Shown one piece after another: positions 1-64,000 of a stretch of 64,000 nucleotides of DNA; within the stretch, counting starts at the first letter, position 1; the number at the start of each line of letters is the position of its first letter. This DNA is from Podarcis filfolensis (taxonomy: Eukaryota). The position numbers and the translations under genes were made by a program. The notes under the pieces are model-generated. The model was not told the DNA's origin, ran no database searches, and saw only the letters and a list, made by a program, of their open reading frames with translations. The DNA is taken from NCBI GenBank assembly GCA_964270895.1, contig OZ185438.1. One strand, given 5' to 3'.

Positions 1-758
1 TGTCATATATAAAAATATTATTATTATTGATTCAATATTGGCACCCAGAATCCAAACACTGACGAAGGCTGCTGCTCCCATCTTGGGAATGTTCACACCA
101 AGTTTGGCGATGACATATCAAGAGGCAGCCAAAACTATGCCAAAAAAGGGCACAGTGATGCCAAAGACACATTTCAGTCTGCCATCTTGATTCAAAATGG
201 TGTCAAAATGAGGATGAAGAGCCTTGCCCCCTCCTCGGGAACCCTTGTGCCAAGCTTGGCATTCCACTCTTGAGGCATTCCAACCACAGACACAGCAACC
301 CACCTTCCAAAATGTAACACTGCATGAAGACATAAACTGCAAATACTAAATGTGTGCTATGTAATGGAATATAAAACCAGACATAAAAACACACTAAAAC
401 TTTTCGTATCTTTGCTTATATTAGAATAGCATGGTCTGCCAAAATCCCAAATGTTTTTCTATAACACAGAATATTAGAGATGTCGTCTTCAAATCCTCAA
501 CCTTTCAGTACTACCTATATATGATGGTAAGAACTCTGCACCTTTCTGCGCCAGAACCCCACCCCCTTCAGTCTCAGGCTGTTTTAATGCAGAGCAAACT
601 TCCCCTCTTTACTCCTCAGCTTTCCTCTCCTCTGCTATTCAAATCCATCTGCAGTGCCACCACCCACCCGGCAGAGCAGGCCCAAATTTGCAATTAACTT
701 CTTTCCAAGACACCTTAACGTTTCTCCCTAAACGACGTTGCCAAATGCATGCACAATA

Positions 759-999
759 CAGACCCTTTTTCAGCCATGGGCCAGTCCACCATCCCTCAAA
801 CCATGTGGTGGGCCGGACTATATTTTGGAAAAAATAATGAATGAATTTCTATGCCCCACAAATAACCCAGAGATGCATTTTAATAAAAACACACATTCGA
901 CTCAGGTAAAAACACGCTGATTCCCGGACCGTCTGCGGGCCGGATTGAGAAGGCGATTGGGCCGCATCCGGCCCACAAGCCTTAGGTTGCCTGCTCCTG
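759..999. mobile_element. hAT-like non-autonomous DNA transposon (MITE), degenerate left end
   Basis: GGGCCGG/CCGGCCC-rich internal inverted segments and a terminal ...GGTTGCCTGCTCCTG typical of squamate hAT/Charlie-like MITEs; family assigned from memory. Confidence 0.6.
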
Positions 1000-2150
1000 G
1001 GTTATGCCTCTAGCAAAACGGATTCATGCTCCCCCCCGCACTAGATTTGCAACCGAGAGGTCCCTAGGCTTCACCTCTCCGTGGCCATTTTCTCCCTGCA
1101 CCCTTCTCTCCCCCCCCCCAGCCGCAACTCCCCCCGCGCCTCTTTCCGTCTCCCTTGGGGGCCCCGCGCCAGGAAAAAAAACCAAGGGAAGCCGCTCCAC
1201 CTTCCCCGCGCCCTCTTTCTCCTCCTCCGCCCTGAACGACCCCCCCCCCCCGCGCGCCCTTCGCAGCCAAAATGCTCCTCGGGTCGGGAAGACGTTTCTG
1301 GACAGGGAGGGTGGGAAGTTAAGCAGCTGCCGCTTGCTTGGTTAACGCGCGTGCGGGGGAGACCGGCAGCGAGAACAGCGCGTGCCAGGCCCGCCCCTCG
1401 CGCTTGGCGACGGCGGGCATGCGCCCTGGAACCCCGGACCCCCCGCACCAATTTGGAGGCGGGCACAGCTCGGCTTCCTACTGGCCCGCCCCTTCCCTCC
1501 CGCCCCCTCTGTGTGTGTGTGTGAGGGAGACGGAGAGATACCAGGGATACTCAGACACCAGACAGCCGCCGCCGCCGCAGCAGCGACAGGGAGGGCAGGG
1601 CGCGCGTTGAAGCGGCACGTAGAGCGGCTCGCCCTCGTTGTCAGCCGGGCAGAGCCTGACAGTCTCGTTGCGAGGACGTTATTTAAAAAAGGGGGGGTTG
1701 TGGGGGGTGGGAGAAAGAGAGAAGAAGCCTTGGCCAGCTGAAACAGCGAACAGGGAGGCGAGGAGGCTGCCTCGCGTCTTCCCAGCCTCCCACCCAGCCT
1801 GTCCGCCCGGTCCATGGAGCCCAGCTAAGGCAGCGCTGGCAAAGAGGACAGCGAGGTAACAGCAACGGGGTAAAAGCTCTCGGGTCGGCAGCAGATGGAG
1901 GACCCCGGCAGCTGGAGGAACGGGCTGGGAGAAGAGCGGCGCTCCTGCCCCGCTCAGCCGCCCCGCGGGCGCCCTGCTTGTGAAGGGAGGGGGGAGGCTC
2001 TGGAGCTGAAGGTTAAGGGGGGGGGAGTGAGCGAGCGCAGGGTCTCCTCTCTGGGGTGGGGTGGGGGGTGGATGCCTGTGAACCTGGCCAGCCCTCCAGG
2101 CGGGGGGGGGGGGGGCAGGGGCCGGGCTGCGCTCTCCGGTTGACAGGTTG
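900..2150 (+). promoter_or_regulatory. RAI2: CpG island / RAI2 promoter region
   Basis: Sharp rise in GC and CpG against an AT-rich background; GC boxes at 1389-1397, 1483-1492 and 1498-1506; CCAAT at 1448-1452. Confidence 0.8.
1510..1855 (+). other. RAI2: Putative non-coding exon 1 (5' UTR) of RAI2; start approximate
   Basis: Lies just downstream of the GC/CCAAT boxes and ends at donor GAG|GTAACA (1855/1856); RAI2 is known to have a non-coding first exon, a long intron and one coding exon. Confidence 0.6.
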
Positions 2151-4733
2151 CCTGAGTCCAGGGAGGATGGGGAGGTAGGTGCTCACCATCGCCCCTATTC
2201 AGAGGATGCTTTATGGGGAATTGTCTCTTTAATGTGGGGGGAGGGGGAGGAAAGCTCCCTTTTTATATATATATGTCTGTGGGTGGTATAATCATAAAGA
2301 TATAATTTATATATGTGGCATAATCATAAAAGGTTGCCTGAAAAAGAAAGGGGGGGGAGGTTGTTTTCTCTGTACTCAGGACTGGTTTCCCATCCAATTT
2401 GGGTCCATGAGAGGGGAGGCTGAGGTTGTTGTGAAGCATCCATTTTGCCATCTGATGGGTTTGGCTGCACAGGAAGGAATGGATCCTTTAGAAGGGGGTG
2501 CTTTAGCAATGCAGCGAGTGCTTCCCCAAGGCTCCTACTTGGCATGCTTTGCTGTGAAGTTGTATTTTGTGCTAAATCATTGAAGGGAGGCGGAGGAGGG
2601 AGTGATCCCAGCGGTGTCTTTTGACAGCATCCGCCTCATTTTGACTTTATGCAGCAGTCCCAAATTGGACCTGCAGTATTTATGTGTGCCGGGCCTTGCG
2701 AGAGTCTTTCTCCTATTCTGGGAAATGGTACAGCACAAGGGAAGATGAGAGACTCTTAAAAGGTAGCACCAAATGTGCCAGCAGCTATATGGCCTTTATT
2801 GGAACAGAGCTGTACAATAAAGATACCCATAGGCAATCTTCCCATTTATAGATGGCAATACAATGCAAAATGAGGTTCCATTCCTTATTTCCGATCACTT
2901 TGCTCCGGTGGTAAAAAAAAAGTTGAGCAAATGCATTTGTGTTGGAATATATTTGGTTCCCCCTCTCCTGCAATGTCTTTTACCCGTAAATGAGTGGCTA
3001 TTGTTTCACTCGGCACTGAGGAAGGTCTGCATGTTTACTGAAATGAAATCTCATTGCATTTGCTGTTTAGGGTTAGAAATGTTGCCAAACAGCTGCTGCT
3101 TTGTGCTTCAATTGCCGAAGTCCCAGGAGTGGGTTTTGGACAGGGAGTGACATGGTGTGTAAACGATGAAGGAAGAGGAGGACAAGGGTCAAGTGCAGAT
3201 TTATGGGTGCATAGATCTCCCTCTGCTAAACTTCCTAAAAACAATAATTTGGAGAAGTAGTGGTAGATCATGAGGTGAGGATTAAAACCAAACCCATGCT
3301 ACAGACTTATTAGTCAGCGATATTTTTTTAAACCTTGGATTGGATACACTCAAACCCAAAACAATTGATAATATGAAATTAAACAGTTATTTTTTTAGTT
3401 CAATATTTGTAATCATTGCAGAGCAGTTGCTTATGTATCACTCTTTAAAAATACACTGTCTATAGTTAAAGTTATTCAGTAGGAAATAATCCCTTGGTTT
3501 TTCTTTCACCTCTGGTGCATTTGTTTGTTCTGGACAAGGAGATAGTGGTTTTATTATTTTTCTGTCTGTGATTCTGACTTGAAGTTGCATTATTTGGTTA
3601 CTGGAGCATGTTTAAATATTTCAGTGAAGATTTTACATTGACCAAGTGCTACTTTGCACAGAATACATTGCGGAAAATAAATGGAAATGGGAAATAAAAC
3701 ACACTTTTGCCTGAATTTTAAGTCATACCCTGCTCATTTGTTTGCTATTGGGTTTGCCAGATAAATGCTAGTTTACAAGCAAGAATATGTTGAGATTCTT
3801 CCAATAAACTAATTTATTGCATTTTCCTTTTTCAATATGTTCTCTCTCATGGAACAGCTTCAGATAAGGGTGTGCTGATTAATTGAAGTTTCTGATTTTC
3901 AGTGCATTGTTGGCTTCTTTTTAATTTATTTCCAAAAAAGTGTTTGCTTGGTCCTCCTACTCTGTAGGGATATAAGCTCTTTCTCTTTCCATGAGGCCAA
4001 GGATTAGTTGTTGTGAAGAAATAGTGGGTCAAATGGGTATCCTGCACATGTGATAGAAATTGTGTTTTACAGGATTGGCTGTGGAATCTTCTGGAGGAAA
4101 AGCCAATTTCTTAAGCTTCTCTTACTCCATCTAATAGCCTTATTTTGTTACTGTAATAGTGGCCTGTGATAAATGGAAATTGCCACTAGGGGCTTCACAG
4201 AGAAAGCCAAACCTACACGTTAGGTTAAAATTTTTAATATTAGAGGGAATATTTGCCAAATAAAAAAAGACGAGGCTTTGGCCTTTTATGTTTTTCTAGA
4301 ATAGTAAAGCTCTAACTAAGAAATCTGAGCTGGCCCTGTAACTAGAAAAAAAGTTTATTGGTGGGTGTCAGTGGAGTGGGTTTGAATAAATACCTTTCTT
4401 GAATCCGATGAGGATTTTGTATATGTTTTAAAGCATTCTGCTTTTTTCCTGCGCATATAAAATCATGCGGGTGAAATACGCATTTAATGTTAATTAAAAT
4501 GTTGCCAATGTACACGCTCACTAGATTTTCCTATTTATAGTCTAATGCAAAATCAATTAGATATAGTAGAATATAAATTATTCTTTGACTTCGTTCAGAT
4601 GTAACACCATGATTTAGCTTTTCAATAACAGGCCTTGGTGAGCCTCTGCTCACATGCTGTCCTCTCTGCTCCCCTTTGGTGTCTAAGGAGAGGAGATTGA
4701 AGCATTCACTTTTGGTTTTGAATGCTAGGGTAA

Positions 4734-5168
4734 TGTCAGGGAACTGCCATCAGGGCCGGAGGGAGAGAGCAAGCTCCAGAGGGACTCCAGAGAGCGCCCA
4801 GGGATGGGGAGAGGCAGCCCATCTTCTGGGGAAGAGAATCAGCGTAGCACCAGTGGAGAAGGGGGGCAGATGGGGGAAGCGGCGAGGCGGTTCCATGACT
4901 CCTTGCCGGGAACCAGTGGGGAGAGTAGGGGTCCTCCACTGCCCCGCACCCTCCTTGCGCAGAAGGCTTCCGCGCAGGGAGAGTAGGCGGAGACTAGGCG
5001 TCAAAGAGCTTCTTTGCTGGAAGAAGTTCAAGAAACGCCCACTGACGGATTCTGCCAGCGACTGAGACAGCCGCGGGTGAGTGGCTGTCCGGACAGAAAA
5101 GGTTCACTCAGGCAACCCAGCCCGGTGTGACGCCGGTTTACGCACGAGCAACCCCTAGAACCATTACA
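4734..5168 (+). mobile_element. Solo LTR (435 bp), probably Gypsy-like retrotransposon
   Basis: TGTCA...TTACA termini, perfect 5-bp TSD GGTAA (4729-4733 / 5169-5173); homologous to 22870-23303. Confidence 0.85.
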
Positions 5169-7722
5169 GGTAACATCTCAGCAAAGCTTTGGTAAATTCA
5201 AAGAAATTAGGATTAAACCACAGTTCAAATAAACCATAATTGCCTGAGTTGAGATACAATGGAACACTATGGTTTGTTCATATGAACAGTAGGCTTGCAT
5301 TACTACTACTGCTGCTGCTGCTATTACTATTATTACCATTTGTTTACTACCCTTCATCTGACGATCCCAGGGTGGTTCACAACACAAGTATTCTTATAGT
5401 ACTAAACCATGATTACATCTGAACTGGGCAGTTAGTATTCAAAGAAAAGTTCAAACATCCTCACAGACTAGGTTGCCAGTGGCTAAACTATGGATGTCCT
5501 AGAGAATGGCAGGCATTTATCCTAGACGAAAGACCTCAGGATAGTGGGCTGCAACATTTTTCAATACAATAAAAATGGCCCTAATTAGGCCCAGCTGCCA
5601 GCCTCAGCTAAATGACATATGGGTTTGTTTATTTCAGATCTTCCTAGGTTGCAAAGTTGAAATTAGATGTAGGGTGTTTTATGTGGCAAATAATTTAACC
5701 TCAATTACTTTTACATAAATCATATGAGTGGTTGTCAAGAATGGCTAAACACACATGGTGATGCATGTTGTATTAAAAAGAGACTTGGGGGAGGGGCACA
5801 GCTGATTATTTCAAATTGATGTGAGCTTCAGATTTCCTTATTTTTGCAATTCCTGGCCTCTGCTACCCTACTGTCTCCCACTTTGCCTTCCTTTCTCGGA
5901 GTACAGTCTGAAGCATGCTTGCTCAGGATTAAATTCTTTTCTCAGAAGATGCTTCTCCTAAGTAGATTTAGGACTGCAACCAGAAGTTCTTCTCTTGATG
6001 TCTAGGGAGGCTCTTGGGAAGTTGTTGAACTGCAACCCCCATTTTCACCCGCCAACGTGGGCAATAGCCGAGGTTAATGGGAGCTGTAGTTCAGCAGCAT
6101 CTGGAGGGCACCAGGTTGGGAAACTCTTCTCTATAACACTTCTTTTTCCAGACTTCTATCTTAAGGTGCATACCTTCTTCTCCACTAAACACTTCTTCCT
6201 GTCCTGCCACATATGAGCAGCTTGGCCACTGGAAGCCAGATATTTTCTGTCTGTCCAACCCTTCTCTGACACTAGGAAAGCTCATTCTGGCACTGTCAGA
6301 GGCTTCCTTCCTTCCTTTGTTTGTTTGTTAATTTTATATTCTGCCTTTCCACCAAATGGTGCTTGAGACAGCTAGCCAATACCAATGCAATAAAAGATGA
6401 AGTAAAACATAAAAGGCAGGTAAATAATGAGTAAAACCAGTAAAAACCAATTACTACATAGTTACAGCACAGTTTATTTATATATTTATAAATTTCCCAT
6501 CATTTGTAAATAATTGTGGAGGAGGCAGGCCTTGACAGGACTTCCTTGATGTTTCTACTATTCCCATCACAGAAATCCATTTTACTACAACATATATATA
6601 AATAAATGGCTCTGTCTTTGTCACACAGAGGCAATCATAATAATGATGATTCCAGAATTCCAGATATGGGGTATTCCTAAAGCCCAGTCCACTTCAGAAG
6701 AGCTTTGATTCTAGAACTTCTCCATGCCAGCCTCATCCCCTCTCTCAGCTGTGGTAGACAGGGAAACAGAAGAGTTTGCCTCTAGATATCTGTGTTAAAA
6801 TCTGGTGGAGGAAGCATCTTTGGAGGGTGGTTTATTGAGTACGAATGGCATGAGCTGCTGTGTGGTTGGGGGTCCATGTGTATTGCTTTCACTGAGGCCA
6901 AAAAGGGGGCCTCAAAGGGTCACTAAGGGTCTTCCAGTAGACATGCTTAGGGAGTGCATGTGTGTGTGACACCTATTACTCACCCACTGGGATCTTCAAA
7001 CAATTGAATATTTTAAACTTTTGATTTCCGGTATTATGTTTTAATAATTGAATGACAGTATTAATGAACTTAATATAAATCAATTAATACAAATAAATTA
7101 CCCATGCAACTTAGTAGGACTTCTTCTGACTAAACCAGAGGGTAATTGGGCGTGGTGTATTTGCAAGTCTGTGTAGTTACGAGCTGATATGGTTTTCCCA
7201 AATAGCAAGTGAACAAGAAGCAAAATAAGAGAATACGTGCTTGTGATGGCACTAGAATTGACATGTGATTTTTGTTTTTCACCATGTTGAGCAGAAGTGG
7301 GGAAACGGGCTTGTTTTACTGTGAATGGTTTTGTCTTTGGACAAGACTTCATTGTGTCACACATTCAGAAACCATCTCTGTTGAATAACAGTGTGAGTAT
7401 TTTCCTCAGCATCCCACAGAAAACTCTTCCTTGGGGTGGTAATGAAGCACTGTGAGGTCACAGAGGTGTGCCCTTAAGAGCCTTTGTGATGCTACAGGAG
7501 CTCCTGCTGGTGCTTTGTGTGGCTTCAGAGTTGAAGCAGTGTCTTACAAGGAAAGCAGTGCACTTACTGGAGGATTATTTTGACAGGCTAAAGAATCTTA
7601 GAAAGCTAGAAATACCTACAAAAGGTACAGTTTTGCCATATGCAATGACTGAATAAATACAGCCTTGACCATATTGAAAATTTAAGAGGAGAAAGTTTAG
7701 AAATCTAGTTCTAATGATCACA

Positions 7723-8225
7723 ATTATTATTATTATTATTCCCCAGCTACTCTGGGCAGCTCCCAACACAATTAAAAGCACAATAAAACATCAAACATTA
7801 AAAATGTCCCTAAACAGAGCTCCCTTCAGATGTTTTCTAAAAGTCAGGTGTTGTTTATTTCCTTGACATCTGATGGGAGGGTGTTCCACAGGGCGGGCAC
7901 CACTGTCGAGAAGGCCCTCTGCCTGGTTCCCTGTAACCTCACTTCTCACAGGGAGGGAACCGCCAGAAGGCCCTCAGAGCTTCACTTCAGTGTCCTGGCT
8001 GAACGATGGGAGTGAAGCTGCTCCTTTAGGTGTACTGGGCCAAGGCCTTTTAGGGCTTTAAAGGTCAGCACCAACACTTTGAATTGTGCTTGGAAACGTA
8101 CTGGGAACCAATGTAGGTCTTTCAGGACCGGTGTAATGTGGTCTCAGTGGCCACTCCCAGTCACCAGTCTAGCTGCCGCATCCTGGATTAGGTAGCCCCA
8201 TATAGAGCGCATTGCAGTAGTGCAA
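7723..8225 (-). mobile_element. L2 LINE 3' fragment
   Basis: (ATT)n tail at the left; the minus strand carries L2 RT C-terminal-like sequence (GCGCATTGCAGTAG, DYCNAL-type); same tail family as 31009-31170. Confidence 0.75.
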
Positions 8226-8520
8226 GAAGTAGTCATCAAGCCGATACTTAGCTGCATATAGGTCACTCCCCCCCCCCTTTAAAAATGCACTTACTGATTA
8301 GTTAAATTGCTGTGTTTGAATTTTTACTAATTCTTCTCCATTCTTTTCTATCAAATTCCTGTCCGTCCGCCCCCCTGGAAATATGGCTTGGCATTAACAG
8401 TTCAAAGTAGTATTAAGCTAATGTTGGTTTTATTCTTTCCCATGGATCTTGAAGAATTTGAAAACAAAGGGATGGCACCCTCTCGCGGCAGTATATCAGT
8501 GTGTACAGTAATGCTGTGAT

Positions 8521-8649
8521 TCTGGCTTCATCAAACTTGGTGCCCCCCAGATATTTTGGACTACAGTTCCCACCAGCCCCACATGTACTGGTTGGGGCTG
8601 ATAGGAGTTGTAATTCAAAACAACTGGAAGGCACTAGATCGGCAAAGGC
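8521..8649. mobile_element. Palindromic hAT-like MITE, degenerate
   Basis: CCAGATATTTTGGACTACAGTTCCCA...GGAGTTGTAATTCAAAACAACTGGA fold-back, as in 28448-28582. Confidence 0.65.
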
Positions 8650-10364
8650 TGGCATGATGTGCTTTCAATGGCAAAGTTCCACAGATGTCAATTGGAGAAG
8701 AATCATTCTGTTATCTGTAGGTCATGGCGAGGTCAACAGGCTAAATAAGAATATGGATTAAAAACTGGAATGGGTAAAAGCATATGGGACATATAGAAGC
8801 CCACCATTTTTAACCTAATGTTGAAAAGTAATAGAAATATATCATAATTTAATATGCTTCATAAATCCTTCCTTCATAAATATGTTCCACCTCTTGGTTC
8901 CACTCTAATATCCTGGAATTCTCAACACTCCTACCCCGGTGGAGTATTATTTTATTTCACTTCAATGTTACAACTGAAGAAAGGGGTATTTGGGGAAGGA
9001 AAGAGACCGGTCCTTGGAGAGCTTTAAAAAAATTGGTGATCTAAGGTCAGATTCAGTGCATGGAGTCCTACTGCCATGCTCAAGGTTGGATCTGCCATAT
9101 TGGTAAATAATTTTCTCCCTGGGTACAATTTGGCATCTCTTGTGACACGTCTTATAAAATTAGCCACGTGGCGGAAACAAGTGAATCAGCCTCAGTGTTC
9201 AGGAGGGAGGGAAGGCAAGACCCTTGAATTATGCAGACACTGCTGCCATTCTGCATTTGGTTATATATTGCAATAGCAATCTTCAGCCCAGCATGTGGGT
9301 GATGCTTTGGGGCATTTTGGAATTAAGCATGAGCCATCAAATTAAAGCACAGAATTCGTAGATCTGCTAAAAAGAAGAGTAAGGTGCAAATTTTATGTTA
9401 AGAGATGAAACGTATTGTAAATGCAGGCTGCATCTGATGCTTCCCTAGCTAACCCTTGTTTGACTGCTCTGGTGTTAATGGAATGTTCTGACAGTTTAAT
9501 GCCTTAACAGTTAGTACTAAGGCCTTAAGGACAGAAGAGATTGGATGCTCTTGGTGGACAAGCAACATAGACTGAGATCATTACTCCTACAAGGGCAGCT
9601 TCTCCCTTCAGCCTGCTGTTTGTGATTTGAAAACACTTTTATTTTCTTTGTTTATCTCTGTCGTGGCATTACACCTTATGGTATTTTACTTGCTTGGGTT
9701 TTATGAATGAGGAATAGGGTTAAAAACCCAAACACTTAATTTGTTTGAGATGAGCCAAGTCAGAGAGGGAGGAAGGGGAGCTCATGCTTCTTGCTCCTGG
9801 AGCGCTGTACTTGCTCCAGTCATAATTGCTTTGACATTGCTATACACTATTTCTTTTCTCTGCCTTTTTAAACATGGTGGCTCCCTTGACAGCTCTTTCT
9901 TAATTAAATAGAGAGCTGGAGCACTGAGGGATGTTGCAGAACTAGGCCTGGTAGAGAGATAGCATGAGCTCTCTGCAAACCATACTTCTCCCTGCCATAT
10001 ATTCCCCACTTCCTTTCTTTTTTGGCCTTAACTGACGCTGTACACATGATGCCAACTATCATTAATGCTAACTAGGTTCCACTTAACCAGGGTTTACAAA
10101 CCCACTTCAGATAAGGGTTTGAAACTGTTCAGTATGTGTTGAAATATATAGCTGCTGGTCAGCTCACCTCCCCATATGTGCTTCTCTAGACCCACAAATT
10201 CTCTTCTCCCTGCTCCCCACACTTCTCCTCTCAACTGTCCTCCTGAATCTGAGAGCTCTGTTTTATAGTATACATAAGGGATCAAGTAGACAGTTTCATA
10301 ATACATACTGATGTTCGGACCTTACAGTGCTGTTTGCCTTACATTACTGTTTCAAGAACTGTTG

Positions 10365-10510
10365 TTCAGACCATATAGAAGGTCCCTAGATTCAGTCTCC
10401 AGCATTTTCGGGTGGAGCCAAAACCCTGGAGAGCAGCTCTCAGTCAGTGCCAGTGATACTAAGCTGGATGGGCCAGTGGTGTGTGTCTGTAGTAGGCAGA
10501 TTCCGTTGTT
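10365..10510 (+). mobile_element. Old tRNA-derived SINE with CR1/LF-SINE-like tail, degenerate
   Basis: AAACCCTGGAGAGCAGCTCTCAGTCAGTG...GATGGGCCAGTGG resembles the reverse complement of the element at 55401-55575. Confidence 0.5.
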
Positions 10511-13094
10511 CCTATTACTGGTCAGTGTATTCCAAGGCACTGAGAGTGGCAGCTCCAGAGGCCTTGCTATTGGAGATCCTTCAACCTTGGATATCAGTGA
10601 TTGGATTTGGGCCCTTAAATATACAAAGCATGTGAACTAAACAGTGACCCCCATCATCTCATGTAATTCAGAGAGCTGTTGGCACAGGCAGTGTCCTGGT
10701 GCCAAAGAAGCTGGCACTTGAAGACCACTGGTACCTCACCATATATTTATGGGTCAGAACAGAACACCTAAAGAGATTTACATGCATTCACATTCCTGCT
10801 CTGCCTTTCCTGGGACAAAGAAATGGCCGGTCTGTGGGTGGGAAATGTTAGTAATATTGATGCAACTGCACAGCAGTTTAATATGAATTATTCAGTAGTG
10901 TGAACCTAGTCATTCAGCTGCTTGCATGTTTCTGTTCCTCCATCCCTTCAGAGCTCTTTTTTGTGTGAAGGGCTGTTCTTAATGCCAACAGAAACTGGCC
11001 ATAGTAAACAAGGGCAGATTTTTGGTCCATATCCAGGAATTTGATTTCATTGCATCCATGTAGAAATAAAGCATGTCAGCAACAGAATAACCCTTGATGA
11101 AAGTGATAATTTGTATTCTCAGTTCCACCACACCTTGTGTTGGTGTTTGAAGGAAATAAAAAGTAGCCAGCAGTTTATAAAACAATGTGTTTTTTTGCCT
11201 TTTTAGATTCAAACATGCCCTGCATGTTACTTGGCTGTTTCAGCACTAATATTTAAAAGGAGGTAAATGATGCAACTGTGTGTTAGAGGGGAAGGAGATA
11301 ACTTATGAGTGGTAGAAAGATGTAACGGGGGGAAGAGGCAACTGGAAGAACTGATGTAGTTGCAGAAATATGCAGCGTAAGAACAGTACTGAAAAAGGAC
11401 AGACAGCAACACAATAAAGTGACATGGACAATATATGTTTTGGTGTGGGAATGCCATAAAGTTTTTATTGCTGCTTGATTGTTCCCTCATTAGTAAAGTC
11501 CTCCCACAGTGTAATGCTGTCCCACGCTGGTGGCAATAAATGTTATTTAGTACCTACGGTCATATAAAGCATTCGTTCTGTTGCTCTAGAAAAATATCTG
11601 TGGGGTGTTGCTGTTGGAAACCTATTGTGATGTGTGTGTAGACGTTAGGAACAACATCACATGCTTTAATTTACAGATTTAAAATCTGTGCCTAATTGTT
11701 ATCCTACGGCAATGGTTTCCTTGCCCTTTCAGTTTCTTTGCATATGTTAAAAACATTCTCTGTATAATGTTTTTGTGTGCTATTTCTACAGTTTACCAAC
11801 AAGCCTTGCATTGTGCTTCGTTTTCAAATTATGTGCTGGAGATTTGTAAATCTGCTTTTAGTCTGTGTAGCATGCAAGCAGAATATACTGTTAACTGCAT
11901 TGCTGCATAAAGCCCCTGCAGAACTGATCCCTGATCATTGAAAGCCTTGTCTCTAATCTGCCTGTTCAAGGCCATTTCTCCTGAGTGTGTGTGTGTTCTT
12001 GAAACCTTGGGCACTTCCTGACTGTCACTATTTTCATTTGGGATTTAGTTATATGCCAGCACATTCAGGCTGTTCTTGAAGCTCTTGTGATACAACCCAC
12101 TTTCCCCAAAGATGTGACTTTTTGTGACAAAGGAAGTGACTGGAAAATGTTTGATGCAACGTCATCTAATCCATCTAAAAACAAACCAGGATTAATGCTC
12201 AATAAACAGGTTATCTGTTTGTCAAGAAAGCATAAGCATGGAAGGTAAAATTGCAGGGAATATTCTGTATGTTTAGGCCTGCTTGAGAGGTCAAAGGTGT
12301 TTTTTTTAAAAAAGAATAGAACAGACAACAGATCTATTTATTTGTTTTTTAAAAAACTGTTTTACTTGGCACTTTTACTCTGCAGAAACAATTACACAAT
12401 ATTCATATCGTGAGTGTTTTTAAATCTCTCAATTGGCTTTTCATATTAGACTTTTTCGTACAAAAGTCTTTAGCAAAAGCACACTTAAGCAGCTGAAGAA
12501 GGCTGTTGATTGCACCATAACAAAGTATACCAAGCAACACATTTCTCTTTAAAGCTGTTAATACTTTTTCTTAGGTCCATTAACTTCAGTAGTCTACTCT
12601 GAGTAAAACTTGGCAGAATATAATAAGTTATTTGAACTGGTGGGCTATTTAATGAAGTTTATGCATGAAACAACAGTACACGTGATGCTTTTCAGACCAA
12701 GAGAGTATGCAGAAAGATTCTCCCTATGACTGATGTAGCAGCACAGAACACAACTGATATGGATCAAGGCTTAAGCATATGTTATTTAGTTATGTTATTT
12801 ACAGTAACTCCTGTAGTCTCAAAACATGGTGTGATTCGAGGCAAAAAGTTTGCAAGCTATGCTATATTGCTCATGTCTGTTGTTTCATCTGTAGCTAAAT
12901 CATAGAAAACAAATTCAACAGCAGATTCTGAGTTTTCAGGGTTTCAGAGAAGAGTCCTTTTCTCAGTTTATCTGGGAGTGAATATGGGTGCCTATGGATA
13001 CACACATGTACTCTGTCACTGAGTGTAAGTGACAATTGCAATAAGAAATCGTCACCAGAATTTATGGCTGTTTGAGTGTGATAACTGTCTAACC

Positions 13095-13233
13095 CAGGGA
13101 TGGGGAACCTGTTGTCCTCTGTGTGTAACTGGAATCTCAATTCCCATCAGCCCCAACCAGTATGGCCAATGGGCAGGGATGATGAGAGTGGCAGTCAAGC
13201 AAAATCTGGAGGGCCATGGGTTACCCATCCCTG
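13095..13233. mobile_element. Palindromic hAT-like MITE
   Basis: TIRs CAGGGATGGGGAACC / GGTTACCCATCCCTG with internal fold-back. Confidence 0.75.
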
Positions 13234-16200
13234 ATCAAATCATTCATCTATGTATATGCACTGCATATAATGTCTTAGGGATCAATCCTGATGCTTCCAA
13301 CAGTGGAGGACCAATTGAAGAATATGGACAAGAACAGATAATTCAGCTATCTAATGGGGCATCTAAATAATTGAAATGAATGCTCTTGTGGACATAAATT
13401 GCATGCTTACATCCCTCTTATCTGTCTCTAATAGGCCTTTAGGTTAATACTCCATTGAAGAGAATGCACCTGTGCAATGAATGAGATTTAATTTATAGAG
13501 GCATTATTACAGTATTCTTAATATATTACCGGTATTTTGCGTAACAAATATAGGGGAAGTAGGGTTTGAGATATACCTCACCTTAAGGTAGATCCAGGAT
13601 ATAACAACCAAAGGAGAGAAACGATAGCCTGTTGAATGATTTGTGGGTGAATTGCAGCAGAATGACTAGGGGAGATTTGAAAATGCTGCCTCAGAAACAA
13701 GGACTTGAATGTAATTGACTGGTAAGGAAGAGTGCAGGGGACATTCAGAGGTTTGCCACGTGATAGGGACAATGAGGTGTTGGCAGTATTTTATTGTGAT
13801 TGTATTTGAAGCCAGTTAAGGTTTTGAGAAATTGTAGCTGAAGCCTTAACACTGTACTAAAGTTCTTAATGTGTTAGAAATCTAAAGCCCTGCCACAGCT
13901 TAAGGAAGGCCATTGAAAGACACTTAGATATCATGTATGAATATGCAGAGAAACCAAATTCCCTTCTGAAAACAAGATCTAACCTTTTCAAATAGCAAAG
14001 CTGAAGAACTCTTGTACATTAAGTGTTTATCAATATATTTTAGAAAAGTTCTATAGATTAAGTCCCAATGAATTGCTAGGGCCTGATACCATGTTCTCAC
14101 GAACTATAAAACAAGTTGTGTATATAACAGCTGAATTACATGTTCTGATCTATATACCCTCTATATAATAGTTTATATGCAAGAAAAAAATTATGTGTAA
14201 GAAAGGTAACAAATGCACTATCAATCTTTCAAAATGTTTTTTGTGTGTGTGCCTGTGAATGCGTGCAAGGCAAATAAGCAGCCTTTCTAAGTTCTAGTTC
14301 TTAGAAAAAACAGATAAAATATGACACATTTAATCAGTTTTCTAATTCAAACAGGTGGCCATATTCGTAAATAAAACCCTTCAAGAAGCTTAATCTAAAT
14401 GGTGATGTCCTTGGATTTTGAAAACCCTTCTCACTGAGTGTTTCATTGACTGAAGGTCCTTGAATAAAAGCTGATGTCCTTTTCTGAAAGTCAACAATGG
14501 ATTATAAGGCGGGGGTAACTCTCACTGTGAAGAGAGGCGAGAAGAAGGGTGATCCAAGGATTTATACCAGGATGATGATGTTGTTTTTTATAGCCATACA
14601 AAAAGACCAAGAACAAATAGTAACCAGTGATATTCAGTATATTCACAAAACACATTATTTAAGAGTTACAGAAGGTTCTTGTGATAATGTTTGGAGAATG
14701 CACTTTGGCAAGAGCAAAATGGCTTCAGTTTAATTGAAAATAGATGCTGGATTTACTGTTATTCAAGGAAGATCAAAATTTTGGTGCTGCTTCCACACAC
14801 ACACACACACACCCAATATCTTCAACTTAAAGGAACTTGCTAGGTAAATTTTTGTTTGGCAAAATGCTTATAGAACCATAGTCCTCTTACAAAATAGTCT
14901 GTATCAGTCTGTAACCTCAAAATATGCCCTTAATGAAAAAGCATTATTGGTTGCTGTATGTATCATGGTAGGGAATAAGAACTTGTTGTGGAAATGATAA
15001 ATTACACTTTCTGGAGTGTATCATCTTGAATAACTATTGGCTAAGGGATAATTTTCAGTGGTATCTGAATGTATTCCATCCCACCCCACAGCAAGCCACT
15101 CAGAATGCATAGCTGTATTTGGGTATATTTAGCATTTAAAGCAATAGCGTCTTGAAGAAACTGATGCACTTGTCGCTGAACAAACTGTTGCATTGGGAGA
15201 GAATGAATTGTGCCTGGTTGGATTATAATGATGCAATTGTAATCAGAGCCCATAGCTGCAGGGAACCCCAGATGGTCACCCACACACCCCGTTTTAAAGT
15301 AAGTATCTAGCCCTCCATAAATGAAAGCTATGAAACAAAAAGTATAGGCAACCTTCAAATTGATTTCTTTAAGATGAGCCAGCCTGGCTGCTCACACGTT
15401 TCAGTATTTTTAGCTAATGAGTGAAATCAGAGCTATGATTGATGAGTGAGTTGTTTGGAATTCCTGGGGTGTTTCTCCCTCCCCTTTAGTGTACTTTCCT
15501 TTCCTGCTTCTTTCTGATTCTAGCAACCAGGACACATCTTTCCTGTGGTTGATCTGTCTAAGATCAGGTATTCCCTAGAAGTTATTTTCTCCAAATGCTA
15601 CTGCGCAATAGGTGAAGGTGGGTGTTAAAGAATGTCTCCCAACCTCCACATGGCAAATGCAAAATGTGAAAACTTTGCAAAGAGGCTTAGGCATGTCTCC
15701 TGCTGTGTAGTGTTGAAGTCTAGGCACTCATTAAGAATTCACTGTATAGTTAACCTATAAATACATTGTTACACATTTTTAATCAGACTAAATCTCTTCC
15801 TGTTTAATGGAGCTTACTCTTAGGTAAGTGTTTGCAGGAGTCCAGATACGGTTTTCCTTTGAGGAAGGAGTAAGACAGAATTTATAGGGAGCCCACCAGG
15901 CTTAAGCTTATTTTGGGAAGCGGGGGCAGGTTTTTACTGAGTAACTCGGTAAAGTATTGACTATGCTTTTCCTTACTATTTTTACTTGCAAAGGAAAATT
16001 AGTAAATACAATATTTAAATTAAAGACCCTCTGCTTTCCATCATCACTCTCCTGCAGTGGCTACAGGCCTTAGAGAATTCATTTTAGCAATCATATGATA
16101 GTAAGCTCAGCTGAACATATGGCATAACTTGGAGACATCTAGAGACAAAGCAGGATCTTAAAAACAGCAGCTTGAGGTATTGGTGTATATATTTTAAAGC

Positions 16201-16795
16201 AGTATGCTGTCAAGCCTGTACTTCAAGTCAACATGTCTAGGACAGGGATGTAACAGAGGAGTTTGGTACACAATGAGCACTGACAATCAAATATTTGTTT
16301 GGTTCCTTATGAAATCACCTTAAGTAGCTTTGATTGAAACACATCTAAATAAAGACATAATCCTTAGAAGATTAGTTTCTCTCTTCGGCAAGCAGGTTAA
16401 CAGCAGTCAAAATTTGTACTTCAGGTAGCCAGTTCTGTCACTTACATATGGTTGTTTCGTTGTTGTTGTTGCTGCTGCTTTATGTCATCTGCCTTGAGAT
16501 GTGAATCATGTAGTTTTGAGATTCATATACAGTAGGGCAGGGGTGAGGAAACCTTGCAACAATTTGTATCATTCCTAACCAATGGCCATACTGAGTGGGG
16601 GCTGTTGGAGTCCAACAGCACCAAGAGGCATCTCATCCCTCTGGGTATAGGATGCAAAGTTCAAATGACTTTTTGCAAGCAATAGGATTGCAACTTACCC
16701 TGCCTTTGTTTTAATTGGCTGCCAACTGTGCAAAGAGTCCATAACCTGGTAAAGAGGCTCATTGGTACAGAAGACTGCAAGGTAACTGCCTAGAA

Positions 16796-17007
16796 CAGAG
16801 CTTTCCAAACTGTGTTGTGACACATTAGTGTATCAGCTGCAGTATGTAGGTGTGTCACGTGAACACTCTCTGTGCTCCTTCTGGGGCTGGAAAGGGGCTA
16901 GTTTAACCTTCAGTTTGCTAGTAAAACTGAATTGCTGAATTACTGTGTCGCGAAATGGTGCCCGTCTAAAAAGAGTGCCACCAACATGAAGAGTTTGGAA
17001 AGCTCTG
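16796..17007. mobile_element. hAT (Charlie-like) MITE, 212 bp
   Basis: Perfect 16-bp TIR CAGAGCTTTCCAAACT and perfect 8-bp TSD GCCTAGAA. Confidence 0.9.
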
Positions 17008-20000
17008 GCCTAGAATATGGAGGCATGTATTCCCACCTGCTCTTTCAGCTTAGACTTACTGTGGTTCCAGTAATCAGTCTTTATGAATTCTTCCATTTTG
17101 TCAGCTCTCCAGTTGAAACCATAAGTATGATTGCATCCAATCCGATTTATTGTACTAGCCATTGGCCATGACAAATCTGAATCGAAAATAAATACAAGCA
17201 AAAGGGGTGTCATGCCACAAATAATGGTCTCTATTTAGATCTCTGTGTCTCCCTCACAGTTCATGGCTATATTGTCCAGGGTCGTCTTTCTGATCTTTTT
17301 AAATTCTCCATTAACAAAAAACCTGAGGCTCTTTTACTTGGTATTATGCCAGGAGAATTTTTTTTTTTAAGTTTCTTTATGAGTTACTGAATTGTTTAGG
17401 ACCTTCTCTGCCAGGGAGAGCTATCTTTCCTGTACAGATGGTAAGGTGAGAAATTGCCTACTGGGTCCTATGTATAGTGGGCAATATAGTAATAGTGCAA
17501 GATGTCTTTCACCTGCAGTTGCCCACATATAAAGAGTCTGTCTTTGTACTGTACCCTGTTATATCTTCCGTCTGGGACGGTGGGCATAGCTTGAAAATGC
17601 AGCTCAGTAAAAGTGAATCTAAGTGAGGCCGGCTGGATATTCGACAGGTAACTGGCTCTAAAATGGACCATTTTTAGAAGGGGGAACAAAGGAGAGCATT
17701 TAGAGTCTGATTACATAATGTTTAAAATAATTGGAAAAGGTGGATACATCACATCACTTTTCCATACTGTTATAATCTTAAGTATTAGACAGTGCTAACT
17801 TCAACAAAATAAAGCTAAGCTTTATGACACTGCTAAGACGGCACATATGTGATAATCTGTGGGAGACTGTCTAAAATTTGTCCAGAAGATTCAAGGGACT
17901 GAGGAAGCACAGTTTATTAAAAGCATTTGTTGAAACAGGCACAAATCTGTCTTTGATAAGAGCACTTAGTGCTCATGATGTGAATAATTATGTGGGGCAA
18001 GGTAAAAGATCATCTGGTTAATGTTTTTCATATCTGATCTGTCCTTGATTCTGTACGTAGGCAACCTTGTGCTACAAGCAAAGGAAAATGAGTTAAAAGC
18101 TGAGCATGTTTATCAATTAGGGTCCTGCTTCTCTTTTTAATTTCTGAATTAAAGGATGGCGTTAAAAATGCCATTGTATGTTGTGGTGTATGTGAAATAG
18201 GCTAGAATTTACTATTCAAAGCAATTTCAAAGAGGTATGAAACTGACAGTGGATATAAGAGAAGACAAAAATGCAGCACAATGGATCATCCTTGCCCACA
18301 TAAAACATAGGCCATGGAGTTACACTCCACTTTGTGGAGTATTGTGCTATCAAAGTTTCATGAGGCTTGACTATTTGCTATGAAAATTGCCATTTCAGGG
18401 TGTGAGAAATGCCCCCCCCCCATACACATTTCAGTTCCTTCAGGTGTCTTTTGTCTGTTTTGCAGCAGTCCTTGTTATCCGGTCTACTACTTATGGGAGA
18501 CCGCTTAATTATTTTCATCACTAAACTTCCCCAATCTAAATAATACCTCAATCTTCATAACACTGCTATTTATTTTGTTGTGGGAAATGTGCAAGCAGCT
18601 ATACATTTTCCTCAGCAGAACATATAGCGTCAGGAGTTTTGTGGATTTTTAAAAAAAAAATTCAGATGTGTGTGTGTTTGTCGTCTTGTTGATGCTTTTA
18701 CTGTTAAATTGCTTCTGGGTGCTTCATGAGAAGTGCTTCATAAATAAAAATAAATTAAACAAATAATATTTGTTCGAGGAACAGTGTGTCTAGATTGCTA
18801 GTATCCATGCTTTTGGAATCAAGCCTCAATATTTTTCAAGAGTCTGGCAAGTGGAGATTTCCTCTGGTCTCAGAGAATTCAGAAAGCTATGCAGTCAATT
18901 CTTGGGTGAATTCACCACATAGTAGCTGTGAGAATCAACTACAAATGTTAACTATTCCTATTCCAAATGAATGACCTCACCTCAACTTAGAGATGGAAAT
19001 AACATCTCAGTTTTGCATTTGTTTACCCTTTTTTGGGGGGGGGGAATGCAGATAGACACTTTGATAAAAATATCCATTTAAGAAGTTTGCTGGAAGAAAG
19101 AGGTCTTCAATGGGCACCAAAAAGAAAATATTGATGTTGCCTGCCTGATAATGTATATAATGGGAGTTCCAAAGGGTACATGCCACCATACAAGTTGTCT
19201 GATTCATATATTGTATGGAGAAGACTTCCTGATGATGATGCCCTTTCCTGCAGAGCCCAGTGATCAACTGGGTATATACAGTGTGGGTTGAGATAACCTT
19301 TTAGGTCATGCGAACTATTGTGGGGGGAATCAACTGATGGTGAGTTGAGACCCACGCAGTGCTGTGAAAATAGTAGATCACTTTGTTTCCCTGGTGGAGC
19401 ACTTGACGGTAGTGACTGGGCAGGTGAGCAAGAAAAGAAGGGCAAGAATTGCATATCAATGTTGGATTCACTGCTACGCTAGAGACAAATATAAAAGAGG
19501 TGACAGCAGGTTCAGTATTGTGACTTTCCTTTTTTATATTGAAATGTGTATTAAATTTCCCATCAACTATATAATTGAAACAAGCTTATGGCTGGAATAA
19601 ATGCTCTGTATTATATGTATTATGAAACAGACAGAATGGGAAGATGCTGAACATCCTTTAATGGCAAAGTGCTTTTATGGCTTTTCCAACAGAGCTTGAA
19701 CTCCAAATTTGCTGGTGATCTATATAGGAAACAAGAGCATTTCTGCATCCAGTGCCAGAATAAAATAAAAGTTTGGCATTTAGGCTTTTGGCACTGAAGA
19801 AAGAACTCTCCATTGCCTTAATTTCAGCTTATTGTGCATTTAAATAGCATTGCACTTCAGTGTAGGTCACTGTGATGTATGTGTGCTGATTGCACAGATG
19901 TATTTGTCTTTGTTTACATGTGCTAGGAAGCCCTGACTGGTAACAACATTCAAAATAAATATATATAAACTAACACATGGTGGCTGTCTCAATATGCAGT

Positions 20001-21820
20001 GTGCATGCTGTTTCCTGCGGAAGATCTGTCATGCCTTCCATGAGAATGGAACTGAAGAGTATTAGGTATTCATGGAGAAATTGGTGTTTGCTGCTACTCA
20101 TTGAATTCCCACCTTTCCCCTTGACATTTTAAAAAATAAACAGCTGTGTGGCAGAAATCCAACAGGTGCTTATTTTGCCAGCACTGCATCTCTGTTATAG
20201 GAAAAGATTCCTGCTGAAGTTTTGTCTTGTCAGACAACTGCTACAGGCATGAGGCCTTCAGGGAAACAGCATAGCAACACTAAATCTGCCATATCAATGG
20301 CTTCCAGTATATAGCCCTGGTTTTGTTTTCACTGATATAAAATTTAATTTAATTTTACAGCAAAAGAAATGTAAGGGGTGAAGAGGGCATGCATTATTTA
20401 GTTTATCAAGTGATTTAAAATAACCAAAGGCAAATTTTTTTACCAAAAAGGAAGCGTGTGTGCTGTGCTTGTTTCTTTGTACATTTGAGTTAACATTTAT
20501 CACAGTTGGTCTCTGTTCTGTGAACTTTGCTAAGTGGGATTAAAAAAAAAACAAACCCTCTGTGCACACTTACTCCTTTCTGGTTTTTTCAGCTGGTACT
20601 TAAAGCCAGGAAGTAATTAACTCTAGATTACAGTAATATGACTTCTGTAAACTAGTGTTCTTGTGACAGGAACATCCTAGTAATTGCAGGGCAATTGGTA
20701 GTCTTCTCTTGCAGCAGTGACGGGTCCAACCCTGTGAAATGCTCACTACCTGTTCTTCCTTCTGACGTTAATGAAGGCTGAGGGCTTCTAATGATTCACA
20801 GAATCGGGCTTCATGGTAATTGTAGAAAATTGCTGCTATTCCATTACTTGCCTCTTGCTACAAAAGGGGCAAGAGAAGATGAGAGAAGGTACATCTTGCC
20901 AGAATTTGTGGCAGCGTAGATTTGCATTTTATTAGCAACAGGAAATTCTGACACCATGCCATTGGAAGGAGCATGTTTTATGGGCATGTTACCTTCAGCA
21001 GTATGTTATCTTTCAGTTTCTCAGCACCCTTTTGAGTACCCTACTTATGCCACTGAGCACCCCAAGAAATATTGGTATTGCAACTAATCACCTACAGAGC
21101 TGAATGCTGATACGTATTAAAATTTACTACCAAGATTGGTAACAATGGCGTAATGAGAAAACAAAAGCACATGGTGTTACTGCAGCAGAAGTGGTCAAAT
21201 CATGTAGCAAAGGAAAACCCATTTCATATGAAATGGGAATTATTGCAGTCCCTTCACCAGATAGTGCCCAAGCCTTATTCAAGTTGTGTTGCACTGGAAA
21301 GAATATAAACCTTGGACTGTCCCTTGAAGCTCGCTGGGTGACCCTTAGCCATCACCAATGCTCATCCTAGCCTACCTCAGGGTTTTATAATGATAAATGA
21401 GCGGGGAATCTTGTTATACAACCTTGAGTAGGGAATGGAAGGATTCGCCTGTTTCTGGTCTCTGTCAGTTTTGCATGTGCTCATTTGTAAGTATGTTCAA
21501 TCTCATTTCCATATCAATTTGTGGATATTTATTAACTGCATGAAATATTCACATTGTTTTCTATGTTTTTCACAAAATGCACATTTTAATTTGGATTTAG
21601 GTACACTTCAGCAGAAAACTGTGCAAAATTAAAAGAAGTCTAAAAAAACTGAAACATAACTGCGTTCTGATTTATGAGCCTAGGAATTGCAAATCAGGTT
21701 TGTTTGCTCTAAAATGCAGACATGACAAAATCCTTGAGTAACCTTGAAGACTTGTGTGTGTGTGTACACTTAATTTCCTTAGGTCAATAACAGTTTCTTC
21801 AACATCCATATTTGCATATA

Positions 21821-22280
21821 CAGTATGATCTCATCTTAGAATTCGATTCCAAGAGTTCCGCACATGCGCAAAAACATATATACTCAAACCCTTGGAATTG
21901 CCCCTGCGCAAACATCCTGGGCCTTCTGTGATCTCACAGGAACACCCCACAACTGGCTTTTCCCCACTCAAAAAGAGCTTTTAAGCTCTCTACCTTGCTT
22001 GGGGAGCAAGGCTCTCTCTGCACGCCAGCTTTGAAGGCCATGGGAGGATTTCACAGAGCTATTCCAGTTCCTACGAGATCTCATCCCAGACCTGATACGC
22101 TGAGAGAGCCTTGTTTCCCAAGGCACAGAGTTTAAAAGCTCTTTTTTCACCAGAAAAACCCAGCACAAAATAGCTTTTAAGCTTTCTGCCTTCCTGCATT
22201 TCAGGATTTCAACTAATGGCCTTTAGACGTGTATGATTGAAATTACGCTAGTTAAATCAGTGTTGGATGTGATTGTACTG
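21821..22280. mobile_element. Old Tigger/pogo-like non-autonomous DNA transposon
   Basis: TA|CAGTATGATCTCATC...GATGTGATTGTACTG|TA: imperfect TIRs flanked by TA. Confidence 0.5.
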
Positions 22281-22321
22281 TACCAGCAATAATTTCTGTA
22301 CATGCTGGTATTGCACAGCAT

Positions 22322-22792
22322 AGCCTATACGGCCTAGGACCCTCGTACCTACGGGACCGCCTCTCCTGGTATGCCCCACAAAGAAACCTACGGTCTGCAA
22401 ATAAAAACATCCTGAAGGTCCCAGGCCTCAGAGAGGTTAGGCTGGCCTCAACTAGAGCCAGGGCCTTCTCGGCTGCAGCTCCAATCTGGTGGAACGCTCT
22501 GTCACAAGAGACTAGGGCCCTGCGGGACCTGACATCTTTCCGCAGGGCCTGCAAGACAGAGTTGTTCCACCAGGCCTTTGGTCAGGGCGCAGCCTGACTC
22601 CCTCCTCTGGCAACCTGCACAGAGTTTTGCTTAATGGTTGCCATCAACTTGATTTTAATTAATTTTTATAATGAAATATTTTTAGAATGTTGGTTTATTT
22701 GATTTTTTGATTATTTGGTTGTTGTTGGCCGCCCTGAGCCCGGCTTTGGCTGGGGAGGGCGGGATATAAATAAAATTTATTATTATTATTAT
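22322..22792 (+). mobile_element. L2 LINE 3' fragment
   Basis: L2-like RT C-terminal sequence followed by GCCGCCCTGAGCCC...GGGCGGGATATAAATAAA and an (ATT)n tail. Confidence 0.8.
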
Positions 22793-22869
22793 TAAAGAAG
22801 AGCTGAAGTAAGCATACCAGTACTACTCTGAGATAATGGGAGTTTGAAGATAGAAAAGTATTTAGTATG

Positions 22870-23303
22870 TGTAATGGCTTTAGGGGTTGCTTGTGCGTAA
22901 ATAGCCGCCGCTCTGGGCTAGGTTGGCTGGTTAAACCATTTCTCGCTGGGCAGCCATCCACTCCGTGGCTGTTCAGTCGCTGGCAGAATCCGTCAGTGGG
23001 CGTTTCTTAAACCTTTTCCAACATAAAAGTTGTTTGACGCCCAGTCTCCTCCTACTCTCCCTGCGCGGAAGTCTTCTGCGCAGGGAGGGCGTGGGTAGCG
23101 GAGGACCTGTGCTCTCCCCGCTGGTGTCCAGTGAAGAGTCCCGGAGCCTGCTCTCTGCTTCCCCCATTGGCCCCCCTCTATCCCTGGTGTAGCGCTGATT
23201 TTCTTCCCCAACAGGAGACTTGCCTCTCTCCCTGCTTGGCCCCTCTCCAGCATCGTTGTGGGGCCTCGCCTCCTCCTCTAGTTCCGATGGCAGTTCCCTG
23301 ACA
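22870..23303 (-). mobile_element. Solo LTR (434 bp), same family as 4734-5168
   Basis: Reverse strand reads TGTCAGGGAACTGCC...CCATTACA; perfect 5-bp TSD GTATG (22865-22869 / 23304-23308). Confidence 0.85.
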
Positions 23304-23345
23304 GTATGTATTGGAGTTTTACCAATCCGAATGGAGTGGGGGAAA

Positions 23346-24154
23346 GCATGGCTGTATCTGAGGTATTTTTAACATTGCGTTTGTTTCAGAACAGGATTCA
23401 TGGATATTTATTACTCAGAAAATTAGTAATCTCCTATGATGTGGGTTTAGCGTGAGGTGGAAATGATGCATTACTGTAATGCTAAGTTTTGGGGTAGACA
23501 TCCAATTTGGCCTTCAAGCTTTCTCTGAATGGGAACATTATTTATTTATTTTTAAAATAAAAACATCTTTGACATTTACAATCCAGAGTAGGTTGGGGTT
23601 TTTTCCCTTCATTCAAACCATTTTTTGGAAATACACTGAGAGCAGTATTTAATCTGCCCTGCTTTTTCTTCTCAGCAGATCATAATTACTGATAGAGACA
23701 TCTTGAAAGAGCTGTGTTCTTGAAATAAACTATCCCCTCAAGCTTCATAATGAGCATTATATAGAAATGACCTTTCCCTTGACAGTGTTCAGCGTATACA
23801 TTTTTACACTCTAATAGTATCTATGAACTTTATTATCTGAATTGGGTGGATCCATGAGTTGTTCTTGGTTTAAAACTACAGCACTTTGCTACTTTACTTT
23901 TTACTTCATTTTCACTTCTTATTCATTACAAAAATTGAGATAAATAAATAATGTTCCCATTCAGAGCAAGCTTGAAGGCCAAATTGGATGTCTATCCCAA
24001 AATGTGCCTCTGCACTTAGCATTACAGTAATGCATCATTTCCACCTCATGCTAAACCCACATCATAGGAAATTACTAATTTTCTGAGTAATAAATATCCA
24101 TGAATCCTGTTCTGAAACAAATGCAATGTTAAAATACCTCAGATACAGCCATGC
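23346..24154. repeat. Long inverted repeat: arms 23346-23549 and 23940-24154, 390-bp spacer
   Basis: Manual alignment: 5 substitutions, one 1-nt indel and one 12-nt indel over ~204 bp. Confidence 0.95.
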
Positions 24155-24174
24155 ATCCCCCCCCCATGAAATGG

Positions 24175-24992
24175 TTGTTGTTTGTTGTTTAGTCGTTTAG
24201 TCATGTCCGACTCTTCATGACCCCATAGATCAGAGCATGCCAGGCACTCCTGTCTTCCACTGCCTCCCGCAGTTTGGTCAAACTCATGCTTGTAGCTTCA
24301 AGAACACTGTCCAACCATCTCGTCCTCTGTCGTCCCCTTCTCCTTCTGCCCTCAATCTTTCCCAACATCGGGGTCTTTTCCAGGGAGTCTTCTCTTCTCA
24401 TGAGGTGGCCAAAGTATTGGAGCCTCAGCTTCAGGATCTGTCCTTCCAGTGAGCACTCAGGGCTGATTTCCTTCAGAATGGATAGGTTTGATCTACTTGC
24501 AGTTCATGGGACTCTCAAGAGTCTCCTCCAGCACCATAATTCAAAAGCATCAACTCTTCGACAATCAGCCTTCTTTATGGTCCAGCTCTCATTTCCATAC
24601 ATCACTACTGGGAAAACCATAGCTTTAACTATACGGGCCTTTAGTGGCAAGGTGATGTCTCTGCTTTTTAAGATGCTGTCTAGGTTTGTCATTGCTTTTC
24701 TCCCAAGAAGCAGGAGTCTTTTAATTTTGTGACTGCTGTCACCATCTGCAGTGATCATGGAGCCCAAGAAAGTAAAATCTCTCACTGCCTCCATTTCTTC
24801 CCCTTCTATTTGCCAGGAGGTGATGGGACCAGTGGCCATGAGCTTCGTTTTTTTTTGATGTTGAGCTTCAGACCATATTTTGCTCTCTCCTCTTTCACCC
24901 TCATTAAAAGGTTCTTTAATTCCTCCTCACTTTCTGCCATCAAAGTTGTGTCATCTGCATATCTGAGGTTGTTGATATTTCTTCCGGCAATT
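24175..24992 (-). mobile_element. RTE-BovB LINE, 5'-truncated and frameshifted (RT C-terminal half plus 3' tail)
   Basis: Minus-strand translations IAGRNINNLRYADDTTLMAESEEELK, FELWCWRRLLRVP and RREDSLEKTPMLGKIEGRRRRGRQRTRWLD match BovB ORF motifs; (CAA)n-like tail. Confidence 0.92.
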
Positions 24993-25865
24993 AGGCACAT
25001 ACAGTACAATGCTAAGTGATATTTTTCTTTTACTAATGCCAGATTCCTACAGAAGATGCTTCCACACTGTGGAATAGCCACACTTTGACCACTCACTTTT
25101 TCACAGGGCATCTATGTAACATCACCACCATGTTCTCCTCTTGGCATTTGGAACTTGCTGTTTTGAGAAAAGTAACTGTAAACTTCTCTCGGAGCTAACT
25201 CCACAATCTTTGGATCTTGACATTTGAACTGAAGTGTTTGATTAATCGTCAGCCACAATGTGTTAAATGCACCTGAGCCAACGATGAAGCAGAATATAGT
25301 TTTCTAAGGTAACAAGTGGGGGGCTCCCTACTTGCCTCATTGTTGAACTAGCCAGCCCCCCACCCCCAGTAAGGCTCGTTGCCACCTCCACCTCCTCCAC
25401 CTCTCTCTGAGAAGGACTGCGGCTGCAATCTTCACCCCACTGACTTGGGAGCAAGCGCCACTGAATTCAGTAACACTTGCTTCTGAATAGATATGCTTAG
25501 GATTGTCTTGTGAGACATTATTATTAGCATTCTGTCACAATTCCAAAAACTAAAAGTTGCTGCTGCAAACTGCTCATGTCAGGACAAGGCTTACTTAACA
25601 TCTTTATAATCCTATTGAACTGTGTCCTTTAATTTCTAGGAGAGAGGTCAAATAGAAAATCATATTTTCAGGGAGAGTTGGTGCTATGGCCCAGAAGGGC
25701 TTTGGTTCAATGATGATGAATTAGAACGGTCCATTTAATGCAGCAGCCTCATATAGGAAAAATGAAATTGTGGTTTGAAGCTGTGCAGTTTTCGTATTAC
25801 ATACAAACTATAGTAGAAGTATAGTACCTTCATTATACACCTTTAAGTGGTTGATTTGATTGACA

Positions 25866-26032
25866 TCCTATGCCCTTTTAAAATGTGGTTTTTTTGAGGG
25901 GGTTGTTATTGGGTTGTTGTTTTTATTTTGATTATATATTTTGTGGTTTTATATTCTGATTTTGTTCTGTGAACCGCCCCGAGACCTCCAGGTATATGGC
26001 GGTATATAAATTCAAATAATAATAATAATAAT
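25866..26032 (+). mobile_element. L2 LINE 3' tail
   Basis: TGTGAACCGCCCCGAGACC...GCGGTATATAAAT plus (AAT)n; same family as 63130-63932. Confidence 0.7.
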
Positions 26033-26737
26033 GCATACTGCATTTTTGTCAGTGAACACACGTACACACACATGGAGAAACAGTAGTACTAAAATATAAG
26101 ATTTCAGAGATTTATAGAGCTATTACTTCTCTCAAAGTATGGTTGCATTTTCCCAGGTCTGAGGTTAACATAGAAAGACTCAGAGAACCACATTTGGCCC
26201 CTGCACTAGGTTTCTCACCCCTGAATTGGCTCCAAAGGTGTCAGTCCACTCATGGAAGTGTGGAAGATCATCTTTAAAGTAACCCTACAACTGGCGTGTA
26301 TATAACTTGGGACTGTTGTGTTTTTTTCATGCTACTTCGCTGTTGTTGATGTAGTTGTTGTGATACAGTGACTGCTTACCAAAGCGAAGGCATTCAATTT
26401 TAAAAGTAAAATGCCTGGCTTCTGTCTTTACCTGCTGTGATGTGGATCAAAGGGAGATGTAACCAGGGTGGCAGATTTATATGTGTGCGCGAGTGCACAC
26501 ACAAATAAGTGCTTATAAGCTTAACCACATACAGGTAAGTACACATATAACTTTTTAAAAATAAAAGTAGCATTCAAGGCTGTTTGTATCCTCACAGAAG
26601 TCACGTGACATTTCAAAAACATGTTACTTCTTTCTCATGCCAATGTCCAGTTCCGCTGTGAGCATCTCCTTGATTTCTTTTTAAAAGAACAAATATCCTT
26701 CAGGTCCCCAAAATATCAGAAGCCTGGTCCACAGTAA

Positions 26738-26880
26738 CTCATGGAATCATAAAGTTGGGAGGGAACCTGAGGATCATCTAGTCTAACCCCCTGCAATGCA
26801 GGAATATGCAGCTGCCCCTTATGGGGATCAAACCTGCAACCTTGGCTTTATCAGCACCATGCTGTAACCAGCTGAGCTTT
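26738..26880 (-). mobile_element. tRNA-derived SINE with CR1-type tail (Squam2-like)
   Basis: CATGGAATCATAAAGTTGG...ATCATCTAGTCTAACCCC CR1-type tail joined to a reversed tRNA-like head (GATCAAACCTGC...CCAGCTGAGCT). Confidence 0.6.
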
Positions 26881-28447
26881 TCAGGTTAATGCTGTTAATG
26901 ATAGGAATTTTGGTGCAACTGTCCCTGTCCTGTGGAACAACACTCCTGTTGAGATACAACAGGTACTTTCCAGAAACAAAAACATACTCGTTTCAATTAG
27001 CTTTTCCAGCTTTGGTGCTTGTCTTGTATTGCTTTTAAATCTGGGTTATTTTTGTACAGTTCTAAAACTATTTTTAATTGTTCTATGATATTTTTATGTC
27101 AGCACCTACATAACATGTGATTCATAAATGTATTACTAATATTAATGATAAAAATGAAATGGAAAGTTAAATTGTTTTATTAGCAGCTCCAGCTATTGGA
27201 TGAACTATGGGTCTCCACAACAGCTATTTTCTATCACACTCACTACAGTTAGATTATACAGCCTTGCAGATGAAATTCCTTTCAGTCAAAGACATCTTAT
27301 GCTTCCCAATCCTGCCACGCTTTGCAGGGACAGGAATACACACAGTTAATTCTGTCACAATATTTTGATCTTTGGCTGATGTTTTCTTCTGGGACAGTGC
27401 TATGGATTTGACATTGCCCATCAGATATGTGTGACCATGATGTAGTCATTAAGTTTTATGTAAGCATCTACTAAAATCCAATTTTAAAATCCCCTGGCTT
27501 TTGCCAATGGTAGTTCATAGATTTGGACTGAAATAAAGCAAATATTTAGCTGTCAGACTTTAGTGGAAAATTCTGTTTCCTTGTTATTATTATTATCATC
27601 ATGCATTTTAAATGACTTCCTTTTATCTAAAATGTATCGGTTACTAGGGAAATAAAATTCAATAGTTACTTGTAAAAAAAAAACCCAACCACCCCTCTTT
27701 ATTTGTTTTTAGTGGCTGTGTTCTTAGAATAGCTCATTTTTCTTTGTTTTGCTGGTGAGTATAAAGCACATGAAAAATGAAACTAAATCCATCAACAGAG
27801 GGACTTTAATTGCAAGCAGTATAATTTGTTTAATACATTTTTTTCCCCAAAGGAGACTAAGACAACTTCCATTTTAAAAATACTTCTAATACTAGCATAA
27901 TCCTATGTATGCCCTGAGAACTTATTCCCAAAGTAATAATCACAACAGGACTCTCACTGGGACATCTTTTCATGAAAGGCATTTACTATGGTGCCAGAAA
28001 TGTGAGATCTCTTGCACTGAAGAGGATGAGTTGGAAGATGTAGCCTTGTGGATTTTATGTCTTTACTGTGCCAGTAAATAGGTGACATCTTGTTTTGCTT
28101 GCCGGTGGATTTGTGGCATTTCATTATACTTTATTGTCTTATTTTCTAAATGGCAGGTTCCAAGTCTCAAGTTATGCTTATGAATGTCTGATGCCATGTT
28201 GTGTTCTCATAATGGCTAATGAGGGTTTGTCACTAGAGAATCATTTAGAAGCCTAACCCAATAGATAAGTAGCTGTGATTGCATTGGTGTCCATTTTTGC
28301 AGAGGTTATGCAACACTAGACTTCATAGCCCATATTTGTACCATGGCTGGTATGTGTGTGGCATAACTTGGGATGTGGTGGTTGATTGGCCACCTCAGTG
28401 CTTCTTGGCTGGCTTTAAAATTACTGTGCCTTTGTTGTATTCTAGTT

Positions 28448-28582
28448 CAGGCTTCCTCAACCTCGGCCCTCCAGATGTTGTGAGACTACAATTCCCATCA
28501 TCCCTGACCACTGGTCCTGCTAGCTAGGGAACATGGGAGTTGTAGGCCAAAACATCTGGAGGGCCAAGGTTGAGGAAGCCTG
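28448..28582. mobile_element. Palindromic hAT-like MITE
   Basis: TIR CAGGCTTCCTCAACCT / AGGTTGAGGAAGCCTG; 8-bp TSD TTCTAGTT / GTCTAGTT (7/8). Confidence 0.88.
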
Positions 28583-31008
28583 GTCTAGTTCATTCTAGAT
28601 CAGTCTGTGGGATACTGCACAACTATCCAACACTAGTTTGCAGCCTTACTAGTTTGTACTGGAGAGTACTAGTTTGCAGCCTTAGAAGGTTTTCCCATTT
28701 TCACTATAAAATATTGCAGATTTTTTTAGTCTGTGAAAGTCTGCAATCTACCTGATTCAACCATTTTGAGAATGTAATTTTGGAGCATTTACTAGTGTTT
28801 GGATGCTTGGCTGAGGGTCCAAACAAAACCCAGAATTACTGGATTTTGTTTTTCTTTCTCCCAGTGATCAAGGGGCAGCTGCATGATGGTCACTGGATTA
28901 CCTACAGCAGCTTTTTTCTCAAAACAGCTCCATTTTTTTCTTGCATGTCATGGTTAAATCTATCTATGCTGTAAGCGCAAATAGTGGAAGCTGTAATCAA
29001 AGTCTTAACAACTGAAGTAGGAACCCAGCTCAGAAATGCCTGTCAGCAAGATGAGTGAAAAATGAATAGCAAAGAAGATTTAAGTAGGCATCTGAAGTGT
29101 CTACAAGCATGTACAGTATTAAGGGCACAAACACTTGGCAATTTTCCTGATTCAAACGCTCTGATTATGTCTTATGGCACATAACTGTGCTACATGACTT
29201 AGGTGCCCTGCTCTCAGCGGTGGCTAAACACAATGGAATTAATCACCACTTCCTTTAATAACATTTGCATGTTGCTCTCTATGGCACGGCATTCATCACA
29301 TGCACTTAAGTCTTATCTCTGCCAGTCTGGGATGCCTAGCAGCATTTACAGATCCATTTTCATTGCTGTAAAAAATTAAACAGTTTTGTAAGTAGGAATG
29401 AGAGTATGTGGAATATCTGGCATGACAGTGTGCTGAATGGTTAAGGGGGAATAGAGGAAGGTTATTTATCTATCTTATGGTACATGGCCAACCCTTAATA
29501 ACACTCCGTATCTTTTTGTTTTTCACTTAACATAGGTGAACAGGGCTGCCAACATGGTGCCAACTTATAGATGTCCCTTGTATGTGTTTGAGTGTGATAC
29601 ATACACACTTGTCATTTATCTACGAGCTTTAAAAAAAGGATAGCTTCATTTTTCTGTTTCTACTTCTTAAACCTTCTCCTGCTGTTGTCAACAACAACGA
29701 AAAGCAGTGCCAAAAATAGGTTTCTGACTAAGCCATACTCAGAGCTGATTCATTGAAATCAATGGAATTTAATTGTTAACTTCGTTCATTTCAATAGAAT
29801 TATTATGAGTAGGGTTTAGTTGGATACAGCCCAATAAACTTATTCAGGGAGAGAGAGAGAGAGAGAGAGACTGCTCAACCTGGAAAGCAATATATCTTGA
29901 TTGTATTTCAAAGAGGAAAAAAACCATAGGTTTTTCTTCAAGATGCCTGCCTATGATAGAACTTATTATCAGTCTGGTGTGGCTGTTCTCTGTGTCTAGC
30001 ATAGCAAAACTGTACGGCTTAAATGTTGCAGTGCTTGGAGACGGAGGATAGTTAAGTTTAAGCAAACCAGTCTTTTATCGTGTCTTATACTTTGATCCTA
30101 CTCAGTTATCTGTTTTCTTTCCTGTGCTTTCTGTATATTAATCCCCTTAGCCTGCCTTGCAAGTCTCCTTTGTAGTATCATTTTCACTATAATTTCACTA
30201 TTTTTCATAGTTAAATTGATTAGGCAGGGGAATGGAAGGTCCCCTGTGTCCTGTGAGGTCATTAGTTTCTCATGAAAACAGAGATCACTATTAATTAAAC
30301 AGCAACAAATAAAACAACCCAAAGCACAGAAGAGGAAATAGTTTTTAAACTTTCACCATGTTTTGGACAAAGATGTGCAATACCCTTGTATATTCTTGCA
30401 TTATTTGCTGCATATGTGTAGATATGAATTAGAAGAGTTTTAGCATAGCCAATGAAATAGTGCCCTTTCTTTAAATTGTTTAAGGATTTATCCGCTATAC
30501 ATCTGCATCTTTCTATCACTAATGCAGTGTCTCTGCAGTGTCTGTATAGCATCAAGCTTTGTGACGTGTGAACGATTAGTCAGTGTATCCCCACCCGGAG
30601 CATGTGTTTACTAGATCAGTAAGCCCTAGGCTCAGACTGTGTGATCAATATACTGTTTGCTTATACTGGAAGACCTGGGTAAATTATGTGCTATGATAAC
30701 ACTTCATCATCAAGTGGCAGCTGTTCAGACCATTTGCGTTTCGACTTCTTGTTTTGGTCTTTTTTTATACCAGCCAGAAGATATTGCTAACTTGCCTTTT
30801 CAGAAGAGTGTCTTAGTGCCATGCATTGCTGCTGAAGGATATTTCTTTTGAGCATGAACAAAGCTTGCATAGTTAGCCAATAAGGGCGTGTGTTGTGAAT
30901 TTTAATCCTCAATAGCTTTTCATTCAGAGTCATAAATAGATTTTTTCCATAGCTATCACAACAGCCACTCCTCTCACCAACTCCTAATGTTTTATTGTTT
31001 GAATGCAA

Positions 31009-31123
31009 GCCCTGTTTAAGGAAGTTTTTAATGTTTAACAGACTGTTGTATTTTAATATTCTGTTGGAAGCTACCCGGAGTGGCTGGGGAAACCCAGCCA
31101 GTTAGGCGGGGTATAAATAATAA

Positions 31124-31170
<47 letters not shown>
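31009..31170 (+). mobile_element. L2 LINE 3' tail with long (ATT)n microsatellite
   Basis: GGAAGCTACCCGGAGTGGCTGGGG...GGCGGGGTATAAATAA followed by a long ATT array. Confidence 0.75.
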
Positions 31171-31171
<1 letters not shown>

Positions 31172-32254
31172 TTAGTTAGTGTGTGCATATATGGCGTGAA
31201 ACCTTTCTGTATCAAAATGTAGGACAGAGGAGCCATGGAGCCAACTTTTGAGGATTGCTGTTAAAGAAAGAGAAACATTGGCAGGTGAGAAGATGATATT
31301 GCTTGTAGTGGTCATGGTGTAAGTACCGTCTCCTTCATAACGCCACAATTTTAAAATAGGAATTGAGAAATCTTTGGCTAAAGATCGTATTAGATTATAT
31401 TTGATGCAACAAGGTGCATTTGAGACAAAGAAGCAACAGCTGCATTGTCAGGTTGGAATTGAATGCAACACTCAGGCTGCTGTCAGACAGAGGTTAGGGG
31501 TGCTTAGGCCCATTGACATCAATACTTGCCAATTGCAGCCTTAGGTTTTCTGTCTGAGTGAGAAGCTATTGTGGAGATTATAACTGGGGCTATTATTTTC
31601 TCCTCTGCCATTGAACCGTTTCTAGTTCTCCAAAAACCATGTTTCTTTTTGAAAATCCTCACTGATAAAGGTGGCTGGAATTCATTTTTAGTCTTCCGTT
31701 TCAATTGAAACGAGCAAAGCCACTGCCACGTTGACAATACAGCACTAATGTTTTAATGCAGAGAGGTGAGGAGGGCAATTTATGCATTTAGCACCCCGTG
31801 TGGGGTCAGGGTTTGCAGCTATTGCTAACGGACCACTGCTCAATAGCATGCATGTTAAGGGCTCATCTGCCTTTGTCAGAGTATATAGCCTTAAAATTTG
31901 TCAGTGTTTATAGGATTACGTTTGGAACTGTTTGTCCTGGGCTTTCACAAATACGGGTTGTTTTGGTTTGCCTCGCAGTTAGCCAGAGTAACCATTAACA
32001 TGACTAAGCTGTGTTGCCAGTAAGAATATAAGAAAAAAGAAAACAAACAGCCTGAAATTATCCAGTTACCTAGTTGTTGTTTTTAAGATAAAATGTTCTT
32101 TCCCATCATAAGATAAAAGTTTTCCGTGGAGCCTATTTTTCATCAACATTTCATCATAGTGTTATTCTGTAGAGTACAGAAAATAAAATGGGTGGGTGAA
32201 AGAACAAGCCTCACAAACAAAATAAAAGAGGGGAGAAAAAAGTCCGTTAACAAC

Positions 32255-32400
32255 GAAGCAGCTGGACTAGAACCTGAGAGGCCCAGGGTTCAAATGCAGG
32301 AAGCTCCCTGGGTGACCTTCAGCCATTTACCTACTCTCAGCACAGGGGTTTGTGAGGATAAAGTGGGACAGGAGGAGGACCCTGTACCCTATCTTGGAGA
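32255..32400 (+). mobile_element. Old MIR/Squam3-like SINE remnant
   Basis: B-box-like CCCAGGGTTCAAATGC followed by a CTGGGTGACCTT core. Confidence 0.45.
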
Positions 32401-33948
32401 AAAGATGCAATATACATGTAATCATAAATAAAATGTAGAACAAATCACAAAAAAGAATAAAAGGAATAACAGAGATCTACTTAATGCAGAATGGTGGCAA
32501 ACACCATAAGCAGTTCCTCAGTATTACAAGTAGAATACAAATACACAAAACCAAGATGGTTGTTTCATTGGTCAAAAAACACATTATAGTAGTTCAAAAT
32601 AACTGTAGACAAGCGGTGGGCAGAAGTTGGATTGGGATCTACTTTAAATAGATCTATGCATTTTGTTGTTGCTTTTTATTATTATACATTATTTTTTCTT
32701 GCTATTGGCCTGATTTTTTTCTGTCGCTGCTTCTATAGAATAGCACTACAAAATTTATTTGATTGATTAGGGTTGTAGCCTGCCACGCTTCAAGGACTTG
32801 GGAGCAGATTAACAGTGCATTGAGATAATGGTGGTGAGCAGGATTTCGTTCCAAATGGTATAAAATCTAAAGGGCAGATGGGAACAGAATATAAAGATGC
32901 AAGATTCTTAGGAAATAAGTGATACATTTATATGACTCCTTGGGCTCTAAAGTTCTGCATTAAGAAGCATCCTTTTAAGTAAGAAACATCTGACAATTCT
33001 AGTATCTGTGAGGGTGGAGAAGCTTTCGCAGCAAAAATTATTTGTGCTTAGTGCCTTGAGGGTAGGCAGAATGTTCTCGCCATTGTGCTAAACCACTCCT
33101 GGTTTACAAAGAGTGCTTCTCTCCCTCTCTCTCTCTCCCCCCCCCTCTCTCCCCCCTACCGACATCTGCGCAGTTAAGATTAGGCTGTCAGAGTACATCT
33201 AAATCAGCTTTGATTTTAATTCTGTGTGTCTTTCTTAATACAGATTTCTATTTCTGTCATTGTATAGCGCTGAATAACTAGTTCCTTTTAAAATATGGCT
33301 CAGATTAAAAGCCCACAAAGTGGGGTGTGTGGTTGTGTGTGCATGTGCAGGGCTTTGTGGTGGTGCTTCAATACAATCTATGGACCTATCACAAATGGTA
33401 TGTTTGCATTGGCTGGCTTTAAGAGTTTGCAAGGCAGAATGTATTTGATTCTTTCAGTTGCACTGAAGCTTTCCAAGTCCAAGACTGCATCGCTTTTATC
33501 ATGAGTTATTTTTAGGGCACCTCAATTTGGGGCTCTTGTTGAGTGTAAACAGTGCAGCTGCTTCCCTGTGTCACATGACGCCATTGCATGAAGCTTTGTT
33601 TAAAAGTATGAAATGAACAGCCTGAATTCTTGCTCTGCTTCTAGCAGTCCCCCCCCCCCCCGTAGTAGCTTCAGTCCTTAAATTATCTTTGTTTATGGCT
33701 ATCTTTAAGCTCCCCAGGACTCTTCAAGTAACACTCAAGAGATGTACGTTCTGTATATGCCTATATTCTATACACACATATGCCCAGGATACAGAACCAT
33801 AGGACTTCTTGTCCCCAAAGGGTGGAAACACTTAATGTTCCATTTTGGTGACAGGTGGTCTTAGAAAGAGAGAAAGAAAGAGAAAGTTGCAGTTATTATT
33901 TTAAGCAAGCGATTTATGCCGTGCTTAAAACATGTCTCTCTTTTGCAG

Positions 33949-34052
33949 GCCAGTAGTGTTGATGTGGATGTTTTGGGCTGCCCAGAGATTAATTGGATGC
34001 CCGTGACAGCTATGTAAACTACAGTTCTGCAAAGCCTCGGAAACCCTGCAAA
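33949..34052 (+). other. RAI2: 5' UTR part of RAI2 exon 2
   Basis: Strong acceptor TCTCTCTTTTGCAG|G at 33948/33949; in-frame stops at 33954 and 33960 close the main ORF upstream. Confidence 0.65.
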
Positions 34053-35720
34053 ATGGAGGAACTATATAAGGACACGCAAAACCTGCCTATGGATGTTACC
34101 ACCTCGCCCTCGGCTATGGCAAACAACAAGCTAGAGAATGGAGTTGCCCAGCTGATAACGGCAGAAGCCTGGAATATCAATTCAGCAGACTTGATGAAGA
34201 AAGCACTTTCGCCGCTGGTGACTGTCCCCGCTCCATCAATATTGACACCGCCAGCAGAATCCCAAAGTGGGGTCGCTCTCAAGGTAGCTGCCACAGTGCT
34301 TCAGCCCATTTGCTTAGGAGACAGCCCCGTGGTTCTCCCAATACATCTCCAAGTAGCAGGAAGCACAGCCCCTCAGATTGCTCCGAATGGCAACACTCCC
34401 TACGTCATGACCACTCAAGGCCCAGTGCCACTGCCTGTCCTCTTAGAGCAACACGTGTTCCAGCATTTAAACTCCCCACTGGTGTTACCGCAGAGTTCTC
34501 CCTGTGCAGCCAACTCCATTCACAGCAACCTCTTTCAGGGCTCTTCTGCTCCGTTGGGACAGCCGCAACTGTTGGATCAGAAACCATCAAATACAGCTCA
34601 GGAGTCTGTCTTGCCTCCTGTGTTTCAGACACCAGGATTTGCTGCCGTTTTGCAGGATCTCTTTCCCACACAAGGCGCCTTAGGTCCTTCGCCCTATCAG
34701 CCGCCTCCAGACTGCTCTTCTGTCCCCCCACCACAGCCCTTCAGCTCCCCGTTATCTCCCCTGGTTCCGCCAGCCACACTCTTGGTACCGTACCCTGTGA
34801 TCGTTCCTCTGCCAGTCCCAGTTCCTATTCCTATCCCCATTCCCATCCCTGTGCCCCACGGTTCTGAGTCTAAGGCCAACATGGACTGCCCAAAACCAGC
34901 TGCTTCGTTCGTCTTGCATTCCTGCAAAGGCACCCAGACTCCCTTAGAGAAAGAAGAAACCAAACCATTCGATTTCATCCACCACAGAGAGCTTTCCCAG
35001 CTGAACCGGCACACTGTCATCAAGATGAGTAATGAGAATGAGGTCCTCGATCTGTCCATGAAAACAGCCCCTTTGCTTAAGGAAGGCGAGGACAATTCCC
35101 AGCTCTCACTGGAGGGCGGCGCTTTGGACCTCTCGATTACTTCCTGTCGGAAGGCTAGCAGCACCGAAGCAAGCAATAACGGCACCCGATCTGGATCCGC
35201 GATGGATGGCGCTTCTCATTCTGCAGCGGATAAGCTTTCCGGTGCGGTTTTGCCCTTTGCTCCTTCCAAACTGCACGAGACTCCGGCAAAGGTGGAAAGC
35301 AGAGTGATCAGTAGTGGCTCGTCTGAACTCCTGAGACAGCAGCCCAAATGGCTGGTGGACCAGACCAGTATAGCACCCTGTGAGCCGCCCACTGGCAATA
35401 ACATTGAGATTGTGAGCACGTCACAGACGGCCAAAGTGATCGTCTCTGTCAAAGATGCGGTGCCTACCATTTTCTGTGGCAAGATAAAGGGCCTCTCGGG
35501 GGTTTCGACGAAAAACTTTTCCTTCAAAAGGGACATGCCCCAGGACTCGGTGTTGCAGTGTTATGACGTGAAGAACCAGCCGGAAGCCCGGGATAATGCA
35601 GAGGCCCTTAGGAAACCTATAAAAAACAGGAGTGTGAAGTTAAAGAAAATGAGCTCGCAGGAAATACACATTCTCCCAATCAAAAAGCAGCGGCTCGCGG
35701 CCTTTTTCCCAAGAAAGTAA
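34053..35720 (+). CDS. RAI2: Retinoic acid-induced protein 2 (555 aa, single coding exon)
   Basis: NNKLENGVAQLITAEAWNINS, VPYPVIVPLPVPVPIPIP, two xLDLS CtBP-binding motifs and C-terminal IHILPIKKQRLAAFFPRK match recalled RAI2; ATG at 34053 in strong context (AAAATGG); the ORF-track start at 33993 is a TTG. Confidence 0.96.
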   Translation: MEELYKDTQNLPMDVTTSPSAMANNKLENGVAQLITAEAWNINSADLMKKALSPLVTVPAPSILTPPAESQSGVALKVAATVLQPICLGDSPVVLPIHLQVAGSTAPQIAPNGNTPYVMTTQGPVPLPVLLEQHVFQHLNSPLVLPQSSPCAANSIHSNLFQGSSAPLGQPQLLDQKPSNTAQESVLPPVFQTPGFAAVLQDLFPTQGALGPSPYQPPPDCSSVPPPQPFSSPLSPLVPPATLLVPYPVIVPLPVPVPIPIPIPIPVPHGSESKANMDCPKPAASFVLHSCKGTQTPLEKEETKPFDFIHHRELSQLNRHTVIKMSNENEVLDLSMKTAPLLKEGEDNSQLSLEGGALDLSITSCRKASSTEASNNGTRSGSAMDGASHSAADKLSGAVLPFAPSKLHETPAKVESRVISSGSSELLRQQPKWLVDQTSIAPCEPPTGNNIEIVSTSQTAKVIVSVKDAVPTIFCGKIKGLSGVSTKNFSFKRDMPQDSVLQCYDVKNQPEARDNAEALRKPIKNRSVKLKKMSSQEIHILPIKKQRLAAFFPRK

Positions 35721-35760
35721 TTTATGAGGTTTTAGAATGTTTTAAGGTATAATTATTATA

Positions 35761-35766
35761 AATAAA
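35761..35766 (+). terminator. Candidate RAI2 polyadenylation signal AATAAA (a second one lies near 35976)
   Basis: Canonical hexamer 40 nt after the stop; usage unknown. Confidence 0.35.
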
Positions 35767-36843
35767 GAGATGCACTTCATTTTTAATTGCATTAAAATGT
35801 TAAGCTATCTTTTAAGTTATTTCGAGGCAGAGGACTGTGGAGTGGGGAGGGGAAGGGGAAGGGGGTGGAGCAGCTTGGGTGGGGGGAAGACAGCTGGAGA
35901 GAACTGGCTACGTCTTCCCTGTACAATGGGTCCCCCTCCCACCTTGTTGCGTTCTAAAATTTTCATGAAAACTAAATAAAAAGCAGCATATTTTTCAAGT
36001 GGATTGCACCTTTGCAGCTTTAATGGGGTACAGTGGGTGAATGAGCCAGAGGGGTAAGAGCTATTTTCACTGCCATGAAGTGCTTTGATGATGTAATTCT
36101 GAACAATGGTGGGTAGAATGGAACTTTCGGAATAAATATTTGTATGTGCTAGTTTGGTTGCGGTATTTTGTACTTTTTTACATATGATTTGCACTCTGGG
36201 TCCAAAAAGGTTTGGTACAAGTCTGGAAACTTGTATAGCTGTTGACTTGTCGTGTTCTTGAGCTGTTGAAATAATCCAAACTCATTACCCAGTTTTACCC
36301 TTGGCACTCTTCATCACATTTTTAGCAATGATGCGTTTTGAACTATGCGGACTGAAACAAGATGAATGTTAATATTATAGCAAAACTACATTTGCATAGT
36401 CCAACAAGTATATCCATCCGTTCTATATAAAAAAAGCTAACTTCTATTTGAAAGTGGGTGAGGGCAAGTTGCATCTCCCACCCTCTGAGTAGTAATATAG
36501 ACCAAGGTTGAACAGGCATCAGGTTGTTAGGGATACTTGGGGGTTTTTTCCTCCCAGTTCCCTGGAATCCACTGACTAGAATTAGATGCAAATTAATGGC
36601 CTTGGGGTGGGGGTGGGGTGGGGATCTTCTATACACTTAGAAGTACGGAAGCTAACAATTTCCACTTTTCTCTGTTTCTTACCTCTCCAAACTTTAAGTT
36701 GGCTTTGCCACATTTCTACATCCGTTTGGTTGTTAAAAGTTCTCTTGAATTTTGCCGTCATTTTAGTGTGCATTTCTCCTAATGTACACATTTATGTGCA
36801 AGTCTGCCCAATGACAGACAATTTGTATTTCATTAACCATACA

Positions 36844-37193
36844 GGGATGAGGGTGGCACTATGGTCTAAACCACAGAGCCTAGGGCTTGCTGATCAGAAG
36901 GTCGGCGGTTCAAATCCCCACGACGGGGTGAGTTCCTGTTGCTTGGTCCCGACCTCCTGCCCACCTAGCAGTTCGAAAGCACATCAAAGTGCAAGTAGAT
37001 AAATAGGTATCGCTCCGGCAGGAAGGTAAACGGCTTTTCCGTGTGCTGCTCTGGTTCGCCAGAAGCAGCTTAGTCATTCTGGTCACATGACCCGGAAGCT
37101 GTACGCTGGCTCCCTCGGCCAATAAAGCGAGATGAGCGTCGCAACCCCAGAGTCGGCCACGACTAGACCTAACGGTCAGGGGTCCCTTTACCT
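36844..37193 (+). mobile_element. Sauria SINE
   Basis: tRNA-like head (GGTTCAAATCC B box), Sauria core and TTTACCTTTA tail; imperfect TSD TTAACCATACA / TTAACTATACA. Confidence 0.92.
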
Positions 37194-37329
37194 TTAACTA
37201 TACAAAAGCTAGCTATACAAATATGGAAAAACATAAAATAAAAAGTCTCCTAGGTCTATGTGGGGACTAGACAGGGGGAGTGCAACTACATTGGTTATAT
37301 CGGACCTTCCAAGCAGCTTCAGTGCCTTT

Positions 37330-38270
37330 ATTCTTAAAGCTTGTGTTGTCTCTGAATAGGGATTTCAGGGATTGTGGTGCTTTGTGGTTTTTCCAGGATG
37401 ACATGTTTCAGAAGGTGGTATTGCTCGGGGCTTATGATCGATGACTTGGTCACTGACTTAGTGTCTTGCAGGGTTCCATTTTATCCCCTAGTGCTTTTTA
37501 AAAATGTGTACTCCACATCACTGAGTAGAGATGCCTGGTGTTATGGAGTGGGTGGCTGTCAGGATGTGGATGATGCGAGGCTCTGTCTTCTCTTTTGTTA
37601 TCTCATTCTGTGGAGGTTGTGGAAGCTCTGAATCTGTTTGCAGTCAGTGATGGACAGGATGACCACACCAGGGATAGAATTGTCAGCCTACTCCAAATTA
37701 GGTTGCCCTTAAAATTTCACGTTTGCAGACTGGTAGAGCTCTTAGGTTTCTTCTAGATGCTCACATGGTGATCATAGCTCAAGAGTGCTTTTGTTGTTTC
37801 AGCTGCTGTGTCCTTTTCTGGTGCAGTCAGACCACAATCAGACATGTTATTAGTTAAATCTTGATTGGACTGCTGTAATGCACACTTTGTAGGGCAGCTC
37901 TTGAAGACCACTTGGGAACTTTGGTTAGTGCTGAATCCTGCAGCAAGAATCATGACTGGGGCTTAGTCTTGGAATCATGTTACCAGATATATTGGTCATT
38001 CCACTATTTTTAGATGCAATTTGCAATGCTAGTTATTACTTCGAAAGCCTTAAACAGCTTGGGAGGACTGCCCACCTGCTCTGTGAATTTACTGTTTTTT
38101 AACAGAAGTATTGCTTGTGCCACTACATCCTGAGGCAGAGTTGGTGGCAACGCGGAAGACGACTTTCTCTGTGACAACACCACCTATGTGGAATTTACTG
38201 CACCGGCAGGTTGGATGAGGTAGAAAGGTCAGTGTTCTACTGCCATCTAAAGGTTTAACTGTTTCAGCAG
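37330..38270 (+). mobile_element. Highly degenerate L2 LINE (RT region to tail)
   Basis: GCAGGGTTCCATTTTATCCCCT (QGSILSP) and GGATGTGGATGATGCGAGGCTCTGT (decayed YADD region); boundaries approximate. Confidence 0.5.
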
Positions 38271-38873
38271 AACTGGGTCTTCTGCTGGTGAGTTTGGGAT
38301 TGTCATTTTGGCTCTTTGCTGTTGTGGCATTGTGTGTTGTTTTGCTCTTTTACTTGATAATAGGATTGGGGTTGTTTTTGTCAATTTGATTTGTCTCATT
38401 ACCACAGTTAATGCTGCTACCTTTGTTTTTAACTACTGTCATTTTTAAGAGTGTCATCGGAGACTATAAATGCAGTCAGGATTGTATGAGCAACCGAAAC
38501 AAGTTGCAATATTTGGGGATGGGTGAAGAGCCTTGCAATCATGTCGGCACTTCCTCTGTGGCACTGGGAAGGGATCCAGGGCTGCATCTCATGTGTTGTA
38601 ACTGCTGGACTTGACTCTCATTTGCTTTGCTTCTACCCTCCTTTGGTGCACCTTCAATAATTTAGTTTCTTCACCATTCTGCTTTCTCTCTGGGGAGAGA
38701 GCGAGAGAGGTGGGCATGAACAGTGTCTCTTACAGGGATCCTAGAGAAAACATCCATGGATCTCGCTGGAGGGCATGTAAGTGCTTCCACAAGGTGGGCT
38801 GGTTAGTCAAGCCCCGAAACCAGTTCTCCAGGAAAGCCCAAAAACATTTAAATGCTTGTGTATGGAAATCTGA

Positions 38874-39239
38874 GGGGACACAGGTGGCACTGCGGTCTAA
38901 ACCACTGAGCCTCTTGGGCTTGCCAATCAGATTGGCGGTTCAAATCCCTGAGATGGGGTGAGCTCCCGTTGCTCGGTCCCTGCTCTTGCCAACCTAGCAG
39001 TTCAAAAGCACGCCAGAAGAGCAAGTAGATAAATAGGTACTGCTCCAGTGGGAAGGTAAACGGCGTTTCTGTGCGCTGCTCTGGTTTCACCAGAAACAGC
39101 TTAGTCATGCTGGCCACATGACCGGGGAAAACTGTCTGTGGACAAACGTCGGCTCCCTCGGTCTGTAAAGTGAGATGAGTGCTGCAACCCCAGAGTCGTC
39201 TGCGACTGGACTTAACTGTCAGGAGTCCTTTACCTTTAC
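38874..39239 (+). mobile_element. Sauria SINE, full length
   Basis: Complete head to tail; perfect 12-bp TSD ATGGAAATCTGA (38862-38873 / 39240-39251). Confidence 0.95.
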
Positions 39240-40379
39240 ATGGAAATCTGAACTTGGCATCTCCTTCCCTCTCCCCAGCAGTAAAAACAAAGTGTAGATG
39301 TGTGTGAATGGACTTTTTGGAATGCTAGATCACAGGTCACCAACCATTTTGAACCCATGAGCAGTAGTTCCAAGTATGAAACTGGGCATGTGTATTCAGG
39401 TGAGATTTTCTGAAAGGAGGAGACAAGTCAGTCACTGCGACATTTTAAAGAGGGGCAGAATACTTAATGTTTAGATCTCACTACAGCCATCCCATGTCTG
39501 GGCAGAGGAATCCCTTTGTTGAGGCCTGTTAAAAAACTCTGTGTAATAAATGCCTTGCTATACTTCTAAGGCTGGAGATGGGTAATAAAGCATCTTGAAT
39601 ACGAACCATGTTGCTAGATGCTGGCTGGAATGAACTTGAACATTATTTGTATAGGTCTACTTTCTATGGTGACAAATCACAGCAGATATTCCTTTAATTC
39701 AGTGCCTGACGGTCAAAAAGATTTTTACTGAATATGTTTTTTTAAGTGCCTTTCTTTCTTGAAATAAGAGACTGAAACTCCCACTTTCCCTTCTGTGCTT
39801 ATAGCCACTCATCTTCTCTTGTGTTGAGTTCAAGTACTGGACCAATGCTCCCTCTGTATTTCTTTGCTCAAGGTCTACTTGGTGTAAAGCACTGACCAAC
39901 AGAATACCTTACCTCATATTTTAGCTTGTTCTGATAAAAAACCACACACACAGTTATGCAAAAACGTATGTTTTTCTTAAAGCATGGTTTAAGGCAAGCC
40001 TTATCATCTCAACAGCTTCTTGTTAAGACCATTAGCAACCCCTCCAGAAAGTATTCAACTCTATATGTGTCACAAAGGACCTGTCCTTTACTGGTGGGAT
40101 TTGGTGATAGAAGTCTGTATAATATCTTGACATCTAGTGCTGCGGCAAGATATAGAATTGGCGAGAGAGAAATTGTGTGTGTCTTGTTAAGTAGTTCAGG
40201 GCTCAATGCAAAGATGACATAGTCTGTTTGAAAGGCTCGCTCTAATTCAACTATTAGCTAATTGAAGCACTATTAGTAGTCTGGTACTGTGTGTAGAACT
40301 TTGTACAATTACACATTTACTTGCATAAATCAGGTACAGCTGATATCATAAAAAACTAACATATAAACACTGAACATGT

Positions 40380-40385
40380 TTTATT
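40380..40385 (-). terminator. Candidate SCML2 polyadenylation signal AATAAA
   Basis: First canonical minus-strand hexamer I found after the stop (~2.9 kb downstream), following a TE-free AT-rich UTR-like tract; unverified. Confidence 0.3.
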
Positions 40386-43267
40386 TTCTGCGTAGATGAA
40401 AACATCCAGTTGAAAATAATTAAAATATATATTCTGTTACAAACACTTGATAAGAGTTTGATATCATGCTATATATATAGTACAAGGTTAAGTTTCAGTA
40501 TGGCATTCTTGTTTCGTGTACACAATGCAATGCACACCCTTTCCCCTATTCAATGGCAAAAACCCACACTCCCAAAATGCATGAAGGAGGCTAAAATATT
40601 TGTAGAAAACATTTTAAAACCAACTGTAGGTTATATAAAATGAGTTGAACTATAAGATACTTGTTCTTCCAGTTGACGGCTAAAAATAACCACATGCATG
40701 CAAGATTGGGGTTTTCTCCATATTCAAATCTATTTTTTAATATTCTCTATCATGGAGTGGAATAAGCCACAGTTATTAGAATACACATTGTATTTTACAG
40801 TGTCTCTCTTCCACATGCTAGTTTGTATTAACAGCATTCAGAATTGCCACATTAGAAGCAAAAAGTTTGTCCAAGTATCGCTGATTAAAAAGTGTGGATA
40901 AATTTGGTTGAGTATGCGTAAATTTCACTTAGCCAAAAACTGCAGAAAAAATGTGTGGGGGTCTCTCAGACTGCAGCCACCAACATAAATGCCAAGTATT
41001 TGCTATCACATTACCCATGTCATGCATCTATTTTTCATTAAGATTAATTTCATAAAATATATTGCAGCCCTTGCAGCTCGATTCCAAACATCTGCAAGAG
41101 CTGTGTGGCACAGTTCCAAAGCCGTTCTGGGCTGGTATAATCGTTTGTACACTTAATAGAAGGAACTATTTAGCAGACACAACAAATATTAACATCAGGC
41201 TGTTCATAAAATACAACACACCTCTGAAGTAAACTCATTTAAATCATATTGCAGTGATTTAAAGAAATACTTAATCCTGGAAATTGTTTTGAAACTTTGC
41301 GGTACTTTTTGCTAAACCTGAGTAATACTAGTATACCAGCAAACAAGGCATTTTCAAATGAGTAATGTGTAAAAATACTTTCTTTAACTAGACACATTTG
41401 ATATAAAAAAGGCAATAAGAAATATAAAATCTACCTTCCTTTTTGGACTACATCTTCTCTATCATCACTTGTACTATTACATAGAGTACATTCCATTTCC
41501 TACACAGCAAATGTACACAATTGTCCCTGATATGATATTGGCAGTGACAGCAAAATGTTTTACTATCAGCACTTCTTGTAGCTTATAGAAACAGCACCAA
41601 AGTGTATAATACACACACACATCCATGTGCAGTTCAACTTCTTTGTTAAAATTGTCATTTCTTTCTACTTTAAAAGAAGCTGAGGGCAAGATAGAAAATC
41701 AGAACAAAAAAAAGTCACCACACTTTTTTTTCCAGAAATCTTCCCAGAACAAAATGGCTCAGCACGACATGATGAAAATCCAAAATATTGCATAGTACAG
41801 GGACATTCCCCTGCGTGAATCCACCTGTCCTTTGATTGTTTCTTATCCCTCCAGAAATGGAAAGCAAAGCAGACAGGTGTTAAGTCAATAACAGCAAGAA
41901 GACACATTCACTTTCATCCAGCAAGGGTGATCCACATGCAGCAAAAGGTGCTTTGTGGAGTTCAGACCCGTGCGTCTAGTACTAGAGCTGCGTGCAGAAA
42001 TACTTGCTGGATTTCACAGAACCTAACAGACTTCAGTGCAGTCAGGCCTGAAAGCATGAAATCATCTGAGATTTGGAGTGATAGAGGAAATGGATATAGG
42101 CCCTTTTCTTCCCCTCCCCACCCTGTCCTCCAGCAAGAAGCCTGTAGTTGTATGAGTGTCAAGAAATGATCATAGTGCTCAGCAGAGTGTTCACAAAGCC
42201 TCATACTGCGCATAACAATCTGTAAACAGAGGCCAAAATGGATTGTGCATGGGTTTTTTTTGTTTTGTTTTTACTGGTAAAACTTTTATCTCTACAGTTT
42301 GTCATCTGTCACAGTGCAAAAGTACCTTTTAAAAGACTTTCCAAAAAAATGAACACTATGTACAGCACAGAGGCATGTATCGTACTCACACACAAATATA
42401 CAAGCGCATGAACGTTTTATGTTCATGTTAAGCTCCACAGAGACGGAATGATTCAAAATGATAGGTGGCACAGGTTCCAGTGAGCGAGGAGGAAATTTGT
42501 TCACTCACCTAGAAAAGTTGGCTGTTCAAATCAGCCACGAGAACTTCCTTCTCAAAAAAGAAAAAGAAATACTGCCAGCTTAAATTGTCAACACTACAAA
42601 AATTCCCCTCATAATTTAAAACTCGTTACAAAAGCTTTCTTTTGTTTTTAAACACACAGCGCGCACACATACAGAACATTTCATATGGCTATTCCCTTTA
42701 TGGAAACCTATGTAGCGTAACTGAATAGCGATCTCCTGGAGTATCAGGATGTTAACTAAGAAGTGAACTCATTGCAGACATACCTTTTCCCGTTTAGCAT
42801 TATTAATTCAGTCACCTTTGCAAAACAAAGAATGTTAAGATCCTGATAGCATATTTTAATTCCTTTGGAAATTCAGCTGTTTTGGTTCTGAATGAAAATG
42901 CACCAGCTGAAGCCAAATGGTTGCGAATATATTTAGAACTTCCCATGTAAATACCCATGGCACTGCCTTTCCCTGCACCTTGAAAATTTTGTAAATACAA
43001 AAATGTAACTACTTTCTCTTGACAACAAATTTCATATTGTGGGGAAGAAACTTCTGGAAACCAGTGACAGTTTAGGACTGCACAGTGAATGGAACACTGG
43101 ACACGATCTGCTGGAAACTTGTTTTGCTGAAGTGAATGGACCATCTCCCATCCATTTCTAAGATGCTCAGTCAGGCAAAGTTCCCGCAGTATTGTGCCTT
43201 CCCCCATCTTGATGAACCTGAGAGGTTGTCCAATAAACATGTGACATTATAGTTGTGCATCAGTTGC

Positions 43268-43393
43268 TTAGTATTTCCCTTGCTTAAGTCTCTCGATGTG
43301 GTAGCACAGCTTTAGTGCAGGCCCCAACTTCAGTCCCATGTATTTCATTATCATATCACTCCTCAGTAGCAAGAGAGCCTTTCCATCAATTTC
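43268..43393 (-). CDS. SCML2: SCML2 last coding exon (SAM C-half: [41 protein letters not shown])
   Basis: CAG acceptor, phase 0, SPM/SAM signature, TAA stop. Confidence 0.95.
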
Positions 43394-43585
43394 CTGTGGA
43401 AAGAGCACACAATAAGGATTAACCACCTGGTAATATCTTGGTCTAGAATCCTTGAAAGAAAAAATAGTACTAGGCTTGCATGAAACAATGTGCATCTGCG
43501 TGTAATAAGCTCAACAAGATACAGTAGGTTGTAGAGTACAGCCTTGGGGAACATCATACAGAGAATGATAAATTATGACCTGGGG

Positions 43586-43687
43586 CAGTCTTTGCCAACC
43601 TTGTACCCTCCAGAACACCTGTGCTGGCAGGGACAGATGGGAGCTGTAATCCCAATCATCTGGAGGGCACAAGGTTGGTAAAGGCTG
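43586..43687. mobile_element. Palindromic hAT-like MITE, internally deleted
   Basis: TIR CAGTCTTTGCCAACCTT / AAGGTTGGTAAAGGCTG; TSD ACCTGGGG / ACCTAGGG (7/8). Confidence 0.8.
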
Positions 43688-43710
43688 ACCTAGGGTCTTC
43701 GTCACGATTG

Positions 43711-44263
43711 TGAATGGAAGGAGCCCTTCTATTTGTGAAGCCTAATTAGGTGGTCTAAACCACTGTGCCACTTGGGCTTGCCGATCAGAAGGTCAGTGGT
43801 TCGAATCCCCGCGACGGGGTGAGCTCCCGTTGCTCGGTCCCTGCTCCTGCCAACCTAGCAGTTCGAAAGCACACCAAAAAGTGCAAGTAGATAAATAGGT
43901 ACAGCTCCGGCGGGAAGGTAAACGGCGTTTCTGTGCACTGCTCTGGTTTTGGTGTTCCGTTGCACCAGAAGCAGTTTATGTCTTGCTGGCCACATGACCC
44001 GGAAAAACTGTGAACAAATGCCGACTCCCTCGGCCTGTAAAGCGAGATGAGCACTGCAACCCCAGTCGTCTACGACTGGACTTAACTGTCAGGGGTCCTT
44101 TACCTTTAATTAGGATACCAGTCCTTTTTACAGCAAAGTATTTGTAGACATAGCTTTTTTTTAAAGCTAGTCTCAAGGATATTGCCAAAATACTTCCGAA
44201 TGTAAGTGCACTATTTGTGTTAAATTATTTTATATAGCAGAAACCCTGCCAAGCAAAGAAAAT
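43711..44263 (+). repeat. Inverted copy of 46738-46941 (SCML2 intron end plus first 26 nt of an exon), interrupted by a Sauria SINE
   Basis: 44167-44263 vs revcomp 46738-46834: 84/97 identical, ungapped; 44107-44155 vs revcomp 46859-46907: 47/49; 43711-43750 aligns more weakly to 46901-46941. Confidence 0.92.
43751..44106 (+). mobile_element. Sauria SINE, slightly 5'-truncated
   Basis: Sauria SINE body and tail; 8-bp TSD TAATTAGG. Confidence 0.93.
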
Positions 44264-45033
44264 TCTAAATTATTGGAAGGGTTCTGCAGGGAAGCTATTT
44301 ATTTGTATGCTGCCTTTCCAGAGTTCATGCTCAAGGCAGTTTACAACATGAAAAAAAACCCTCAACCACAACTTAACAAAAGTAGTCAAAAATAATAAAT
44401 AAAACATTAAAATATACAAAACCAAACTGAACCATTTCCAAATAAATCACAACATGATCTAAAATACAAAAAACCAGCATCAACAACCCCAAGGCCCAAG
44501 AGTCTGTTCAGCAGCCTCATCTTTTCGTAGTGGGAGTCAGTCAGCTATAGCCTCAAACTGGGAACCAATTTCAATTTGAGCTGGGAGTTGATTTTAGTCC
44601 TTTAAATGTTTCCTACCAAAAATGCCTGGTTGGATGGTGTATGCTTTTAACAATCAAGCAGTATATAAATTTTATGAAATAAAAGTTTTGCTGGGATTTT
44701 TTTTAACCAAAAGACTGGAAAGTTTTTGCCTGCCAAAATAAAAACAAAATGCAGAGATTATGTAGTCTCCAGTGGGCTGCCAGAGAATTACACAATAACA
44801 GGTCAAGCTTCACAGGCTAATAGAGGCGGCTTCTACTTTGAGAAATAATGAGCATTTGTAGTGAAGAACCCAACAGAGAATGTGAGTCATCACAATGGAT
44901 GGCTTCAAGTGAGCTTGCTATACGTTTTTTTTGTTTGTTTTTAAAGCAAAATGGTTTGTGTCCCTGGGAAAAAACCCACAATCTCTCAAAGGTTGTGCCC
45001 AAGTTTTTTTACTCTCATGTAGTACAATAGACT

Positions 45034-45360
45034 GGGACGCGGGTGGCACTGTGGGTTAAACCACAGAGCCTAAGACTTGCCGATCAGAAGGTTGGCGGTT
45101 CGAATCCTCGCGACGGGGTGAGCTCCCGTTGCTCAGTCCCTGCTCCTGCCAACCTAGCAGTTCGAAAGCACGTCAAAGTGCAAGTAGATAAATAGGTACC
45201 ACTCCAGCGGGAAGGTAAACGGCATTTCCGTGCGCTGCTCTGGTTCGCCAGAAGCGGCTTAGTCATGCTGGCTGTACGCCGGCTCCCTGGGCCAGTAAAG
45301 CGAGATGAGTGCCGCAACCCCAGAGTCGGCCACGACTGGACCTAATAGTCAGGGGTCCTT
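45034..45360 (+). mobile_element. Sauria SINE, young-looking, small internal deletion
   Basis: Intact GGGACGCGGGTGGC start; perfect 14-bp TSD TAGTACAATAGACT. Confidence 0.95.
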
Positions 45361-45407
45361 TAGTACAATAGACTAAATGTTGTAATATAAGCAAACAGCC
45401 TCCTTAC

Positions 45408-45571
45408 GTGTCTTCTGAAGAGTTCTGCGTGAGGCGCTAATGCCTGAGGATCAGCTTCTTTCACGAATCGCATGACTTCATCTATCGACCACATAGAAGG
45501 ATCCTTACTGGGTACACGGGAGGGTTCTCGTTTTAGCGTGCTGAGGTCGGGTCCTGTTGTGGAGCTTGCAG
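45408..45571 (-). CDS. SCML2: SCML2 penultimate exon (SAM N-half: ...SKDPSMWSIDEVMRFVKEADPQALAPHAELFRRH)
   Basis: AAG acceptor and GTAAGG donor, phases 1 to 0, 164 nt; not in the ORF track. Confidence 0.93.
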
Positions 45572-46481
45572 CTTAAATATAAAAAATCAAGAAACTGAGG
45601 AAGGTGGAAATGCCGTTTGTATAACCAGCTCATTTTGGACACACAACATCAAGTTCTTGGGCTACCATTTATAAATAAGAGGGGGCAGATTTCCACATGG
45701 TGATCCTTCCCTGCCATTCCTTGTGAGTGCCTCTCCATATAAGAAGGATTATATTTAATAACAATCTGTAAACACTTAGTGCTTTTTATTATTATTCATG
45801 CTGTGGTTAAATATACATCTGACTGCATTACTGGTTAATTAAGAAGGGTGGTAGGAGGGAAAATACCATATGGTGACTTTTTATATCTATAAAAGATCAC
45901 GTATGTTTCTCTTAAGGCTCCACTACACTTGATGTTCTGCCTACAGAAAAGAGTGAACTGGTATTTGTGAAATGCAACAATTAGCTCATCTGGCCAGACT
46001 TTCATAGGTTAGGAAGGCCTGAATAATACAGATTACACCACACTATATTTAAGGTACAGCAGGTTCAAAAATAGAATTGACAACTGAGAATTAACTACCT
46101 ACCAACTTCTGAGATATCAAGGAGAGTTGAGGAAATACCTAAACCACTGTTAAGGAAGACAGGAATCTTCAAGCATGATTTTTTCCCTACATTTCAGAAA
46201 TGGCTCTTCAGTGACCTACAACCAGCCAATCCCTTATAAACTCATTACAACATGAGGAATCTCTACAGAGCAAGATTGGGTGGCTAACTTGATTTCTGGC
46301 ATGTCTGATAACTTTGCAAGTTTTGACTTCTTTTTCAAATCCTTGCATATCAAAGCACGTTCAGAACCTGCTTTATAAACTAGTTTTTGTTCAACAAGGC
46401 AAAAAAAAGCAATAATATATGAGTTTATATATTGTTAAGAAGACAAAACAGAGCATGGACTTTTAAAGAACTAGATTGTAC

Positions 46482-46763
46482 CTTCAATCCTCCTCTGCAG
46501 CCGATTCCTGTTGACTTCATAGTAACTGCTGTTCCCAGCAGAACTTGACGACAGTCTCCGTAGAATTGGTGCTGTGTTTGAGGTAGCAGTCACTGGCGGA
46601 AGAGAATTCCTGTAATAGGCTGCACTCCCTGAGGTTCGATATTCAGTGGAATTCCGGCAGTTAGGGCTTGCGGGATTGACTAAATTAAGTGCAGAATCCA
46701 TTGAGTCCTCTGAAAATCTGTGTTCTTTGGAAGTGCCATTTTCTTCACTTGGCAAGGTTTCCG
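46482..46763 (-). CDS. SCML2: SCML2 exon, Ser/Thr-rich linker
   Basis: TACAG acceptor and GTACAA donor, phases 1 to 1, 282 nt open; its end resembles recalled human ..HEVKFQMQRKSE. Confidence 0.85.
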
Positions 46764-47409
46764 CTGTATAAAGTAATTTAACATAAATAATGCATTTACA
46801 TTAGGAAGTATTATGACAATATCCTTGAGAATAGGGTAGGTTTTTTTTGGGGGGGGAGAGCTATGTCTACAAATACTTTGCTGTAAAAAGGGCTGGTATT
46901 CTAATTAGGCATCTATGAATGGAAGGGCTTCCTCCATTCAAAGACAAGAACAAGACAGCATTTTCCCCATCTGCACTGGACAGCCTGATGCTGTTTATTG
47001 CCAGTGCACCATCGCTCCCCAGATTATAGTGGAAAAGACACAGAAGTAAGAGGGACTGTGCCTATATGGTAACTAGATTCCCCATAAAAAATACACAAAC
47101 AAGGGCGATTTCAGAGAAAAGGACTCCTGTAGAAGTGGCAGTAATCCCAGATGTGTATGGATTTGGGGTGTAATTTACGAATTGGTGAAGTAAGGAAACT
47201 ATGCCTATACATATTCATTTCTCCAGTTTTCATTAGAATCAACGTGCAGCTTGTTTTGCCTGTCCTAGTACTGAACAATATATGTAGATGTAAACCCACT
47301 GAAATCAGTGAGCTACACCGTATAGTGCAGTCCTGAGGAAGTAGCCTAGTGTGTTATTTGTGTGTTGAATATTTCCCCCTATCCTTCCAAGGTGGGTGTG
47401 CCTGCCACA

Positions 47410-47600
47410 GAATCCAGTACATGCCTGGACTGCATGAGAAAACAAGGAGTCCTTTCTGAATCAGGCCCGTCACCCATCTAGTCCAGCATGCTGTGGTCAT
47501 AGTGACCAGATGCCCATGGGAGGCTTGCAAGGAGGACCCAAGCGCAACAGCCTCTGACAACGGAGGTGAAACATAGCCATCATGGCTAGTAGCTACTTAT
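47410..47600 (-). mobile_element. CR1-derived 3' fragment
   Basis: AATCAGGCCCGTCACCCATCTAGTCCAGCAT...CCAGATGCC resembles reversed CR1 tails; degenerate. Confidence 0.45.
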
Positions 47601-47690
47601 CCTCCTATTCATGTGGGTTTTGGTGTGCTCTTGGGCTAGACTGTCTAGAAATGCAGTGCTTCGTTTGTAAAGAAATATAACAAGAGTTAC

Positions 47691-47804
47691 CTTCTGAGGG
47701 ATGAGCTTCAGTCCTTGGTAGTTTAGGAGACAGGGGGGCAGTATAGGACGGCGAATCCTGAGAATATCGCTTTGTACTTCTGTTGTCAGAGATTTCCTCT
47801 TTTG
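47691..47804 (-). CDS. SCML2: SCML2 exon (AKEEISDNRSTKRYSQDSPSYTAPLSPKLPRTEAHPSE)
   Basis: Polypyrimidine/CAG acceptor and GTAACT donor, phases 1 to 1; PLSPKLP matches SCML2. Confidence 0.9.
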
Positions 47805-50504
47805 CTGGGAGAGGAAAAAAAGGATTCACTTTAAAAAACAACAACCACCTAAGTTGCCTTATGTAGTTCCTACATTTCCTTTGAGGAAATGCTTTGGGCT
47901 GGTTCCTGTAGAAAAAACACCTATGGGAACCCTTGTGGGTTTTTCTACATGGCATGGATCTGTGAATATCTTGCTCATAAACCTTTCTATGCAAAAATGT
48001 ATGCCGATCTTCCATTCTGGTGTAACCACTTCCCTGTATGTGCTCCTCTGCAGAAATCGTTCCAAAGCGCTGTCTTTGGAGAAAACAGTTACGATGATAC
48101 CATTTGGTATTCATGAAGGGCTCTTTTCCCATGCATGTGCTGATAACGTTAGGTGTAAAGTTTATCTCCCCCCCAGTAGCTGAAGGCAGAAACCCCTGTT
48201 CAGTTTTGTAGAAGCTTTTGGTGTTCTCAGATCAGTTCTCTAACGGAAAGCCATTAGAAAGACCAGGCTCTAGGAAGTTGATAGGGCGCTTCCAGAGCTG
48301 GCACCCAAGATGGTAACTGTCCAGAGAGGGTCCCCAAGAGGAGCTTCTTTCTGAAGATTTTACTCCTGAAGCTACCAGGGAAGATGCAGATGAACTGACC
48401 TGCGCAGATGCACCTGATCTCTGAAATGGGTCCACTGAAGAGGTCAGGTGTGATGCCATGCCTAAGGGGTGACTTAGTTCATCAAGACCATAAGCCCCAA
48501 AATGTTTGCTAGGATTTTGGTGTAAGGAGGCAAAACCAAAATGGAGAACAATTTGACCATGACAGAGGGATGCCTATGGAAAGACTTCTTGTGAAGAGAG
48601 GAAGGAAGGTGAAATATAGAGCAGAAACCAAAGGGTCCCCTCTCTTTTTAAGTTCAGAGGTATAGGAAAAAGCTGGGGCAAATGGAGAGCAGAAAAAAGT
48701 TAGCAATGAGCTGACCAAGGGGCAGGAAAAGAGTGAAGGATAAGACACAACTAAGGTAAACATATTTTTTAAAAAACACTACTGGAGGAAAAGACTAGAG
48801 GTACTAAACAAACATACAAACCATAAAAACAAAAGCAAAACTATATACAGTAATATGCCAGAAGCAAAGATCATGGAGAGAGCATGCATGCCATGAACAC
48901 ACTTGGTAAAGTTACAGATAGGTAGCCGTGTTGGTCTGCCATAGTCAAAACAAAAAAATATTTTTTTCCTAGTTGGTCTTTAAGGTGCTACTGGAAGGAA
49001 AAAAATACACTTGGTAAAGGCAGAATACGGCTGATCTGAGAACATAAGAAGCTTCTAAAAATATGAACAGTGATTTCTGCCTTCAGTCATTAGGGGGAGC
49101 TGAACTCCCCACCTGATGTCACCCGTAAGCAGGAAAAAAAAGGTGTATTCTACACTGAAAAAGGAAACACAGTATATCACAGAGGAGCTGCAGTCAATTT
49201 GCTCATTGCAGCATGCAGCAATTGACATAATAAGCAATGATTAAAATGTGCATACTTAACCATCTGTGCATCTTTTTTTTAATGGCCATGGCAGATGCCA
49301 AACTACAGTTTCTCAAAAATATTGAAAGCACAGCCTTCAACTATTTCAGCTCCTGAAAATTGTGGGTACAGAAATAATAAGGTTGGAAGGGTATCATGTG
49401 ACAAAGAGAGTGAGCCAGGAAATCTGACCACTTCCCACCTCTCCCCAGTCATGCGCATCCTCAGTGACCTTAGGCTTCCAGCCACATTTCTCTCAGCCTC
49501 TTGTTTCATATACATAATTCATACAGGGATAACGGACCTTTCATAGGACAGTTGATGAGTTACTGCAATAACACATTTGGCATGCATGGTGGAAATGCTG
49601 CTTGAGCATTTTTTTAGGAAGTAACTCAGCTTTTTTAATCACTGTTGTCTAACAGAAAACCTTCTGAAAAGGCAGTTTTAGAAAATTAAGTAATAATGTA
49701 ATGCCTAGACAACTATGAAACTGGGTAGATTCAAATTCGCAATTAACATCTGCACGTGGCTATCTGAGGAAAAAATATATATAATCTCATGTTCACACAG
49801 CAATCCTATGTATGGCTATCTAAAAATTAAGTTCTACTGAGTTCAATGGGACTTACTCCCAGGTAAGTATACAATATATATGGATTGCAACCACAGTCAA
49901 TTTCTAATAAGTGCAATAAATAAATAATATTCCTTTATAAATCTGATGGGGGGGGGGGAGAGACAAAAACCAAAATTATTTAATCCACACCAAAAATCCA
50001 GCAGCATAAATATGAGGCTTGATGGTGAGGAGTGTCAAATTTTCAAATTGCTTATCAAAATCGGTTTGCTTTCTTTCTGCAACAGCCAATGAGCAGGATG
50101 ATGCCTGAGCAGCAACTGGTGTGGAATTAGCCCTACAAAAGGCACAAGGGAATATTCTGCTTTTCTTTATAAGTGTCTATTGCTGTATATGTTAAAATCT
50201 AGGAACAAGCTAAGACACTAAAACCTATTTTTAAAATCAAGACTCATAAATTCCTATGCCACGCTACACCAGAGAGGTTTCCTTTTAAGACTTAAGGTTG
50301 CAAAATCCATTGAATTTATCAGTGCTTGCTTATGATTGTGCACACATGGTATCAGGCAGCAAAGAAAAACAACAACACATCTTAAGCACAAGACTTAAAA
50401 TGGCTGTTTACACTGATATTCACAAATATAAATCCAACTGTGTGTTGTTGCTTTAAATACACTTCTAAAAATGCAAGGTGGGTTAGGGTGGTGGAGGGCA
50501 TTAC

Positions 50505-50687
50505 CTGGTTTGTTTCTATCATATTCAGTGGGGCTGTATGCACTTCCCATGTAAGGGCTGAAGGGCTGGCTGCTGAAAAGGTTATCGCACTGCAGGCTGT
50601 GGCAGAGCTTCTCCAAGAAGCGCAGGACAAACGAGGCACTGTTTACAGAAGGAAGACTGATGGCGTGCTTCTCCCCATCAAAGGAAG
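50505..50687 (-). CDS. SCML2: SCML2 exon, SLED domain C-part
   Basis: ASFDGEKHAISLPSVNSASFVLRFLEKLCHSLQCDNLFSSQPF; TAG acceptor and GTAATG donor, phases 1 to 1. Confidence 0.95.
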
Positions 50688-50949
50688 CTATAGGGTAAAA
50701 AGAAGACCTCAAATCACGGCGGGATTGATTGAAACACCAGTACCTACAGCAGAAGACCCCCGGTTTGACAGAAACAAAGGGTGTAAAAGGCAGAACATTT
50801 TGCCGTGCTTCTTGTGTTGTCTTTGCCAATTTCAATACCAAAGCTTGAACGTTTGTCCCTTGGCTAATCCGGCTAAGCTATCCTTTAAATAAAGGCAGCA
50901 CCGTAGGCTGATGCAAGTTTTGTTATATGGCTGTAAATTTCTCATCAAA

Positions 50950-51200
50950 GGCCAGTGTGGTGTAGTGGTTAAGAGTGGTAGTCTCGTAATCTGGGGAACC
51001 GGGTTCGCGTCTCCGCTTCTCCACATGCAGCTGCTGGGTGACCTTGGGCCAGTCACACTTCTTTGAAGTCTCTCAGTCCCACTCACCTCACAGAGTGTTT
51101 GTTGTGGGGGAGGAAGGGAAAGGAGATTGTTAGCCACTTTGAGACTCCTTAAAGGGAGTGAAAGGCGGGATATCAAATCCAAACTCTTCTTCTTCTTCTT
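50950..51200 (+). mobile_element. Squam3-like tRNA-derived SINE
   Basis: A box TGGTGTAGTGG, B box GGTTCGCGTC, CTGGGTGACCTTGGGCCAGTCAC core, (CTT)n tail. Confidence 0.85.
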
Positions 51201-53048
51201 CCCCCCATATCACATTGAACCATAGCAAAACAAATCAAGGTTTTCATGTGAATGAAAGGTTGCTCAAAAGTTCCCAAAACAATTCTTCCCTGCTACGCCA
51301 CCGATGAAAAGAATTTAATCTAGCTTGAGTCATGAGAACTTAGGCTTGTGGTTTTCTCTTGGCTTACTGCCTGTGGTTTGTTTGGAGGAAACAAACGGTG
51401 AACCAACACAACTAGCCAGACACCGGCTTTGCTTAAGTCTGTGGCTCAGCAGCAGCAGCATGGGAACTTTTGAGCAGCATGCATCATCACGCTGTACCTG
51501 CACATGGTTTAATACGACACGTGAACTGGGCTGGTGTCTCGGATGCAGGTAGCTTGTAAGGGAAAGATTTTGGTCCTCCTTGACCCCTTCTCAAAACGAG
51601 CGGGACTTGGGCTACCTGGAATCAGCAGAGTAGCAACTGTTCTGCTGACTGCTGGTACTTTCCCTGTTTTGTATTTTGCTTAAATCAAGGACAACAGCAA
51701 AAGCTGCAAAGCTGAAACTTCTGCTTTGTTTTATGTTTGGAAATAGCTGGACAGCTGTGTTCTTAACCTAGAGAGACCCCACAATGATAAAATTTGAGGC
51801 TGCTGTACTGCTACAACTCCCAGCCCACCTGACCTGAAAGTAAGCCCCAAATAATTCAATAGGAATTATCTTTGAGTAAAAATGCCTGTGATTGCCCTGG
51901 CAAATGGCATTCCTTGCATTTTATAAGACACTTTAAAAGCTACTTTATATATGTTGCTTTATATTCATAAATACCAAGGGCTCGTTAATTTATACCAACA
52001 GCTGAAGTCTTCTGTAACTTCTTGCATCCCATAAAGCTATAAACATCCTGTGTACAATAATGGGGTTTTACAAATGAAGCTGATATCTAACTGTTAAATC
52101 TATGCCAGTAGACTGACATTTCCTTTTGCGTACAGAAGATGTGAACAAAGATTAGTGACCATTCACAGTATGCACATCACAAGTTATACTGCGGGAAATG
52201 AAGGTTTAGGCATACCATAGTTCATTATCCTCATCTGGCATTAATACAGGGAGAATAAAGTAAGGCAAACACTTTTTTATGCCATATGAATTAAGGTTAA
52301 CTTGTGTCCTGAAGATTGCTTCTGCCAGGAGAAAAGTAACAAGCAGCAGCCTCTAATTTAGAACTGGAGAAATATTTAAACAACACATCTGCTCTCAGGA
52401 CAGTGAGGGAATAGAGATGATACAAGGGCTTGGTGTGCTATCCCTTCCACACTTCTAAAATATAATTATAGGGAAAGAATAGCATCAACAGCATCTCAGT
52501 TAAAAATCCATTTAGTGGGAACCCTAAAGTGAGTAGCTCGGAACACTTCATGTAAAAAAGAAAAAAGGACAAGATGTTTTACTCTTTGCTCCTTTACTAG
52601 AAAACAACAGCATAAACATGGTTTGAATTATTATTATTTTTTTAAGTTAGATAATGTAAGCATAAAGAAACCTAGTCCTACCTTATTTACCGCTGGATCA
52701 AATAAATAAAATGAAGTGTGTCATTTACACAATTGTGCCACACTAATCTTTGGTCTTGATTTTGCACCAAAACTAAAACTGAATCACATTTTACTAATAG
52801 GTTAAGAAAACCTGCTATAATTGCTCATCCATTTGCTGGATTCTACCCAAGTATGCTTTGCCATTATCAAACATGTTTCACAGCTTCCTGGTTTGTTTTA
52901 TTAGTTCTGCTGCTGTTTTTATTATACTGCTTTATTACGTTCCGTTTTTATTGACATTTGATTGTATTTAACGGTTAGCTTCTTTGAGACTCTGCAAAAA
53001 GAAGGGATATAAATCTATTTATATATAAAAATAAAACCAATAAAATAC

Positions 53049-53252
53049 CAGTGATGATCTCTCCCACGTGGTGCCCCGACTTCAGGAATCCAAAGACTGT
53101 TTTTGATTGATAGGCACAGTCCACACAGGCTTGCACAGCCTGCTGAAGCACTACATTCACAGGACCCGGTCCAAAGTGATCAGGAAGCTGCTGAACCTTC
53201 TTTTTGTCCAGATGAGGCCCAGAGTTTCCGTGTTTGTTAACATAGACACAAA
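53049..53252 (-). CDS. SCML2: SCML2 exon, SLED (DUF3588) domain N-part
   Basis: VCVYVNKHGNSGPHLDKKKVQQLPDHFGPGPVNVVLQQAVQACVDCA; TTAG acceptor and GTATTT donor, phases 1 to 1. Confidence 0.95.
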
Positions 53253-53461
53253 CTAAGAGAAAAAAGGAGGAATGTCAATATTTTTTTTTAAAAACAAGAA
53301 TTTGCAAACAATGCATTCCAGACCAAATAATATTTCATAAAGGTTTCATTGAGAATGGACTGGATGAACATCTTCTATACATTTTATCTATTTCAAAAGC
53401 TTGCAAATAGCTAAACGGTAATTAGGTGATGAACAGAGGAGCTGATGCTCTGCATGTAAAA

Positions 53462-53857
53462 ACAAGGTAAAGGATCCCTAGACAGTTAGGTCCAGTCAAA
53501 GGCGACTATGGGGTTGTGGCACTCATCTCACTTTCAGGCCGAGGGAGCTGGTGTTTGTCCACAGACAGCTTTCTGGGTCATGTGGCCAGCATGACTAAAC
53601 CGCTTCTGGTGCAACAAGACACTGACGGAAACCAGAGTGCACTGACGGAAACCAGAGTGCACGGAAATGGTTTACCTTCCCGCCGCAGCGGTACCTATTG
53701 ATCTACTTGCACTGGTGTGCTTTTGAATGCTAGGTTGGCAGGAGCTGGAAGAGAGCAACGAGAGCTCACCCCGTTGCGGGGATTCGAAGCACCGACCTTC
53801 TGATCGGCAAGCCCAAGAGGCTCAGTGGTTTAGACCACAGCGCCACCCACGTCCTTT
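53462..53857 (-). mobile_element. Sauria SINE with internal 20-bp tandem duplication
   Basis: Reverse-complement Sauria SINE; TSD ATGTAAAA (53454-53461 / 53858-53865). Confidence 0.92.
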
Positions 53858-54334
53858 ATGTAAAATCTACCCACACTAAACAAACTACTTCCATATGCTT
53901 TATTTAACCTCCAACTCCAACAGGTGGTGGTGAAACCACAAATGTCCACACACTTGCCACATCTAGACAAGCCTAACTGCCAAATTATATACCCACATTC
54001 CTTGCTTTTTCCTGTTATCCTCCAGAACTATAGAGCTAACAAATATGCCTTTAGGAGCAAATGCTGCTCCTTCCCTTCTATATTTTGTCTGCCCTTGTAA
54101 TAACCCCAGATCAAGGTACTCTTCCCATATTTGGATAGGGGACGTTGGCTACAAGTGTCTTGGTAAAGTCACACTGAATATGTGGCAGGAAATTAATGTG
54201 TTCATGGTGTGAAAATCTTCAACATATGCATTTGAAAATATAGTTCGTTGATGTTGATGAGAGGTAACTGACGCATGCCCATGATACATGGAATGAGAGA
54301 AAAGCAGAAACAGAAACAGAAGATAAGAGGAATA

Positions 54335-54570
54335 CAGTGGTACCTTGGTTTATGAACTTAATCCGTTCCGGAAGTCTGTTCTTAAACCAAGGTGTGCTTT
54401 CCCATAGCAGCGGGGGACTCGATTTGCAAATGGAACACAATCAACAGGAAGTGGAACATGTTCTGCTTCCAAGGCAAAGTTCACAAACCAAAACACCTAC
54501 TTCCGGGTTTGCAGTGTTCTTAATCCAAGTTGTTCATAAACTAAGCTGTTCTTAAACCAAGGTACCACTG
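54335..54570. mobile_element. Tigger/pogo-like MITE, 236 bp
   Basis: Perfect 18-bp TIR CAGTGGTACCTTGGTTTA with TA TSD. Confidence 0.9.
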
Positions 54571-55400
54571 TAGTAAAAATGAGGGGTAGGGTATAGGCAG
54601 CAGGAAAACAGAAGGTCAGAATTAAGGCAAGGAAAAATAAGATCAGAAGGCAGGGGGCAGGGAAAAGGCAAGATAACAGAACATGGTGAATGAGAAATAA
54701 AAGGAGGAAAGAGGAATTTCAAAGCAAAACAAGAAAGGTAGTAAGAAAAGTTCAGCAGAAAAGCTGAATGGTTGTTAGATGGGTAAACGGTCAAAAACGC
54801 TAGAACAGGGAGAGAATGAATAGGACCAAGCCACAGAGACACTCCGAATACTGCTTTGGGGAAATAATCTGCTCTTATATCTGACAGAGCCAGATAGTTC
54901 TTCGGCCTGTGCAGGGAAGTAACAAGCAAACTGTTCAGCCAAGCAACAAGACACAAGAAGATACCCGAGACCAATGGAGGTCTATTTTGTGCAGGTAGAG
55001 CGCTGCTAACTCTGAAGGCAGTGAAAAAAATGTCTAGCAAGAAATGAAAGCCAAGTGAGAGATTTGGGAGCAGGGTGCTAGCAGTAGCACGCACCATAGC
55101 TTCATTTTCCAATCACTACTACTACTTCCTATTATTTTTATTTTATTTTCCATTACTACTGTGTACATGCTAACTAGAAGTAAAACTATGCAGCCAGTTA
55201 CCTGCATTTCTAGTTTAGTGGACTTTCATGCAGCCATAAAAGATGCTACTTAAAAAAGAAAAGTTATTGGGATCACACTCTGCTTTCTTCTGAGAGGTGA
55301 TAGAGGTAACATATATCCGAAGAGTTTCAAACCTGTACACAAAATGAGGAGTCGGATCCAGTGTTAAAGGCTGTTGTTCACTTTCAAGCGAACAGAGGCA

Positions 55401-55575
55401 GCAGCCTTACACTGAGTCAGACGTAGGCCTATCCAGCTCAGTAATGTCTGCAACAATCTGACAGTGGCTCTCCATGGCTTCAAACAGGGCATTCCCTGCC
55501 ATACCTAGGGATGTTGACGACTGACCCAGGGACCACCTGCGTGCAAGCAGATGCTCTACCACTTAGCTACAGACC
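55401..55575 (-). mobile_element. tRNA-derived SINE with CR1/LF-SINE-like tail
   Basis: Reversed head AGATGCTCTACCACTTAGCTAC and tail CCTTACACTGAGTCAGAC. Confidence 0.65.
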
Positions 55576-55685
55576 AGTATCTGAATCCATTTACTTTTAC
55601 CAGTGCTTTCATGACACTCTGGAACCAACCAGCAGTACCCCAGAAGATTTATATAGACAGACATGCAAGCTATAGATCATTTTAC

Positions 55686-55818
55686 CTGTTGAAATGACAG
55701 CCGCTGTTACGCCAGTGATACTAGGTCCATCTTTGTGTATCTGAGGTGCGCTGTTGTCCACTTTTGCAGAGATAAGGGGAGGAGGAAATACTGGAGATTG
55801 CACTGGTAAGATTTTTTT
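55686..55818 (-). CDS. SCML2: SCML2 exon (KKILPVQSPVFPPPLISAKVDNSAPQIHKDGPSITGVTAAVIST)
   Basis: TTTTTACAG acceptor and GTAAAA donor; phases 0 to 1 fit both neighbouring exons. Confidence 0.82.
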
Positions 55819-56793
55819 CTGTAAAAAGAATATATTTATCATAAATTTTAAAAAATATAACTGTTTCTTTCCTATCAGAAGACAGACAGCCTTCAGATCA
55901 CCATTTGCTGAAGCTCTTAGTTCTCTTAACTGTAGAATGCTGCCAGAAGTGTATAAAGACTAGATCTTTGCAACTCCCAGTCCCAACCCATTTTTCAAGG
56001 GTTCTCCAGAAGGGTCAGCATCAGAATTTCATCACAGGCTAGGGAACCACATGAGATAATCTGTTAAGACTGGCCAGCACACAAAAAGCCAGCTGAAGAT
56101 TACTTCACACATCGCTACCATATTAAGTACAGTGGTAGGTTCAGGTAGCTTCAGGCATTGTAAGCCACATCAGTTGTGTCCCACTTGCATGTCTAGTTCC
56201 CATGGATAATAAAGTTGCTGATACTTTAATTGATAGTGATGGCAGATGCTGATATTCTTCTTTGCCACTGTCCTTGCAACCACTGGCAAAAATGCATGCT
56301 TTAATTAGTGATCTTTGCCAGTAAAGTTAGCCAGCACCGAAGCAGCTCTTTTTAAAGCAGAGAGTCAACAAGAAATTAAATAAAGGAATATTTCTTTTGA
56401 CAACCACATTAGATTAACACTGAATGGGTAGCAATGGGTAGCTGAGGACAAATAAAGTGGTTCATAAATTAACAAAATAATATCTCTTTCACATAAGTAT
56501 CAAGGTGATTTAATGTCAAACAATTTAAAAAGCAAAAATAGGTCAAAAACAACAACTAAGGATTGATTTTAATACTTGAAGCTCCAAGGCCTAAAATGTT
56601 CACCAATAACATGTACAAAAGGGCAGGCCCAGCTCAAAAGAAGAGGCCTACTAGGTAGGTAAGGGATAAAGTGGTCTCTAAAGTAATATGTTTCCAAGTG
56701 CACTCTCCCTGTATCAGCAAATGTAGCAATCTAAATATATATATATATTTATCTTTGTCTCCAATACATTCAATAAAATATATTGTTTGCACC

Positions 56794-57545
56794 TTTTATT
56801 ATTGTTCTTTCTATACTGCCCTTCATCTGAGGATCACAGGGTGGTTTACAATATAAAAATACATAACATAGTAACAAACAAAAACAATGCCCCGCCCCTG
56901 TTTAAAAGGCCATAGATTTTTTTTTATTGGTCACAGGCCTAGAAGAAGGGGAATGTTTTTGCCTGTCGCCTATAGATATGCAACGAAAGTGCCAGGCGAG
57001 TTTCCCTGGAGAGAGCATTCCACAAGTGGGGAGCCACCACAGAAAAAAAGCTTCTTCTTGTGTTCCCACCCTTCAGACCTCTCACGAAGGGGGCACAAAA
57101 AGAAAGGCCTCAGATAATGATTACATGATATGGGGCGGTTTATATGGGAAGAAATAGTCCTTGAGGTATCCGTGGTCCAGAGCCATGTAAGGCTTTATAC
57201 ATCAAAACCAGCACTTTGAGCTGAGCTTGGGACCTAATTGGCAGCCAGGGCAGTCAGGACAGGATTGGCATTGTATGCTCAAAGCGTCTTGCCCTGGTGA
57301 GCAACCTGGCCGCTGAAGTCAGCACCAGCTGAAGTTTCACTGCAGTAATCTAAGAGTTTACCAGAACACTGATGACAGAAGTTAGGCTGTTCCTTGGGCC
57401 ACTAGCCAAAGCTGATGGAAGGCACTCTGCAACACCTCTGCTTCAAGTGACCGCAATGGATCCAGAATTACCCCCAAGCTGATTACCTGCTGTAACCTGA
57501 TCAGGGAACTTGTGCTCCTTCAAAGGGAGTGTAACCTTGAAAAGG
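56794..57545 (-). mobile_element. L2 LINE 3' fragment
   Basis: Same architecture as 63130-63932 (GAGAGCATTCCACA, AAAACCAGCACTTTGA); ends approximate. Confidence 0.75.
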
Positions 57546-57690
57546 ATGCTGTATTCAGACACACCTAGTAAACTGCTTGCACAACAGGACATTTCAAAAA
57601 GAAACTCGGTGGGGAAATCAGTACAAAATAAGCTGGGGAAACATAAAAAGCATCTACTGTAACTGTGATGGTAAACAGATATGCTCTCAC

Positions 57691-57947
57691 CTTTCTTCCT
57701 GGTTTCAAGCCTTTTTTCCTTTTTTTCAGATTCTCTTTTTGAGATGTGTTTTTCGCTACAGGGGTGTTTTTGGGAGATCTGCCTTTCCTAGGGACTGCAG
57801 GTGGAGCCACTGGTTTCCCCCGGCTAGGCTTCCTTCCCCTTGATGTAGAAGGAGGAACAGGAGCAGATTTCTGAGGAGACTGCATTGAGCGCCGGGTCAC
57901 TTTGGAAGGGGATGTTTGGGGTTTCGAATTATTCTTTGTACCCGAAA
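57691..57947 (-). CDS. SCML2: SCML2 exon, basic RBR-like region (SMQSPQK...KKRKKGLKPGRK)
   Basis: CACAG acceptor and GTGAGA donor, phases 1 to 0; SMQSPQK matches SCML2. Confidence 0.9.
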
Positions 57948-60900
57948 CTGTGAAGGAAGTCAAATATACATTTATCAGAATGCATACACTTCAGGAAGCG
58001 GTATTCTTAGAAAAGTTCAATTACACTTCGAAGTATGTTGACGACGAGATATTTTCAAGCGATTTGAACTGAAACAAGGACTACTAACTTTTAAATCAGA
58101 TAGCGAAGTGGTGTTTCTGACAGCAAGCTTGATGTGCAGAAATATGCAAGTGGGTAATGTTAATCTTTATGAAACTGCTGCTAGAGGCACAAAATTGGGC
58201 CATGTGATTTCTTTTCTAGCAACACCAGTTAGGACATAACGAGATAACAGAAGAGCTCCACCCCCCCAAAAAAACCCCTAAATGAAATTTAATGGAACTT
58301 CTTGGCAACATGCTTTGAGTTTTGCTTTCACAGGCCCTACTGAAATGAATGGAATTTGTTCAAGAATATTTGTGGTAACTCTATACGAACAGCAAGTCAT
58401 ATATACATATATCCATGCTTCTGATTAACTGAAAAAGTTTTGATCATTCTGCCTTCTACCCCTTGACTTTCCAGTCATGTGGATTCCTGTGACTGGTTTC
58501 ATTTGGTCAAGGAAGTACGCCGTTCAATTCCTTCATGTGTCTTACAGAAGAAGATTGCTTTTTCCCCCTTATAAAGAATATATATTTCACATCAAAATAA
58601 ATGTAGTTTTGATGTTTCCGTTGAGCTTGTTTTTCTAGTATCCAAGAAGAACCCTAAAGCAATTTTAAAGTCCCACAGTTGGTAAAACAATGTCTGCCCA
58701 TGTCTAAATGCAGCTGCTTCAATGTGAAAGGGAAAACACTTCAGTTTTCAAAAATAAAATTGTGGCACCATTTTGGACCAATTAAACACTGGAAAACTAT
58801 GTTTGAAAGATATAACCAAGGTTGCATGGTCTGTTTTTGTGTAAAGCAGGTAAATTCTACAGAGAGAACACATTCATAGGGAAAAAAAGGATTTTATTTA
58901 TGTGACACAAAATTTTAACCCATGAAATCTGGCCCAGCTCCTATGTATATTGTTGTTTGACTAGACCACACCCTACGGATTATACATTTCTTTTTCATAC
59001 AGCTTTATACAGTTCTGGAGACGTTTTAGCTAACTAAACAGTGTTGCTTTTCTTCATCACATTCAAAAGTTATCAACCACTTGTATTATACTACTGTTGA
59101 AGAATGAAACATTTCTAAGAAGGTACATTTATGTGAAGTTAAATTCCATGTATTCCGATGTTCAGAAAATCATCACTGGTGTAAAAATTGAAAAATTAAA
59201 GTTTTATTACAAAATGTAATTTCACTGCACACAAACACAAATTTCATCACACACTCCACACACACTTGCCACACTCACACATTGCAAAACAACAGTTATC
59301 TGGAATAAACATGTTTGTGCTACAGTCTATCGCTGCCTCCACTGAAATGTCAATGGCTTAACATGCAGCAAAAATCTGAGAGGACAGCAGAGTTCACAAA
59401 TACAAAGAAAACACCCTTCAATGCCACAGGTTGTAAAATAGCAGGTACACGCTTTTACACACAGTAACTTTCTGCTCTTTGGAATAAATGATGGATAGTG
59501 CTTGCTGAACAAAGGCTGCAAATGGAGTAATAATGAGCCCCTGCTGGAACGCTATATAAAAACAATTTCCTTTAAACAGGTCTCCTACCTTTATATTCCA
59601 GAGATGCAGATGTCATTTACATTAGCCACTTGTAAGGTTCAAGACCCAATCTCATAGGACTGCTTTTTTAGACTGAAAAAGCAGATCTGCAACAAAGCCC
59701 ACGCTGCCTGGACAGCGGGCACTGAAATTTTGCAGGAGCAAATCAGGGTGCAGCAATTTGCATTTGTTGGTTTAAGAGGAAGAGGAAGGGGGAGGGCAAC
59801 AGAGTGGAGGGGAGAGACTGCTAAAGCAATTCACATATTGTCTATGGGCTCTATTGACAGTGACCATCAGTCACCTGCTCATACTTCCTTAACCACCCCC
59901 TCTTGAGGAGGGGATCAAAGGTTACATGGGGTCAGAGAATCTGGAAAGAGTGAAAGGACAAGCAAAGAAATCGAGCTGCCAACACAACTGCATCATGTAC
60001 AGAGGTATCTCAGCTGAGCTACAGGAGCCAAAACTTGAAAACCATTTTGTAATCTCAACAGGATTTGTATTAAAATATTAGTGCATTAAAATATTAGTTT
60101 ATTAAAATGGGGCGGGGGGGGGGTTATCGGCAGTGTCTCTTTGTAATTAATATATAATGTGCAGTTGGAAGGGGGTGGGCAGCCCTTTTGCTCTTTTCAG
60201 GCCATTGCTTTGCATTACAATGACCCTCTCCATTCCACAAACAAAACAAAGCATTTTGTTTCTCGCTGAGCTGGCAAAACAATTGAGACATCAAGCATTC
60301 AGGTCTCTTGTGGGTACTCTAGCTATGCAGCAGCCCCTGCTTAAAACTCTGATCCTAAGCAACAACTTTATTAAAGTCTTTTCAAACCAAATAGTCTTAT
60401 ACTAACCGGAGCAACAATGCATCTTGAAAGGATGGAACAAGAAGCAAAGGATGTTAACACGGCTTTCTGTATTGAGAGTACTGATTGCTTATAGAGCTTT
60501 CAGTATCACAGAGTGCAAACATATAACAGCAACTAGGATGCTTCAATTGCTTCTACAATTGCTTATCCTTGTTTTGATAAGGTGTGAGAATATGCATTAA
60601 ACATTATGTGTAGACCTATGAAAAAGACTAAAAAATTATTGGTGCTTACAACTTTTCCACATCTGTTCATTTATTTTAGGATCCATAAGCAGACCCAGCA
60701 TAGTCAAACCCTACTATTACCAAATAGTCAGATGTTGCAGCTCCATATAAGACAAATTATGGTCTTCTGAAACAGGAAGGAGATAGTTGCTCAGCTTTTT
60801 CAGGGAACCTGCTTTTTAATGCCTCTAGAAAAAACTACTTAATGCATCTAGAAATAGTTGCTAGAAAAACTATTTGAAAAACTGTATGGACAGTAGCTAT

Positions 60901-61843
60901 GCTGGTGCCATAAGCAACTCAACAGCTGAGCAGCATCTCTTGACATTACTGTAATGAGAACAAAATATAGTACACCAATGTAAGAGAGGGAGAGGGAGGG
61001 AAAGAGAGAGACGCACATGCACAAGAGAAATAATGCAATCGTAATTGTGGAAAAGTTTATTAAGGAAATGTGAAATGCCACTACTTCTGACAATGATAAC
61101 ACTGGCTAAGTTCAGACATAACGAAAAACCATGGGATAATTTTGCTTCTGATTTTAAACACAGCTTTCATTACGTCCAATGTCATGGAACGGTAAGTCTG
61201 TTTAAGTGATGACTTGTGAGAACAAGCCATGTTCCGGAAGCACTTTTCCCTGATCATAGGAAACCATGGTTTACATATTATCCAAAGAAGCTTCCAATCA
61301 CCTTCCTTAGCACAACAGTGGGGGAGAGGGAAGCATGCAACTCCCAAGGGTTGCTACACCTTGTTCAGGTAACGTGACCCTACGGTTTCTCATTACATCT
61401 GAACTGGTGGCAAGCGTAAAGTTATCAAGGTTTGGCTCTCTTTGGCTGCAATCCTATATCCATGAACACGATGGGAAGCTACACTGCAAGTATAGTAAAT
61501 GATAGAGCAGAGGTTACCAATATTTCTGGACTAGTGGGCAAATTTTGTAGGGTGACAGTCACAAAACCTTCGTAGCCACCATAGCACCTGCAGACATTGG
61601 AATGGTGATCCCTGGTGCTGGTGAAGACATTTAATTAAAGCTAGTGGGATGCCTTAGGCTTTATTTCACCCGACTTAGTTTTTGCTATAGCATTAAATGA
61701 TGATGGGAAACACACAAAAACCAACACATTTTTCCTTATAGCTTCTCTGTCAGCTGTATCAAAGCCTTAAAAGCACAGGCTTAAAAGCAAAGATGGACCA
61801 GATGAGCCTGACGTGTGGAATTTAACAAATAAAAAATTCTTAC

Positions 61844-62087
61844 CACTATTCCCTGGTGGCTGTAGAGCATCTCCTGTTAAATCGCACCATCCGACTGGAA
61901 AGATATCCCGAGAATCATATTTACACCAATAGTCAAATGCCCCTCGCCAGCCATCAAAGGTAATAAAAACTTCATCTCCTTTAACATTCCCAATGGTTGC
62001 GGGACATATTAAATAAGGATTTTTTCTGTCTATTGCTTCTAGCTTCATTCCAACTTTAAAACAGTTTGGAGAAGGCTTTGTAGGTTC
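61844..62087 (-). CDS. SCML2: SCML2 exon, MBT repeat 2 (most 5' coding exon found in the window; gene is 5'-partial)
   Basis: FKVGMKLEAIDRKNPYLICPATIGNVKGDEVFITFDGWRGAFDYWCKYDSRDIFPVGWC; CAG acceptor and GTAAGA donor; all nine exons join in frame (1707 nt). Confidence 0.96.
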
Positions 62088-63129
62088 CTGCCAAAACAAA
62101 AGAGCCAAACAGGTATGAGATCTTGGAAGGAAATGAGTTTCATATAACCTTCATGCCTAAAAGGACTCATGCTCCAAAAGATACATAGTACTGGGGGGGA
62201 AATATGTTAGCACTTTTCCTGTATTTTCTATGGTCCAGAGCTCCTCCATGGATAAAAATTCATGTTTCTAAGCTAAATGACAGGTTTTATGAGTGATAAA
62301 AAAGCAGCAAAGAATTTAAAAGCAAGAATTTAAAAGAAATTGACAAAAGGACACTTTGGAGTATTTAGTTATTTACAATATGTCTATTGCCGCCTATCAA
62401 CAAGAAGTCCATTTTTTGTTGTTGAAAATTTAAGATACGTATTTCTTTCCTTAATTACTGATGAAAGAAACAGAACTACCAAGCAACATATTTCCAACGC
62501 CTTGATAATCACAAGAAGAATAAGTTGTTACAGTGTTGTGAAAAACATAAAATAGTTTGCAGTGTCACCCGTCAGTGTTGAGACCATGAACTGACCAATT
62601 ACCATCTTCAAGTCTATGCCTAAAGCAGGTTTGTAAACGAACAGGAGACTCTCTTATAAAGCCATTCAAATTTGCATAATGTGACTTCAATGCATGTTCA
62701 AATGATGAATTGCTTCCATGATGGCATTTTGTTTCCTACTCTTCCTTACATTTTATTGTTCGTTAGATTGACGTTTTGTGGGGAAGGACATGAATTATTA
62801 ATAAAAAGGGGCATAGCTTCATTTGTAAAATTGTCCATGTAACTAAAAGGACAATTTAAGTTGTAAATATAACTTATATTCTTCTTCCTTACATAATTAA
62901 GGCACGTTATTTCATTTCTTCACTTTGTAAATCAACCCACTTCATTTTCTTCGCAGAACAGACTTGTACTGTTCCAGCTTTGGTGCAATTCATAAAGTTT
63001 ATTTATTTATTTCATAACATTTTCGTTCCGCTTGTGTGTAAAAAAAACCCCAACCAAACCTCGAAGCAGTTTACAAAATGAGTAACACAATAAAATAATC
63101 AGCAAAGAAAGTTTAAAACATCCAGATTT

Positions 63130-63932
63130 ACTACTACTACTACTATTGACTGAATTTATATACTACCCTATACCCGGAGGTCTCAGGGTGGTTCACAGAA
63201 CAAAATCAAAATATAAAACCACAAAATACATAATCTAAATGAAAACAAGAACCCAAGAACCCGCTCCTCCCAAACGCCCACATTTTAAAAGGGCATAGGA
63301 TGTCAATCAAATCAACTGTCTAGTTAAAAAGGAACTTTTTTGCCTGGTGCCTAAAGGTGTATAATGAAAGTGCCAGGTGAACGTCCCTGGGGAGAGCATT
63401 CCACAGACAGGGAGCCACTGCAGAGAAGGCCCCGTTCTCGAGTTGCCACCCTCTGGACCTCTCAAGGAGGAGGCACACAAAGGAGGGCCTCAGAAGATTA
63501 TCTCAGGGTCTGGGTAGGTTCATATGGAAAGAGGCGGTCCTTGAGGTATTACGGTCCTGAGCCGTTTAAGGCTTTATAGGTCAAAACCAGCACTTTGAAT
63601 TGGGCCTGGAAATGGCAGCCAATGCAGTCAGACCAGGATCAGTGTAATATGTTCAAACCATCTTGCTCCGTAACCTGGCCGCTGAATTCTGCACTAGCTG
63701 AAGTTTCTGAACCATCTTCAGACGCAGCCCTACGTAGAACGCATTGCAGTAATCTAAACTTGTGGTTACCAGAGCATAGACAACTGTAGTTAGGCTATCC
63801 CTGTCCAGATAGTGCGTAGTTGGGCCACCAGCCAAAGCTGATGGAAGGCATTCCGCTCCACTGAGGCCGCCTGAGCCTCGAGCGACAGCAAAGGATCCAG
63901 CAGTGCCCCCAAGCTACGAACCTGCTCCTTCA
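63130..63932 (-). mobile_element. L2 LINE 3' fragment
   Basis: Minus-strand peptide ALVTTSLDYCNAFYVGL..QKLQLVQNSAARL is L2 RT C-terminal; (TAG)n tail at the left. Confidence 0.85.
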
Positions 63933-64000
63933 GATCAGAAGTGCAAGAGCAGACAATCTAGTGCCTCAGTCTTATCTGGATTGAGCTTCAGTTATTAAAA

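Follow-up and report, generated by a model that had tools for sequence, protein, structure and literature searches.

The open reading frame in a solo LTR of Podarcis filfolensis is the C-terminal tail of the Pol/integrase polyprotein of a self-priming chromovirus

An Arg/Lys-rich open reading frame (ORF) in a solo long terminal repeat (LTR) of the lizard Podarcis filfolensis was identified as the C-terminal tail of the Pol/integrase polyprotein of a self-priming Ty3/Gypsy chromovirus, encoded within the LTR itself. The explanation of the whole that we find best, and reasonably probable, is an integrase tail that is read through the polypurine tract (PPT) into the 3' LTR and whose basic end would be an import or chromatin motif. 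The LTR lies in the window, that is, the whole stretch of 64,000 nucleotides that was analysed, in which a preliminary description made from the letters alone had drawn attention to the ORF. The 109 codons and stop that it had reported from the second base of the LTR are present, though on the minus strand of the window (23302 to 22973), the plus-strand frame over the same interval containing 4 stops. The features of this LTR and of a related copy in the window are as follows.

22865..22869, no strand: target-site duplication (TSD) GTATG, left copy, flanking the family-B solo LTR
22870..23303, minus strand: solo LTR of family B, 434 bp, TG..CA, from a Tf1/sushi-type Ty3/Gypsy chromovirus; very young family
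23304..23308, no strand: TSD GTATG, right copy, flanking the family-B solo LTR
22973..23302, minus strand: final 109 codons and stop of the Pol/integrase frame, LTR-encoded; expression from the solo copy not predicted
23147..23281, minus strand: codons 8-52, acidic/Gly/Ser disordered spacer, near neutral yet open and in frame; omega 0.63, pLDDT <50
23090..23146, minus strand: codons 53-71, Ser/Thr/Pro-rich, intermediate constraint; omega 0.41, 2dlnL 3.3
23003..23089, minus strand: codons 72-100, basic motif (Arg cluster, then LLCW, then Lys cluster), strong purifying selection; omega 0.087, 2dlnL 44
22987..22997, minus strand: 11-nt self-primer, codons 102-106, complementary to the primer-binding site (PBS) of full-length elements; predicted transcription start (U3/R border)
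22870..22972, minus strand: non-coding remainder of R/U5, without AATAAA/ATTAAA in families A-E
4734..5168, plus strand: second solo LTR, family A, 435 bp, TSD GGTAA, about 79% identical to the family-B LTR

The repeat at 22870-23303 was classed as a solo LTR because this ORF-bearing TG..CA repeat has GTATG on both flanks. Most relatives of the copy at 4734-5168 are 1 base shorter than it, and ahead of about codon 70 this copy is out of frame, so that the two window copies are comparable over the tail only. Recounting their last 38 codons gave the same result as the preliminary description: 10 codons differ, 8 synonymously and 2 non-synonymously (Q/E and R/K), and 10 of the 12 nucleotide changes are silent. 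Its statement that no ATG precedes codon 46 was likewise accurate, the first ATG being codon 46. Adjoining the solo LTR is a MITE-like element (23367-24134) whose inverted arms measure 121 nt (98%) and 63 nt (97%); copies related to it (92–95%) flank several other loci. The window also contains a 575-codon open frame at 33993-35720 (+) with a match to PF15279 (SOBP family, E 1e-18), which may resemble RAI2, a single-coding-exon gene, and five SINE-like repeat copies (36886-37195, 38916-39238, 43777-44108, 45076-45368 and 53476-53854), presumably of the Sauria SINE.

Two-LTR elements of 5.2–5.9 kb were located in the host genome through paired LTR matches. They encode a gag with a CCHC knuckle (found in the Gag of 7/7 elements checked), then protease, reverse transcriptase (RT), RNase H, integrase, SH3_Tf2-1 and a chromodomain; Pfam searches on the elements L036 and L032 gave the order gag, then PR-RT-RH-IN, and placed the chromodomain at the integrase's C-terminal end (PF00385, E 4e-10). 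After the chromodomain the pol frame continues for about 90 more codons and across the PPT; from the second base of the 3' LTR onwards it coincides with the frame of the ORF. No stop interrupts it across PPT and LTR before the reported one in L031 (422 aa) and L034/L037 (769 aa), where the rve, SH3_Tf2-1 and Chromo matches lie upstream in the same frame as the tail. Among the first 30 matches listed for family E, 20 are a single frame of 1373–1374 aa from the protease to the reported stop, and three UniRef Gypsy pol proteins of Podarcis muralis end in the same tail. In L036, the only two-LTR element of family B that was read from end to end, pol is interrupted by two in-frame stops; for family B itself, read-through therefore rests on the continuity of the frame at the junction and on the sister families. 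Because pol extends into the LTR there is no room for an env gene, and the element has none. On its layout and self-priming, rather than on an RT tree, the element is a Tf1/sushi-type Ty3/Gypsy chromovirus.

The in-frame junction with pol seen in these two-LTR copies confirms the earlier suggestion that the frame enters the 3' LTR from the internal region, and decides between the two identities that the preliminary description had weighed. It had likened the ORF to a separate accessory protein of the nef, sag or Rev/Rex/Tat kind and had named a C-terminal extension of pol/integrase as the alternative; the alternative is the answer, since the pol frame is continuous to the stop of the ORF. An accessory protein made from spliced or internally initiated RNA would agree with an Arg/Lys-rich ORF in U3 under purifying selection, but the ORF follows the SH3 domain and chromodomain in frame with pol and with no stop between, the element is no retrovirus, transcription is predicted to start where the ORF ends, and the LTR frame has no ATG that is conserved across families (Met46 is absent in family D, and Met15 occurs in E only). 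The accessory-protein reading is therefore already largely refuted, and we regard it as highly improbable.

The host genome (1.5 Gb) contained 2626 candidate matches to the family-B LTR, of which the best 40 are 99–100% identical, and 707 occurrences of a 28-mer from the end of the ORF. Perfect 5-bp TSDs flank 28/30 LTR copies retrieved. L016 and L017 were left out of the family-B counts as duplicates of the L015 locus: the three (G000:C19, 0.9–2.4 Mb) are a single solo-LTR insertion in triplicate with flanks 97–99% identical, which points to recent duplication. At L035:1416-2119, a family-B copy with a TSD measures 704 bp because of an internal deletion: the initial 34 bp of its LTR are fused to the acidic codons that follow the chromodomain, and a short purine repeat common to both sides lies at the join. 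Many family-E copies are 97–99% identical, and one young element of this family (L032:4550-9901; G000:C2, ~65.357–65.362 Mb) lies in reverse orientation where a family-C element encodes its integrase. Just outside the window, some 4 kb ahead of it, G000:C4:40356486-40357781 is occupied by a young element of family F whose pol frame is open over a long distance.

Selection on the LTR frame was assessed by comparing real copies of families A-E, whose RT is 85–93% identical to that of B where measured. The frame runs unbroken to one and the same stop in 28/28 B, 26/30 A, 12/15 C, 11/15 D and 50/50 E copies, the E copies having been picked by protein search, which biases them, and all sets being best query matches that lean towards young copies. 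Young copies with stops, which the preliminary description had expected not to be common, are thus absent from the B set, but 4/30 A, 3/15 C and 4/15 D copies are closed. For omega, one real copy per family was used over the 29 codons 72-100 with the null kappa taken from a grid, and the copies with stops or frameshifts (4 A, 3 C, 4 D) and 2 A copies whose LTR does not start with TG were excluded. In the codon model, codons 8-52 gave an omega of 0.63 that was not significant (2dlnL 2.4) and codons 53-71 gave 0.41 (2dlnL 3.3), whereas codons 72-100 gave 0.087 across five families (2dlnL 44 against omega=1) and 0.083 across four, without E (2dlnL 20). The value for codons 72-100 is lower than that of the chromodomain (0.158). 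The purifying selection that had been proposed from the two window copies is hence borne out at the protein level, dN/dS across the five families not being near 1 for these codons.

Shifted frames had a dN/dS of 1.1–2.7, except for the antisense frame that shares third positions (0.39). Synonymous sites were highly variable (pS 0.46), the estimate of 0.087 excluding the primer codons; Ser83, for example, is AGT in A-D and TCC in E, and Arg85 is written with four codons. Differences in length between families inside the frame preserve it (109, 100 and 115 codons), and a 1-nt indel in family C lies beyond the stop. Among young family-B copies there were 9 silent and 21 replacement differences (pN/pS 0.95), which is neutral, as expected after insertion. 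Judged from these substitutions, selection acts on the protein and only at its basic end, the spacer apparently needing no more than to remain open.

Two nucleotides after the 5' LTR, the elements carry a stretch complementary to LTR nt 307-317, that is, to codons 102-106. Pairing between primer and PBS is perfect over 10–11 nt in 7/8 elements and extends over 8 nt in L036, the two partners covary between families, and the region folds with the self-priming helix (z -2.9). In the Tf1 mechanism the RNA starts at the self-primer; pol here accordingly spans the whole of U3 and has its stop 22 nt inside R. Transcription driven by a solo LTR itself would then begin where the ORF ends, so that the ORF could not be expressed from it. 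A TATA-like TTTTAT is located about 30 nt before the primer in B and E. After the stop, AATAAA/ATTAAA was found in none of the LTRs of families A-E and once each in those of families F, F' and G. Contigs of four runs, which we guess to be RNA and which cannot show starts or strand, contained six joints, 0/6 with GT..AG ends.

The nucleotides of codons 102-106 are near-invariant at all positions because they serve to self-prime reverse transcription, the predicted promoter overlaps codons 72-100, and codons 8-52 are no different from omega=1, all of which would agree with a conservation due to DNA or RNA signals (promoter and self-primer) over a frame left open by passive read-through. With the primer excluded, however, omega is still 0.087 at a pS of 0.46, shifted frames have a dN/dS above 1, and TTTTAT is missing in A, C and D while LLCW is invariant. 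The preliminary description had foreseen such an RNA or DNA motif as a possible cause of the conservation; this is refuted for codons 72-100, stands for codons 102-106 and largely stands for the spacer. As an account of the ORF as a whole we give it very little credence.

More distant families of the host genome share the arrangement. In F, F' and G (RT 60–68% identical) the LTR encodes 224, 208 and 102 codons, respectively, the stop lies 18–33 nt after the start of the primer, and the end is an Arg-rich stretch with a Trp. Between F and F', the last 35 codons hold 13 synonymous and 8 non-synonymous differences, against 45 and 74 elsewhere. By these comparisons the arrangement dates far back within lizard chromoviruses. 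A profile of chromodomain and tail searched against 1.84 billion proteins gave 1374 matches, nearly all to the chromodomain alone; similar tails were present in an ENA protein ending ..KGLLCWKRR.., in P0126, which ends in an Arg cluster and LLNW, and in a Rhineura protein, whose end is basic. In P0026, a chimeric gene model, the first 88 residues alone belong to the element, and the P0013 tail was not found in the host genome with the query used. The basic motif had no Pfam family and no ESM Atlas cluster, and its single PDB match was one expected by chance (E 1.6). A likeness of the R..x8..W spacing to the CENP-C motif was dropped, there being no PDB match and the spacing failing in P0013.

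The last 38 residues have a net charge of +10 to +11 in all five families. An AlphaFold model, built on an alignment of only 4 sequences, predicted a short helix following the chromodomain and disorder over the rest of the tail. Given that the ORF is an integrase tail, codons 72-100 probably form a nuclear-import or chromatin-anchoring motif, and the selected basic end with its fixed LL.W core would most likely act in nuclear import or in a grip on chromatin. Arg-rich motifs bind RNA, and the main rival to this role is an integrase tail whose Arg-rich end binds the RNA of the element, for packaging or as a chaperone of the self-priming hairpin, and not chromatin or importin. The charge, Arg-richness and disorder of the end suit such binding; Gag, however, already has its CCHC knuckle in 7/7 elements, and the hydrophobic LL.W end, which does not vary, is more suggestive of a motif for binding protein, and we consider RNA binding unlikely.

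For an import or chromatin motif, the following course of events may be proposed. Genomic RNA would start at the self-primer (LTR nt 307), Pol would likely arise by a -1 frameshift out of gag, and translation would end in the 3' R. The mature integrase would keep a disordered tail of about 200 aa comprising the chromodomain, two helix-acidic-FxGF motifs, the acidic spacer and the basic motif. The last of these would bring or tether the integration complex to nucleosomes or DNA, like the LTR-encoded CR motif of plant CRM elements, and such a tether would matter because the chromodomain is without most of its methyl-lysine cage. Solo LTRs would merely inherit the selected sequence, since the predicted start site is the end of the ORF.

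Comparison of the chromodomain with HP1 structures (E 4e-6) aligned WEGE with WKGY of HP1, so that the Trp is kept and the third aromatic residue is absent; extension just beyond the alignment makes Asn the likely residue at the first cage position. The three-residue aromatic cage of a type I (H3K9me-reading) chromodomain was accordingly not found. With most of the cage lacking, the domain (L036:5233-5406) is like the group II chromodomains, which in passages of PMC3605345 are reported from plants only.

Between chromodomain and PPT (L036:5410-5610 and equivalents), the tail contains two copies of a unit composed of a hydrophobic helix, 8–9 acidic residues and FxGF. These motifs belong to the same tail but lie upstream of and outside the LTR, beyond the coordinates of the preliminary description. 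The layout is that of the TND-interacting motifs (TIMs), the FxGF form of which is described as necessary for binding LEDGF and HRP2 (passages of PMC9987994; 10.1101/624023, which gives a JIL-1 TIM). In 7/7 families whose internal tail was read in frame (B-G and F'), and likewise in P0013, FxGF follows the chromodomain, about 0.05 being expected per tail from composition, and motif 1 has an omega of 0.20. A helix was predicted with moderate confidence at model residues 64-68, right before motif 1, and none for motif 2. The acidic Ser/Thr linker has 8–9 residues in families B-E, P0007, P0010, P0013 and P0026, within the 8–16 of the TIM definition; in family E, L replaces the first F of motif 1, and F and F' keep FxGF without the acidic linker. 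The host genome has genes for both readers (LEDGF/PSIP1 and HRP2/HDGFL2). Complex prediction, run without alignments, of lizard PSIP1 289-378 with the first FxGF peptide (33 aa, L036) scored 0.32 against a mark of 0.34, with controls at 0.00–0.01; any pass in this prediction would also lean on solved TIM-TND structures. As a lead, the shape and conservation of the motifs suggest putative LEDGF/HRP2-binding TIM mimics in the tail. A broader proposal, which we hold possible but doubtful, is that the integrase tail is a modular targeting device in which tandem TIM mimics would engage the H3K36me3 readers LEDGF and HRP2, the tether of lentiviruses, by imitating a short motif of cellular proteins, alongside an LTR-encoded basic anchor for chromatin comparable to the plant CR motif, the F and F' elements, having lost the acidic linker, piling up at chromosome ends instead.

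Insertion patterns differ between families. Copies within the first 300 kb of a chromosome, where 0.4% are expected, numbered 0/40 for B, 0/40 for A, 5/145 for E and 16/84 for F, counts that exclude unplaced contigs (1 F, 5 E). F-like sequence was present in 6/14 terminal 4-kb stretches, most of them adjoining telomere repeats, and F elements are inserted within other F elements. The chromosome-end zone with F and F' (L189-L202, L203-L222) also holds a tandem repeat of about 500 bp. It is possible that F/F' is a telomere- or centromere-seeking vertebrate element, and retention fits these data as well. A centromere-type targeting role is not evident for family B because 0/40 of its copies fall in the first 300 kb. 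These counts bear on whether the basic motif might be a locus-specific targeting domain for centromeric or terminal chromatin, the vertebrate counterpart of the plant CR motif. It occupies the same position inside the 3' LTR (as described in passages of PMC3059260), and the sister family F is strongly enriched at chromosome starts and E mildly so; against this, families B and A have no copies there, and enrichment can arise from retention in regions of low recombination or from duplication. We consider locus-specific targeting improbable.

Full-text literature searches, a scope that leaves outside Butler et al. (2001), Repbase, Dfam and GyDB, returned no description of an LTR-encoded integrase tail or of FxGF motifs in vertebrate chromoviruses, and the terms searched gave no mention of such a tail in passages of PMC3601003 and PMC11011659; read-through of pol into the LTR may already be on record. 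The finding means that the LTR of a vertebrate retrotransposon doubles as coding sequence, all of U3 encoding the end of the integrase, and that thousands of solo LTRs carry an ORF with a signature of selection that could be mistaken for a gene. Insertion-site choice of vertebrate chromoviruses is poorly described in the literature searched, and the tail offers two short testable peptides (the basic motif and FxGF) together with several young families of differing insertion pattern in one genome.

Among retroviruses, the U3 coding of HIV nef and MMTV sag and the Arg-rich stretch of Rev, Rex and Tat are shared with the lizard ORF. The retroviral proteins are made separately, from the spliced RNAs of viruses that possess env, whereas the lizard ORF is the end of Pol. 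Lentiviral integrase binds through its folded core the same TND that TIMs bind, and a TIM-LEDGF link, if true, would mean that the tethering route of lentiviruses had also arisen independently here. With the TIMs of MLL1, JPO2, IWS1 and JIL-1 the lizard motifs share the short hydrophobic helix, the acidic Ser/Thr linker of 8–9 residues, FxGF and the occurrence of two in tandem; the TIMs in the review passages covered (PMC9987994) are all in cellular proteins, whereas those of the lizard lie in the integrase tail of a retrotransposon.

The elements share with the Tf1/sushi group (Tf1, Sushi-ichi and Amn-ichi/ni/san; V-clade of GyDB) the PR-RT-RH-IN order, the SH3 (GPY/F) domain and chromodomain, the 5-bp TSD and the self-priming PBS, self-priming being a mark of this group as described in passages of PMC6317226. 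To this plan the lizard elements add a selected tail of about 200 aa after the chromodomain, with 100–224 codons inside the LTR. The closest precedent is group A of the plant CRM elements, in which the polyprotein also extends into the 3' LTR and the LTR encodes the CR targeting motif (passages of PMC3059260); some Reina elements extend into the LTR as well (passages of PMC3605345). In CRM the CR motif replaces the chromodomain and priming is by tRNA-Met, whereas the lizard elements keep the chromodomain and self-prime, and CRM is centromeric whereas lizard family B is dispersed. The lizard tail may thus be viewed as an animal parallel to the plant CRM arrangement, a parallel of position rather than one drawn from sequence comparison.

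Follow-up and report, generated by a model that had tools for sequence, protein, structure and literature searches.

Template switching during replication or repair yields small, templated inverted duplications that lie within a few kilobases of their source and have abrupt ends. Long-range base pairing within a pre-mRNA can place exons in a loop or block splice sites (Kalmykova et al. 2021, PMC8052449; Raker et al. 2009, PMC2724269), and in human genes pairings that loop out an exon lower its inclusion (PMC8052449). The pairs of conserved complementary regions (PCCRs) of the former study are defined by the conservation of both arms, which usually measure 10-30 bp, and are reported to be depleted around active splice sites; inverted repeats that flank circular RNAs are discussed in the same work (PMC8052449). 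For inverted Alu pairs, Denisko et al. 2026 (PMC13019027) report that exons with weak acceptors are the most prone to loop-out skipping. Hairpins that sequester splice sites are mostly short, local stems that form while the site itself is being transcribed (general class reviewed in PMC7404189 and PMC11802352).

Here we describe a 64,000-nucleotide stretch of the genome of the lizard Podarcis filfolensis (contig OZ185438.1 of assembly GCA_964270895.1; hereafter the window), in which a splice junction of SCML2 has an inverted copy in the last intron of the same gene. We consider it probable, though by no means certain, that this copy is a neutral or nearly neutral, lineage-specific duplication with latent pairing potential, and not a working splicing switch.

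Results

The SCML2 gene and its last exons

The window carries an SCML2-like gene on the minus strand, whose successive exons encode MBT, RBR, SLED and SAM domains in this order (Pfam). Homology searches were run exon by exon, and joined reading frames were computed separately for the consequences of exon skipping. The MBT exon scores highest with human SCML2 structures (224 bits, versus 205 for SCMH1), and the sole full-length match of the peptide of exon 46482-46763 is a fish protein named SCML2 (NCBI; P0008). Domain order, MBT scores and the P0008 match bear out the gene identity given in the first-pass annotation of this DNA. The best 120 matches of a search seeded with P0008 were fish SCML2 only and held no evidence on lizard isoforms.

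Exon borders were confirmed by contigs from RNA runs, which join 46763-46482, 45571-45408 and 43393-43200 (X17 record 8; X15 records 1 and 5). All four exons considered here lie on the minus strand. Exon 46482-46763 (282 nt; open frame, X17 record 8 and X15 record 5) encodes a disordered linker between SLED and SAM. It is followed by the SAM N-half exon at 45408-45571 (164 nt; RNA contigs) and by the last exon, whose coding part at 43271-43393 holds the SAM C-half and the stop (Pfam SAM_1, RNA contigs and sequence). The next upstream exon, 47691-47804 (114 nt), was placed by its GT/AG borders, its reading frame and the RNA depth of bin 47578-47776; the RNA contigs show no joint at this exon. 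Its peptide, which ends in SPKLPRTEAHPSE, matches fish SCML2 P0008. With this exon in place, the intron in between (46764-47690) measures 927 nt. The donor of exon 47691-47804 would be the one to choose among the acceptors at 46763, 45571 and 43393. By frame arithmetic, loss of exon 46482-46763 alone keeps the reading frame, and loss of this exon together with the SAM N-half exon causes a frameshift that ends in ...HPSEGN-stop.

An inverted copy of the junction in the last intron

A repeat search of the window reproduced exactly the two ungapped inverted blocks, whose arms are about 2.5 kb apart, that had been annotated at first pass: 46738-46834 against 44167-44263 (97 nt; 84/97, 87%) and 46859-46907 against 44107-44155 (49 nt; 47/49, 96%). 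Sensitive blastn merges them into a single gapped alignment (46738-46907 against 44263-44107, 79% over 170) and adds a third block, 46901-46956 against 43749-43695 (75% over 56 nt), beyond a 357-nt SINE-like insertion. The copied segment therefore extends over about 219 nt, 46738-46956. This source arm, termed arm A (minus strand; repeat search, blastn and RNA contigs), comprises the final 193 nt of intron 46764-47690 with its AG acceptor (46764-46765 in plus-strand coordinates) and reaches 26 nt into exon 46482-46763. The inverted copy falls in the last intron (44263-44107 and 43749-43695), where it had been placed before. Its main part, arm B1 (44107-44263, minus strand; repeat search and blastn), is antisense to the acceptor region in the pre-mRNA; its distal part, arm B2 (43695-43749, minus strand; blastn and alignment), is severed from B1 by the insertion. 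No homology that would indicate a longer original copy resumes past the flanking repeats in blastn.

An assembly artefact can be ruled out: the arms are similar (80-96%) rather than identical, one of them is interrupted by a SINE, and both are present in independent contigs of two other species. The window contains no N runs.

The copy is surrounded and interrupted by repeats. The SINE-like, high-copy repeat at 43750-44106 (repeat search and contig depth) was inserted into the copy after the duplication, and TAATTAG(G) recurs on either side of it. It shares 87-93% identity, in direct orientation, with 45035-45362, carries a GGTTCGAATCC B-box-like motif and reaches a summed contig depth of 10^6-10^7, compared with about 100-150 for single-copy flanks; ARAGORN was run on the SINE-like repeats and called no intact tRNA. 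At its distal end, the copy adjoins a palindromic, MITE-like repeat of high depth (43579-43694, an inverted pair), with further copies at 28518-28588 and 6077-6123. Beyond the exon-side end, 34 nt away, begins a moderately repeated element (44298-44683; contig depth about 2-5 x 10^4), in which foreign contigs set in at 44298 and many loose contig ends lie at 44683. A second copy of this element is absent from the window.

Source and copy number of the arms

The native SCML2 junction is the source and the inverted copy is its derived partner. The peptide encoded by the 26 exonic nucleotides of arm A, ETLPSEEN, is conserved in fish SCML2 as well as in squamate fragments, and the intronic part aligns loosely with the orthologous introns of two squamate loci, L001 and L003. 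At the junction (intron/exon), the copy retains the ancestral TATAG/CAG that is also found in L001 and L003; the live junction now reads TACAG/CGG.

It is very unlikely that both arms are instead copies of a low-copy dispersed repeat, either a TE or a TE-captured gene fragment, and do not stem from a one-off junction duplication. Repeats do border the copy on both sides, and depth bin 46782-46980 has 5-9 times the depth of single-copy sequence in two DNA runs. This unexplained excess falls within 46830-46964, an interval that contains a T8G8 low-complexity run as well as a part in which the other arm can cross-map. Position 46829 is covered by a second contig in DNA run X4, but by one contig only in X8, and a single contig covers 46816, 46965, 44157, 44259 and 44294 in both runs. 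The many genomic copies of a dispersed repeat were thus not seen at the arm checkpoints, whereas genuine repeats at the locus have depths of 10^4-10^7. Moreover, two core sequences, of 32 and 27 nt, are each present exactly twice in the 64 kb (0 expected by chance), and the arm contains conserved coding sequence and native intron. A TE origin of the arms is therefore largely rejected and the segment is gene-specific, as had been claimed, with the one depth bin as the remaining oddity.

Pairing potential in the pre-mRNA

Both complementary regions are transcribed within one minus-strand SCML2 unit, less than 10 kb apart, so that a long, imperfect dsRNA stem is possible in principle. On the transcribed strand, RNAduplex gives -183.8 kcal/mol for the duplex of arms A and B1 (-39.5 +/- 5.1 for shuffles) and -52.6 kcal/mol for A and B2; 136 A:B1 pairs are retained in the global MFE of a 3.35-kb segment. 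The predicted duplex spans the branch region, the weak pyrimidine tract (12/20 pyrimidines), the acceptor and the 26 exonic nucleotides, and loops out two exons. Folding of the arms, the 3.35-kb fold and the arm positions thus agree with the earlier proposal that the arms are complementary across these elements and that pairing would loop out exon 46482-46763 and the SAM N-half exon. The survival of so strong a duplex (-184 kcal/mol) in the global MFE is a counterweight to the neutral reading. The same holds for the weak acceptor (12/20), a context reported to be the most prone to loop-out skipping (PMC13019027).

With a stable stem and arms in the upstream and downstream introns, 2.5 kb apart, the two looped exons are flanked in a manner that might promote back-splicing of donor 45408 to acceptor 46763, giving a 446-nt circular SCML2 RNA, as inverted Alu pairs do. 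Complementary pairs are reported to be enriched outside back-spliced exons (PMC8052449). However, back-splicing needs precisely the acceptor, branch region and pyrimidine tract that lie within the stem, which should therefore inhibit it rather than help, and the arms show the same neutral-looking divergence described below. We give this scenario little credence.

Divergence and retention of the arms

Arm A and the copy differ by about 14% mismatches, plus indels. In the sense RNA, six transitions between the arms preserve pairing as G:U and six produce A·C, in addition to three transversions. Divergence is lower in the 49-nt block (2/49) than in the remainder (27/153; Fisher p = 0.018; chi-square across the three blocks, p = 0.009), a statistic that is weak because the blocks were defined post hoc. 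The low divergence of this block, a further counterweight to the neutral reading, could reflect constraint or gene conversion.

Two relatives, B and D, about 1-2% diverged, possess both arms, with an arm divergence of about 0.9% that equals that of the flanking intron. Position 46816, part of a G:U pair in the window, is in a G:C pair in B and D; 46829, paired in the window, is an A·G mismatch in both, and arm B of these two close relatives shows no compensating change, in a comparison of low power. The squamate contigs yielded by protein-fragment searches are all distant, with introns alignable over at most about 60-100 nt, and orthologues were therefore scored only for presence or absence of a self-inverted copy. 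Three such loci (L002, L006 and L008), each of which spans the exon, the SAM-N exon and the last exon, lack an inverted copy of their own junction. The duplication is thus old enough to be shared with the close relatives and is absent from the distant ones. Deep conservation of both arms with compensatory substitutions was not found in B, D and the three distant loci, a sample of low power. The first-pass annotation had named neutral divergence without covariation as an outcome that would refute its proposal; this is the pattern seen as far as the data reach (6:6 transitions; two close relatives; low power).

Splicing of the exons between the arms

In the mRNA contigs of F and G, two related organisms, the joins at 46482-46763, 45408-45571 and from 43393 downward are canonical and at full transcript depth; both arms are known from the window and from B and D. 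Exon 46482-46763 and the SAM N-half exon are included in the major mRNA of both organisms. No contig that skips an exon was found among the mRNA contigs of the two organisms, which cannot display minor isoforms: these are Logan contigs, whose assembly drops rare isoforms and leaves the major mRNA only. Regulation is therefore unproven.

A functional cis-antisense element would work by pairing of arm B, once the last intron is transcribed, with the still unspliced acceptor region, thereby shifting acceptor choice. Here, U2AF and U2 would be blocked, and donor 47691 would take a later acceptor: either 45571, with in-frame loss of 94 residues, or 43393, which would yield a frameshifted, SAM-less protein (...HPSEGN-stop). 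How often each outcome arose would depend on elongation speed, helicases or ADAR. Complementarity is strong and specific across the branch region, pyrimidine tract, AG and 26 exonic nucleotides, and the acceptor is weak; yet both exons are in the major mRNA of two organisms, with no skipped contig. Exon-looping long-range pairings reduce inclusion in human genes, but complementary regions are also reported to be depleted near active splice sites (PMC8052449). Inverted Alu pairs favour the skipping of exons with weak 3' splice sites (PMC13019027). While two related species retain both arms and the 49-nt block is unusually well preserved, pair-preserving substitutions are not in excess (6:6), a substitution shared by the relatives breaks a pair without compensation, a SINE splits the arm, and three other squamates lack the copy. 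Finally, the source arm is made 2.5 kb earlier, in a short intron, so that commitment would be expected before pairing. We regard regulation of this kind as unlikely, and the suggestion that the locus holds a working "built-in cis-antisense element" is not supported, given the 6:6 transitions, the pair-breaking change at 46829, the split arm, the loci without a copy and the inclusion of the exon in the dominant mRNA contigs.

An outside chance is that a self-derived cis-antisense module, made from the gene's own acceptor and not from a transposon, operates in this lizard clade and kinetically tunes the weak 3' splice site towards a linker-less isoform, a SAM-less one (...HPSEGN-stop) or a 446-nt circular RNA, perhaps in the germline. 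If true, it would be a natural case of splice control that evolved by inverted duplication of a gene's own junction.

Discussion

During the descent of this lizard lineage, a native SCML2 piece of about 220 bp gave rise to an inverted duplicate 2.5 kb farther downstream, in the last intron of the same gene. The piece combines the final part of the antepenultimate intron with the opening 26 nt of the next exon. Its likely origin is template switching during replication or repair, or a TE-associated event in the TE-filled intron. A switch of reverse transcriptase to nascent SCML2 pre-mRNA as template, at the 5' end of the adjacent repeat, is speculation, because that repeat starts at about 44298, 34 nt past the end of the copy. 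In the neutral reading, the copy has since decayed as free intron sequence, through the roughly 14% mismatches, the indels and the SINE-like insertion that splits it.

Where a stem formed, it would hide the branch region, weak pyrimidine tract and acceptor of exon 46482-46763, and two exons would lie in its loop. In most transcripts, however, the acceptor has probably been committed, or the intron removed, by the time a stem could arise. Early commitment is favoured because the source arm is transcribed 2.5 kb ahead of its partner and at the end of a short, 927-nt intron, and the canonical joins in the mRNA contigs fit such a sequence of events. Any effect would probably be minor and unselected, such as some dsRNA, possible ADAR editing and low-level skipping or circular RNA.

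If the arms are active, long-range splicing control can arise in a single step, without a transposon, by backwards duplication of a gene's own junction. The locus would then offer a clean natural system for transcription speed versus RNA folding at a weak acceptor, since close relatives have the copy and distant ones do not. If the copy is neutral, as the evidence favours, it calls for caution: a complementarity of -184 kcal/mol over an active splice site can come without visible change in the main mRNA, and thermodynamic potential alone would therefore be no predictor of regulation.

Among known systems, the SCML2 copy resembles template-switch duplications in that it is short, inverted, abruptly ended and within a few kilobases of its source. 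Unlike in these, no microhomology or other junction signature can be demonstrated; both ends of the copy now adjoin repeats, which may obscure the original breakpoints. With inverted Alu pairs (PMC13019027), it shares long, imperfect intronic inverted repeats that flank exons, a weak 3' splice site and a young, lineage-specific origin. In contrast to these pairs, no skipped product is seen in the SCML2 contigs (major mRNA only), and neither arm is a transposable element; one of them is formed by an intron-exon junction of SCML2 itself and overlaps its acceptor. The proposed occlusion of branch region, pyrimidine tract and AG by base pairing is akin to that in splice-site-sequestering hairpins. 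In SCML2, however, the partner strand is transcribed 2.5 kb later, and kinetics should therefore disfavour masking. As in PCCRs, complementary segments lie kilobases apart in one pre-mRNA, enclose exons and include a splice site in one arm. Unlike PCCRs, the SCML2 arms measure about 160-220 nt, are lineage-specific and without compensatory change, and cover an active acceptor, with a predicted energy far beyond the -15 to -30 kcal/mol classes of the PCCR catalogue.

Structure of the inverted copy

The SCML2-like gene on the minus strand is laid out as successive exons with Pfam matches to MBT, RBR, SLED (two exons) and SAM. Its MBT exon is best matched by human SCML2 crystal structures (224 bits, against 205 for SCMH1), and the peptide of exon 46482-46763 matches squamate gene fragments and one full-length fish protein, P0008, named 'sex comb on midleg-like protein 2' at NCBI. 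In two runs that were tentatively taken to be RNA and that stem from two related organisms, contigs join 46763-46482 to 45571-45408 and then to 43393 downward (X17 record 8, depth 44; X15 records 1 and 5). These splice joins bear out the exon borders of the first-pass annotation, which had also correctly placed an inverted copy of the junction at 46763 in the last intron (43394-45407). The next upstream exon lies at 47691-47804 (minus strand), with GT/AG borders, a P0008-matching peptide and RNA depth in its bin, and no listed joint. The intron that ends in the native junction (arm A, 46738-46956) is therefore only 927 nt long.

In X15, a contig of depth 12.6 (46198-46511) runs past donor 46482 into intron sequence, beside the spliced path of depth 30.9, and intron 46876-47720 is covered at depth 7.6. 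This reflects either appreciable unspliced SCML2 pre-mRNA or DNA in the library. Beyond the SCML2 stop, blocks at 42856-42914, 42674-42709, 41314-41600 and 40366-40448 are 70-94% conserved in the distant squamate loci L002 and L006, unlike the introns of these loci, which cannot be aligned to the window. The blocks are probably 3'UTR or regulatory elements under conservation.

A repeat search of 42500-48000 recovered both inverted blocks of the first-pass annotation with their spans and identities, 46738-46834 against 44167-44263 (97 nt, 87%) and 46859-46907 against 44107-44155 (49 nt, 96%). When 46300-47600 was compared with the entire window by sensitive blastn, these fused into a single gapped alignment (46738-46907 against 44263-44107, 79% over 170). 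A third block appeared as well (46901-46956 against 43749-43695, 75% over 56), and there was no further match within the 64 kb, which contain zero N runs. Two core patterns each occur exactly twice in the window, where zero are expected by chance. The copy (arm B) comprises B1 (44107-44263) and B2 (43695-43749), parted by a 357-nt element (43750-44106) that falls between blocks two and three. The element repeats 45035-45362 in direct orientation (87-93%), with TAATTAG(G) at both its borders. The third block beyond this element and the bracketing TAATTAG(G) indicate a duplicated unit of about 219 nt, into which the SINE-like element was inserted after duplication.

The SINE-like repeat is of very high copy and bears GGTTCGAATCC, a B-box-like motif. 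Its third copy in the window, at 53464-53854, is inverted and sits in a different SCML2 intron, 8-9 kb upstream; there are thus also TE-derived long-range pairings that compete across many exons.

Origin and age of the duplication

Both ends of the copy, at 43695 and 44263, are abrupt. One directly adjoins a palindromic MITE-like repeat (43579-43694; 36-nt arms, 86% complementary, 44-nt loop), relatives of which lie at 28518-28588 and 6077-6123. The other is 34 nt from an element (about 44298-44683) that contig depth marks as moderately repeated. Blastn against the window found no homology past the flanking repeats at either end. The last intron is about 2.0 kb long here, most of it made up of insertions; that of other squamates measures 1.3-1.5 kb. 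The copy may have arisen by a template switch during replication or repair or by TE-associated capture, both of which are possible origins. The JC distance between the arms (0.16) is far above the 1-2% that separates species A (the source of the window) and its relatives B and D from one another, and below the roughly one-third mismatch between the introns of the window and of squamate locus L003. The duplication's age is bracketed by these two distances.

Whether the arms belong to a dispersed repeat was addressed by mapping contigs of two related species to the window at 80% likeness. Single-copy flanks reach a summed depth of about 100-150 and adjacent repeats 10^4 to 10^7. Positions 46816, 46965, 44157, 44259 and 44294 have a single covering contig each in both DNA runs, as does 46829 in X8 only, X4 having a second contig there (depth 149). 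Bin 46782-46980 stands at 5-9 times single-copy depth in two DNA runs; this excess must be confined to 46830-46964. It may stem from the T8G8 run at 46839-46858, from cross-mapping of the other arm or from a further genomic copy. Membership of a true dispersed family is unlikely.

The 26 exonic nt inside the repeat code for ETLPSEEN, with EILPSEEN, ETLPIEEN and EILPAEDN as counterparts in squamate fragments and ETLPHEEG in fish SCML2. They are ancient coding sequence rather than an exonised repeat. Against the orthologous introns of squamate loci L001 and L003, the intron stretch of arm A gives a loose alignment. At the acceptor, the copy (44235-44239) reads TATAG|CAGAAAC, as do L001 and L003, and the live junction (46762-46766) differs, reading TACAG|CGGAAAC. 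By this comparison the copy keeps the ancestral letters, and the live junction changed twice after the duplication, so that the inverted copy serves as a molecular fossil of the junction's earlier state. The change from TATAG|CAG to TACAG|CGG removed a NAGNAG tandem acceptor and improved the AG context. AAGCAAAG occurs in the copy alone, in place of the AAGTGAAG shared by every species, as would be expected of a segment released from coding constraint.

Pairing potential and evidence on function

On the sense RNA, the duplex of arm A with B1 has a predicted energy of -183.8 kcal/mol (100 shuffles, -39.5 +/- 5.1), and B2 contributes -52.6 kcal/mol. The minimum-energy fold of the whole 3,351 nt from 47000 to 43650 contains 136 A:B1 base pairs. 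The 97-nt block spans +26 to -71 around the acceptor and takes in a branch-like motif, CUAAU, identified by eye at about -38, as well as a weak pyrimidine tract (12/20 pyrimidines). The inverted duplicate of the first-pass annotation is borne out and extended, and both its anatomy and its potential to pair find support. At E < 1e-5, the window contains just three inverted pairs with arms under 5 kb apart: the junction pair, 23338/23940 and 48151/49031. The last of these, 48151-48235 with 49031-49114 (79% over 85 nt; spacing, 796 nt), falls entirely within the next upstream intron, its 49031 arm in a high-depth repeat.

Reading frames computed from joined exons show that loss of exon 46482-46763 (282 nt) alone preserves both the frame and the SAM domain. 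Loss of both looped exons (this one and the SAM N-half exon 45408-45571; 446 nt together) causes a frameshift ending ...HPSEGN-stop in the last exon, and a SAM-less protein.

The proposed regulatory activity of the pair is unsupported. The dominant mRNA contigs of two organisms, a form of data that omits rare forms, contain both looped exons. Of the 15 mismatches counted across both ungapped blocks, 12 are transitions, 6 leaving G:U in sense RNA and 6 giving A·C, and hence show no bias toward stem-keeping substitutions. B and D, about 1-2% diverged, retain both arms. In arm A, both have G at 46816, giving G:C where the window has G:U, and T at 46829, giving an A·G mismatch where the window has a pair; their arm B contigs show two 1-nt deletions only, in X4. 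The arm covariation that had been named as a check did not appear, with no compensatory change among the arm differences of B and D from the window. Arm divergence there (about 0.9%) equals that of the adjacent intron, and the SINE-like insertion within the copy was tolerated. The more distant squamate loci L002, L006 and L008 each run from this exon through the SAM N-half exon to the last one, and their last introns measure 1.3-1.5 kb; comparing each locus with its own junction gave no inverted match. An X15 contig begins at 46876, within a 32-nt stretch identical between the arms where X4 DNA contigs break too, which hints that the X15 organism carries the copy. Divergence is lower in the 49-nt block than in the remainder (p = 0.018; p = 0.009 by chi-square over three blocks); this counts against neutrality, though weakly, because the alignment itself defined the blocks. 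Overall, the evolutionary signals at the arms look neutral.

Transcription order may also matter. Arm A, which closes a short intron, is made first, and arm B follows 2,475 nt later. If the acceptor were committed early, or the 927-nt intron removed co-transcriptionally, pairing would be pre-empted in most molecules, in agreement with the canonical mRNA contigs.

Comparison with known systems

The locus would be of more than modest importance only if RNA showed skipping, back-splicing or editing. The mechanism put forward in the first-pass annotation falls in a class already described. Exons looped out by long-range complementary regions are included less often, and the splice sites that such regions obstruct are mostly inactive or cryptic (PMC8052449). 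According to PMC13019027, inverted Alu pairs favour skipping, above all where an exon's 3' splice site is weak. The SCML2 pair shares the geometry and energy of this class but not its conservation and covariation. Unlike inverted Alu pairs, it has arms that come from the gene's own junction rather than from a transposon, and in contrast to the long-range complementary regions, one of them overlaps an active acceptor.
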